Source: Zygnema circumcarinatum SAG 698-1b (taxonomy: Eukaryota > Plantae > Zygnematophyceae). Taken from it: a stretch of DNA of 64,000 nt. Below are positions 1 through 64,000 of this stretch, piece after piece. The stretch covers positions 2,790,001 to 2,854,000 of the forward strand of contig CM074806.1 in assembly GCA_037447605.1 (NCBI GenBank), in the 5' to 3' direction. Positions within the stretch are counted from its first letter, which is position 1. The number at the start of each line of letters is the position of its first letter. The notes beneath the pieces were generated by a model that saw only the letters and a program-made list of their open reading frames with translations, searched no databases and was not told the DNA's origin. The position numbers were made by a program, and so were the translations under genes.

Positions 1-570
1 CTCGCTATAGTTCATCTCCTTGCATCAGAATCGATTACGCCTGGCGACCTTGAGCCTGTGGAAGCTGCTTTGGCAGAGGCTCAGGTTGATACCGCGGCTC
101 TTCATTATGTTAAGCAGCTCAAACGCCTCCACCAGTCCCTGAGCTCTGCCAATGTAGGTAGCAGAGATGATCTTCTCGATTGGGCAAACCGAATCTACTC
201 CCAGGGAGCGAAGATTGTGAAGGAGCGTGTTCCTATCTTGCTGTCTGCTGGGCGCCAGCTGGTCCTAACGAGAGCTGTGGAAGCCCTTATGGAGGCTAGG
301 CAGGGTCCAGAAACGGATTCATATCTTCTGTTAGATCCGCGCGCCTCAAAAAATAATGCTGCAACACATGCCCGAGGACCATTTAAGGATGCAATTGTGT
401 TCATGATAGGGGGAGGGAACTACATAGAATATCAGGGGTTGCTCGACTACGCCCAAAAGCAGCAACCAGCCAAGACAATCATATATGGGGCCACTGAGAT
501 TTTGTCAGGTAGAGAGATTTTGGCGCAATTGGCAGAACTGGGTCGAAAAATGGGGGCTGGAGGACTGTAA
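1..570 (+). CDS. SLY1: Sec1/Munc18-family vesicle transport protein SLY1, 3' part (gene starts before the window)
   Basis: Open frame from base 1 to the stop at 570. It contains the SM-protein C-terminal signature AIVFMIGGGNYIEY...IIYGATEIL and YLLLDPRA, closely matching plant SLY1 as I recall it. Confidence 0.92.
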   Translation, partial: LAIVHLLASESITPGDLEPVEAALAEAQVDTAALHYVKQLKRLHQSLSSANVGSRDDLLDWANRIYSQGAKIVKERVPILLSAGRQLVLTRAVEALMEARQGPETDSYLLLDPRASKNNAATHARGPFKDAIVFMIGGGNYIEYQGLLDYAQKQQPAKTIIYGATEILSGREILAQLAELGRKMGAGGL

Positions 571-953
571 GGCAAGGTAAACGCAGGAGGGGTAGGTGAA
601 ACAGGCATTTGTTCAGTTGACCTCGTAGAAAACCAGAACACCAACAAATGATTGAAACGAATGTGAAAATTTTGCTCTTCAGGCATTAGGAAAAGCTTCA
701 TTAATTGGCTAAATCTTCATGACTTAGAAATAAATGAATGGCAGTGTTTGAGAACTATCACAAACTTTGTCAGCAGGATGTGGTACATTTTTGTTTATAG
801 ACTTAGCGAGCAGTATTTGTCTTTGTTGGCCGCACGAGAGGAAAAATCTGTAACCTCAGGCAGGTGGGGAGTTTTGAAAGCCAGGAATGGTGCTTTTAAG
901 GACAACAGAATGAAGCTGTACTCCGGTTTAACTGGATGTAAAGTTTAAACACA

Positions 954-2836
954 TCAATTGTGTCTCTTTCTGAGGATGGTACCACCTGGACTGAAGTTGA
1001 AATTGATTCTGGCGGTTTGCTTCACAGGAAAGGGTGATTTCTGTCGGGCGTTCATCTTTGATGATTTAGATTCATTTAGAGTGCAGGTCCATGCAGTCAT
1101 GTCGTAGCTCAAGCCGAGCTTCACTGAAACCAGCTCCGCAGCTCGACTGCTCGACAAGAAGTGGAAGTTAAAAAAGTAACAGTGTGCGGGAGCACTCAGT
1201 TTAACCACAAGCAGCTCTCCCTCTCGCCATCAATAGATGGGGGCCACTTGAACTATCTCACAGGTATTTGTACGTGTTCCAATTCACGAGCCTGTAGACA
1301 TAAGCGCTCACACACAGCTTTTGTTTGGTGACTTGGAACATTTCCAAGCTAATGAACAGCAATAGACTGGACACTGTCACGAACGTTTGCAAACAGATAT
1401 GCATGTAATGCAATACAGCCGACTTTCTTGGTGCGGAGACAAGCTTATGATGTTACTCGGATGTTGCAATTGGCTGGGGACAAACTGCCGCGATAATAAT
1501 AGAAAGGACTAGTCCGGATGATGAGTCCAGAAGGGTGTCCGATGATTTTGCAGTTTTGCAGCAGTGCCATGACATAACCACATGCCATGGCATGTATGAC
1601 TGCTGCAAACCTAGTCCATGCGCCATCCTAGCTCTTCAAGAGAAAGCAAAGTCCTTGCAATATGGATCAAGAACCCTCGTTGCTCCTCAGCGCAAAGACA
1701 GTGGGCATCTTTGTTGTGCTACAAAGTACAAAACGAAGAAAGAACAAAATAGTTGGAATTCAACACACAGTAGTTTCGGATCACCATATGGATTGGAACT
1801 TTTGACATACTGAACTTTCAAAGTTTAAACATAGAATGGTGCCGCAATTGTGTAGCATACCTAGGGATGGCCCTAGTAGTAAAGTCGACAATATGATAGG
1901 AAACTAATAAATCCACATCTTTTTTGGATTGATACACACTTTTTTTTGCAGTGCAAGTTTTAAAATAGACAAAAAAAGATTAAAAATGGAAAATTCTTTT
2001 TTCACACGTTTTTTGGATCGATATACACATTTTTCTGTTGGGCAGATTTATTCTACAAGAAAAAGGTCAAAACCCTCAAGAGTGCATCTGCTTTACCCCC
2101 TACAAGCAATTTGCGCTACCCAACAGATGTTGGCGGATTAAGTGCTGAATATCGGAATATAGAGTTCGCTACGTGACAAATGGTGATCGAAGATCTAAGG
2201 AACAACTAAAATCAAGAAGACCTTTTTTTTTTGTAAAATAAAATCTGCCCGACGGAAAAAGGTGTGTATCGATCCAAAAAAGGTGTGGATTTATCAGTAT
2301 AACATTATTTAACATACAGTAGTGGCAATCGGGCCATCCCTGACCGTGTACCGCATCTCCACTTTGCGCAGCATAGAAACGAAAGAATTCACAAACTTGG
2401 TCAAAAAAAGCTTTATAGAAATTCAGCCTTTAGGTCAACAGCTGGCTTTCCCGCCAAAACACAAACTCCGACGGAGCCAGCCAACGGCGCAGACAGTTCT
2501 TCAAGGTGAAGCTCGTTCAGGAATGAGCCGCAGGGCAGAGCAGTCAGCTTCCTCGGATAGCATTCTCTCAGGCATTGGGGACCTGTACGCATGTACGATT
2601 CATCTTCTTCCTATTTCATGCAATGACGCCCTTGGAATACGTGTTCGGCTAAAGGTTACCTCGCGATCATAAATTTTACGATCCTTAGAGGGCAGAAAAT
2701 CTCGCCATGAGAAGGACTGGCAATATATGATCTTCACTGATGCTGCGAGGGCAGCAAACAATTCAGCGGTTGATAGGCAAAAACCCAAGATTTTCAGCTT
2801 CACAGGTGTTGTATATGACCCTTTCGTCAGTTTCAA
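954..2836 (-). other. Possible unidentified multi-exon gene or gene remnant
   Basis: Exon-like pieces with plausible splice sites: ...ASVKIIYCQSFSWRDFLPSKDRKIYDRE|gtaacc near 2660-2750; a 31-nt candidate exon LVNWNTYKYL near 1261-1291; and RAAELVSVKLGLSYDMTAWTCTL...HN* ending at 954. I recognise no family and could not join the pieces reliably. Confidence 0.2.
1903..2298. mobile_element. MITE-like AT-rich element bounded by ~40-bp inverted repeats
   Basis: 1907-1946 (ataaatccacatctttttt-ggattgatacacactttttt) is a near-perfect reverse complement of 2256-2294. A second internal copy at ~2009-2052 (ttttttggatcgatatacacatttttctgttgggcagattt) pairs with 2236-2281. No clear target-site duplication. 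Confidence 0.45.
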
Positions 2837-3214
2837 TGTTTCTGGAGTGCATGTGCCGTAAGAAGTGATCAGTCAAAGCATGGACGTCACTCTCTCTCAT
2901 GTGCTCGTCAGTGGAAAGTCACAGCATGACGCGTCTTTCTCTCTTACTCCCGCTTGCGTTAGTGATTAACGCAGGCTTCTCGTTATCTGCACTTCTTTGA
3001 GAGAGCATATCACAGGTTATAAAGTCAAATGTTAAGCTAACAAGTATGACACAAAAAAGGAAATGTAGCGGAAGGTTAGAGTTTCTGAAAAGTCCTTTTA
3101 CAAGCCTTCTCCTTAAAGGATTGAGCGATATCTTGGATGAATTGATGTCTTTGGAAATTGCATTGCGCTTGTTGGAAGATGAACGGGTATTGCTGCATGT
3201 TAGCGAAGTTCGCA

Positions 3215-3247
3215 TGCTAGTTATCCTTGTTGTAAGGATAACTAGCA
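3215..3247. repeat. Perfect 14-bp inverted repeat with 5-nt loop
   Basis: tgctagttatcctt-gttgt-aaggataactagca. Confidence 0.85.
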
Positions 3248-3651
3248 ACCCTGGCGACAGTGAAGCAGATGCTGGAAGCCCTTTGTTGTAATGCTGTTAA
3301 TAGCATGGAGATCAACAATCCCAAGCACACGAAGACTAGATGTCTCTGCCGTCTCTCCTTTCAAATTTGTATCAGACGCTTAATTGAGGAAGTCAACTTG
3401 ATTTTTGTTTCATTTCAAGAGAGGTATTTGAAACTATTATCGAGAACCTGACGTCTTGAAGAGCGGTAGTGTAAGTAATTTACGGATGCTTCGCTTTCAT
3501 AAAATGCAATTCAGCTGCGAACTCGCGGAGCCCTCCTCCTTTCTCTTGGTGAGGCGTGAATGCGCCAAATAAAACTAGAAACATTTAACTGACTATATCT
3601 CTCCCGTAACAAAAATTTGATACTCTGTCGTGTACATCCTTTGCCTGCCAG

Positions 3652-6600
3652 GAATTCTTGAATGGCATTCTACAAGGCGAAGGTTTACTCCATGGCAGCA
3701 GCACATCCTACTCCAAGTCTCTAACATCTCGCCTATCGGATCCAATCAGCGATGACCATGAACATTCAGTGAACTCGGTTCAAGATTCCAATTGCCTAGA
3801 CAATGATATCAGCTGTCTGTCCGCAGTGGCCAAAATCCTCCTCGTGCCTTGTCCCGTCTGCTCAAAGTCAATACCTTCTGACGCCGCAGCTGCAAATGCA
3901 CACCTCGGTAGGTGTCTGGGGCTTTCATGCTGCTCAAGGAATGGATAGGAACACAGTTCTGCCCCTGCTGTCTTCGGCAAGAAATGCTTCTCTGCGTCCA
4001 TCCGTCATTCCTTATTGTTGAACTTTGTTGCTCTCTTGCATAGAGAAAAGAGCTTCTCGAAAATGAAGATCCGCCTCTCTATAATCTTGGGCCTGAACTT
4101 CCCACGTCTCAAACGGCTGAATGGAACACATCCTCGTAGAGCATTGAGAGTGAGAAAGTTCAAGTCGGTCAGCACCTGGAGATTTGTTTGTAAGCTCTTC
4201 CACCTTTTGTTTCTAAATCTGAATCCACTCTTATTCGCAGATTTATGCCTCAGTGGCGGTGGTGTCAAGCCTTCGTACGGAAGACCTAGCACGCAGCTCA
4301 CGCTGGCCTGCTTAGGAAAGTGGAAATTATCGCGATCCAAACGCCGCCGCTTGATAGCTGACAGCACAACAACAGAGGTGCAAGCGCTCTGTAGTAATTC
4401 TCGTAGCTTCTCACCTGAGGAGGAAGACCTGATAGACATTCATCAATTGGGAAGCAATAAAGGTCCTCCATTTCTACTGCTGAAGGAAATCGTTCAGGAC
4501 GACGCCACACCGAAGTCTTTATATCCTTTCGATGATGCAGACTGCAACAACAGCATAGTGAACAGGTCAAAATTAAAGATAACTTTAGCTGCCGAATTGA
4601 CGTCTCCTATTAAGACAGTGAAATGTACTCCCTCGAAGTTAGCGCTGAACGCCGAGCGCAGAGAAACAAGCGAGTTATATTCTTCAGATCATGTTTCAAG
4701 AGATGAGCTAAGGACTCCGATGTTAATGTCTAAAACTGAAACTCTTGACACTGCTGGAGAGGCAAGTATCGTCTGCAAAAGTTGTAGGTTTCTCTGGGAT
4801 GTGGCAGCTGAAGAAGGCGCATTACGTCCCCAACTTCTGAGTTCTAGCCAACCCGACGCAATCCTGGGAAATTCTTGTTATATCTGCGCATCTTGTTCTC
4901 CACAATTGAACTGTCTTCTGGATAACCCTACACAAGACAAAGGTGGTGTTTCTGGGCTGCAGTCCCTTGTTCCAAATAGAAAGAAGTATGAAGTTGAGCA
5001 CATCCCATCAGCAGTGGCTCGTTTGACCAACAATCCCGCTGATGCCTCTCGTACTGGCAGTTATCTGTCCCTCACACCATTACTGCCAAATCTCAGTGCT
5101 AGCAATGAAATTGTTGATCGTATTGGAAGTTCTCTGGGGACAATCAAGAATTTTGTAGAGATGCAGCTGACGACACAAATCGTTGGTCGTAGATTTCATC
5201 AAGATGTGGCATGTGAGGATGGTTGCCTGGTGGCAGTTAGAAGAGAGCCGGCGAACAGCCGAGATCCCATGGCAATTCAGGCAGGTTCCTTCACTTCACA
5301 GGATCTTGCTCGCGGCGACCGATGTTTTTTCCTTGCTTATTGTAGCTACACTTATTATCATTACCCTAAATCTTCAAGCTATATTTGCGCTGTACTGGTT
5401 CCATTCACGTCTGTCGTTGCTTTGAAAAATAGTCTCAGCCTACACTGCATTTTTCCTTTCTTGGTGCAGGTGTTGACCGCGTCTGACCCTACAGTTGTAA
5501 TTGGTCATCTACCTCGAGCTTTGGCTCATTGCCTGGCACCCCTGCTGGACAAGAAATGCATTACTCTTAAGGTGAGTGGAATAAGGAAGAATTTCGGTAG
5601 AGTATTGGTAATGATAGTGGTACTAGTGGTAGGAATCACATAGATATGGTAAAGATGAAAACTGCCAGTCATTGCAATCCAACGCGTCATTGACCGGATA
5701 TGTCACTGAACTTGAGCAGAGAGGATGAGCCCACTCAACCTTTTGTCTTGTTTTGCAGGGAAGGATCGCATCGACTCCAAAGCATAAATCATCACCTCTG
5801 CCGCTGCAGCTCTTACTTGAGCCTGATTTCACGTCACTTTCCAATGCTGTTGAGGAAAAGGCACTGGTTGAAGCTTTGGAAGCTGCTCAGATGGTAGCTG
5901 CCCATAATACATTCGGAAGTTCTAGGACGGGTGGACGAGGAATATATGTGGACAACTTCGCTTATATGATGCGGACAGTGCTGGAGAGGGATGCACATCT
6001 GTTCACGGAAGAGGAGACAAGACTGCTTGGTGGGAGATTCATTGCCGGGGGATGTTTGTGTGTTTCCTTACCAAGCAAAATATTCCTTTTTTTTGCATGC
6101 CTTTTTTGAGTAGTTGGGACACCGCGGTCCATATACAGAGATTGGTATGACTTCTTATCTAACTTCTGAAATATTTACTTGTGGCTTGCGAAGTGCATAG
6201 GGAAGCTTCTCTTAATATCCTCTCTAACTCTTGTTCTCTGCTGCATCCCATCTCCTTTTCCCCCCCTCCCCCCCCCCCGGTCCCGGCCCTCCCCCATCCT
6301 CCTCTCTCGTTCCTTTCTGTCCCTCTTCGCTCGCACGTTGTCCTTGCCACTCTCACTTTTTTCTCACTTTGAGGTTTGTACGTGCGTTAGTCCTTAGTAA
6401 TTTATCTCTTCACCGAAGTCTAGCATTTTGCCAAGGTCAACATCACGTTTCCAAATTCTGGAGTCAGCAGGTTAATATGTTTGGACTTGTTCTTGCCCTT
6501 GGTCAATGCAGGATCTTTCGATGACCTACCATTCAGTGCGCAACTCCTTTTCATCCGCCTGTTTCAGCGCAAAGGTGCACCTTCTGACATAAAAAACATT

Positions 6601-9600
6601 GTCGTGGAAGCCGTGTACAGTTTGGCTCTGCTGCTAGAATCTCTTTCGCGTCATATGATTGCACCAATTTTCGCTTGAGGGAAGTTACCCTTTCTTTAGA
6701 AAGCGATCCTGATTCTGTTCTTTTCTGCATGCTCCATGGAACACAGAGACACAAACAGCAAAAGCCGAAGTCTTGGCATCTTGCTGCTGACATGTCGCAA
6801 CGGTCGCGTAGCAGGTCCTTGGTTCCGAGTTGCGGCATTACACTACGAGGATGTGGAAGATCACAAAGCCGCAGTGGATGCATTAGTGAGTGAGTGTGAA
6901 CTACATGTCTATGTTTGTTGCTGCATGAGCATTTACGCTGACTTCAAAGAAAGTACATGAAATGAATTACAGGTAGCTGAATGCGGAGTGGGATGAAGGG
7001 ATGCAGAGGGAGGCTTCTGCTGCGACGGAATCGAGTCATCAGGAGAAGCTGGCCAGCTGGCTGCGCAGGATTGGCTGCATCTGCTCCTTGTTCCGGAGTT
7101 GCGAGACCTGCTTATTGCTGCCCGTGTGAAGGTACAATAAAAAATTTTCATCTTTGATATAGAAGGAGCAGATCTTGGTGCATCTACAGAAATGCCTTTC
7201 ACTTCAATTTTCGTAAAGCAGTTGCTTTACTGGAGATGTGTTATCTGAGCGCTTCGAACTGGGAAGGGTTCTGTAGTGAGGAAGTTTGGAAGATGGGGTC
7301 AACAAAAGTTAAACTCGTCTGTTCATGATTCAACGTAGTAATCAAATGTGTGGTTACGGCAGACAAAGGGTGAAGCCGCAGCCTGTAAACGAGAGGAGCT
7401 GCTTGCTGCAGCGAAAGAGGCGATAGAGACCGACGTGCAGGTCTCATGTGGGAACGGCACTGGGCCGGGAAAAAGGTGAAGGGAATATAATGCTGCTGGT
7501 GAACTGTTGGCGTTTGTCGAATTCTTGGCCAGAATACGTTGAAAGAGAAGCTAACATATGGGTTTTTATGGATCTACCTATCCTATATGAGTGTTGATCT
7601 GCTGTCTCAGACACGTGTGGCCGCGGGTCTAAACCAAAGATAGGAAAGAAGAGTGCCTTGAGAGTTTTTGAGTAATGAGAAAGGCTGCACTTTTGTGCCT
7701 GTAGGGTTTCAAAAACTCGACAAAATCTCAGCAAGGCTTTTCATATTCATATTCATATTTTTTTCTCTCGTTTCCCTAAATAAAAGTTGGATGGCTGCCT
7801 TTCATGAGAATTTGAACTTTATTCTCTGTTTGTTGGCAGTGGAGCTGCGGCAATGATGAGGGCCCACATAGTGCGCGTCTGCTTTCCATGTGTACAGATT
7901 GCGCCATCCGTTGCAGAGCTGATGTGGCGTCTGGAGGTTGGTCAATGGCATTTGCTTACCTTTTCTACTGAGCCATACATGTTAAACCTGCCGCAAATTT
8001 CAATGAGCCGCAAAGCCCAATTCGGGCTCGGGCTCCCTGGTGTATTTCGTCTGCTTTTGGAGACAAAAAAAATTCATTCGCAGGAGGTTTTTGTGATGCA
8101 GAGGCTATTTTTCCTTAATGGAGAGCAGGATTTGGCTGTGTTCCTGCTTACGGACATCGGGGCGAGACGGTATCCGAGCTACAAGTGTTTTAGGACAGGC
8201 CCAATATTTCCATCCCGAGAGGAACTATTCGCATACGAAAAGGTTTTCCTTCACCTTTTCATTACCTTCAACTTTCTTCGTTTTAAAATGGACGAATGAG
8301 ATGAGATCTGCGCTTGGTCCGGCACCAAGAAAAGAGTTTTAACACGTTTTCTCATATCTTTTCCTCTGCAGACTCTCCATATGGCGAGTGCCATGAACGA
8401 AGTTGTTGAAAAGGGCCATTCTGCCGCTGTTGTCCGCCTACTGCAGCTTGCACTCTCACAGCTCATAGAACGCGGGCCCGGGCCGTATAAGAAAGAGGGA
8501 CCTTCAGCGGATATGGCACCCTTCAAAGCTCGCTTCACTGCGTCCTGGGTGCTTACTGCTATCGGTACTTTGGGCGTCTCATTCCTTGAGCGTGAACGAA
8601 GGTGAAGTTCAGAAAGCACGCATTCTGAAAACAACGTTTATTGAGTTTAAGTAGAGGATGAATGACCAAAACAATACTTTCACTCTACACTTTCAGGTAT
8701 GGGGAGGCTGTGCGAGCGCTGAAGATCCTTCTTGCCTCAGGATGGAGTCGAGGTCGTTACGGCTACTGGACTGTGCGACTAGCTACAGATCTCGAACACA
8801 CGGGCAATAAAGAAGAGAGTCTTCGGGTGGCTGAGGCTGGAGTGGCCAATACCATGGTGACAGGTGGCGACCGTTTGGCCCTTCAGAGGCGAGTAGTCAG
8901 GCTGTCAAAACCTCCGAGGAGGTGGAAGATGCCGCCATATGCGACAGAACTGAAGAAGACTTTCCCAGAGGTGGGGGTTTCTTACTTCTTTTTTTTCTTC
9001 GTCTTCTGAGTGTGTGTATGGCAATCTTGCAACATCATCGATTCAGAGTTTTCCATGTGCTAGTTGATTTAGATATGGCGGGGAACATGGGCTTGCCAGG
9101 TTCGTATACTCGGCCGACCCCTGAATCGGTTGACAGGGGAGAGGAGTCGGTTTTATGGTTTCGATAATGAACAGTGCAATGTAGAGGAACTTGCTTTACA
9201 GTACTATGCGAGTGTCAACGGAGGAGAATGGAAGGGATTGCACTGCGAGGGAGGCGTGTGGCACACACTCTTTGGCCTGCTTATGTGGGACATTCTTTTC
9301 GCGCCATTGCCCGATGTCTTCCAAAACCCTTTTCAGGTACGTCGCTTGATCTCCAGATTAAACCTAGCCTCGTGTGCTACTATTTCCCGGAGTCAATCCT
9401 ACCTTTGTCTTTGATAGGGGCATGCTTTGCCCACCAACTTACAACTGCTCATACTGGAACTTTGAGATTTATCCCCAGACTGCTCCCCTTGACCTTTCCA
9501 CCGACGCGTTCTTCCCTGCTCGAAAAAGCCGCATTGAAAAACGCATTCAAGAGATCCAAGGTGGGAGTGCTCCAAGTCTATTGGCATCGGTGTGGACCCA

Positions 9601-10132
9601 AAACGAGGGCACATACTGCACAGGTGTCAATTGGGAACGCCTTTCCCTCCTTCAACTCCAAACCATATCTGCCTGCGTAGGAGGGCCGAGCCTTGCTGCC
9701 ATTCTCCTCCTTTTGGCGCAGGACTATGGAGGGTGGGGTGCCGGCATGCCCGACCTCTTACTATGGCGGGTGGAGGTAGAGAAGGTATCTGGTCACGGAA
9801 TTTCAGGTGTGGAACAGGATGCAAGAGGGAAAGGATGCTCAGGGAGGACTGATGTTTTGCTCGAGGAAAAAGTGGGATGTAAAGGGTATAGCCCAAGTTG
9901 TGGAGAATCATGCGGTGTGTCTTTTTCACAAGGGCTTGAAGAGAAAGCAAAAGAGAGCTTGGGCGAGACGTGCTTTGAAGGCTTCAGGGGGACTGCCAAG
10001 CTGGTGGAAGTGAAGGGCCCGAGAGACCACTTGTCGGAACAGCAGCGAGCGTGGCTAGCGGTCCTCATGCAGGGAGGGCTCACAGTGGAGGTGTGCAGAG
10101 TGGTGGAGACAGAGAAGGAACTGAAACCTTAG
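3652..10132 (+). CDS. FAN1: Fanconi-associated nuclease 1 (UBZ4 finger, HIRAN, SAP-like, TPR, VRR-NUC); about 14 exons; first exon uncertain (candidate 3486-3548)
   Basis: Spliced motifs: CPVCSKS...AHL|DLCL; IVGRRFH...REPANSRDPMAIQ|VL (HIRAN); RLFQRK|GPWFR; RLFFLNGEQDL; GYWTVRLATDLEH; ALQRRVVRLSKPPRRWK; LFGLLMWDILF...FQ|TAPLDL; GMPDL...LVEVKGPRDHLSEQQRAWL. Junctions carry phase-compatible splice sites, except one near 7440-7840 that I could not resolve. Confidence 0.93.
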
Positions 10133-10692
10133 AGGGACCGGACCTGGGCTGGCACTATAGAGGGATTGGGAGAGGGAGAGGGTTGCATTCTTTATCCGTT
10201 TGTTACAAGTTACGCACTTTTGTACCGGCAACATCATTTATTATCAATTCGATTTCACATGACGTAACTGCATCGTCAGTGTTATGCCATCATCATGCCA
10301 TACTACAGTAGCCACAAGGACTTGCCAATCAAAGAATCTCCTCTCATTGAGGAATGCCTGAGGTGCAAACTGCAACTACAACTGCGCAATGCTCGGATTA
10401 CATACAATAACCCTAAAACCCTACTTGATTACGGTCTGGACCTAGCCGCAAACTAGTCCGTGGATTAAGAACAAGAGAACATGGCCTTCCTGTGACCTCT
10501 CCTATGTCTATAAACTGCTCCAGAAAGTCAAGAGAGGGAGAAAGCGAACAATTGTTGAAATCATAAAAACCCATCGCCCCCAACTCTCACTGAACGCCCA
10601 GAATATGTCAGGCCAACAGCGTTTCATAAAATTAATAACCTGAATAACCTTTCAACGAAGAGAAAGAAAGGGAAAAGGGTCCCACCTACGTC

Positions 10693-13600
10693 TCACGAAT
10701 CCCTCTCATTCGCCGCCTTCACCGCCGCCGGCAACTCCTCCTCCATGCCAATGAGAGGCTCATCCCGATACTCAAACAGGGAACTTGTCTCCGATCGGAC
10801 CACCGCGACTGTGAGAACGCCCAAAAGGATGGAGGGTACCAAGTAGAGCAGAGCGGGCTGGGCTGCTCTCGTAGCCGTGTTAATCCCTGCGGCGCAACCG
10901 AGAAACAATTATTTCCATAGATAAAAACCTACAGCTGCAGTCTTGCCACAAACAATCAATGCAGGGCGGCTTACCAATAGTGAGGCCAAGTCCCACCAAG
11001 TAGGCGACAATTGCCGCATTGAAATAGGACTTGTCAGCTGCTGCCCCTCCTCCCACTAACTTCATCTTCACAGGAGTCTCGTCACCACTAGGGGAGGGAG
11101 AGGCTGTCAGCTGACGCCATCTAGACCGGTCAAAACGGAGCATGAGGGCTATAAGGAGGCCCGGGGCCGCAAGGTCGCCAAGTCCGAGAATGCTGTAAGG
11201 GTTGGGGGAGTTTGCCTACAAGAAGATTCCTTACAATATGGAGTTAGAAGGGTTTATAGGATCTTCGTCAAATTGCAGTACTGGCAGAGAGAGAGTTGAT
11301 TGTTTCAACGGTCTCATTGGAAGACTTCGTGGCAACTCTTCCTGGTTTCTGATAAGTGTGGAAAGCCAATCGAGGAAGGAAGGTCACAAAGAGGCAGTCT
11401 CAGCTCACATTCCACTGTGGAAAGATGAGCTTCATGGGTCCATCCAATGCATCAGATGTCGCCACCTGTTCGTGATCAAGAAAGTTTCAAAAATCAGGAG
11501 GACAGACAGCAATGCAAGACAAGCACAACGGTTCTTTTTGGACAATCAGAATTAGTGTTTCAGATTCTTTCTTGGAATACAAGGTTCGAAACGAATCTCA
11601 CCGCCACCATCACATTGTCGCCAAACACTAGAGAGGACCCAAAAACCCAGAACACGTCGTATACAAGGAGTCCCCCAAGCATCGCAGCTGCAGTAAAAAA
11701 GCTGCCATTCACAGCAAAGAGATTTCCAAGTTGCTTAAACAAGCAAGTCAGGTGGTTACCTCACTTTTATAAAAGGCGTTCCTTAAGTCCGTCGGCTCTC
11801 GAGTATATCTGTACTCACAGTTTCGTTGCCCCAAACATCTTCTGATTAAGTTCCCTCGTGGAACAAAGGACTCACCTGCCAAGTGAAATGAGCTGTAGGA
11901 GTTCTGTCACGACAGCTACAGCCACGAAATTGCTGAGTGTGAATGGAGCTCCGGGTTGTCGGCTTCCAAGGGCCGCAAGAATGCCAACTGTTTCCACATG
12001 CAACATTACATTTGTGGGATTGATTGATACGTCGCAACCAATGAAGTCAAGTCAGATTTTGGGATTTCTAACCTCACTTCCCTCCTAAGGTTGATTGAGT
12101 TGATCCAGCAAACCACTCACCCTCAGTAGAAGCGCTATCTTGCAGAAACGCTTATCTCTAGACACCACCTCCCACAAAAAAAACAGGAAACTGATTGCAA
12201 AAACTGAACACAGAAGCACTTTGATTGCGATAACATCCGTAAATTAGGCCAAGGTGGTAACAACATTGGAACAGAAATCCTACATTGAAAAATGAAAATT
12301 GAAAACATGCATAAGCTGACCCTTGAAATGAAGCCTCGACAAACTCACTGGCTGCTGCGAGCACATCTGTGGGTGAAATGGTGACGTGCACACGTTCCCC
12401 ATCAACTGTTGCAAGCCACTCCGGTAGATCTGCATGCAGAGAACTGTAAGCCTCACAGTCAAAATGTAGCAAATAACTCAACAATGGAAAAGAAATAACA
12501 AGGTTGACCCAGAAGTTGCAACGGACAGTTTCATGCCTTGCACTCAGACGTCAGCATGACATTGCTTCTTACTTTTCCAAAAGCCAACGATTGTTTCCTG
12601 TGCTATCCTCTCCTTCCCTCCCCCACTCCCTCTAGTCATTCGCCTTCTTTTCTGTTCACCAATTAGCGATGGCAATAGTAGAACCAAACCCACCTATCCT
12701 CTGTGACCATTGTTCGAGTTGGGGTAGGCTTGCTTTTAGAGGATCGGACAAGTTGCTTCCAACAGCAAGTGCACCGACGAACGTGAGATATACAGAGATG
12801 AATGCCCCGAGGTTAAGGTCCGGAAAAAATCGTAAAAGGCAATAAAACCCAAATAAAGTGAAGGAACAAACAATAGGTACAGCGAAGCTTTGTTGGAGGG
12901 TGATCTTTTGAGCTTGTCGCTGCTTCAAACTGCAAACAGCTCCCTCCCCCCACTTGTTTAAAGAACCTTCTTTTTTCCAACGAAGGTATAATTCACTGAG
13001 AAAAGAGATCCAAGAGCGAAAAAAAAAAAAACGAGGTAGAAGGCAGGCATTCAAAATGGATGGACGGAACTAGAGTGAGTCTAATTGTCAGTAATTCACC
13101 TTCGATGACTGCCAACATAGATAGCCCAAATGGCGAGAGCGGTGAAGTAGACTGAAGCCGACCATGGAAACCGAGGGAGAATTGGAACTATAGGGATAGA
13201 CGCAATGATCAGGGCAAAGGCAATCTGCACAACCCAAAAGTGATATCGATTTCAGGCGGTTTCTAGTGTCCACAGCATTACTTTTGCAGAGTCTAGTCCT
13301 TCACTCTTTTTACGATGCAGTTTGATTAGCATTTGAAGCTCCAATTCAGAGTAAGTAAACAAATGTCCAATCCTCCATAAGTAATATTGAGACTATTTTA
13401 AAGAATGAGCTCATGAAATATACGGGAAATCCTTTCCAACCTTTGTGGCATAAAAGCACAACCAAGGACTCTCGTAAGCTTCATCAGTCCAATTGAACCA
13501 TAAAATTAAGAAATGCAAAAACCAACAGTAAACTGAGCACCCTTAAGTGATTCGACTTCAAAATTCTCCTGGCACCAACCCACTCACTCACTCACTCTTC

Positions 13601-14147
13601 CCCCCCCGCCTTTCTATCACATGCTATCAAGTCGAATTCCACCATCCTCTAACCCTTTAAGCCATTGAGCTGTCAATTTTCCATAAATTACCTGCGGACC
13701 CGTTCCTCGCGTCCAATCCGCCGGCCAATCACTGGCATTCACATCCTCCTCAAAATCTCCTCCAGACTTTGGCTCCTCTGAACTGAGACCTCCTCCATTC
13801 TGCTCCACTACTTCCAGCAGCTCGCCACGTGGTGGATCCACAAACCCCAATTCTCCTCCTCCGCTACGACCCACTTCCTCCCCTCCACTCGAAGCAACTC
13901 TAACTCTTCTGCAGCCGCCTTCCCTGCCCCTCCGCGGCGCAATAGACAGCTGTCTGGGTCTCAAACGATACTCTAAGCCGCTTTCCTGACCGTGGACTGC
14001 CCTCCTGAAGCTTTTATTTTCCAAATGCACACCCATGGGAGGGGTCGTAGCGACTTTCAAGAGCATGCTTGCACTCGTACTTCTGTGCTGCTCCAAGCAG
14101 CCATGTACTCCTGCCAAAGAGAGGGCGGCCTTTCCCGCAGAAGCCAT
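10693..14147 (-). CDS. Signal peptide peptidase-like intramembrane aspartyl protease (peptidase A22B) with a transit-peptide-like N-terminus
   Basis: All three family motifs are present after splicing: LLVYDVFWVF (~11640-11665), YSILGLGDLAAPG (~11160-11200) and QPALLYLVP (~10835-10865). Exon 1 is 14147-13692, and later exons include 13224-13100 and 12432-12353. Confidence 0.88.
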
Positions 14148-14850
14148 ATCTGAGGACGAAGGCCCGGAGAGCGAGCAAGAAGCTCGCACTGTGGGAGGAG
14201 GATTCGAAGAGAGACGGAGGCAAGTGGGGGAGGAGGAGGGGGTCTTTCCTCCGTGCGCCACGTAGCACTGTTCAGCTCCAAGAAGGCGCCACGTGGCTTT
14301 GCTTCAAGGAGCGAATGTCCCACGCTTAACAGGCATCACATGTCACATGGGCCGTTGCACGAGGACCGTTCCATGCGCAGAATTTTTTCTACTTGCTTAG
14401 AGGATCCAATGCTTTCCTTTTCAGATCAACGTGTCTGCCCTCGACATGTGCTTCACAAGTTAAATGTAAAGTTGGCAAAAGTGAAAAAGAAAGTCTGCAC
14501 TTGCATGGAAGCGAAGGATGTGCCAATCCTCATCAGAGGGCAGTGGAGGCAAAGCACGCAGCAAAGCAACGAACGCTTCATCGTCATATTATTTCGGCGC
14601 CGGAGGGTCCGGCCTTTACAAAAGTTTGCCGAGATACAAAAATATGGAGTGCCAATCATATCGTAAAGACCTCTTTTAAAAAATGTAATATAAAAGATGA
14701 TGCCAAGACTAACAGTACAGTTAAGCGGCTGTCCTGCTTCAGCTACATAACATGATGAGAAGTGAAACGAAAGGAACGAAAATATAGATAATTGCAACAG
14801 ACATTTGAACCGCCCTGACTCTGAAAGTCAAAATGTCGCACATAATTACA

Positions 14851-17800
14851 CTAACGATGACTATATTCAGGGTATGGATTCGGAGCCGGCCAGTATGGGC
14901 TCGTGTTGGGCTGCCCATACTGGGTGCTTCTATTATCTGCCGCAGACTGATGAGCTGCTGCATAACTGCCCGGCGGTGGCATGGAACCGGGACCTGAACC
15001 AAAAACAAAGGACTGGTAGCTACCCTGCTTGTGCGGCTGCTCATATCCCGAAATGTGGTAGGGACTCGAGCCATAGCTCACTTGCTGGAAAGCTTCCGGG
15101 TGGGAACAGTACTCTTGCGGCGGATATCCAGGAGGAGGTGGCGAGGGATAAGGCGAGGAAGGTGGAGGAGGAAGGTATGAAGAGGAGGAAGAATGAGGAT
15201 AGTGAGTATTGGGGTAGTGAGAGTAGGAGGGGGGTGGGTTTTGGGAGGAATTATAGGGGGGGCGGTACTCTGAGGGCCCTGTATTTGAGCTAGAGACTTG
15301 AGGAGGAGGAAAAGAACCTTGAAACGCGTTCGAGCTACTTTCTGAAGATGAGAGGAAAGACTGAGGAGATCTTTCGCGCTGAAATGTCAGATTTCTAGAG
15401 TCAGCAGACCCGCTGCTGTTCGTGAAATTGGAGGGATTATGCACATAAGCTTCCCTTGTCCAGGCTTGGTCCATATGCGTGCTCGGTCTGTCACGTGAAT
15501 CATACCGAGTTCCCACTGCAGGAGTTGAAGTTTGGTTGCTTCGCAAGAAGTCCTGGGCAGAGGACAAGGGCAAGCCATCTCCACCATCTCTTTTCGCTTC
15601 AGTGAAGGTGTCAGTCTTTGGGGTCCAGCTCCGTTCAAAGTTTGCGTTAGGGTTGAGGGCAGACGGTGGTAGCGGCCCTGATCTTGATATCGATGAATCA
15701 TTTGTCGAGAGATATGCGAATGGAACTTCCAGTCCTGTCTCTTGGGGAACACCATGTTGTGGAAAACTCCGAGAAGGCGACATTCCTGGTGGGGCAGGTG
15801 GAGCAGAGGGCTGCACATTCGTATTCTGAGAACATAGGCAAGCAGCATGTTAGCTGAGGGTTAGTGTCTTGTTCAATATCGTAACATATTCCAAGAGACA
15901 TAATGACAGCAATTGTCAATGGTGAAGGGGCCCAGGCGAGAAATCGGGGGTGGGGGGGAGGGACATGAAAAAGCTACGAACCCAAACGATTCTACTTCTT
16001 CTTTTTGTCAAATTTCCTCTTCCATAGGAACAAGTGCCTCATCAACACCATCGCAGTTACAACCACCCCGCTGACTGGACATTCAAGTTCCTCCCTTTCT
16101 TGCTGCCTGACATTCCACTGAGATTGCCAACTTCACTCCTTCCACAATCCACCAGCTCTCACTCTTGCCTCTCGGCTGTCATCGTGCTTCCAACAGAGCG
16201 TTTACTTGCCTTTTTGTGAATCTAGGACAGTATGAGTTACAGAACAAAGGTGAATGGATTTACCTGAGCCTGTCTTTGTGGAGACTTTCCAAACGGTTCA
16301 CTCCCATTCCCTTGACACCAACTCAAATTTCCGGAAGCGTTGGCATCCATCATGTGACCAATTGGGCCAGCTCTGTGAAGGGGATTGCCGCCGTCTCCAG
16401 GTATACTGGCCCCGAAATTCTCATTCTCCCAAGGTTTGCCAGCTGGTGGGGTTCTCGGCATGTCATATGTTCCTGGAGGTCGCTGAGGAAGCATGCCGGG
16501 TAAAGGTCCGGATGCCACGTTGCTACTCTTCCTTGGCCCAAATTCTGAACCCTCCCAATTCCCAGGCAAGGACAGTGAGGCTCCATAATACAGTCCACCA
16601 GCTGTTGCCCACTGATTTGTTGAACCTTCAGACAGAAACAATTTCACCTTCCCCTTCGCAACTGTTGGATTTGCCCAGGAAGCTGACTGGTTGTGCTAGC
16701 TGGACGCATCTCAGAATAACCACCAAAATCAGGTCATGCAGACTCTTTAGAAAACAAATGTCCCTTCTCAGCATGTAAGGACAAAAAGGCATTGTGCAAT
16801 GACATACCAGAAGGAACGTTGATCACCCCGTTGCCCTCCGTTGGTTGAACATTTGAGAAAGTCCCTACTTTATAAGGAAGAGTACTAGTCGAAACATTTG
16901 ATTCCAACCAGTTGGCGTAGCCTCCCGCGACATTCTGACTGACTGAGTCTCCGCCACCATCACGATAAGTTGGCAAATGATCGAAAGTCGTTCTAGTTTC
17001 CAAACCAGAACAACCTTCAGATTTGTATTCATCAGGACCTGGGATATGACCTGCAGGCCCTGAATTATTGTGCTTCCAGACATCTTCTGCAAAGTTCTGA
17101 CTTGTTCCAAACTCCTGTGCAGCTAGACTCTGGGGACGGAAGCTAGAATAGCCCCTATCAGAAGCACTGCAGGAAGATACGCGAGAAGCCTGATGGGGTT
17201 CATTGCTCAGTCCACGTGAGGCAGGAGCGCTGTCAAAGCCGCCAATGGAACCGTAAAGACCCTTGTTGTAGCCAGAAGGCAAAGGCCCGGAGTGAAAGTC
17301 GACAGATGGTGGAGCAGTAGGCGAAGGCGGGGCTGAGCCGTAGCTTGTTGAACCTGTTAACCTGTTTGCGCGGCGTGACACTTCAGGAAAAGGAAAGTTA
17401 TTTGCTGTTGAACTGTCAGGCGCCAGGGCCTCAGATGATTCTTCCGTTGCATAGCTCCCGATGGACGAAATAGAAGGATAGACTCCGACAATGGGAATTG
17501 GAGGAGGGGGCTCGCTTTGTGGGAGACATGGACGCTCTGGATTTGAACCCGGCTGCAGTGGAGGCTTGAATGGTGGACCATTTGCGGCGGCCGCATTCTT
17601 AATACCATTTTCGTTTGAGGACGGAAGCAACCCAGAATCCGGAATGTATTTTAGCTTTAAGGTTATGAATCCATGTTGCCTTCCCTTGGAAGAAAGCACC
17701 GCATAGGATCCTTCAGATTTTCCTGCGTGGTAGACAGCATTAAGAGGCACATCGAGCCCACCAATAGATCCGTCAACAAGAACATTCTCATTCATGATCT

Positions 17801-18011
17801 CAACGCGAAGAAAATCCTCTCCTGCGCACGGCACGGAAATCGTCTGATTCCACTGCGGGTCTGAGCCGCCATCCTTGTGCGTCCGAGTCTTAGCCTCCTT
17901 CTTTCCAAGACGCAGAACCGCATAGGGGTCCTGCACGCCAAACTGCTGCTTCTTCTTGAGACCCTTGGCGCCCACGCAAGTCACTTCCAAATATCCGCTC
18001 CCCGGTTTCAT
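14851..18011 (-). CDS. C2 (CaLB) domain protein with a long Pro/Ser/Gly/Tyr-rich disordered tail; 3 exons (18011-16808, 16625-16264, 15810-14851)
   Basis: N-terminal C2 domain (YLEVTCVGAKGL...QDPYAVLRLG...KTRTHKDGGSDPQWNQT...GFITLKLKY). Two phase-compatible GT-AG introns join it to the Pro-rich ORFs. Confidence 0.82.
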
Positions 18012-18263
18012 CCGCAGAAGGGCTTGCAGGGGACCCAGCAAAAGGCGATGCGGGCAGGCGGAGGCGGATGCGCGCTTCCTTCACGCGAGGCTGGCTGCCT
18101 GGCTGGCTCAGGCTGCCTCTTCCCGCCTCCACTCGTCCCTGCCTCCCACCCTTCCGCCACTGCAGGGCTCCAGCCACAAGGGCGGGGCGGGGCGGGGCGT
18201 GACGGGACGGGACGGGACGGGGCCGCGCGTCGCGCGTCCGACAAGAGATGCCAACGCGTTTTC

Positions 18264-18435
18264 AGTACGTCCGTACGGCGGCGCGGGCGGGCGGGCAGAA
18301 GTCAACGCGGCGCGGGCGAGGGAGGGAGGGAGGCGCCACGTGGGCCGGGCGGTCCGCGGGGGGCCCGTCCATGCGGAGAGGTTCTACTGGATCTGAACTG
18401 GTGCCGAGGGTTGAAGTGCATGGAGCCGCGTGGCG

Positions 18436-18483
<48 letters not shown>

Positions 18484-19452
18484 CGGTCATTATTTTGTTG
18501 CCAGCGCCACAACAGGCGGGCGGGCGGGCGCGCGCCTGAATGGGGCAGGCCGGCAGGCGCCCCGAGAGAGAGAGAGCGTCGCTCTCAGAGCGAGAGAGCG
18601 GCCGCCAAGGGGCGCTCCAGGTCCAAGGGGAGGCCGGACAGGTGCGGGATGTACGGACGTGTACGAACGCGTCCCGCGGCAGTCACAGGCCGCAAAGCAA
18701 GTACTGTATGGAACCGTACGGTGCTGGCGTGGAAGGCCAAGTGAGCGGCGAGTCTGACGCGTGGCCAAAACGACAAGATGCGGGATGTCCGGTCCGTGAG
18801 GCATCCCTTGTCATTAGTATCAATTCCACGTCCCGCTTCCTTCTTGTCATATCGACTCCAAGTCGTGAAGAATTCAAAAATCAAAGTAGTTCAAACAAAC
18901 AAGCTCACCTCATTGTTGTAAACTCAGATAGTTACACGGTTTACCCCAAATAGGGGGGGTCAGACTTGGAGATTTTGATACGGAACTTGTTCTGAAAGAA
19001 GACACTTCAGATCTCGAATTAAAATCATAAATAATTTTATCTCAACATATAAAAAAACGAAACAGTGTGCAGCAGGGAATTCTCTTTTGAAATCTCAGAA
19101 ATATTTTCATCTTTAGGGCGGTTCTAAGCAGACTCCATTCATCATGGGCGACGGCTTGTCGGCACGCCGCGACGATCCTCCACGTCGCGGAGCGGGGGAG
19201 TGCGAGGCGAGCAGAGCGCCGGCCTTGCTTGCGCTCGCGAACTGATGGACCCCGCCATGCCATGGCCCTCTGAAGGCCCAGTCCATTTCCTCTTTCTTTC
19301 GTGCTGAAAGCTGACCAGCTACGCTGCGCGCCGCGAAGTACGGCACGGTACGGTTCATTCCTTTGGGTTTCCCACTGCCGTACCGTATCGCCGCAAGTCA
19401 GCCATGTCATGAGTCCATGACGCGTGCCACAATGACGCTCTGTCGTACGGCA
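18264..19452. promoter_or_regulatory. GC-rich divergent promoter region (C2 gene / GT61-1) with clustered CCGTAC/GTACGG motifs
   Basis: GTAC-core sites at ~18264, 18271, 18651, 18661, 18701, 18715, 19338, 19347, 19378 and 19444, plus a G-box gccacgtgg at ~18335. The region lies between two divergent start codons (18011 and 19706). Confidence 0.4.
18436..18483 (+). repeat. (GGCT)12 microsatellite
   Basis: Twelve perfect GGCT units read directly from the sequence. Confidence 0.95.
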
Positions 19453-19705
19453 AGTAGAGCCATCCGTATGAATCATACGGACACCCTCCGTCCCCGCGCA
19501 GTGGTCGCCGCCGCGGGCGGGCGCTACAACGAGAGAGTGGGAGAGAGCAGAGGATGTGGCATGGATCTCGCGATGGCGATGATGCCATCGGATGTGCATG
19601 GACACAATCAGCGTGGGGAACCACGATGGCCGCTAAGGACCTAAGGACAATCAGAAAGAAGCTGTGAGCAGCAAGCTACGCCAGAAAGGAGAAAGGAGCC
19701 CTGCC

Positions 19706-22700
19706 ATGGGCAGGCTGGGGCAAGCCCGCCATGGTGTCCGGCCGCCGGAGATTCTGCGGCTGCTGTGCTGCGCGGCCGCCGTCGCTGCTGCTGCTGCTGC
19801 CTACTCCACCAAAGGTCGTGGAAGCTCGGAGCCGTGGCTGGATGCAACTACAGAGCAGGAGCCGTCTTTAGCGAGCAGTGTATATGCAACATTGTTGCGG
19901 CCTGGCAGCCATGGCGGCCGCGAGGAGGAATATGTGGAGCCCGTTAGGTCCCGGATGGCGAAGGAGGTTCCTCCTTTTCTGGAGCGTAGTGCTCCTAGTG
20001 AGTCGCAAGGGAGGGAAGCATCTTCGACAGGCACGGAGGGGAGGAGCGAAGGGCAGGAGGAGCGCGCTCCGGTGCCAAGGCCTGCAGGGACCTGTAGCTG
20101 CTACAACCGAGGTGCAAAAGGCTGTGGCCGACACTGCAGGCGGAGCACCTGCGTGTGCCACCTGGTATGCCTTTATGGGAAGAAGATCGTGCAGTTCGGT
20201 TCAGAATGCTCAGACCCCGTTCTGCCAGATCAAGGTAGAATCCCTAATTTATTGGAAGGACTGCTGCAGGGTACTGCAGCACGACTGACCACTAATGGAT
20301 CATCAATAATCGTTTCATTTTCCTTTTCTTCTTCATGTTTCATAGAGTATGAGTCATTCATTGATGGGAAAGTACACACACTCCAGCAGATGAAGGAGAT
20401 CCGCTGATTTCCTGTCCAACCATGAAAGACATAGTGACTGTCGTTTAGCATTGCAAGCCATTGCTATCACCTTTCGTAGTCCTTCCAACAGCTCCTTTCA
20501 GATGACCACCGCCACTCTTTGCCTGTGCCTAGCATGTCAGTTATGTGACACCGACGCTCGTAATGCTATTCCTCAGCTGCTGCATTTGCAGGCTGACTCT
20601 CGGCCTGCTTATTACATGCAGGAAGCGCTCTGCAGCCGTTGAGCTGTTCTTCCGAGTCATTCCCGGGGAGACTGAAAAGAACTCTGGGGTCACTCTGGGG
20701 CTACCAGCTGCTTCAAAAAACCACGGACTGGCTGATTACGCGGCAGAGGTGTGGCTCACTCTCTAGCACATTCAATGTGCTTAAAATTTTTTGCAGCTTT
20801 TTTTCCACTTTTCTGGCTGCATTAAGCCTGTCATATTTATCAACTATGCGGTATGGGGCTCTGTACAGCATCACTTGGCTGAACGGCACCACCTCAATCT
20901 CATCCTTGGACCCATCTGCTGTCAACGTGTACCACCTGATGAACCAGGTGTTGGCTTGGACGTATTTCAACAATTTTTCGGATGCGGGTCTGCCCTATTC
21001 TGTCTCCAGGTGAGTTACAAGAGGCAGGGGTTTCTCTACTGTCGTCAATCCAATGGGCTTACGGTTTGACAATGTCATGTTTATTCTTTCTCGCTCGGAC
21101 GTTTTCCAAATGAATTGCGATTTAAAAGGTGGCGATATATGATCTAAGCCACTCAGGCACGTGGAAATGCAGAATGATCATCAACCGGAGCAAACCCGTT
21201 GAGAACCTGCTGAAGACGGGGGGCCCAAGCACGCAGCACGCCGTCATATTGCATGCTCTCCTTAGTGGCATTTTCGGCGAAGGCAGTAAGCTTTTCTTGC
21301 TACACGCCTGATCAGGCGTTCCCTGATGAACCCATACTACTTTCCTATGCTGGTCCTCAAATAGCCTGAAGCGTAGAATACCTTCGTGTATGAGAGCTTT
21401 CGGAGGGTTCTGCGAAAAGAGCTGAAGGAGGATGCTTTTACGTCAGGAATACATTTGTATATCACTGCATGCTTCCTGAGATTCAGGCTCCTAGGGGTTT
21501 ATGTTTTCTACTTGCAGTGGCAACTGCATTTTTTGCCGTCCTTAAAAGGTCTACAGGCTGAAACAATGACTTTCCTAAGTGATTCTCTCCAAGGAATGGC
21601 TGGCAATAAATGCCAGTTGCTGAAGCCAATGAGAAACGAAAATGATTCTGAGGAGAAGAGGAAAAGCAAGGCTCCTCTGCTATGACCTTTTAGCTTTATC
21701 GTGATGCGTGCTCCGTCGTACATGGATGCGCAGATAGACGGAAAGAAAGCGCGTTGAGGATATTAAAGCGGCATCATGGCCTCTATGAAGGACGTGTTTT
21801 TTTTGAGGACAACTCGGACTTGGCGCAAGCAACTGAAGCGGATCCTATATGCTTTGATTCAGTAGTCATCCCCGGGGGAGTGAAGGTAGGTAAATCAACT
21901 CTGTGTGCTCAAATATCTTGGATTTAGATCGCTCGGGTTTCTGAATTTTTTGAGACAGATTCAACTATCCAAACTACTCTATTTTTGGTCAGCATCAGAA
22001 CTTATTTTGTGTCATACGCACACAAAGGAACATGACGATTGGAACAAGTCAAGGCTACATGTGAGAGTAACAGTTCTGTCGTCATATTGCAGGGTATTCT
22101 CTATGAAGGGGGCCGTCCAGCTGCCAACAAGTTTAAGGCTTATATCCGTCAGGTACTAAAACTAACAGTCTCGCCAGAAAATGCAGCCGAAGGACTAAAA
22201 CCGAAAATACTGTACGCAAAACGGAAATCAAATCACAAACGGGGCTTCAATCATACGGCTGAAAGGATCTTCCAAGGCCTCCTTTTGACACTCGAAGTTC
22301 CTGTTTGGACGGTAGATTTTGGGCGGATGACATTTTTGGAGCAGTTCAGAGCCGTGCAGTGGGCTGACATCGTCATCGGAATCCACGGTGCCAACTTGCT
22401 GAACCCGAGTCTGTTCATGCGGGAGGGAGCCATCCTGGCGGAGCTCTTTCCATGGCACTTTCTTTGGATGGGCTATGGCAACACCACCATGGCCCTGGGA
22501 GGCATCTACATGGGCTACATGCTCGACAGACCTCGAAAGACTCGTTTCAATGCTCCCATCCACGAGTGCTATCAGAATCCGCAGTGCTGGGGGAAGTACA
22601 GGGATGCGTACGGGCTGCCACTGTCAGAGCAAGACATACAAAAGATCAAGCAAATGTTAGTGAAAGCGATAGCAATTGCGATTGATATCATGAAGGCCAG

Positions 22701-22872
22701 AAGGAGTGGAGCTGAAGGTGACAGTTTGGAGGTGGACAGAAGCCTGCTTGATCGGCATCTACAAAGTGGATGCCTAGAGTATGACATGTTTGCCAAGATG
22801 GAATGGATGGGCTCTCTGAATGCGACCACGAAAGAGATGGAGTTCTGTGCATTTAGCAAGGAGAAGATTTAG
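19706..22872 (+). CDS. GT61-like (DUF563) glycosyltransferase, tandem copy 1; about 6 exons
   Basis: N-terminal hydrophobic stretch (LRLLCCAAAVAAAAAA) and a Cys-rich motif. The last exon carries TFLEQFRAVQWADIVIGIHGANLLNPSLFMREGAILAELFP, which fits the GT61 'Q..A..+IG.HGA.L.N..F' signature. Exon-by-exon homology to copy 2. Confidence 0.72.
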
Positions 22873-23369
22873 GCCTTGAGTGATTCGTTACTTAAATAGT
22901 TAGCCGGATTCTGACCCCTGTTGAAAATCTAAGTAGATAGCTGTTAAGGCGTTCAGTCGTTTTTCTTTCTTGACCTTTGAGGATTTGAATCTAGCCAGTC
23001 CACGAGTCTTCCTCCTGTCAGACGATCCCGCCGCGCAGGAAGATTACCGATGAATCTTTCACTGGTTTTTTGCTCGTGAAAAGTTGAGGCGTGATGTACA
23101 GTTGTACAGCGACAATAAATAATGAACTCCGCCACCTTCTCGTGGCTGCTTGCCTCGCAGACTCGCCCTTCATACCCACCATTCCACCTCCATTGCATGT
23201 CTCCCTCCAGCGCTAAATTCAAAGCAGAGAGTGCCCCCCCCCCAAAGTCATATCATCTATGGGAGCCCGTCCGTACGGCCGCCACTGTCCGTACAGCGCG
23301 GCACTCTCCAGCTCCAGCTCGGGTCGGCGGAAAGGAGGTGCGCGAAAAGCGTTGCGCAAGCAGGAAGAC

Positions 23370-23443
23370 GGGAGAGGGAGAGAGGGAGAGAGGGAGAGGG
23401 AGAGAGGGAGGGTGGGAGGGAGGGAGGGAGGGAGGGAGGGAGG
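23370..23443 (+). repeat. Polypurine (GGGA/GA)n tract just upstream of the GT61-2 start codon
   Basis: Seen directly. Similar GA/CT tracts flank other gene starts at ~43570-43860 and ~57290-57510. Confidence 0.85.
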
Positions 23444-23457
23444 ACAGGCCTGCGGAT

Positions 23458-26400
23458 ATGGGCAAGGGCCATGGCGCTGCCGCCATGGTGCCGCTGCTGC
23501 TCGCGCTGCTGCTCTTGTGTGCCCCCGCTCAACAGACCTTGCAAGCTGAGAGTTTGGAAGATGGTGAGGCATCGTCCCAGCTGGAGGAGCTGCAGTATTC
23601 CATATCCAGAACGGCAGTGGAGGTGCATGAGGAGAGGTCTGAGCTTCCGAGGCCTCCCGGAACGTGCGGATGTTATACCCATGGCGCTAAGGGCTTTGGC
23701 CGCGATTGCTTGAGAAGCACATGTATCTGCCACCTGGCATGCGTTTACAGCAACCGTATTGTTCTTTTCGGGAGAGAATGCTCCAATCCGGCGCCGCCGG
23801 TTCAAGGTGCAGTGCCAGAGCCTTCTACTAAAGGCAAAAGAGCCTTCTGGAACAAGAGTTCCTTATGACCTGAGATCAGAGAAAACATGAACCGTGGTTT
23901 CTACCTTTCATATTCAGGTGAAACTTTAATTTCAATTTTCTGGGCTCGGGCCCAAGCGTTGATTGAAACGGCAAGGTTTCTGACAGCAATCATCGTCCTC
24001 ACGTTTTGTCGTCCACAAAGGAGTGTTGTTGAGACTGCTGGGATATTTGCCGACGCTGACACGCGCTATGTAGTATGGATGGTATGAGTGAGATTATGTA
24101 ATCGCTTTAGTATTAATCAGACATTTTGCCAGCTCGTGGCAAAACAATCAACCACGTATCACTACTTAACCCGCCTTTGCTTTGCCCTTCGTCTATTTTT
24201 CACTTACTCCCAGTAGAATGCCATCTGACAATACTCAAGTTATGGCTTATGTCCATTCTTCACTGTTCCTTTGTCTTCAATCAAACCTAAATCCTTTCAC
24301 TTACAATCGCCTGTTTGAGTTTCACATGTACTAGAGCTGTGCCAGCCTAGTAACCTACTCGTTTCAGGGCAATGAGACGAAACATTTTTAATGACTACTC
24401 AAGCAAGGGAACAACTTGAGGATGCATGCCATTTACTGTTGTTGCTTTTTACATACAGTAGTCTATAGTCACTCACTGTCATGTTCGCTTTTTTTGATAA
24501 CTACGCAAGCACACAACAGCTTAAGCTCCTCAGTTAGTGTGACAACTGACACAGTAGCTACGCTCCTTCACGATCCATGGTGTGCAGGAAGCGTGTTACG
24601 CCCAGTGAATTGTTCGGCGAGTGAGTTCCCATCAAGACTAAGAAACGCTTTGAAGGCGCTGTGGGGATACATGATAACGGAACGACCAATTGACTGGCTG
24701 GGAAGGCGACGTAGGTATGGTCTGCCATTTATACTCAATGATGCTCCTCATTGCTTCTAGTCGCTCCTTTGTTGTAACAGATATCCATGGTGCTTGCTTA
24801 GAATGTCCAAGTTGGTGTTGACTGATTCTCTTATTACATTTGTGTTTGTGTTATGTTGCTGCTTGTTGTCCTTCATTACGTCGTTAGGCTTTTATTCTCA
24901 GTACTTCAGACATTTGAGAGAAAAGCAGAATGAGTGAAAGATCCAAGTTTCTTTCCCTTTCAAGTTGCTTCACTCGGCTCAAACTCACACAGCAGCCTTG
25001 GGTAGACTGTAAAATGCTTCTTCACTCCCGTTATGTTGGCAACCATGCACAAGACTGTTGATACATGCAAATGTATCCAGCTACCGCATGTAGTTTACCT
25101 TTGCAAAACACTAATGTGTAGTCTACAGCAAGCAGCACAGCAAACATTATGTGGCATTGCTGGGGACGAGGAGGAGGTTGCACCAAAGCAGAGTGGTTGT
25201 AGAACGCGTCTCTGTGGTCTCACAGCTGTCATGGCTGTGGCGTGGGACCTCATGCAGCATCACATGGCTGAATGGCACCACGGCACTCTCAGCCCTTGAC
25301 CCTGCTTCCGTCAATGTATACCACCTTATGACCCAGGTCTTGACGTGGACGTACCTCAACAACCTTTCCGCTGCAGGAGGCCTGCCTTATCCAATCTCCA
25401 GGTCAGCTATGTCAGGCAAGGGTTTACCGCCCTTGAATTCAGGTTACAATCTGTTTGATTCCGTCTTGTCTTTGTGACGTGGTTGTAGTTGCCGAACTCG
25501 TCAGCCACGTCTGGTTGTCAAGTCAGAATTGAATGTCAGTGGCAATGCAGAATGATCATCAAGCGGAGCCTGCCCCTGTTGGAGATTCTAAGGACGAAGG
25601 GAACGTCAAGCCAACAGGCCATCATACTCCACGCCCTCATCATTGGCCTTTTCAACAGCCAATACGGTAAGCTGCTTTTTTCATGCTGGAAGTACATTTA
25701 GATGTTTGTTCTACGAAAAAAAATTGGGCCTTTCAGCGTTCCATTCCATAGGTGACAAATGGAAGTGCTAGGCTTGGTACAGCTATAGGCTCAGATATTC
25801 CATGCTTCTACTTTGAAAGAGAAGTATTCAGTGAGATGTGAGTGGTAGCTTGGTCATGTTCTCGTTTATCCATTGGCATTTTCACAATTGCGTTCGCATT
25901 TGGTGCACATTGGGCACGTTCTCACCACCGTCATGCTTGCTAATTTAAGATGGTGCTTCAATCCCCAATCTCTCTGAAACCATTTCCAACATGACACGCA
26001 TCTTGGAAGGAACCATTGCTATTGGTTGTCTCTCCCCGCGTAAGAGTCATGCCCAAATGTTGTCCTTAGCGTTTCTTTATTTGTCAACATTCTTCCTGTG
26101 GCAGGCGATGAAGAAATAGGGCAGTTGAGGACACAAAATCAAGGAATTCTTGAAAGAGTACTGCATAGCAAACAACACGCTCAATATGACGGCCGGATTC
26201 TTTACGAGAATGACTTGAACATAATGAGTGCTACGCAAAAGAATCCAGTGTGCTTTGATTCGATTATCTTGCCTGGAATGGTCCGGGGCACTCTCTATGA
26301 AGGAGGGCGTGCCTCTGCAGACAAGTTCAAGATGTTCATTCGTCGAGTGGTCGATACTGAAGATCCTCGAGAAGTCCCCGAAGAAGCATCGCTTCAGCCA

Positions 26401-27066
26401 AAACTTCTATACGTGAAACGCAAAACAAAACAGAAGCGAGGCTTTAGCCTTGGCGCTGAAAGGGTCATAGAACGTATTCTCAGCGAACTGAAGATTCCGG
26501 TTAGGACAGTTGTCTTTGAGAACTTGACGTTTTCGGAGCAGTTTAGGGCTGTGCAGTGGGCTGACATCATTTTTGGTTCCCATGGCGCCAACTTGCTGAA
26601 CCCGAGCCTGTTCATGCGGCAGGGGGTGGTCCTGGTCGAGCTCTTTCCATGGCACTTTCTTTGGTTGGGCTATGGCAACACCACCATGGCCTTGGGAGGC
26701 ATCTACATGGGCTACATGCTGGACAAGCCAAGGGGCGGATTTGCATATCATCCTATTTCAGAGTGCTACAGAGACAGCCACTGCTTGAAGGGATATCGAG
26801 ACGTGTATGGGATGTGGCTTACGAGGAATGATACCAGAAAGGTGGAGCAGCTGCTGGCGAGAGCGAAAGCGATTGCTACTGACGTGAGGAAAAAAAGAAG
26901 TCCTGCGACGGGCATGGTGGAGTTGAATTGGTCTCTTTTGAAACCGCACCTTGGTGATGGGTGCATAGAGTATGATGGTCATGCCCAGATGGAATGGTTG
27001 GGGTTTGTAGATGAATCCAAGGGGGAGGTAGACCTCTGTGGGTTCAGTAAAGAGGCTATTTTATAG
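23458..27066 (+). CDS. GT61-like (DUF563) glycosyltransferase, tandem copy 2; about 5 exons
   Basis: Signal peptide/anchor MGKGHGAAAMVPLLLALLLLCAPAQQ and the same Cys-rich motif. The last exon (26105-27066) carries TFSEQFRAVQWADIIFGSHGANLLNPSLFMRQGVVLVELFP. Confidence 0.72.
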
Positions 27067-27659
27067 TTTGAGAAGTAGGAATGAATAGGAAAAGCAAGAT
27101 TTGTTAGAATATTTTGTTCAAGGCAGGTAGTCTTAGAGCTTAGCTCGATTTTCTCGTTGCGCTCGAGGCCAAATTAGGGAAATAAGCAATAATTACCTCG
27201 GGAGCCTCGTCCGCCATGCACAATGTGACAGCGATGCCTTGCTTTGCAACATGATTCTTCTTCCACACGACCTTTGTGTGGCATCAATGTGCCGCCTTTT
27301 TGCCTCGCTTGCAAGTCACAGTCCACAAGGAGAGGCCCCACGCTCGGCTTGGCGGACACGAGGCGGCGGTCCCATGCAATGCAGCGCGGCATGCACTCCT
27401 GCATGCCCGCCCGCCGCCCTCCTCTCTCCCTGCGCTTCGCTTGTGCGGACATGCAGCGAAAGGCGAGCGGGGGGAGGGAGGGTGCTTGCTGCCACGCCAG
27501 AGAGGGTGGAAGGAGCTGGAAGGGCGGCGAGAGGTGTATTGCCGTCCCGAAGAGGCTCGAATGCGGGGGTAGTTGAGGAGGGAGGTCCTGACAGGGGCGA
27601 AGTGCTGGGTATACTGTTCTAGTGGTGCAAGCTGCAGAGTTTGTTCTTGCAGAGTTTAA

Positions 27660-29848
27660 ATGACCGCTGAGGTTACCAAGATGATGGAGACTGTTCACAT
27701 TGAAGCGCGCAAGGATGCAAACCATCCAATGATGGCGGCAGAGTGGCATGGCAAGGAGAATATTAAAGTTCATGAACGCCCGAAGCCTATGGTTACCGAT
27801 CCTGTAGGCACCTTCCATGGCATTCAAGCAGATGCAGAATTGAAAAGCAGCCCGAGAAGCCATGCCTGTTTGGGCTCACTGCACATGCGTTGGGATTTGT
27901 TTTTTCACAGGATCATATGTCTAGTGCATGCTGAAGTTTTCATGGCATGCATCTGTATGGGTCGTAAGCTTTGGTTTCCGTCTGGTCTCCTTTGTTGATT
28001 GCAATAAACCACTCAGACGGTAGGGATCTAATTCGTTCAAAATTGTCACTGGACCTCTACAGAAGGACGTCATTCTGAATATCACTTCAACAGCCATCTG
28101 TGGTTCGGACCTTCACCTGTACTTGGGGTGCTTCCCCGCCATGAAAGAAGGCGACGTTCTTGGACACGAGTTCATGGTAAGTCTGCTTGTGCAGTTGGCT
28201 CAAGGTTACCTTGAAAGTCCCTCGGCGTTTGACAAAGTGGACTTCAGAAATTACGAGTGTTCTCACCCATTATTTCCAATGTGTTTTGTATTGCAGGGCA
28301 TCGTCGAAGAGGTTGGTCCCGAAGTAAAGTCAGTGAAAAAGGGGGACCGCGTAGTTGCCAGCTTTGATATTGCATGCGGTGAGTGCTTCTATTGCGAGCG
28401 GGAGCTCTACAGTGCCTGTGACACAACAAATCCGCCGACACCTGACTCCATCAAGATGGAATCGATATATGGGCACAAGACGTCAGGGATTTTCGGCTAC
28501 TCCCACCTCACAGGAGGATTCGAGGGAGGACAAGCAGAGTATGCAAGGGTGCCATTTGGTAAGCACTTAGTGTGTGACAGTTCTGCGCTATAACGGGAAG
28601 TCGACCGTATCAAAATGGCGAAAACGTGATTCCTATGCTTTTGCCTTTCTTTTGCAGGCGATGTTAATCTTTTGAAGCTTCCCGAGGACCTTCCTGACGA
28701 GCGAGTCCTGTTCCTCTCTGACATCCTTCCAACTGCGTGGCATGCAAACGAGCTCGCACGTGTTGGCAAAGGCGACAGAGTCGCAATCTGGGGCGCTGGA
28801 CCAGGCGAGCTCTCGTCGGTCTGCAGTGGAATTCATCAGCCTGTTGTTCTATTATTCGGCTTTCATAACAGGAGAGCTGTTCTGAAACGTTTTATTTTGA
28901 TTTGACCTGGTTGACATGCATCGCTGGTCAGCTATGGAGCAGTTTAGGCTATCCTTTTTCTTCTTCTTCTTCTTCAGTTTTCCAGTCCTTAATCGGTCCT
29001 GAACATTGATTGAGCTACCGCGTTTATTTTGTCTTTAAAAATTACGGCGGATATGCACTTTATGCAGTGGGTATTCTGGCTGCGCACTGCGCTCTCCACC
29101 GCGGGGCCCACCATGTGATGCTCATTGATCGCTACGATTACCGATTGGCTTTCGCCAAAACGAAGTTGGACAGTCCCAAAGTCTCCACAGTCAACTACAC
29201 CGAAGTGAAGGATCTGAAGGAGGCTTTGTTTGTGAGCTCTTTTTAACAACAGCGCTGCCATTTCGATGTTTGTTGAAAGCTTTGCCTACTTTTGGATAAC
29301 ATTGAACACCTGAACAGATTCAACAACACAGCTACAGCACGCAGACATTCAACCGTTTGCTTTTTTCATTAATCAAAGGAGACCCTTAACGGTTCATTTT
29401 CTTCGAGGTGTAGGACATTGTTGGCAAGAACGGGGTCGACTGTGGCATAGACGCTGTGGGCGTCCACTACACAAAGTCGTGGACGCACAAGCTTCAGACG
29501 GTTTTGAAGATGGAGACCGATCCCTCGGACGTGGTGAACGAAATGATCAGGAGTGTGCGCAAGGGGGGGAACATCGGAATAGTGGGCGTGTACACCGGCA
29601 GCTGCAACAACTTCAACTTGGGAGGATTCATGGAGAAGGGCCTCTCTATGGCGGGTGGCCAGACGCCAGTGCAGAAGTACTGGAAAACGCTGCTCGAGAA
29701 AGTGAAGGCTGAAGAGCTGAAACCGGAGCTCGTCCTCACTCACGTGCTTCCACTGGCGAAGGCGGCTGAGGGTTACAAAATGTTCAATGAGAAGGAGAGC
29801 GGATGCATCAAAGTGATTCTGAAGCCACATGCTTCTCCGGCTGCTTAG
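27660..29848 (+). CDS. Zn-dependent MDR dehydrogenase, glutathione-independent formaldehyde dehydrogenase-like (YbdR/AdhB type), copy 1; exons 27660-27803, 28063-28176, 28297-28558, 28658-28804, 29068-29231, 29414-29848
   Basis: [26 protein letters not shown]...SAC (structural Zn), [16 protein letters not shown]|VG (Rossmann fold) and [10 protein letters not shown]. All junctions are phase-compatible. Confidence 0.9.
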
Positions 29849-30510
29849 AAAACGTGGGACTGTTTCGAGCTGATTGCAACGGTTGCGTGCATGAGGGTGT
29901 GGGTGCGGGGAGGGAGTCCTTCAGAGTTACGAAGGCAGTGCTTGTTAGCAGCGTGGTCGGGATATCAACTATGGGGGGTGGGTGCGGTTCTGTTGGCACG
30001 TGCATCTATCTTGTAAATAGACGAGGGAGTAACTGTGACACTAAGACGCTCAATGTGCTGCCGCGTTGGAGGCACAGGGCTGTTCTGTCTTGTATACGAG
30101 CGCAAGACTTCCAGAGTCGCACACTGCACAACATGGCATGGCGTGGCTTTGCTTTTGTTATTGTCGTGAACGAGTTTGAAGGGACCATTCGTGTCCAGAA
30201 TTGAATGAATTAAATGAATTGAATTGAATGAATTGGATTTTCGCTGAGGGGGGGCTAAGCATAAAAAAACATTAAGGTAAACATAAAAAGAAGTTGAATT
30301 TTGAAAATCCGAGAGGGAGCTAAAATTTCCCCCCCCCCAAAATTGTCATTGTAGGCTCGCCATTGTTCGTGTTACTCGTTTGGCCGCGCTCCCTCCTAGA
30401 CATGAACTTTCCTTTTCTCGTCCCATAGGGCCCGTCGCCCATGGCACCGACCATGAAGCCGATGGGATGTGGGCCGCCGGTCGGGCTGTAATGGTGGAAC
30501 AGGGCGGTAT

Positions 30511-30861
30511 GCCACGTCAGACAAAATTCGCCAAGTGTCACCCTGGTTGTTATGCCACGTCAACGTTCGGCGTGACCCACGTCAATATTCGCACCAGACT
30601 AATTTGCCACGTACGAGAAAATACTCTTTTTCATCGACACGTCATCAGACAGCATGGAACGGAGTCTATTTTTAACACCTGCCAGAATGCCACGTCATAA
30701 GAAGTGCGTGTCTTGTTACGATGGCACGTCATCAGCCGCGTCAGCACACTTGTTCAAGTGCGCGCCACGTCACTTGTCGCGCGGCGAGCAATCGACTGCG
30801 CGCCACGTTGCGCGGTCCCACGCATGGCCGTGCATGGCCGCGAGAAGCGGCGCCACGTGGC
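30511..30861 (+). promoter_or_regulatory. Dense co-oriented array of ACGT-core (GCCACGTCA/G-box) elements upstream of dehydrogenase copy 2
   Basis: Ten CACGT cores in ~350 bp. Seven are CACGTCA (~30513, 30556, 30578, 30638, 30691, 30725, 30766); the others are CACGTA, CACGTT and GCCACGTGGC (30852). Confidence 0.55.
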
Positions 30862-31002
30862 GGCGAGAGCTGTGGGCCTCCTGCGCTTGGCACCTGCGGT
30901 CGAGGCGAGAGGACGAACAGGGATAGCAGGGAGGGTGAGGGGAGGAGCGAAGGGGGAGAGAGAGTGGGCGATTGAAGGTTTCCAGGACGATTTAGTTCAG
31001 CC

Positions 31003-33774
31003 ATGGCGACGGCGACAGAGGTTAGTGAGAGAGTGCAGGGTCTGAGTCTGGAGTCGCGTAAGGATGAGGAGCATCTGATGAAGGCGGTGGAGTGGCACGG
31101 GAAGCAGAAAGTGCATGTGCAGGAGCGACCGCGCCCGCTCGTTACCAACGCTGTGAGTGGGCGAGAGGATGGGAAGGGAGGGGTTGGGTATTCGGTTGGG
31201 GTTTCTTGACAGGCGTCGAGTTCAGGTGTTCGAGCAGACATTGGGGAAAATGTATGACAGCTTCTGTTATTTCAAACGAGGATGGTCGCATATGACTTTG
31301 ACGAATATTTCTTGATTGTTTCGTGGGCTTGCTACAAATCTAATTCCGTGGACTTTGGGTTGAACGCTATAGTATTCTGAACTTTTGTTCCTCTATTTGC
31401 GTTACAATTGTAGAGGAACTAACCTGTCTCTTTCTCTGACAATGCTTGAATTGTTTCAAATGCAGAAGGACGTGGTCATCAAAGTGACGGCAACGGCTAT
31501 CTGCGGCTCTGATCTCCATCTGTATCTTAATGCCATGCCCGGCATGAAGAAAGGCGATGTTTTGGGCCACGAATTTATGGTGATTGCTCTTAATTCAGAG
31601 AGCGGGATCTACTAAGTGGTGGTTTTGAAATTAAGTACTTGAATTCGTTCACGACGTGGCATTGCATAAGTGGAACCGACCTATCGAAGGGGAAACCTAC
31701 GCGACTACAAGACACTGCCTGGCTAGATCTAGTTTGGAACAATATTTGATATTCCCGAGTCATCGAAGTCCTCTCACATGGTAGTTTTCGTGCCTAAAAT
31801 TATCTTGACTAAAGAATGGTATATGACATGGACAAGGCAAGTGAAATTGCAATGCGAATTAGTTCCAAATCAGTTGTACAACCACTTAAGATTGACGGAT
31901 ATCGAGCATAGAGTATCAGTCACTGCCGTAACCAAGGCGCTATATGTTGACTCTTTCGCCGATGCGTTTGTTGCTGTTGTTATGTGCTATGCCGTTGCAG
32001 GTCATATCTAAGTCTGAAAGTTAGGCGGTGTCAACATATTGAATTTCGCAGTGCTGTAGCTCCACACGGGATTGCTGTTAACGCAACGCATGTCACCTGT
32101 TCAGGGAATTGTAGAGGAGGTCGGCCCCGAAGTGGAGCACGTAAAGAAGGGCGACCGTGTGGTGGCCTCCTTCGACCTCGCCTGCGGGGAGTGCTTCTAT
32201 TGCCGCAAGAAGCTCTACACGGCGTGTGATGGGACGAACCTGCCCACTGCGCACAGCTGGGCGCAGGAGACACTGTACGGCCACAAAACTGCGGGTCTTC
32301 TCGGCTATTCTCATCTCACGGGTGGCTATGAAGGCGGCCAAGCGGAATATGCTCGGGTTCCATTTGGTGGGCGCAACTCAACCTTGAACATGCCGTTTTG
32401 GTTGACGTCAGTTGAGAGGGTTGTTTGCTGTCGGCTGTGGTGTATACTTACTTTTTTGCCGCTGCTTTGCACAATAAAATAAGGCTTGTGAGAAAATTAA
32501 CAAGAACAAGGCAGTTTTTTTACACTGAAATTCGTGACGAACATGAGTTTATGCAGGAGACATCAATTTGCTGAAGGTTCCTGACGCTCTCCCGGACAGA
32601 GACGTGCTCTTTCTTTCGGAGATTTTGCCGACTGCTTGGCATGCAAATGTGCTGGCAGACGTGACAGAAGGCGAGACGGTTGCCATTTGGGGGGCTGGCC
32701 CGGGTAAACACTGCTCCTTAAACATTCGATACGGGTGGTATATATAGGGCCTTTCCTAGAAAACGAAAAGTACATTCCTATCTGCCCTTTTTTAACACTT
32801 ATCCTGGAAGTTGAAACTCGGTGTAATTAGCCTTGAGACAGCGGATAAATGTTGAGATTGGATTGGGGCGAATACCTGTCTAGAGGCGGGGAATGAGGAG
32901 CTTCCCCTTGATTGGATTAACTCCGTTCGTTCTAGTTTTTCATTTGGAAGAGACAGTAGGAGAGTCTCATTTTGGTACATCGTCTTTTTTGTTTTTTCTG
33001 CCAAATGAAACGACGTTAATGTTTATTGCTGCAGTCGGCATTCTAGCTGCCCATTGCGCGTTCAACCGCGGAGCGAATCACGTCATTCTCATAGACAATC
33101 AAGAATATCGTCTGGAGTTTGCGAGGAACAAGTTGGAGGGCGGCAAGTTGGATACTATCAATTTTTCGAAGGAGAAGGTTCCAGCAGCATTAGAGGCAAG
33201 GCTTTCTTTAACGTGTCTATTTCTTTCGTCTGTGGAGTCAAGTAAATTGCAGAAACTGTTATTTTCGGCATGCTGACGGCTCTATTGTCCTACTTGGAAC
33301 TGCCATTGAAAGGCGCCTATGCTCGTTGTCCTGCAGAAACTTGTTGGAAAGAACGGTGTCGATGCGGCTATCGAGGCTGTCGGCTTTCATTACACGAAGA
33401 CATGGCTTCACACCATTGAGATGGCAATTGGGTTGGAGACCGACCCGTCCGAAATGCTAAATGAGATCATCGGATGCGTTCGCAAGGGGGGGAAGATTGG
33501 AGTGGTGGGCGTCTATGCGGGTTTTTGCAACCACTTCAACATTGGAGCATTCATGGAGAAGGGGTTATCTATGGCGGCTGGGCAGACGCCTGTACAGAAA
33601 TATTGGCACAAGTTGCTGAACAAGATCGAGAACAAGGAGCTAAATCCGTCTCTCGTTATCACTCACGAGCTGCCTTTAGATAAAGCAGAGGAAGGCTACA
33701 AGATTTTCAATGAGAAGCAGGACGGGTGTGTGAAGGTTGTTCTGAAGCCGGGCCAAGTAGGAATTGCGGCATAA
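31003..33774 (+). CDS. Zn-dependent MDR dehydrogenase (YbdR/AdhB type), copy 2; exons 31003-31152, 31466-31579, 32105-32366, 32557-32703, 33035-33195, 33337-33774
   Basis: Same motifs and same intron positions as copy 1 ([17 protein letters not shown]|[22 protein letters not shown]|[12 protein letters not shown]). Confidence 0.9.
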
Positions 33775-34405
33775 ACGTGCGGACATAGGCAGGAAGATGA
33801 CTAGTGAGGGATTCAGATGCGTGATGGAGACAGTAAATAGCTCTCTTCTTTCAAAAAAAGAAAGAGCAAACAAACAAAGAAAACAAAGAAACAAAGTGTA
33901 CATTGTTCTATAACGAAAACTGAGCGTTCCATGTTGTTTGCTTGAAATAAGCCCATCTTGTGCTCAAAGTGAGAGCTTTTGAATGTCAAAGTAAAACATA
34001 ACTTGGAAAGAAAAAACTGTCTTAATGCTGTGCGAGACGCAACAAGCAAAGTTCTGGCAAAGCAATGGATTTGCTGATCAGAAACAAGTGTTTGATCAAA
34101 CCTAAGAACGGCAATACAAGATGACCTGTCATTCAATCCACAATTTTGTTGTTGGCCAAGATACAGGATTAGTTACACAGCAGAGAGAGAATTTAATCAA
34201 AGCTTTTTGCATTCCGTGTACTACTTACAGCTCCAGTGTGTCTTGATTCTATCTACCATCGACAAGTATGCCCCGCGCAAAATTTTAATCCTTGAAAACA
34301 TTGCAGCAAGCTTATCTCATAGCAGCCCATATGGCATGTGATCATGGCATGTCTTATGTGCGATCCGTTAATCCAAAAGCAAGAGGTGGGAAGGAAGCAC
34401 AGCCA

Positions 34406-37396
34406 TCACCTGGGCGCATTGGCGAGAAGAGTTTTGCTCAATTCCGCTGCCTTTTCTTCAGACGCAACTTTGATGAGGTACATGTATCGCTTTGAAACCG
34501 TGCCGCCGCCATCGCTTGAAGCCGATTCTGACTCGTGCTGGAGACAAAAGCCGGAGCACATCATTGCGAATAAGAATACACTTGCTTTCTTACGGTAACC
34601 AAGACTTTATGAATACTTGAGAAAAGAAAGACTAGCTTGAGATTATGCCAATAGATGTCAAGCTCAGAGTAAAGAAATGAACTTAGTAATCAGACGAAAT
34701 GAGATAGATAAGCGGGCGAGAGAGAATACCGTCGAGAATAACGCAACCATCACTTTTGTTTTTGTGACACTTGTGTCCATGCCTTTGTAAAGTAGAGCAT
34801 TTATGAGTAGTCGTCCGACCTGAGAGCCAATATGCCACCTGTGGTCAGTGATCAGCTGCCAATCCTGCCATCGGCCTCAGTTCAGTGCGGTTCGGCAGCC
34901 TTGACTAGCACCCACCTCAGTTCTGAAATGGACTCGCGGAGGAGCCTCCTCTCGACCATCCGACGGCGGATACGCTTTCAAGCTCAACATTCCAAAGCCC
35001 ATGTCCTTCCACTCTTTGGAGTCGCCCTGAAAGCAGGCCAACCAAACACAGACCATACTACCTCACTCCGTGTCCTCCTCTCACCCTTCATCTAGGTTCT
35101 GCTATTTAAATGGCATGGTGGATAAAGGAGTGCCTGTGAGAGAAACCATGAAGTTTAGGAAAACCCCGTCACAAGAAAACTGTGTCTTTTTTTGGTTTGA
35201 AGAAGAATCACCAGCCACACCTGCCATACCTGAACGTACAGCTTGGAGCGAGTCTCATACAGCACTTTCACCCCCGGCTCCTCCGCTTTCTTCAGCGATG
35301 GGCTCGGAGGCCGCTCCTCTGCAACATCCACTTCGTACCATAGTCAACCCCATCACCTCTCATCACTGCAGGCTATGAACATATAGCTAATGGTGACCTT
35401 TCTTCACAAGACGCAAAAATAAAGAAGATAAGATCGCAACAAAAGATACTGGCTAGCATCCACATACCTTCGTCATCTTTTCCTTCTTCTGCAGCTTCTG
35501 CGGAGCCCTGGAGAGCAGGCTGTGCGACATTCAACGGTGTCGCCGGAATATTGAAAAGAGAGGGCGGGCCGGTAGAAGGTGCAGAAAATATCCCGGTACG
35601 AAAACCTCCACCAGATGAGAGAGTAGTTGGCACAGTTGCAGACGCCGAATTCCCAAAAGTCACTCCTCCTCCAAAAATGGATGAAGTTTGCGCAGAACCA
35701 ACCCCCCCATTACTGCCGGAGAGAAAGCTGCCCCACATGGGGACCCTCGGCTTTTGCTGGTCCAATGTAGAGGCTCCCAGACCTGCACTTGAGAAGGGCG
35801 AAGTCGTCACAGTAGCAGTGGAATCAGGGAATGCCGCATCAGGTTTTGAATAGGCAGTTGGTTGTGGTTCCACGCTCGCATTTGCAGGTTTTGATGAAAG
35901 CCAATCAGCCACTTCCTTGAAGTCGGCCTGCAATGCCGTCAGGGACAACTACTTGTGAGTGGGAGAGAAGCATGCATCATGCTACACCATCACATTAACA
36001 TGCTACGCGACAATCCGACAAAAGACATTGTGCAATAGAACCGGAGAGTGAAAAGGTGGGGGGCGAACAAGAATGCTTGAAGCATGGTGAATGTAATCCC
36101 GCACTCCATCAGTCCAGAGTTCATCACCATGCTCCTTCAGCTGTGCCTGCACCCAGCTGTGTTGGGAAAGTCCATGCCCATATAGTCCTCAATGACCAGT
36201 GAAACTCAAAATATTCTAGCAACTGCAATTTAATAACATGCACTTGTAACGGCTTCACATGTGAGAAGCTCCCCTTACATAATGGAAAAAGTCTTACAAC
36301 TTACCTGGTGAATTGTTTATTGAGAGCACGAACGTGCAGCAGGCATGCCCTCTGCCTTTCTGTGGTCGGTGTCAGCTGGTTCGAGTTCCTTGTCTGGTTA
36401 CCATCTGAAAAAACTCTGGACGCTTCCGAACTTGGTGTCGAAGAAGGAAAGGCTGTCGAATCCTGCTAACCAATCAATCCACTTTGTCAGATCCACGCCT
36501 GCATCGCATTTCCCATTTTAGGTGCATCGCATCGCAGCGAGGCGAAAGGAAACATGTGGTAGGAAGTTGAGGAAAAAGCAAGTACAGGCTTATTTTGATG
36601 TGCCGCTAAGATTCTCGCCAAAACTAGCAAAGAAGTAATATCTGTCATCGTTAACGTTGATTAAAAGCAGGCTGTCATTCTATTGATGCCAAATTTACTG
36701 GTTCCGTCCTTTCAAAGCACAATAAGTCTTAGCCAGTATCAATACGCCATATGCAATCTAAGCAATGTTAAAAGGACCATGTTATCCAATTGACGCTACC
36801 GACATTCAGCTTCTTACTTGCAATGTCGACGTGAACTAATCGCCTACATTTTCTATGAACGCGCCTCTCAAAAGGTAACTAAGCTTGATTGCCTATTGAA
36901 CTTTCATCCTTCTAAACCTTGCAAGTACGAAATTTCTGAAAGCAATTAAACTGTAGTGTAAAAGGACAAGGGGGCGATGAAAGGATGGAGCCATGGAGAG
37001 GGTGTTTGGGAGGGAGCGGGAGAAAGAGGGTAAAATAGAGGGGAAGATAGAATAGAAGGTGTAGGAAGGAGGAGAACGAGAGCGGAAGAGCGACAGAAAC
37101 AAAGAAATAGACTAGCGGAAAGAAAGAATTCCCTGCCTACTTTTCTGGTCAATACAACACGGGTTCCCCTTAAGCAAAATAAAAAGAAAACAAAACTTCG
37201 ACCTCTCAGACACATAACCATTAACATATCGCGTTCTTTCGTTCTTCTTGTCTCTCTCCAGTTGCTGAAAGAAGAAACATAGTGCCGCCCCGCCCAAGGA
37301 GGGTTCCTTTCCCCTGTTGCAGAGAGCCAGGGTTCAGGCTGCTCTCACTCTTTCGTCGAAGGCGGAGGCCTCCTCTGTCCTCCTCGAGCGCTTCAT
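34406..37396 (-). CDS. Nup50/Nup2-like nucleoporin (N-terminal NUP50 region, FG-like linker, C-terminal RanBP1-like PH domain); 5' exon uncertain
   Basis: Spliced segments HVRALNKQFTS|WVQAQLKEHGDELWTDGVRDYIHHASSIL|ADFKEVADWL; an SSIFGGGVTFG linker; EERPPSPSLKKAEEPGVKVLYETRSKLYVQ|GDSKEWKDMGFGML...FRTE|VGRLLINALLYKGM; and YLIKVASEEKAAELSKTLLANAPR*. These resemble the plant Nup50b-type protein as I recall it. Confidence 0.72.
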
Positions 37397-38561
37397 GCTT
37401 GTCCACGAGGCGGCGAGGAGAGCTCTGGGAGTCCCACGTGTCACGAGCAGGCGCGAGGGCGAAGAGCAGCAGCCCCTTGCGCTGCAGGAGGAGCGCAGTA
37501 CCGCTGGGGACCCCCGAGTGACCCAATGGTCCCTGCTTGCTTTACAGCGCAGAGCATAAAAAGCATTTGTGCTGAAAACAAAACCATTTAGCAACGAGGC
37601 TTGTTGTGTGCGGTCGGAACATGGCTCCTGATTCGCAGCTCATAGGAAAGATCAACGCTGCTTGAGAGGTAATCGTGTAAATTGTCTGCGATTGTTTTTC
37701 AAGGGTATACGATGTTTTGCATCTGTGTATGAGGGATCGTCCTCTTTTGCAAGTTAAGGTTCGAGGTTAAATAACCATTAACCTTTACCCTCAATGGTTG
37801 GAAATTGTGACGTTGATCAATTGTGCATTGAAAATACACTAAATTTTTCCGCATGTATGCATTCTCCCGGCTGACAATTCACTGAGTTCATTTGTGACTA
37901 TGACAGGGACGGGATTTGGATCTTGTTCGGCAGACAGCAGATGACCGGAGTTGGGCCCAGAAGAGCTGAAAAAGGAAATCAGCAATCTCCCCAAAACCTT
38001 AAACCATCATCCACAACTCTGCAGAGTTCACGGGAACAACAGAGTGCATTTTACCATTTAAAGACAAAGGCGGAGCTACACCGGGCAACGGCACAACTAA
38101 CAGCTTCTTTGCAGGTTACGAACAATTAACCTGCAAGTCAAACACAACTGGAACGAATTCAATGACCAACTGCTCTCCTCTTTAGGAGGATTCGGGCACC
38201 GAATGACAGGGCGGCCCAGCCATGGGCAGAGAGCGAGCGTAATGTGTCTGCAAATGCGGCAAGAGCTGGCAAGGGAAGTTGTCTGCTGAGCACAAAATTC
38301 ACCTGCGCAGCAAGCAATAAGTAAATAGCAAGGTCATTTCGTCTATCTGAAAGAGGATGCGGCTTGTGATCTATCCCCCCTGAGTCCATACTTGCTGCTT
38401 CAATGGAGAGACCTTCACAAAACGAGTCAAATCAAAGTTGTCGGCAAAGCAAAACAGGTAAAGAGCGCATGTCATGGAAAAAGGGTTTTCCCAAGTCTTC
38501 TCCACAGTACAACAACAGAACCCATCTGAGGAAAGGGCTAAGAAAGTGAACCTAAAGGAAG

Positions 38562-41500
38562 TTATCTTTGTGGGCTTATTAGGCCCCGTCCACTTGGGGG
38601 CTCCATCAATTGCTTCATAATGTGATAGATCCACCGATCGACCATTCCTGCCATAAACACAAGCAGCAACAATTACCCCAGATGAGTGTGGGTGCCAAAA
38701 CAGAGAAGGCTGGAAATACAGAAGTTAAGCGCCGCCCTTTGCCTTTGCCTTTGCCTTTGCCCTTCATATGATTTACTCCTTGAACAAACGCACCGTCATT
38801 ACTCTACTAAGGCGAACAATTTCTGAATTGCATAAAAGCCGATTCTACACCAACCCTTCCTATTAAGAGAGAGGTACCCCTAACAAATTTGAATTTTTTC
38901 TAACTCCGCTTGCTTCAATACCAAGCTTCATTGTCCGCAGTCTTGGACAAAAAATCACGTTTCAAGTAGCCCTTCGCAAGAATTAAAAGGACTAGCTAAG
39001 GGCACGCTTCAGACTGACGGATTCAGTGATTTAAACAACCCACCTGTTAAAGCGAAGGCACCACCAACGACCGCACAAAGGCGTGTGAGAAAGTGGAAAA
39101 AGTTTCGTCTCTTTTCCGAGATGGTGACCATAATTGGTGAGAGGTCATACAAAAAGAACACAGCTGCAAAATGAAGCCAACCCAGAACTCGAACGTCAGC
39201 AATAGATTCTTCATCTTACAGATCAGATTCAACTTGATCTCATGTCTTCACCCACTGAAGCTCAATTCAGTTCCAGCCTCCATGCAAGCATCTGAAGCAG
39301 CCATCTGAAATCTCATTGCCGCTTTTCATCCACACAAAGACCGGCTCTGCGATTCACCTGGCAGCATGTTCTCATTCTTCTGTGGTGGTGTAAAATACTC
39401 TGTCACCGAGTATTGATTAGTGAGCATTTTCTTGCCATCCAGATGGCGATACTCTGTAGGGACAACCTGCATGCACCCATTTCAATCCTCTACTGTCAAT
39501 GTGGGCCTTGTGAGGGTGGATGAAGGAGAAAGAAAGGGCTGGTAGCTGTCGAAACACTTGAACTTCTCTTGCTCTAAAATAAGTTTGCTAGACTGCTGGA
39601 TCGAGAAGAAGCCCATCACCATCATTTCCTCATACCAGGGACTCACTTCCGACACCGTCTGCAGGTTGCTTTTAGCCACATCAATGAAGACCACAACTGC
39701 TGGCCCATAACGTGATCTCCTGTTGTTCAAAACATGTCTCACAGTGCCGTACAACCTCGGGAGGGAACAGCCCGAGAAGGTATTCATAGGTTACCTTGAG
39801 AAAGTACTTGAAGGTCCCTCCCGCTTCTTGCGCCCCCGGCTTCAGAATGCGGTCGAATCCGTCCAGCGGGTTGATAAGCCCTGGGTATTCGGACCCGAAC
39901 CCTAACCGGTGGATGTGGTGGCTAACATTCACTTCAGTGACGGCCCCAAACACCTGCTTCGCGCTGCGGGGTCGCTTTAGTTCCGTGTTGCTCTCTCCAG
40001 CACAGGATGGGGTTTGTGATCAAGGTAGAAAAAAAGGGTCAAAGGAAGGTCAACAGAATGATTTCCACTACAGAACGCACCTGTTGGAGGACATAGAAGC
40101 TGTGGCCGTGCACAGACACATGGAAGTTGCCTGCCACTCGCTGAACAAGGAGGTGACCGTGCAACTGCATGGCGAAGAATGGAAGAGAAGGAATGGGAAG
40201 TAAGGATAGATGATGGAGGAGAGAAGAGGAGGCCAGAAATATCGTCAGTCCACTTACACACTGGTTTACAAAAGAAACAGCGTTAGGACATAGAGCAGAA
40301 GGCATGGGTCTGCCACTTCGTAGGGCCTTCGAAAAAGAATGTCCAAATAGTATGAAGCAAAAGCATTAAAACTATTCTCTGCGACAATAATATCGACGGT
40401 ATGCTCTACTGGAGGAAAAATGGCTCTCCCTATTCATCACCAATTGTAATGAAACCGGGAATATACAAGACTCAGCTGATATAACTGCCTTGGACCAAGA
40501 AGAATTTGTTTTAAGCATGATTTAAAAGAAGGCCGTACCAGGCAGCCCTCGTGTTGTTCCAGAGCTTCCTTGATTTTCGTTATCTCTGCCAAACTCTCCG
40601 CTGCCATACTCCCGAAAATGTTATCAAACGGTCCTTGTGCAGCTGTTTCCAACCCACGACCCATTCTATCAGCGGAGACAGCAAGCGCTAAAAAGGCGCT
40701 GCATTGGCGCTCTGCTGCGTAGCTAAGCTTGAAAGCTTGCTCATTTTTAGCCTCCTGCAGCTTCCACTGTCGAGACATCTTTGAGTGGCTAAGGACAGCA
40801 GGAAAGTTATCAGCAACCCTTAAAGAACGTAATGGAAAAAAAGAGACAGGGGCTGAAGCGCTCAACCTGCCATCTGTTTTTTATGGTCATGCTTATGTTC
40901 CCCCTCCACCAGATCCCTTATGAGCTCCTTTCCGAGCCTGCCCCCATTCCTGTCCAGCCGCTCCTGCACCATGCAGCGGCCCTCAATCCCCTTGCAGCCT
41001 CTACAGGGAAGAAGGGGATCACAATCCCATGTCATGCATTTGATCGACATTACACAGCAGATACGTTCTGGGTCTCGTTCTCGTGCAGGCCCTAGGGTAA
41101 TCAACTGAGGGGACTCGGGGCTCAGGGAAAATTCTTAATATTCTTTGAAAAAAAGTATAGAGTTGCATGAATAGTGCGATTGGGCTGTGGAAGATAAGGG
41201 AGATATAAACATACTGAGATTGCCAGGCATGGGAGGAGGAGGTAAAGGCATGTTTGGCGAAGAAGTTATACATTTGCTAGAGGAAGGCTACAAACTCTCC
41301 CTCCTGTTTGAGTTTGCTTTGGCCATTATGTCATACTAACTTGCACATGGGATTACACAAAAGAGACTAAAGTAAAATCAAGTTGTGGAGAAGTCGACTG
41401 TATAAAGTGAGAAGTGGGTTGAGAATCCCCGACTAGGAACAAAAGGGAATTCCCATAGGGAGTAAAGGGGGGACAAAGGAAAAGTCACCTTAAAAATTGT

Positions 41501-43751
41501 AGTATGCAGGTCCACTTCATGCTTTCCCGACATGTCGAGAGCGTCCAAACTCAACACTGATCGACAAAGCCACAGTTTCAAACCATACGAACACACATAG
41601 AGACAGATTTTACACAGAGATATAAACAAAATAGAGATAAAGCATGCATGACACCTTGAGCAGCACGAAACTCAATCCTATGTGAGACATTGGCACTCTC
41701 ATTTCCTGCACGCCGTCCATAGAGAACCAACCTCTCTCCATGGTAATGCCATAAACCTCCCTCCCTTCCGCGAACCTAGACGTGTCTCATTCATTTCCAT
41801 ACATTGATACTTCACGAGTAGAACTATGAAGGAAGATCCATTTGGCAAATTACGATCACAGTAGACCTGATGCTCAAATCATGGCAATTATAAACTTGCA
41901 AGGTCATTTAAAGTGCATTGCTCACCTTGGCAAGGCAAGCCAGGGAAGGAAATGTTCATGACAATGTCCAGCAGCTGATTACGAGTATTGTCTACGGCCA
42001 TCTGTTCGTCCCGAAATTTGCCAGCCCAACAGATTGATGGCTTTGAAACTTCTCATGAGCATTCATGAAACCCCCTTGAAATACACTTGGCAAGATATCA
42101 GAGTCAAAGCAGAAGACTCAGAGTGATATACCTTCTATAAAAAAAAATTCATTAACAGTCAATTAATCCCTTAACGCGACTGCTTATTGAACGCTTGAAT
42201 ATTCGATGCAATCAACATATTCGCGACACATATGACATATACCTATCGAAGAAGAGAACCGAGTTCATGTATAACACTGTTCATAAAGAACAAAGAAAAG
42301 CCATAAGTACTTCCTATATGAACGAATCGTGATAATTCTGCAGGAAAGACCAAACTGGAGACGTAGTAGTCTTCCCATACGGCTGGACACAACCCCGTTG
42401 AACCCAATACTCAACGTTTCTATCCAAACTTGTTAACATTAGTTTGCCGAAGTATGCAATAGGCTGAGAAGAAATGGTGGACGAGGAGAATAACCAATCA
42501 GCTCTTTAGTTCTGATTAGCAAGTTTGAACTAGCTACCATACAAAAAAGGGAGCGGGAGGGTGGAGGGAGTTAATTTTTGAATTTACTGGGGTTCCTTTT
42601 GCTGTATTCCCAATCATTTTAGACTTACGTTTTTTTAAAATAAACAATATAATTGGGTTGAATGCAGTTCGAAATCAAATGCATGGGAGGCACACCACTG
42701 AGATACCGAGGCCAAAGTATTTGATCTATCTCGATATACCTATTAATCTAGAAGTATCTAACTGAGACTCACAAATGATCACTTGAGCAGAAGTTAAATT
42801 TCATCCACAGCTATTGAAAGCACAAAGCTACATAGAAAAAGCGCATTCCCACTCCACAATTGCCTCATCGAAGAGTTCCGTTATGTTCGTCTGCCTGTTT
42901 CTCCCAGCTTTTAAAACCCTGTGCTAATTCCAGTTGTAAAGTTCGCATGAGATCTAGGCTTACAAAGGTTCAAGCGAGCGGCGTTACCTCATGCACATCG
43001 TACGGTTTCAAATAGAATCCGAGCTCATGTACAAACAATATCACAGCAGTGAGAAGGCCCAAAATAGTAACTGCAGTTTCATGACCCCTCCACCCACCAT
43101 GACTCGTTGTTAGTACGTCAAAATGTACCCGCTTACATAAACGATAAGCGCAGTAAGACATTGATTATAATCTCTTTCTTCTATGTTTATGCATCAGCTG
43201 TAGTGGTCATCAGCTGCCGGGGCACCACCTATTTGCGCTTGTGGATAAAACAATTGGCCAATTCATTCTTTCTGTTTAAAAAGTAACTTTTCTTAGCGTG
43301 GCACGGATGTGGTTACAAAAAGGTTTCGAGAGATCGGATGGAAAACGTGCTATACTCGCCTAAAATTTTAGCAGGAGAGACGGGAGGTCACAAATATCAC
43401 TATCGTGAGGCCTTAAGAATACTCCTAAAGCTACCTATGCATGCATCTGCTCCGCCTCAACCAGTATGCTCACCACCTCAGTCCCTCTTATTACTTCTCC
43501 AACTTCTCGCTCTACCCTCCCTCACTCTTCCACCTTCTGTCTCCTCCACTCTCTACAATTCCCTCCTGCTCTCAACCCCTCCCTCCCTCTCTCTCTCTGC
43601 GTCCCCTCTGTAATCTCCGTCCACAGAAGCACCCGCACTGGTTCAGGGACGAAACGGTACCTATTGCCCCCGTGGCCGTCTTCTGCGTCAAATGATCCTG
43701 AGCTCGGGGGAACGCGTGGAGGCGGCTGATCGCCCCGAGCTTCACAGCCAT
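38562..43751 (-). CDS. ERGIC/Erv41-type ER-Golgi cycling membrane protein; about 11 exons
   Basis: MAVKLGAISRLHAFPRAQDHLTQKTATGAI|VTILGLL; ISFPGLPCQ|VLSLDALDMSGKHEVDL; EGCL|LHGHLLVQRVAGNFHVSVHG; NVSHHIHRLGFG; FKYFLK|VVPTEY; FLYDLSPI...FLTRLCAVVGG. It lacks the Cys-rich insert typical of Erv46/ERGIC3. Confidence 0.88.
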
Positions 43752-44780
43752 GGCTGCCGCCTGCTGCGACGCCTTCCCCTACCTCAGCGCATCCCTAGCC
43801 TTCAACCAGACCTCCCTCCCCCTCTCCCTCCCCCTCTCCCTCTCCCTCTCCCTCTCCCCGCGCAGCCCCGCAATGGAACGAACGACCTTCGCACGAGCCA
43901 CGTGCGCCTAAGGGCATGCCACGTGTCCAGCGGGCGGAAGAGGAGGGCAGGCCTTGAGGGCGTCACGTGGGGGAAGGAGCGCGTCCTGCCGGCGGGCGGA
44001 GGCGGCGGAGGAGGAGCGCGCCATGGAGGGAAGAAGGACCTTGGGAGCCACGACCGGGGGAAGATCAACCGCCGCCAGGTAGATCCAGAGCTGGAGGTGG
44101 ATCCCAGGGCTGGGACCAATTCTGTGTGGGCCATTGTTTGTGCGAAAAAATTACTTTTAGCGCTCGGAGTGCAAACGACCACGCGGTAACCGACCTTTCG
44201 CGAGCACTGCTGGCATGCATGCATGCATGCATTGTGCATGGCTTGCTGCATTGTAATGTCATTGTTTGTGCATACATGCATGCATGGCTTGCTGCATTTT
44301 AGTGCATTGTTTGTGCATGCATGCATGCATGTTGAGTCGCATAGTGGCATTGGTCGATCGATGCCCCATCCCTCGTGCCATGCCTGGCCAACACCCTCAC
44401 ATCGCGGCGACACCATACCACGAGCGTGTCTCATAACTAGCGAACGCCAGGGAGGGAGGGCAACAACAACATGAAAGGTGTCCAAACAAAACTCCGATCC
44501 ACCCGTCGCGCGCAATCGTCGGCGCGCGATTGCTCCGAACACGTCACGTTTGCGGCAGCCTTTGAACCCGCTAAGTGGATCCACGAGGGGACCCGACTCC
44601 ACGCCCCCCTCGGAAGGGAGGCTCCTGCATAAGCCGGCAGGCAGACAGGGGTCTCGGTGACGCCCAACACCGGCGGAGCTCCAGCCATGGCTGCTCCGCC
44701 TGTCTGACCGCTGGGAGAGGCAGGCCAGGAAGGCGGGGAATCTGGGCTGAATTTTCTTTCGTAGTACTGCTCCGGCAGCC
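43752..44780. promoter_or_regulatory. Candidate bidirectional promoter of the Erv41/Erv46 pair, with three G-boxes and an RY-like (CATG)n tract
   Basis: About 1030 bp separate two divergent ATGs. CACGTG occurs at 43899, 43920 and 43964. CATGCATG runs and a 46-bp-period direct repeat span 44213-44331. Confidence 0.55.
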
Positions 44781-47700
44781 ATGGATTATTTGAATAAGCT
44801 GAAGTTGCTTGACGCTTACCCTAAAATCAATGAGGACTTTTACTCGCGCACACTTTCTGGAGGCATCATCACTCTCGTGTCCTCCATATTCATGATCCTT
44901 CTCTTCTTCAATGAGCTCCGTGAGTCCCCTGCATTTCTTCTCGGCTTTCGCTACAGAGCGCAAAGGTCAGTTCAATGTGAGTGCGTGCGGGCTGACAATT
45001 GCGCTTTTTTTTCTTGATTTTGCAGGAATATACATGCATCACACTACCACCAACGAGTTATCGGTGGACACCACCCGAGGAGAAACCCTACAGATTAATG
45101 TGAGTTGACTCAGCTCGAACGTGCAGACTTTAGGGCTTCATTGCAGTCTCAAGTGAAAGAGTGTAGTATGTAAATTTTTCCCTCATATTAAAACGAAGCC
45201 GAGAATAAGGTTGCACGGACACTTCCCTGAGGGCATTCCAGAAGAAGATGGTGGGCCTACGTTGTTTTTCCCTTGCCGCGGGTTGGCCCTACAATTGTCT
45301 GCATGCAATCAAGCAAGGGAGAAACATGAATGCAAAAGTAAGCCTGCATTTATAATAATGGAATAATGCCACCTTCATACCGGCTCAGATTCCTTTTCAA
45401 TGCTTGTTATTCTTTGCTTCATTGAAGCCGACTGTGGATGTGGCAGTCATTTTCTCTTCATATGGAAAGTGTAATGCATACCGTAGCTGAAAGCTGCAGA
45501 AGAATGCGTGAGGGGGGCCAGGTAGACATCACATTCCCACGCTTGGCGTGCTCTGTCATCAGTTTAGACGCCATGGACATCAGCGGCGAGCAACATTTGG
45601 ATGTGGTGAGTGTTACAGTTTGTGAGCCATGCGCCGGATCAGACTGCCTCCTCACGTAACATGAAGGTCGGTGATTTTGTATTATCGTTTCGATTGTCTA
45701 ATCTGATTGAACTGAACAGAACGGCGGACTATAGCACCTAGATTTTTTTCTCGTTTCAAATTTCGGTTCGGTCAATGAATGAAAAAAGGCAAGACTGATA
45801 TGTCAGATTGGTTCCATCTGTATTTCGCAATAAAACAATTTTTTTTTTGTTTTTGGATTATAAGGTAATGGCACGTTTTGATTTCCATTCGTTATGATGT
45901 TTGCGTAATAGCTCTCCTGTACTTACTACTTAGGGTATCCAAGTACTTGTGTGCTGCGACGCTCTGATGCAACAGCTACGAGATGAAGATAGTGCACCGA
46001 CAAAGGCTTGAATAAAGATAAATTCGCCATTTTAAGTCCTAGAAAATATTCATCAATGTGGTTGTTCTCTGTTGTTCTTGGTGCATGGTCCTGATTCTAG
46101 AGTTTTTGTCATGTTTACGAGTGGTCAAGATAAAGCCTAACGGGTCCTTCCTTCGACATTTGACTGTGACGCGAAGCTTTGCACTACTTCATTGGCCTTA
46201 GCATTAGCTTTAGGGCAGTCGATCATTTCTTCTTTGGCGAAGCATTGCACTTTTTCCGGGGTCTAATCTTCATATGTGGGGTCACTATTTTCTGGGGGTG
46301 TTTCAATCATTTTCTATGTCGTTTTCTCTTTACTCCCTCAGAATCGCCCGTGATATTTTAATGAGTCGCATTTTAGCTTCCTTTCTCAAACTCTTGCAAA
46401 TAACTATGAAGGGATTATACATAAACCTGATGAAGAAGCGGCAGCCGACGATCAGCCAGTCAGAAAACCCAGGCTTCAACGGGAACAGAGGGAAAATACG
46501 ATCAGGAACTATAATCATCTGTGGCTTTGGATGGTCCATGCGTTTTGTACTGAAATGCAATAGTCGTGAATGACAAGTTTTGCGAAGTTATATTGCTTCT
46601 ATAGCTGAGGTCAAACTTATATTTTGGTTTTTTTCAAAGATACGAAGCGCTTTGTTTGACTCCGCAAAATCCGCACCTGGAGCATGATTAGAATGGACAA
46701 ATTTCTGTGTGAATACGATTTCTGAGTGCCTGCATGTATTGCAATAAACAGCAAGTGATCAATTCGCTTCTAGTTTTTTGCTGCCGCATAGCCTCTTGCT
46801 TGTGGCAATTGGATCAAGTTGTATTGAATTGGACTTTGTAACTTTCTTGTTGCTCTTGAATATGTCCTTTTGATTGTCTATGTTTAATTTTTGAGTGTTG
46901 AAGCTTTGAACTTGAGCCCAAGTGCATGCATGGCTCGTAATGAGTACCCGAACACTGTAGAAAGTGATGAGGCTGCGTTCTAGAATTTTGTTATATTGAT
47001 GGTATGGAGTGAAAATATATACTTAGTGTTAACTCTTGTTGTGTTTTGAATTTTAGGTGCATAACATCTTCAAACGGCGTATGGGTAAAGATGGCAAGTG
47101 GATTGACGGACCAGGCACAAAAGACACTGTTGGGGGGACAAAGGTGAGTCCTTATATCTGTAGGAGATGGCATGATGAATCGGATGCAGGCAAAATAGTT
47201 TCGTTGTAAGCTGTGTTGTTGTGAGAAAGACATAAGGCATGCCATTTTTTTCTAGAGGACGGTTAGATTACACTGTGGCAAAATTGTACTCTGCCTTATT
47301 GGCAGCTGTCAGAACCCACAGTAAGTCTTACATGTCGGAATCAGCTCATCTGTTGCGATTTTCCTTATGTCGGTTGCTGCAGGTGGACAAGCTGAAGGAC
47401 AAGCATGGTCGAGAGTTCTCAGCCAACGAGACGTATTGTGGCAGTTGTTACGGCGCCGAAGAGGTGCTGCAACTTGTGTCTTCCGTTGGAAATTGCACGT
47501 AGTGTCAACTTTTTTCTTTTGGCACAACTGCTTGTTGCTAATCTAGGCTCTAATGTGTTTCTGGTGCAGAAAGACCATGAGTGCTGCAACACATGTGAAG
47601 AAGTGCGAGAAGCTTACCGGAAACGGGGCTGGGCTTTCAGCACTCCTGATTCGATTGACCAGGTATGTATTCCTTCTTTCTTTGAAGTTGTTTCTGTCGT

Positions 47701-50685
47701 CCGTTTGCTACCTTCCATGCACATAGTCATTTTAGGGCTCGCTTCAGTTTCCAGTTTTTCTTATTGAGCAAAATAGGGGGTGGTGTGGGAGAACAGTGCA
47801 AAAGGGAAGGCTTTTTGGAGCAGATCAAGGCACAGGATGGCGAAGGCTGCAATGTGTACGGCTTCCTAGAGGTATATCGCCCTGCACCTTATCAGTGTTC
47901 CGCAATAAGAGAAGAGTCCCCATATGCTCTCATTTTTTGGCACTATCAATCAAGCTGGCTGAAGCACTCGATCCCCTTACAGCAATTATTGAAGCAAATG
48001 CGGCGCTGGGATAACTGGATTTCTTTTTCTGAATATAAAGGCTTCAAGTGAGTTAGCAGTTGCTTAACTGGTGAACCTGACATGATGCCCCTTGTGTTCA
48101 CATCAAGGGTTGCTCATGTTCTGAGCTCCCAGTTTCAGCTTAAACCCAGTTATGATCGAAAAGCGATCGAGGTTTGGCGTGCCGGCAGTTGACCTGCGAG
48201 CTTCTGCCGTTTTTTTGGAGTCTGTTTTTGTGCAGAAGTAGGCTCCGGCGGTTGCCAGAAAAATGAAAAGATAAGAAAACATGTACGGCTGAAAGGCACA
48301 ACGTCTTACTGTTTGTCATTGTCCCAGCGGCCGTGCAGGTCAATAAGGTTGCAGGAAACTTCCATTTTGCACCGGGGAAAAGTTTTCAGCAAGCACATAT
48401 GCATGTGCACGACCTGATGCCTTTTCAGGACCAAAACTTCAACGTGTGTTTCATTACCTCGTTTTCTCTCACTACTGTCATTTGCTATGGTTTTTCTGAG
48501 ATTCTCTGCAAGGATGAGAGTTTCGTGAAGTTGTTAACCATCTAGTATAATTAGGTGTAAACTCTTACGGAGGCATTTTGGCTGGGCAAGGAGATATGGT
48601 TTATTGCAGTTTGCTTAGAGTAATTATATTGGCAGCATGTGAAATTTACAGCTGTTTGCAGGGATGCAGCAAACTTGCACAATAACCACGTCTAAATGGT
48701 TTTCACAATGCACTTTGTTTGACCTCTGTCGGAGATGCAGGTTAGTCACACTATCAATGAGCTCAGCTTTGGAGCGAAGTATCCCGGCATCGTCAATCCT
48801 TTGGACGGGTCTGTTGTTGCTCGTAAATCCTTGTTCCTTTGTTCAAAAAGCTTTCTGGTGTTTCGTAAACTTCGACCATAACTGGTTCTACTTTATTTTT
48901 CTTTTCAAAAGCTTTCTTTTATGATTTCAGTCAACGTCAGGACTGGTCATAAAGCAACCCGCCATAGGGATAAGCAATCAGTCTGACGACTATTGATTGC
49001 CGGCAGGAAAGTTAAGGATGAAGTCTTCCGTAATATACATAATGTCGAGGATACAGGGTTGTTTCGAATCATTTGCGAGGCTTTGTGTCGCTATTTATAT
49101 AGCATCTTATGCTGTGTTTCAGGGTGAATCACTCTGCTTCTTGCAGTACTCATTTCTTTTTGGTGCCTGTGCTGTGCAGAGTGAATTGGACTCAGAAGGA
49201 CAATGCCGGCATGTATCAGTACTTCACCAAGGTGAGTGCAAAGCCCACCTGCCTATTCAACTTTGGGAAGGGAAAGGACAAACACTATTCTTGGTTGATA
49301 AGGTGCCTGCAACCAGGTTCAATTCAGGATAGGGCATGTCTTGCTCAAGGAGTCTGTCTTTTGTTGGGATACACTTGGTAACCATCAAAAGTACCTCCCA
49401 ATTTTGTGTCCTGTTGTCCTCTTTAGGTCTCTACTTGCATAAGGCGGCTTCTTGCAGCTCACTCTGTTGGGCGGTTTTTTGCGGCTGTTGTTATGTTAGG
49501 TGGTTCCCACAATCTACACTGACATCAGAGGTCACGTGATATCGACCAATCAGGTGAGCTAGTGGATCGTGTTCGCCAAGAGCTTTTAGGTGACTTGAGC
49601 CTAAGCGTAGCTTTCCGCTCATATCTTTTTCCTTTTGTCCTTAGGTCCTTTGTGACCAGTTCCTCGAGGTTTCACATGATGATTTTGACCATGTACATTT
49701 GATGTCATCGCCATCGTGAGATCAATGCCGCATCTCTCCTTTCTTGAAGTAAGACAGAATAATACTGTGAACAAGATTGTTGGGTTCCGTAAGAAAAAAA
49801 AAAGAGTTTTAAGGTTACGAGCCTGAATGCGTAAGACCCCATAGTTCTAGATTACAATTAGTATCAGCATTAGTATTAGTATTAGCTTGCAGAACCATTG
49901 GTGTTATGTAGTCCGTGAATTTTGGAATCTTTTATTGGTCTATCTCCTTTGTTTGATTGGATGTTCTTCCTACTTTATTCTGTTTGCAACTCACCTATCG
50001 AGTTTTGTACCCATATGACATCCTAACAACGGGATCATAATTAGGTCGCGACAGTCTTGTTCTTATTGCACACTTAGCGGCAGGTTGCAATTGAAGTACA
50101 TTTACAAATACTGCACAATGTCACTGCCACTGCATTTATCCTCGGTCACATACTATATTTCCCCTTCTCGAGTTAAGGTGTATTTTTTACTTTTAGTTTG
50201 TTGCCTTTTCCGTTCCAACTTTCTTCTTCTGAGAAATCCGGAATGTCTGCGTCGTGTTTCGTGCAGTTCTCAGTGACAGAGCACTTCAGGGCGACAGATG
50301 CTGCAACAGGAAGGAGCCTTCCCGGGGTCTTCTTTTTTTACGATCTCTCTCCAATCAAGGTAAAAGTATCATCACTATGCTCGGCAATCTATGCATCGAC
50401 AGTCAAAATAAAGCGGAAAAGCAGAAATGTCATTTTCCTGGTTGCAAGTAAAACCCGTTAAGACAGATATACCTTGAATCAAATCGAAGACTTTCGTCTG
50501 ATCTGACATACACCTTCACCATGCAGGTGAAGTTTTTGGAGCAGCGCACTTCCTTCCTCCACTTCCTGACAAATGTGTGCGCCATTATTGGAGGGGTTTT
50601 TACCGTCACCGGAATCATAGATGCATTCATCTACCATGGGCACAAGGCTATCAAGAAGAAGATAGAGCTTGGAAAGCTCAGCTAG
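44781..50685 (+). CDS. ERGIC3: ERGIC3/Erv46-type ER-Golgi cycling membrane protein; 13 exons
   Basis: MDYLNKLKLLDAYPKINEDFYSRTLSGG; DAMDISGEQHLDV; the Cys-rich insert YCGSCYGAE|...CCNTCEEVREAY; VNKVAGNFHFAPGKSF; PGVFFFYDLSPIK; FLHFLTNVCAIIGGVFTV; C-terminal KKKIELGKLS*. Confidence 0.93.
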
Positions 50686-52104
50686 AAAAGATTCAGCCTC
50701 ATGGCCATTATTCGGAAGATAGCTGGAGTCCAAAGTCCACACGTGTCATTGGACTTCGTTGTTCTTTTAGGAGCAAATCATGAAAGGCTGAATGATTTTT
50801 CCTTTCCTTCCGAATCAGGTTCGCCTTTTTGTCAGTAGGGGTGCAGGCGGGGAAAAGTGCCACGATTGAGGAAGCCACATGGAAGGCCCGCCTATCCCAT
50901 CCCTGTTAGAGAGCTCGGGCCTAAGCTGCAGCAACACGGATCCAACCACCTTGTATAAAAATCGAAGAGGAATTTTCGCAAATCTGGATAAGCATGTATA
51001 CCTCGTTTTGCTTATGACTTACCTTATGTCAACGTGCTGTCGTCTGGCCTCTGGTTTAAGATTGATTGGGTATTATTCGTTTTGCATGCCTACCTCCTCC
51101 CTCTTGATCCCCTTTATTTGCTCTTCCGACCTCGAATTCAATCTCCACTCCCCTTTTATCTTCTCCGGTCCTCAGATCCTCTCCTAATCAACGTCTATTT
51201 CCTTATAACTGGTTGCTCTGGTCTCCTCTTGTTTCCCTATCTCCATTGCACTCCGCTCGCCTCTCTGCCACTACTCTCAGGAGAAAGGTCGGTCGCTGCA
51301 CAGGTTACACGCTATACACACAGCAAATGAAACGCGGGACACACTTTGCACGCAATGTACACACCACAAATTGGGGTGTTCAAAGGCTTATAAAGAACTT
51401 GCTTTCATTCGTTCTGTTCACTATACAAGCCCGCGTCAGGTGCTTCTCTGGCACCATAAGACAGAGACTTGTCAAGAGCTGTGATTGAGAACTGCCGAGT
51501 GCCTGAAATGCTTATTCACTAATTTGCTTAACTGCTTTTATCCGTCACCAATGGTATCAGTCCTCCAAATTGGTCAGTTTTATCATTTCTATGAAATAAT
51601 GTGGAGGCCATTCTTCTGCTCCCAACTCGAGGTTCAACCCTTATTAAGCAAAAACAGATGTTTTTCAAGAAAACAGCCAGACCCTCTGACGTCTTCTATC
51701 AAATGAAAGTACTTTCGCCGACAATGCCTTGGCCTTGAGTACCAAGTTTGAGTTTACAAAACTGGTCGACCATGCGGCAGAACTGCATCCACTCAGCTGG
51801 GATCCTAAAGGAGTGGGCTGAACTGCATGAATACAAGCGAACAAGAAACGGAAACCAGAGTACTATGGAGATTGGACAGCATACTTGCCCAAAAATGATG
51901 GTAAGCATCACCAGGCACTGCATGGGACCAGGTCATCCCGGCAGGACTCGCTGAAAAGGGCCAGGGAGGAACGAGCTGGGAAAACAAAAAATGCCCAAAT
52001 TTGCCTGCAGTTTTGAAAGCGGGAACGGAGCTCTGCTCACAATACTAAAAGTAAAAATGAAGTACAAGTATGGCACATAAATGACAGACGACCGTAAGGT
52101 TCAA

Positions 52105-55100
52105 TCAGAAGCTGAGCAGTTTCACTGTCCGGATGTCGGGAAACTTGTCCCGAATTGCGGCTTGAATGCCCATCCCCACCGGTGGAGGCCCCTCGTACTT
52201 GAGAGCGCAGGTCGCTCGTAAAGGGTCCACCTCGACCACCTCCACTCGCCCCTTGAAGTTGCGGATTGCCGGCCGAAGTGTGTCCAAAAGACCCTCCACT
52301 CCCTGCAAGTGCATGTTTCAGCCCTTTAGTCCCCTAGACATGTGGCAAAGAGAAGGAGCCATCATGCAAGGAGCCCCTTTTGACCCCTTTGTAATTTGCT
52401 CGTTAAGGAGTAAGTGGGCACTCCTCACCTCTATTGTTGCTCCCAGCTGCTGCTTGTCTACCTGCATCACCTCTTTCAGCAATGACCCAAACTTATTCTG
52501 TAGAGACCGCTCTATTCCCATCTTCATGGTTGAAGTCGAGCTTGGGCAAGTTCCACAGGCCCCTGCAGAGTAGAGACAAACTCAAACCCGTGTGAGGAGA
52601 AGGATATAAGACAGCGCAGACACGCGCTTTGCAGCTTCAGCAAAGATTTGCACAACACACCAATTCCTATCCAAATGTGCAGGGCTAGAAATGTAAGAAC
52701 TACTTTTACAGATGTGAGATCATATCTCTTGCAGGGGTTCCATTCCTTGACAGGATACAAAACTGCCCGCGACAAGATTATTACTGTTTCCCCAAAAAAA
52801 GTGTTGCAGATATTGCAATAAAGCTGCAGTCTGCGCTGGGAAGGGGATACCAGATAGTGAACAACTTACAAACCCTAATTCCAAACAGCTGGCTATGTTG
52901 CAGAGAAGCAAACACAAAAGGGACAGACCCCACTACAAGAGATACAGCACGTCCTAACCTGCTGGCTAAATGGTTTGCCATTTTCCCGTGACATCCTGAA
53001 CCATTTTTTAACCACTTGAAAAAGCAAACAACAAATCCAGTACTGCTCACCCTGCAGCCGAAGCAGTACCACTCCGTCTTCCACTCCTACCACCTCCACA
53101 TTGCCACCATCTGCAATGAGGTACGGCCGAACCTCATCGAGGGCCCTATCCACTGTGCTCACAGTGAGCTCCAACAGCTCTTCCTCGGCTGCTTCAGCGC
53201 CGGGTGGTGCCCCTAGCGATGGGCCCCCCGGGCGGGCAAAGGGGCTCACTATCTGGCCTGATGGGCCGGCCGAGCTGTCGGCAGCTTGAAGGGGATTTTC
53301 TCCTCTCACTGTCTGCGGATTCTCCATAGATTCTTTGGTCTGTCCATCAATAACTGCGCTCCAATTGTCTCCCTCTGTTGCCTGCAGCATACCCCGGAAT
53401 CGAGAATCATACGATGCACTGCTGGGTGTCAGAAGCATCTCAGGAAAAGACGCAGCTTCATATGCAAAAGGGGTCATTACTCGCAGTCCACTGCCCTCTC
53501 CCCCAACTCTTAACAAAGGGGATGGTTTCCACCTGCAATAGCCGGAGTCGTCGAGTTCTGCTGTCTTCGCTTTCGCCCTCAACATCATCGTACAGGTTTT
53601 CCCCCATGGCTTTCCTCATTTTCAGCTTCTTTTCCTCATATTCCGACCTCTCCGCTTCACTCATAGCGGCTGTGCCCGGCCCGTTGGGACCCTCCCAGAG
53701 ATGCCTGCCATGCTCCACCTCATGCTGCGCTCCTTCAGATGGTCTCTTCCGTCAATTTTACATATCACAACTTGAGTCTCGATAGGCAGGCTGATTTCTT
53801 TATACTATAATACTATGGGACCGTCTCCATCAATTCAGTGAACCCACATCATAGCTCCCAACACTGGAATTGCTATGTAAGAATTGAAGGGTTTGTTGGG
53901 GTGAAGTAATTACAATTCCGGCCCATTGCCAGGTGGCAGTGTGGTGGCCTCTTGAATCCACTTCTGCCTCTCCTCCTCCAGTCGAGTGCGGGAGACGAGT
54001 GCTGAATCAGTGTACATTCTCACCTTCACTCCAGCACATAACCGAGAGCCTCTCGCTGTTCGATGGCCCTGGAAGAAAGGGCAGGAAGCAAAAAAAAACA
54101 TCACAAGGTGAGGGAGCCTCTTTCGGAAAGACTGCGCAAAAAACTTCCTTATATGTTCACAACTTCTGGCATCATAGACTGTTTGGAGGACAACATGAGG
54201 ACTCAAACAGTCTCAATATGTCAAATACCGGATTACAAATTACGGGATTGCCAAAAGTAACAGTGGCCATGCCTTTATAAACTGACGAAACAGTCAAGGT
54301 AACATTAGGCTTCGTGAATTTTCGACACAGCAATGAAACAGCTGCTTTGCATAAGCCCAGAATTTCCACATCCGCTATTTCAATGAGCTTCCATTTCCCT
54401 CCCTGTTCCGCCACACATGCGCGTTTCCAGAAACACTGCCACTCGCGCTCGTCAGCAGGACACGTGGTCCAATCGCAGGCCGCCACGCTGACCTTAAGAG
54501 AGAGCACCACACTCCGAGAGTAGCCCGCGTACTGAAGCACTCCCTCTGCGTCATACACTGCATACACGCCTGCAAATCTCTTTGCATCTCTGTCGGCCAC
54601 ATATCTATCAAACGGAACAATAGTCGTTCCATCATCCTCCCCCGCTCTCAACGAATAGCCGTTGGTTTCCTCGTCGTGGACGTCTGCCAGAGCAATGACA
54701 CATCCCATCAGTTAGGGCTGAGAAGTAATCAAAATTGTTTACTTATGACTTATTTATGGACTTGGTTTAGATTTAGGAGGGCCTTGAACAGAGTGTTGAC
54801 TGAGCCTGCAGCCTGTCCCATAATCAACGTTTGGCGTCAGCATGCTGCATTGGCCGCATGCTCAGGCTGGGCAGGGCATCTACTCAGATCCCTCTCCCTT
54901 TCACTACTCTCTCTCTCCTTCCCCGACGTCTTTATCTTTATTTCTCTACTTCTCCCTTCTCTGATTCCCCCGTCTTTGCAAGTCTCATCTCCTATCTCCC
55001 TATCCCAAATTCCCCTTCCTCTCTAATCCGCTCCACATTTCACTCTATCCTCTGGCGCTCTCTCCCTCTCTCCTTCTCTCATGCCCCAACCCCGGCGCAG

Positions 55101-56295
55101 ACGTGGGGCAAGCAGGGCTGCTGCCAAACCTTCATCGTGAAGAATGCAGCATGAAAGTGTGAAGAGCTGCTACATCTTGCTACTACTGCTGCTGCAGCAA
55201 GTATCTACAAAGACTTACTAACCAGTGAAGTAAGAAGTGGGATAGAATCGAACTTCGAATCTGTCTAGTATGCAATTTACATATTGAAAAGTATGTAAAA
55301 TGTCCATACTTATGCCTTCAATCAACAAGTCATCGAAGCAGTGAAGTCTGAGTTGATCAGAAAACTTTCCATTCGGCTTGTAAGAGAAATTGCTAATAGC
55401 AGAAAACGTCAGAGGAGAGGACAAAAATAGAGCATGTGAGGGCGAGACTCGAAGCTACATTCTTAAGAAATGAACGATAGTTTCAACTTGAACCATATGC
55501 CTGACTAAGTAAGGAATCCCCCCTCCTTCAGTGGAAGAAAAAATCACAAAAAGCGTAGATTTTCCTGACGTCACATTAGCATGTAGCTTCTATGTACCAC
55601 ATCTCCCTTTGTGAACTTTAAGCCCTCGCGCTCGGTGAAACAAGCTACCTTCGGTAGCGCGGCGCTAACAATGACACGAAGGAACCAAAAGCAAGACTTC
55701 AATAGACGTGCGCTGAGCTTCCTGCAGTGAATACCTGGTAAGAACCATGTAGACATATTCACGAGCCTCATCTTGAAAGCATTCTTCCCTGTCTGTCTGT
55801 TCATCTGACAAGGAGGCAAATTTTTGTAGCGAAATCATTTCCACATGCAACCCCCATTCCAAGCCCTTCCCCTCCTCATGATGGGTGCTTACCCGCTCCA
55901 CTATCTCCGTACAGAAAGCCGTGCAGGCCCATGTGGCCCTCCGGAACAGTTGCATCTGTCATCACCCCCCCCAATGTCGGCAAGCTCCTCGCCCTCTCCC
56001 TCTCCCTCTGCACTTCCACCGCCAACTCGCCCGTCTCCCCTCCAGCAATGGCGCATGCCACAGCCTTCTTTCGCCCGTGCGAAGAGCCGACCTTTGAGTC
56101 TTTCGGGCTTTCAGAGACTCTCCCTCCAGGTAGGAGAGCACGCGAGGACAGAAGGGAGCCTGCGGAGGAGCCTTGTTGAGGAAAAAGACAGACATGTCGT
56201 ACTCCCTGGGGAGACACATGGCATTGCGTTGCGGGTCCCAGAGGAAGGCAGAAGGCCGCCTGCGAGGGCGCGCGGGCGGAGAGGAGGCACGCCAT
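52105..56295 (-). CDS. NFU1: Plastid NFU1-type Fe-S cluster carrier fused to an N-terminal GIY-YIG-like domain; exons 56295-55893, 54683-54493, 54068-53914, 53704-53533, 53381-53051, 52562-52429, 52302-52105
   Basis: Transit-like N-terminus, then GVYAVYD...LQYAGYSR, then LDEVRPYLIADGGNVEV...LRLQ|GACGTCPSS (CxxC NFU domain), then a second degenerate NFU domain without CxxC. All six introns are GT-AG and phase-compatible. Confidence 0.85.
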
Positions 56296-57289
56296 GGCGG
56301 CGGAGGAGGCGGCGGCGCTCGCTCGCAGCGCCTGCAGTAGGTCTTAAAGCCTTGCCGCTAGGGGCACTCCGACACATGCTGCGCAGTTCAGTAAAAACGT
56401 GACCTGCACATGGAACTTTACCATAGACAAGGAGCCTCCCGTTCCGGGCAGCCTTCAACATATCGATTTTATGCCGATATCTATACGATATCAAGCGATA
56501 TGTGACAAGGTAGCCGATACGCGCAATCTATCCGCATCCGGTTCCTGCCCCTCCTGCTGCCACGTCGCATGCAATCCCTTCCCACGGCCAATCAGGTGCT
56601 CGAGATGGATGACGTGGCGCCCTCTGCTTCCAGGCGAGATCCTCTCCGGGTTGCGTGGCCCAGACTTGGAAACATTTTCCGTAGCGCTGTCCGGAATTTC
56701 CATCGGTTTTAAAAAAGCTAGCCTCGAAATCCCTGCGGGAAGGAAGGGGACCCGACAGGAGGAAGTCAAAACTCCGTCAAGGCAGAAGCGATATAGCAGT
56801 TCCGCCACACCAGCGCGGGGTAGTAAGAATGATGGACACACAACCATACTCATTTTAAAATACCATTTATTTCATGATTGACCAATCTCTCATCACGCGG
56901 TTTCTTGCCTCGTCAGCACTGAACTCCGCTGCTGTCCGTACGATGCCTCCAAGAAAGCAGGACAACCGCACCTGAACCGGACAAAAGCATACCCCAAAAC
57001 GACAAATATGTAAGGGACAAAACAACCTGTCCAATCGGATGGCGTCAGCATCGCCACGTGCCGTCCACGGCCCGTCCAAGTCGCAGTCTCCCTCGCTCGC
57101 GCCAAACCCTCCGTACTTGCCGTACTGCTTTCATACGGCACCGTACCGGCTCGGCCGCCCTTTGGGCTTCGTCCCTCTCCTCCGTACGGCAGCGCGTGCG
57201 GTGCCGTACAGGGCGCGGCCCTGGAGAGGGTCCGATGGCGGGCGGGTGACGGCGGGAGAGAGGTGGACGGCCGCGGGCACCAAGGGGCG

Positions 57290-57510
57290 GGGAGGGAGAG
57301 GGGAGGGATAGGCGGGGGAGAGGGGAGGGAGAGGGGAGGGAGAGGGGAGGGAGAGGGGGGAAGGGAAGGGGAGTCNNNNNNNNNNAGGGGAGGGAGAGGG
57401 GAGGGAGAGGGGGGAAGGGAAGGGGAGTCGGGAGGGAGAGAGGGAGGGAGAGAGGGAGGGAGAGGAGGGAGGGGAGGGAGAGGGGGGGGAGGGGAGGGAG
57501 AGGGTGGGCG
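57290..57510 (+). repeat. Polypurine low-complexity tract containing a 10-N assembly gap (57376-57385)
   Basis: GGGA/GA repeats. The sequence on either side of the gap is nearly duplicated (...ggggaagggaaggggagtc). Confidence 0.9.
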
Positions 57511-57519
57511 GGTGGGAGG

Positions 57520-60500
57520 ATGCGAGCGCAGGCCCACGGGCGGTGGCGGGGCGGGGCGCTGGCAGCGGCCGTGCTGCGGCTGCTCGTCGGGGCGGTAGCC
57601 GCTGGTGAGCGCCGACTCCTCACTCCGGAGCCAGCACTCTGACGCGCTGCTCCAAAGTCGCGGGATGTCGTCGAGGGCTGAGGGCTTCCAGGGCTGAGAA
57701 AATGAGCATTGTGGCACTGGGAAGGAAGGCACGGAGTGCGGAACGTGCTCACTGGCGTCCCTGTGGGCTGTGGGATGCGTTCCGCGCTGCCTGCGTCCGA
57801 TTAGAGCAGGCCGTTTGGGATGTGCCGCGTGGCAAGGGAGCATGGCGCACCGCGTGTGCCTTTCCCTGCCATATTCTCACCATGGCACATGCCCAGCCAA
57901 GCCAGTGGTATTCGAGGAGTGCGCTGTTCAGGCTTTAAAGCTGTTCCATTACCCCGTGATGGCTTTGGCTTGCTTCAACCTCAATATCTACCAAACATAG
58001 TCAGATGCAACCATTACTAGAAAGCCATCACTTGTACAGGCCAAGAAAGTGGACATCCTCCTTTTCCGTTGCTCGTCACCCATACCTTCCACGCACAATA
58101 CTTCAAAAAGTAACACTGTTCGTAAGAATTTTCTTAATCAGAATTCATCTATCTATAATCATTATTCCTCCATACTGATCACACTTCTGACCTTTTGGAC
58201 TCCACCTAGGTCAAATTGCAAAGCATCATCTACACATTCAAAGCAGTGCCGACAAAGACTTCCAAACCACCTTCCGCTCGCCAACCCTAAGCATGCAAAT
58301 TTCAATCTCCCAGCAAACAAAGCGACCTGCACCTCTTCCCTTCTCCACCCTTCAGTTGAACTGACCAACTGAACCGCGGATTCCAGAGCTGAAACACAAC
58401 AACTTTACATTGTTCAAATGTTGATATCTGCATTGCGCAGAGTGGAATTTCAACAGCTTTGATCCCAGTCCCGACCTCCTTCTTGGCAAAGCCACATATA
58501 CCGATGGCCTCCTCCAGCTGACCAACGCGTGGGACAGTCAGCCTCAACTGCAGACGAGCGCAGCACTGCTGAGCAGCCCTGTCGAGCTCATCAAGGACCA
58601 GGGCACCGCCTGCACTGCCGCTTCTTTCACATCTGCCTTCTCCTTCCAGTTTGCAGATGCCTACGGATTCCAAGATTGGGGTTCAGGCATAACCTTTGCG
58701 ATAATCGGGTCAAATGCCAATCCCACTATGTTGACGGATGGCACAGCAGGTCGCCTCGGATACTTTTACTCCGGAACGAACCGGCCTGGCAGCCTGGCTG
58801 TTGAGTTCGATGTGCATCAAGATCTGGAGTATGGCGACCCGGACAGGAACCATGTCGGACTCGACATGGCGTTCTCGACCCGTTCCCTCATCACTGCTCC
58901 TGCTGACCCTATCGTTCTGGCGGACGGCTCCGTTGTGTATGTGTGGATTGAGTACGAGGGCGGCTCAGAGCTTACTTTGAGCGTGTACGTGAGTGCGAGC
59001 AGCATGCGTCCCTCCGAGCCCCTTCTGAAAGCAGTGGTTGACATGTGCGCCGTTCTGCGGCCCGCCGGCTGCACGACCTGCTCTAATGTGACATCAGCGT
59101 ATGTCGGGTTCACAGCAAGCACTGGAGACGGTGAAGAGTATGAGACGCAGAATATCCTGAGCTGGAACTTTCTTGTGAAGCCCATTCCAACAGGTGGCCT
59201 CATTTTACCAAGGGCTCAAAGTTGTGCTCTCTATACTTCTCTCTCTGCCTTCTCCCTCTTTCTCTCCTTCTCCTCTGCTTCCTCTACCTCCCCCTCTGTT
59301 CCTCTCTTCCATTCTTCTCCTTCTTTCCGGCTTTTTCTCTCCCTCCTTTGCCCTTTTTCTCTCTCCGACCCTCCTCCTTTGGCCCCCTCCCCTCCCCCCT
59401 ATCCTCTCGCCCCAAGCCTCCTCGATCTTCTCTCTGCATTCCTTTCCCTCCCCTTCCCACCCCTCACCGCTCCCCCACCCCCCTCCTCCATCCTTTCCCT
59501 ACACCCCTTCTTTCCCGATGTTTTCTCACTCGCTCTTCCTTTTGGCTCATCCTTTTTTTTCCTTTTTCCTTTTTTCCTTTTTTTTTCCTTTTTCCTTTTT
59601 TTTCTCCTTTTGCTTCCCATAGTGGCATAAGAATTGTGCTCGAGGTTATGGACCGCCCGTGTGGTCCTATTCAATGAGTGTGCTAGAAAAAACTCACTTT
59701 CGCCTTACTCCTTAGTGAGTCTTCAGGTAGACTTTATGGGCCTATGACGAGGTGGTAAGACACGCTTTCCAAAAGCAGGAACACAGGTTCAAGAGGTTAT
59801 AGTCACTTAATGGGCCAGCAAGTGAACCGTTCTGTTATTATAGAAATCTGTACATCCTGAAGCAATGAACGGATAAAAGACCTTCATGGCTTCTTTGTTT
59901 AACTCCGCCATGCGTTTCTCCGTTCTCGTGCCATGTGGCCTGCAGACTAAACTGATGTTCTCTTACATTTCCTCAATTGTTTCCTGCCAACTGTGAACGT
60001 GGATGTGCAGTGTGGATGTTCGATAGTTTCAATCCTGAACCAGATGTGCTGTTGGGTAGAGCGGTGTACCGCCCAACCTCACCTCCAACCTTGCAACTTA
60101 CCGACTCGATCGAGAACTTCCAAACAGCACAAGCGCTATATCAACAACCTGTCCTTCTGCTGCAGAACAATGGGCCGAAATGCTTTCCCTTATCATTCAC
60201 CTCCACCTTCTCGTTCCAATTTGTAGACGGATATGGCTTCTCAGACTGGGGATCCGGAATGACCTTCATTGTGGTTGCATCTAATGCCAACTTAAGCATG
60301 TTGGACGGGGGTTCGGGAGGACGCATCGGTTACTTCTACCTGTCACAATCAGAGCGGCCGGGATCAATGGCAGTCGAGTTTGATGTGCATCAAGATGCAG
60401 AATTCATTGACCCAGACAGCAACCACGTGGGCCTAAATGTCGCTTTCTCCCCAAGGTCCAACGTCACTGCTTCTGCTGATCCAATCCAACTTGCAGACTC

Positions 60501-63500
60501 CGCTGTGAAGTATGCATGGGTCACCTATGATGGGCCCTCTCTCACACTGAAGGTGTACGTCAGCATGGCCAGCTCTCGCCCTTCAGCGCCTCTGCTGACT
60601 GCGCACGTGGACACGTGTGCTGTCCTGCGCCCCCCTGGCTGCACAAGCTGCGCAACAGTGACGTCAGCATATGTGGGCTTCACAGCGAGCACGGGGGGGG
60701 GGGAGGAATATGAAGCACATAACGTTCGAAGTTGGGAGTTTGCCACCAAATCATTCTTTCGAGGTAAACTCGGTCGGACCTTGTAGAAATCTCTCCGCGA
60801 TGTGATCCTGCTCGCACTGCTTCTACTGTTACTAGGAATTGGGCGGGGTCGCTCAGTGTTCTAAAATATTTGGAACTCGAAACTCTCGTTCTGGAGGGAT
60901 GCAAATGGTGCCTAAGGCTAGAGCACAACAGCACAGTGAATCTTGCACTTAAGGTATAACAGTTAGTGAACCAGATGAGAAGCAAAAGTGAAAAGAACAT
61001 GAAGGCAAAGAACTAAAATTGAAATGTTTTACTATGGGAAGTGGGATGTCGGGGACCTTTCCTACCAGTCCAAGTCGAAGTTTGAACTGACTCACAGACT
61101 CTAGTTTGGGCCCTCCGGTGCTCCTGCAGACTACGCACCTCCTTCCCCTCCCTCTCCCCCTCCTCCACCCCCAAACCCACCTCCTCCTCGTCCACCACCC
61201 CCCCCACGCCCTCCTCGGCCTCGTCCCCCTCCTCCTCCTCGACCCCCTCCATCTCCTCCCCCACCTCGGTCCCCCCCTCCTCGCCCACCTCCCTTACCAC
61301 CTCCCCCTCGCCCTCCTCCCTTCCCACCTCCTCCCCGCCCACCTCCTCGCCCGCCCCCTCCCTCGCCTCCTCCTCCCTCTCCCCCTCCCCCCCGACCTCC
61401 TCCTCCTCGCCCGCCCCCACCCTCGCCTCCCCCTCCCTCTCCCCCTCCCCCTCGACCTCCTCCTCCTCGCCCACCCCCTCCCTCGCCTCCCCCTCCCTCT
61501 CCCCCTCCCCCTCGACCTCCTCCTCCTCGCCCCCCTCCCACTCCTCCTCCCCCTAACCCCCCCCCAAAGAGCCCTCCTCCTCGTCCCCCCCCTCGCCCCC
61601 CACCTCGCCCGCCCCCTCCCTCTCCACCTCCAAATCCACCGCCCGTGCCTCCACCTCCAAGTCCGCCTCCCCCTCCACCAGGTCCGATCTCCACCTTGAT
61701 GTGAAATCTGTGGTCTTCCTTGGGATTGGACCGGGGGATTGGGTCACGCTAGGGGACAGCTAGTTGGACTATCATTCACATCCCACGGAAGTTTTTAGTC
61801 CAACTATCGTAGTCTATGCCAAGCTTCAGTTTCAATAAGTCAATGTGGTCATCTCTGAAGCATTGTAGCCTGAATCTTTGGCCCAAATTTGAATGTTACT
61901 GACAATGTTCAATTACTTTGCAGTATGGACATTCGATGGGTTTTCCCCCCGACCAGACCTACTTCTTGGAAGAGCTGAGTACACCGCCACCGGCTCCCTG
62001 CATCTGACTAATCAAGAAGATCCCCGGTACAATCAGACGGGTTTAGCGCTTGTTGGAACCCCAATTCCACTCTTGGAAGACTCTTCAACAGGCGGCTGCA
62101 AGGCTGCCTCCTTCAGCACGCGATTTTCTTTTCTATTTTTCGATGGGTACGGCTATGCCGATTGGGGTTCAGGAATAACGTTCGCCATTATTGGCTCCAA
62201 TGCCGCGCCCTTGCTGCTGACCCAGGGTGTTGCAGGAAGCATTGGCTACGCTTACGCTTCACAGACGGAGCGGCCTGGCAGCATTGCAGTTGAGTTTGAT
62301 GTGCATCAGGATGCAGAAGTCAGAGACCCGGACCGGAATCATGTGGGGCTCAACATGGGCTTCTCAGCAGCCTCCATACTGACAGCTCCTGCCGACCCCA
62401 TTGTTCTGGCCGATGCCATGGTGAAGTACGCCTGGATTGAGTATAACGGCAGCACCAAAACGTTGTCCGTGTACTTGAGCATCACTCCCACCCTCCCTTG
62501 GACTCCTCTTCTCACTGCAGTTGTCGACTTGTGTGCCGTTCTGCGGCCTGCATCGTGCAACAGCTGCGCCCAAGTGACTGCCGCGTATGTCGGGTTCACG
62601 TCGAGCACTGGCGATGGAGAGGTGTATGAGACACATGACATTTTGAGCTGGAATTTCACAAGCTCACCTGTTGCGGCCAGTATGTTTATCCATGCACTCC
62701 AAATTACCCCCCTTTCGCCTTGAATGTTGTACACTCGTTTGCAGCACTTGGAGATTCCTTGTTGTGCCCTTCGCATGAAACTAGTCTTTAAGGCCATTGG
62801 ATCGAGTTTTCCATCTGAATGTTTCGAACTTCAACATCTTCGAGTACGCATGAAACTGTCCCCCAACCTCATTCATTGAGTATGTGTGTTTTGGTCGCTT
62901 CATCAGGTCGGTTCCCCTCGCCGCCTCCTCCCACCGTTAGGCGTCCACCTCCACCACCTCCTCCACCTCCTTCAGGTATGACATTTCTTGCGGCAGCCTC
63001 GAAAGGGAAAAGGTCCCTTTGAAGTTAAATGTCCAAGAAAGCTTTTCTACATATGTTAATCAAGTGCGCGTGCTCGCTGATTTTTCAGGCTCGCAAGGCA
63101 CAGGATTAGGGTTGCGCCCTACCACTCTGCCAAATTTGAACAAGTACTTCCGGTACATCAGTTCCGGCCTAAAAAACTCTCAAGATCAGAAGCAATCATG
63201 GTCCGGCACTACTTATTGGGATTGGTCAAAGCAGCCTCCAGTTGTGCAACCAATCAAGAACCAGGGAGGATGCTGTATGCAAACTCTCCATCTGCCCTCT
63301 TTAACATCCACTTTTTTCAAGATTTTGTAAAAAGTAACCAAAATTCAATATGTTTCTCCTGCCCATAACCAGTCCCTAAAAAAAACCCTCGCTTGCTTCA
63401 GTCGCAGCCCCCGTATCGACGATGTGTTTATGACATCGTATTAATGCTCTATTGATTGGCCCACCATCTGCTGCCCCCCGCAGCCACGTGCTGGATATAC

Positions 63501-63716
63501 TCGAGCGTGGCTGCCGTTGAGAGCGCGCTGTACATCGCCAGTGGCAAGCGGCAGCCCGCGGCGGCCCTCTCCGAGGCCCACGTGCTCGCCTGCTCCCCCG
63601 CCAACCGCTCGTGCGCGGCGGGGGGGTGGCCCACGGAAACCCTCGACTTCGCGGCCTCGTCCGGCCTCGTCAGCGCGAGCGCGTACGCCTCCGCGCCGCA
63701 GTGCATGCCGCCGCCG
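57520..63716 (+). CDS. Secreted mosaic protein: signal peptide, legume (L-type) lectin x2, extensin-like linker, lectin, short Pro linker, papain-like (C1A) protease; 3' end not resolved in the window
   Basis: Exons 57520-57604 (MRAQAHGRWRGGALAAAVLRLLVGAVAA), 58441-59193, 60011-60763, 61130-61681, 61924-62679, 62907-62975, 63089-63274 and 63484-63716. Each lectin has AVEFDVHQD...DP..NHVGL and YVGFTASTG...H/N.I/V.SW.F. The protease segment is WDWS...VQPIKNQGGC|STCWIYSSVAAVES...LSEAHVLAC. Confidence 0.78.
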
Positions 63717-64000
63717 GTAACGATGGGGCCGACCGATGGATGCCTGCGTCGGGGGGGGAAGGCCATGGGGATGCGCAGCATCATAGGCGCATTGGATGCT
63801 TGATGGCATGATGGCGTGGTCGTTTGCGACAGAGGGGGGGGGTTGGTTTCTGCGTAGTGTGATAGTGTGCGCATGCTGTGGGTTCTGATTATGGACGGAA
63901 GAGAGAGAGGGCGCAGGTGAGCGGTGTGGCGCGAATATCGAAATATGAGCTGGTGAATGTGAACGATTGGCTGGGGATCTGGCTAGCTTTACAGCAGCAG

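Follow-up and report, generated by a model that had tools for sequence, protein, structure and literature searches.

Whether three L-type lectins, a proline-rich rod and a papain-type protease can belong to one and the same gene, and what kind of protein such a gene would specify, is the question raised by a locus at the end of a 64,000-nt stretch of Zygnema circumcarinatum DNA (hereafter the window). Among algae, the zygnematophytes are most closely related to land plants, whose papain-like enzymes have an I29 prodomain and, where a further module is present, a C-terminal granulin (RD21-type). Nine plus-strand exons between 57520 and the end of the window (64000) are spliced into a single stop-free frame of 1157 codons (Table 1), in agreement with the one spliced frame linking lectins to protease that the first-pass annotation had proposed. 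The frame encodes a signal-like N-terminus, lectins 1 and 2, a 184-aa proline rod, lectin 3, a proline linker and the N-terminal half of a C1A domain. The part order given at first reading, including a ~180-aa rod, a third lectin, a short Pro linker and a Q...GxCxxCW motif, was right, with NQGGCSTCW as the motif. All introns of the model are of the GT..AG type, and exons E1 to E7 end in phase 1, E8 in phase 0. The observation of a triple-lectin/Pro-rod/papain gene is thus confirmed. We consider it highly probable that this is a single expressed streptophyte-alga gene for a secreted modular papain-type protease of ~1600 aa, in which a 45-aa pre-segment replaces I29.

Table 1 Exons of the lectin-protease gene, in positions of the window.
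Feature	Position	Strand	Content	Basis
Exon 1 (E1)	57520..57604	+	First in-frame ATG and signal-peptide-like N-terminus; ends in phase 1	
Exon 2 (E2)	58441..59193	+	L-type lectin module 1, 251 aa, single phase 1-1 exon	Pfam Lectin_legB, translation
Exon 3 (E3)	60011..60763	+	L-type lectin module 2, phase 1-1	Pfam, E 1e-36
Exon 4 (E4)	61130..61681	+	184-aa proline-rich rod, phase 1-1	
Exon 5 (E5)	61924..62679	+	L-type lectin module 3, phase 1-1	Pfam, E 3.8e-36; PDB legume lectins; X1 record 5
Exon 6 (E6)	62907..62975	+	23-aa proline linker, phase 1-1	Flanking joints in all four runs
Exon 7 (E7)	63089..63274	+	~45-aa family-conserved pre-segment, then mature C1 N-terminus to NQGGC	Translation, family alignments
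Exon 8 (E8)	63484..63716	+	C1 segment from S-T-C-W (catalytic Cys) through GGWP region	Pfam Peptidase_C1, translation
Exon 9 (E9), partial, leaves window	63917..64000+	+	Mid C1 domain, ends ...WLGIWLALQQQ	Homology-predicted (tblastn, translation)

The E1 translation shows a basic start and, by hydropathy, a hydrophobic core at residues 11-28. Between 57520 and the in-frame stop before it there is no other in-frame ATG, GTG or TTG, and the 45 codons upstream of 57520 are free of in-frame stops back to a gap of Ns at 57376-57385, which lies 135 nt upstream of the predicted ATG. At the other end, E9 was matched by tblastn with members of the protein family described below (P0155, E 4.5e-5; P0174, E 3.8e-4; P0183, E 7.5e-4), which would place intron 8 at 63717-63916 with predicted GT..AG borders. 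The within-window part of the protein contains neither a transmembrane segment nor a kinase.

Relatives of this gene are found in unnamed Closterium proteins and in one EukProt transcriptome, in which a lectin, the same pre-segment, C1, EGF and LysM occur together (e.g., CAI5947134.1, CAI6005672.1 and GJP84243.1 of Closterium; TRINITY_DN3972, P0155, P0151 and P0056 of EukProt). P0155 is a complete 1157-aa ORF with two Lectin domains, C1 (582-789), EGF and LysM, and a similar part order is seen in P0056, P0151, P0067, P0121 and P0139. The C1-EGF-LysM cassette, present in Mesotaenium and eight Closterium strains, also occurs there with LRR heads, EF-hand heads or no heads. The closest protein relatives are all zygnematophyte. 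In the C1 tree, the gene groups with the cassette family and not with I29-bearing proteases, within a clade of 28 rows (support 98/94) in which its own row is partial and long-branched, so that its placement inside the clade is unsure. The Closterium and EukProt proteins share with this gene an L-type lectin, a short Pro linker, the pre-segment and a C1A domain without I29, in the same order, and the lectins of the EukProt proteases carry the same extra Cys-containing insertion. They differ in having one or two lectins instead of three, in missing the 184-aa inter-lectin rod, in the LRRs that usually lie upstream in Closterium members, and in an identity to this gene of only 31-41%. These relatives are all uncharacterised and labelled "unnamed protein product" or "hypothetical". 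In the literature searched, we found no description of a lectin/Pro-rod/papain architecture or of the cassette family, and in the ESM Atlas no cluster of at least 50 members combines lectin and C1. The earlier statement that the architecture is unknown therefore holds for the literature searched and not for the databases, where Lectin plus C1 (plus EGF and LysM) is present in several Closterium strains and in EukProt. The lectin-C1 architecture itself is not unique to this gene, which is one member of a wider, undescribed zygnematophyte family of head plus C1-EGF-LysM proteases.

All three lectin modules are recognized by Pfam Lectin_legB (PF00139) above the cut-off of 26.3 bits, with E values of 3.5e-20, 1e-36 and 3.8e-36 (73, 127 and 125 bits), and PDB legume lectins match lectin 3 over the whole domain with E values down to 1.7e-18 (residues 9-237 of 242 in 1dzq). 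The modules, which are 62-63% identical to each other and form one clade with support 100/99, arose through internal duplication of a single phase 1-1 exon. Their metal (Mn/Ca) ligands Glu, Asp, Asp and His are kept, with AVEFD, DPD and NHVG invariant in three of three, whereas every module has other residues in place of the canonical sugar-binding Asp and Asn. In a phmmer alignment to UEA-II, the monosaccharide-binding Asp of loop A and Asn of loop C appear to correspond to Ser (in DWGSG) and Glu, and loop C would be two residues shorter; the lectin ligand may therefore be a non-sugar. The targeting to glycans suggested at first reading is hence putative, given what seems to be an altered sugar site.

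The rod between lectins 2 and 3 is 77% Pro over its 184 aa and contains nine SPPPP, 12 SPPP and nine RPPPP repeats, 19 Arg and a single Tyr. Classical extensins have Tyr cross-link motifs; neither YXY nor VYK occurs in this rod. The name "extensin" initially chosen for it fits the Ser-Pro(3-5) repeats but not the missing Tyr motifs and the 19 Arg, and the proposal of a wall-anchored protein has loose support at best, as one Tyr and no YXY lend none to covalent anchoring. Globular binding heads spaced by an SPPPP-type polyproline rod are known from potato lectin, Volvox pherophorins and Chlamydomonas agglutinins, which resemble this gene in having heads split by such a rod but carry no protease.

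Downstream of lectin 3, Pfam Peptidase_C1 (PF00112) matches the last ORF in E8 (E 1.8e-9, 38.5 bits compared with a cut-off of 20.7). NQGGC|STCW, read across the RNA-confirmed E7/E8 junction, has the oxyanion-hole Gln, the catalytic Cys and the Trp in place, and GGWP is kept. The positions of the catalytic His and Asn (His159, Asn175) fall beyond base 64000. Judging from the relatives and from an RNA contig that continues, the remainder of the protease would follow, including His and Asn, and then EGF-like and LysM modules. Best matches in the protein collections searched are only 37-41% identical for lectin 3 and 33-40% for the C1 piece; the gene's own protein is therefore not in these collections.

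The absence of an I29 prodomain implied at first reading is borne out by Pfam, with no match in E7 (E up to 0.1) nor in the 13 relatives scanned, and I29 is also missing from the precomputed Pfam lists of every family member. Only 45 aa separate the Pro linker from the mature N-terminus. Directly before mature C1, the motif G[LF]...N..F[RH]Y.S.G...W aligns across E7 and 23 family members, and within these 24 sequences the Phe is invariant and the Gly near-invariant. Homology of this pre-segment to I29 was considered but is not supported, the profile-profile comparison (hhalign) with I29 propeptides yielding a probability of 0.08. Modelled with AF2, the pre-segment and C1 domain of P0155 reach a pLDDT of 85.5, with only 56-78 in the pre-segment part, and the catalytic fold best matches plant enzymes (caricain, E 1.4e-40; ervatamin, rmsd 1.4-1.5 Å). 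The model overlays papain-like enzymes from residue 52 on, with an rmsd of 1.4-1.5 Å, whereas the alignment with proenzymes begins at residue 1-3 (for procathepsin K, 248 aligned residues and Z 32.2). Since profile homology to I29 is unsupported, the likeness of the pre-segment to proenzymes is a structural overlay only.

These data bear on the strongest competing explanation, according to which the protein is a non-catalytic binding or sensing pseudoprotease, or its lectins have a non-sugar ligand, so that the mechanism would not be that of a glycan-targeted protease. The catalytic Cys is replaced by Ser in some Closterium relatives, so not all family members are enzymes; this Cys is missing from P0067 (GCADSW) and P0139 (GCAESS). 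The gene studied here, however, retains the Gln, catalytic Cys and Trp of NQGGCSTCW as well as the GGWP region, and the 36 aligned sequences (25 family members and 11 other C1 proteases) show no variation at His212 and Asn232. With respect to the ligand, the Asp and Asn replacements described above and the fact that L-type lectin receptor kinases of land plants often bind non-sugar ligands point away from sugars, against which stand the retained Glu, Asp, Asp and His of the lectin fold. On balance, we judge this explanation improbable and favour a putative function as a glycan-guided secreted protease.

Contigs from four public runs (X1-X4) that behave as RNA were used to assess transcription, and they show that the gene is transcribed and expressed. 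Seven of the eight introns are seen at the predicted bases, with joints at 57604|58441, 59193|60011, 61681|61924, 62679|62907, 62975|63089 and 63274|63484, the last four each present in all four runs; at the 60763|61130 junction, a 28-nt loose end at 60763 is identical to the start of E4. The E1-E2 splice is found in X1-X3 with only ~30 nt of E1, as contigs start at ~57575 and thus lack the first 55 nt of E1 with the ATG. Over E2, contigs span 58440-59190/59193. Record 3 of X1 comprises 30 nt of E1, E2, E3 and 171 nt more, which probably represent the start of E4. Record 5 of the same run (3109 nt) comprises the end of E4, E5, E7 and the joints through E6 and into E8, with ~1970 nt after the end of E7, and runs ~1.7 kb past the mapped stretch of the gene. 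The length of RNA beyond E7 (~1970 nt) suffices for ~450 aa and UTR, as in P0155.

About 250 nt inside the rod exon, at ~61300-61565, are bridged by no contig, because the sequence of this exon is repetitive. The same region would allow for two transcripts, one for lectin 1, lectin 2 and rod and a separate one for rod, lectin 3 and protease, with the repetitive proline exon containing either the break or an internal start. The depth in X1, 156.6 for the 3' contig and 31.9 for the 5' contig, goes in the same direction, and this fivefold difference may reflect an additional shorter transcript. Exon depths are nevertheless even over the 5' and 3' halves in X2-X4, E4 is an uninterrupted 552-nt open exon whose splices from lectin 2 and to lectin 3 share one phase, repeats of this sort, which the tool skipped, should break de Bruijn contigs, and lectins and C1 lie on one ORF in the relatives, making two separate transcripts very unlikely. 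An assembly chimera, in which two loci were fused by the assembler via proline-rich repeats and the gene as drawn does not exist, could invoke the N gap at 57376-57385 and the unbridged 250 nt being the most repetitive, but is least probable of all given that lectin 3 is nearest to lectins 1 and 2 (clade 100/99), as tandem duplication within one gene predicts, that exon phases match, and that no loose end leads from E4 to other sequence except for short chimeric matches of 21-25 nt. A joint 61320->62959 (non-canonical TT..CC, side 21) was rejected as a short proline-codon match of another transcript that would shift the frame, and the loose ends at 61296 and 62979 were rejected as matches of the same kind.

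A single gene for a secreted lectin-protease suggests the following mode of action. The protein would enter the secretory pathway, where its SPPPP-rich rod would be hydroxylated and glycosylated into a stiff spacer. The lectins at one end and LysM at the other could then keep the enzyme attached to a surface that bears carbohydrate, be it a microbe or the wall or mucilage of the alga itself, at which the protease would cut proteins. The roles in defence, wall remodelling or mating suggested at first reading are speculative. The pre-segment may serve as a minimal propeptide. C1A propeptides are cut on activation; if this applied to the pre-segment, the lectin-rod head would be shed once it had delivered the zymogen.

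Compared with land-plant papain-like proteases such as the RD21-type, the gene likewise specifies a secreted C1A enzyme with a Pro-rich linker to an accessory cysteine-rich module, but it lacks I29 and has an N-terminal lectin-rod head. With L-type lectin receptor kinases it shares a signal peptide and an L-type lectin ectodomain, whereas its output module is a protease and no transmembrane segment or kinase lies in the part seen. A direct connection between both output types is found in a EukProt alga, in which P0001, a receptor kinase with two lectins, and the protease P0155 have both lectin modules in common, each domain of one matching its counterpart in the other. As an analogy only, animal MBL-MASP also combines lectin heads, a hydroxyproline-rich stalk and a zymogen protease with EGF modules; its parts are non-homologous, MBL and MASP are separate chains and MASP is a serine protease, and, unlike for MBL-MASP, we know of no cascade for this gene. 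A more far-reaching proposal, which we hold to be unlikely, is that the family acts as single-chain pattern-recognition proteases, in which L-lectin or LRR heads exchanged with receptor kinases and carried on a hydroxyproline rod would bring a prodomain-less papain zymogen with a LysM tail to a microbial or wall glycan surface, the zymogen being switched on by binding or cleavage of the 45-aa pre-segment. If true, the family would parallel receptor-kinase immunity with a protease as output, and in function it would be analogous to the lectin pathway of animal MBL-MASP.

Zygnematophytes thus build secreted papain proteases unlike those of land plants, without an I29 prodomain and bearing ectodomain types (L-type lectin, LRR, LysM) that in land plants are coupled to kinases. 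Modules encoded by single phase 1-1 exons, together with a lectin pair common to kinase and protease in a related alga, make this a clean case of protein invention in which exons were duplicated and shuffled. Should the enzyme indeed be targeted by its lectin and LysM modules, the family would constitute a new class of glycan-guided extracellular proteases, and it would also offer a test bed for C1A folding and latency without a classical prodomain.

Several further open reading frames overlap or adjoin the exons. The ORF at 58728-59630, which runs from lectin 1 into a Ser/Pro/Leu/Phe-rich tail, was rejected as coding, as this tail is a CT-rich tract of intron 2 that is removed in RNA, and the Pro-rich ORFs on the minus strand (56893-57843 and 61131-61694) merely mirror GA-rich or CCN repeats and do not represent genes.

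The lectin and protease domains are encoded by an intron-containing, eukaryotic gene on the + strand. Three separate open stretches match Lectin_legB (Pfam; E 3.5e-20, 1e-36 and 3.8e-36), and the last open stretch matches a papain-family peptidase domain over the domain's N-terminal part (E 1.8e-9; 38.5 bits, cut-off 20.7). All introns (8/8) have GT..AG borders, and the spliced frame comprises 1157 codons with zero stops. Each of exons E1 to E7 ends in phase 1, and E2 to E7 are therefore symmetric 1-1 exons.

Exons of the lectin/Pro-rod/protease gene, with window coordinates
Exon	Position	Strand	Basis
E1	57520-57604	+	sequence reading
E2	58441-59193	+	sequence reading
E3	60011-60763	+	sequence reading
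E4	61130-61681	+	sequence reading
E5	61924-62679	+	sequence reading
E6	62907-62975	+	sequence reading
E7	63089-63274	+	sequence reading
E8	63484-63716	+	sequence reading
E9, partial, past window end	63917-64000	+	tblastn with relatives and translation

Contigs from four public runs for this organism (X1-X4) were placed on 57545-63544, a range beyond which E9 and intron 8 lie; run records are incomplete, X1 being marked 'RNA?' and X2-X4 carrying no stated kind. The contigs are spliced in all four runs, with an exon depth 3-5x that of introns, and six joints match the prediction exactly (57604/58441, 59193/60011, 61681/61924, 62679/62907, 62975/63089 and 63274/63484). At 60763/61130 the junction shows as a loose end of 28 nt with the same sequence as the E4 start. 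Record 3 of X1 (1678 nt) contains 30 nt of E1, then E2 and E3, and a further 171 nt, inferred to come from the E4 start. Record 5 (3109 nt) covers the E4 end, E5 and E7; its joints pass through E6 and reach E8, and it runs ~1970 nt past the E7 end. Lectin and protease exons thus stand on a single RNA contig, which bears out the first-pass annotation on its most exposed point, that they do not belong to separate transcripts. The gene yields one mRNA, unbridged over ~61300-61565, where the rod exon is most repetitive: X1-X4 contain zero bridging contigs for this part, and repeats were skipped there in contig placement. In X1, the contig for lectin 3 to protease (3' part, 61566-63544) has 5x the depth of that for lectins 1-2 (5' part, 58441-60763), which could reflect a 3' bias or a further, shorter transcript; unlike X1, X2-X4 show even depths between both parts.

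As contigs start at ~57575, the ATG is known from the genome sequence alone and the gene's 5' end is a prediction. Directly upstream of the ATG (57263-57519) lies a GA-rich repeat with an 11-nt period and a 10-N assembly gap (57376-57385); a Pro-rich ORF on the - strand (56893-57843) is a spurious mirror of this repeat. A second joint within intron 2 (59194-60010), 59193/59623, is covered in X3 and X4 about as deeply as the main joint. It places V-A-stop immediately after lectin 1; this form would encode a 281-aa protein of signal and single lectin, or else may be an intermediate of splicing or be targeted for decay. The CT-rich tract of this intron (59200-59620) extends the lectin 1 frame by 145 codons (ORF 58728-59630) and resembles a Ser/Pro/Leu-rich tail, but it is removed by splicing in RNA and was rejected as coding. 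Contigs of X2 and X4 match just the short proline-codon stretches 61296-61320 and 62959-62979, with unrelated sequence on either side; an isoform joining the two would have a non-canonical joint and a shifted frame, and these contigs probably represent another proline-rich transcript.

The N-terminus starts basic and has its hydrophobic core at residues 11-28, consistent with a cleaved signal peptide; no further hydrophobic stretch, and no sign of a membrane anchor, occurs in E1-E8 (1129 aa). Lectin modules 1-3 are 62-63% identical to each other and form one clade (100/99 support) in a tree of 36 lectin domains, which indicates that all three arose from one exon by internal duplication. Each retains the metal ligands VEFD, DPD and NHVG, whereas in the alignment to UEA-II Ser and Glu stand in place of the canonical sugar-binding Asp and Asn. 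Three of the four Cys per module lie inside an insertion absent from legume lectins. The 184-aa rod, initially called an extensin, is indeed Pro-rich (77%, with 9 SPPPP and 9 RPPPP); its 19 Arg, one Tyr and lack of any YXY motif mark it, by motif content, as a spacer of the algal HRGP type, not a cross-linking extensin.

Lectin 3 is followed, in the gene product, by a 23-aa Pro linker, a ~45-aa pre-segment, a mature-type N-terminus (..YWDW..), the Gln/Cys motif NQGGC/STCW and a GGWP region. Pfam detects no I29 prodomain in this protease part, and the RNA junctions leave no space for a hidden exon. The pre-segment is conserved across related zygnematophyte proteins (consensus G[LF]..N..F[RH]Y.S.G..W), in which the junction is collinear. 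An AlphaFold model of residues 530-810 of one relative, P0155, built on a 36-row alignment, has a mean pLDDT of 85.5 (56-78 in the pre-segment). Mature papain-like enzymes superpose from model residue 52 (rmsd 1.4-1.5 Å) and proenzymes from residue 1-3 (procathepsin K, Z 32.2 over 248 residues; propapain; procaricain), which suggests that the pre-segment occupies the place of a propeptide's C-terminal part. Profile-profile comparison found no homology of the pre-segment to I29 (probability 0.08). The pre-segment may be a minimal propeptide, with the head shed on activation.

Searched exhaustively with lectin 3 (HMMER, E up to 0.001), the protein collections gave 2012 matches, and five of the best 150 also match the window's protease piece. 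These unnamed proteins, which stem from Closterium strains or a EukProt transcriptome, are lectin-C1 proteins with EGF (in P0056 also LysM), often with LRRs upstream (Pfam). The complete 1157-aa ORF of P0155 encodes two lectins, C1 (582-789), EGF and LysM; a search with its C-terminal 613 aa retrieved 29 family members, distributed over the EukProt alga, Mesotaenium endlicherianum and eight Closterium strains. Family heads consist of LRR, LRR and lectin, lectin, EF-hand or none, and I29 is found in 0 of the 29; the next matches, insect and amoeba cathepsins, all carry it. His212 and Asn232 are invariant in all 36 C1 proteases aligned, 25 from the family and 11 from outside it. The gene product belongs to this family: its C1 piece falls within the family clade (98/94) and, on a long branch, in a subclade (85/94) containing nearly all lectin-adjacent members (except P0125). 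Best identities are 33-40%, so the gene's own protein is absent from the collections searched. In two Closterium lectin-C1 proteins, P0067 (GCADSW) and P0139 (GCAESS), Ser replaces the catalytic Cys while His and Asn are kept; both are probably pseudoproteases. In P0184 and P0190, also from Closterium, EF-hand calcium-binding domains precede C1-LysM, with no lectin or LRR head (precomputed Pfam lists).

The protein would be secreted and its rod hydroxylated, and His and Asn, then an EGF-LysM tail, would follow downstream of the window. Lectin and LysM modules would bind carbohydrate surfaces, at which proteolysis would occur locally; candidate roles are defence, remodelling of wall or mucilage, and conjugation. 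The architecture had been put forward as unknown. Literature searches found no paper describing it or the family, and the ESM Atlas no large cluster combining lectin and C1, but lectin-C1 relatives are already in databases. The novel features are three lectins in one protein, a long rod set between lectins and junctions shown by RNA, in a gene that varies on known kinds, papain-like proteases and chimeric HRGP lectins.

In the EukProt alga, P0001, a receptor kinase with two lectins, has both of these modules in common, pairwise, with the protease P0155 (P0001/P0154 versus P0155: d1 with d1, 93/79; d2 with d2, 100/99), indicating that a two-lectin head moved between kinase and protease genes. 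Together with the phase 1-1 exons of the window gene, this sharing points to head exchange through exon shuffling. Among the best algal-lectin matches, P0002, P0003, P0004 and P0007 (ENA, Logan, NCBI) carry 3-4 tandem L-type lectins. P0003 and P0007 add DUF4347 plus a PQQ sugar dehydrogenase or galactose-oxidase-like module (Pfam), and related matches with this domain set are named cyanobacterial or Phycisphaerae.
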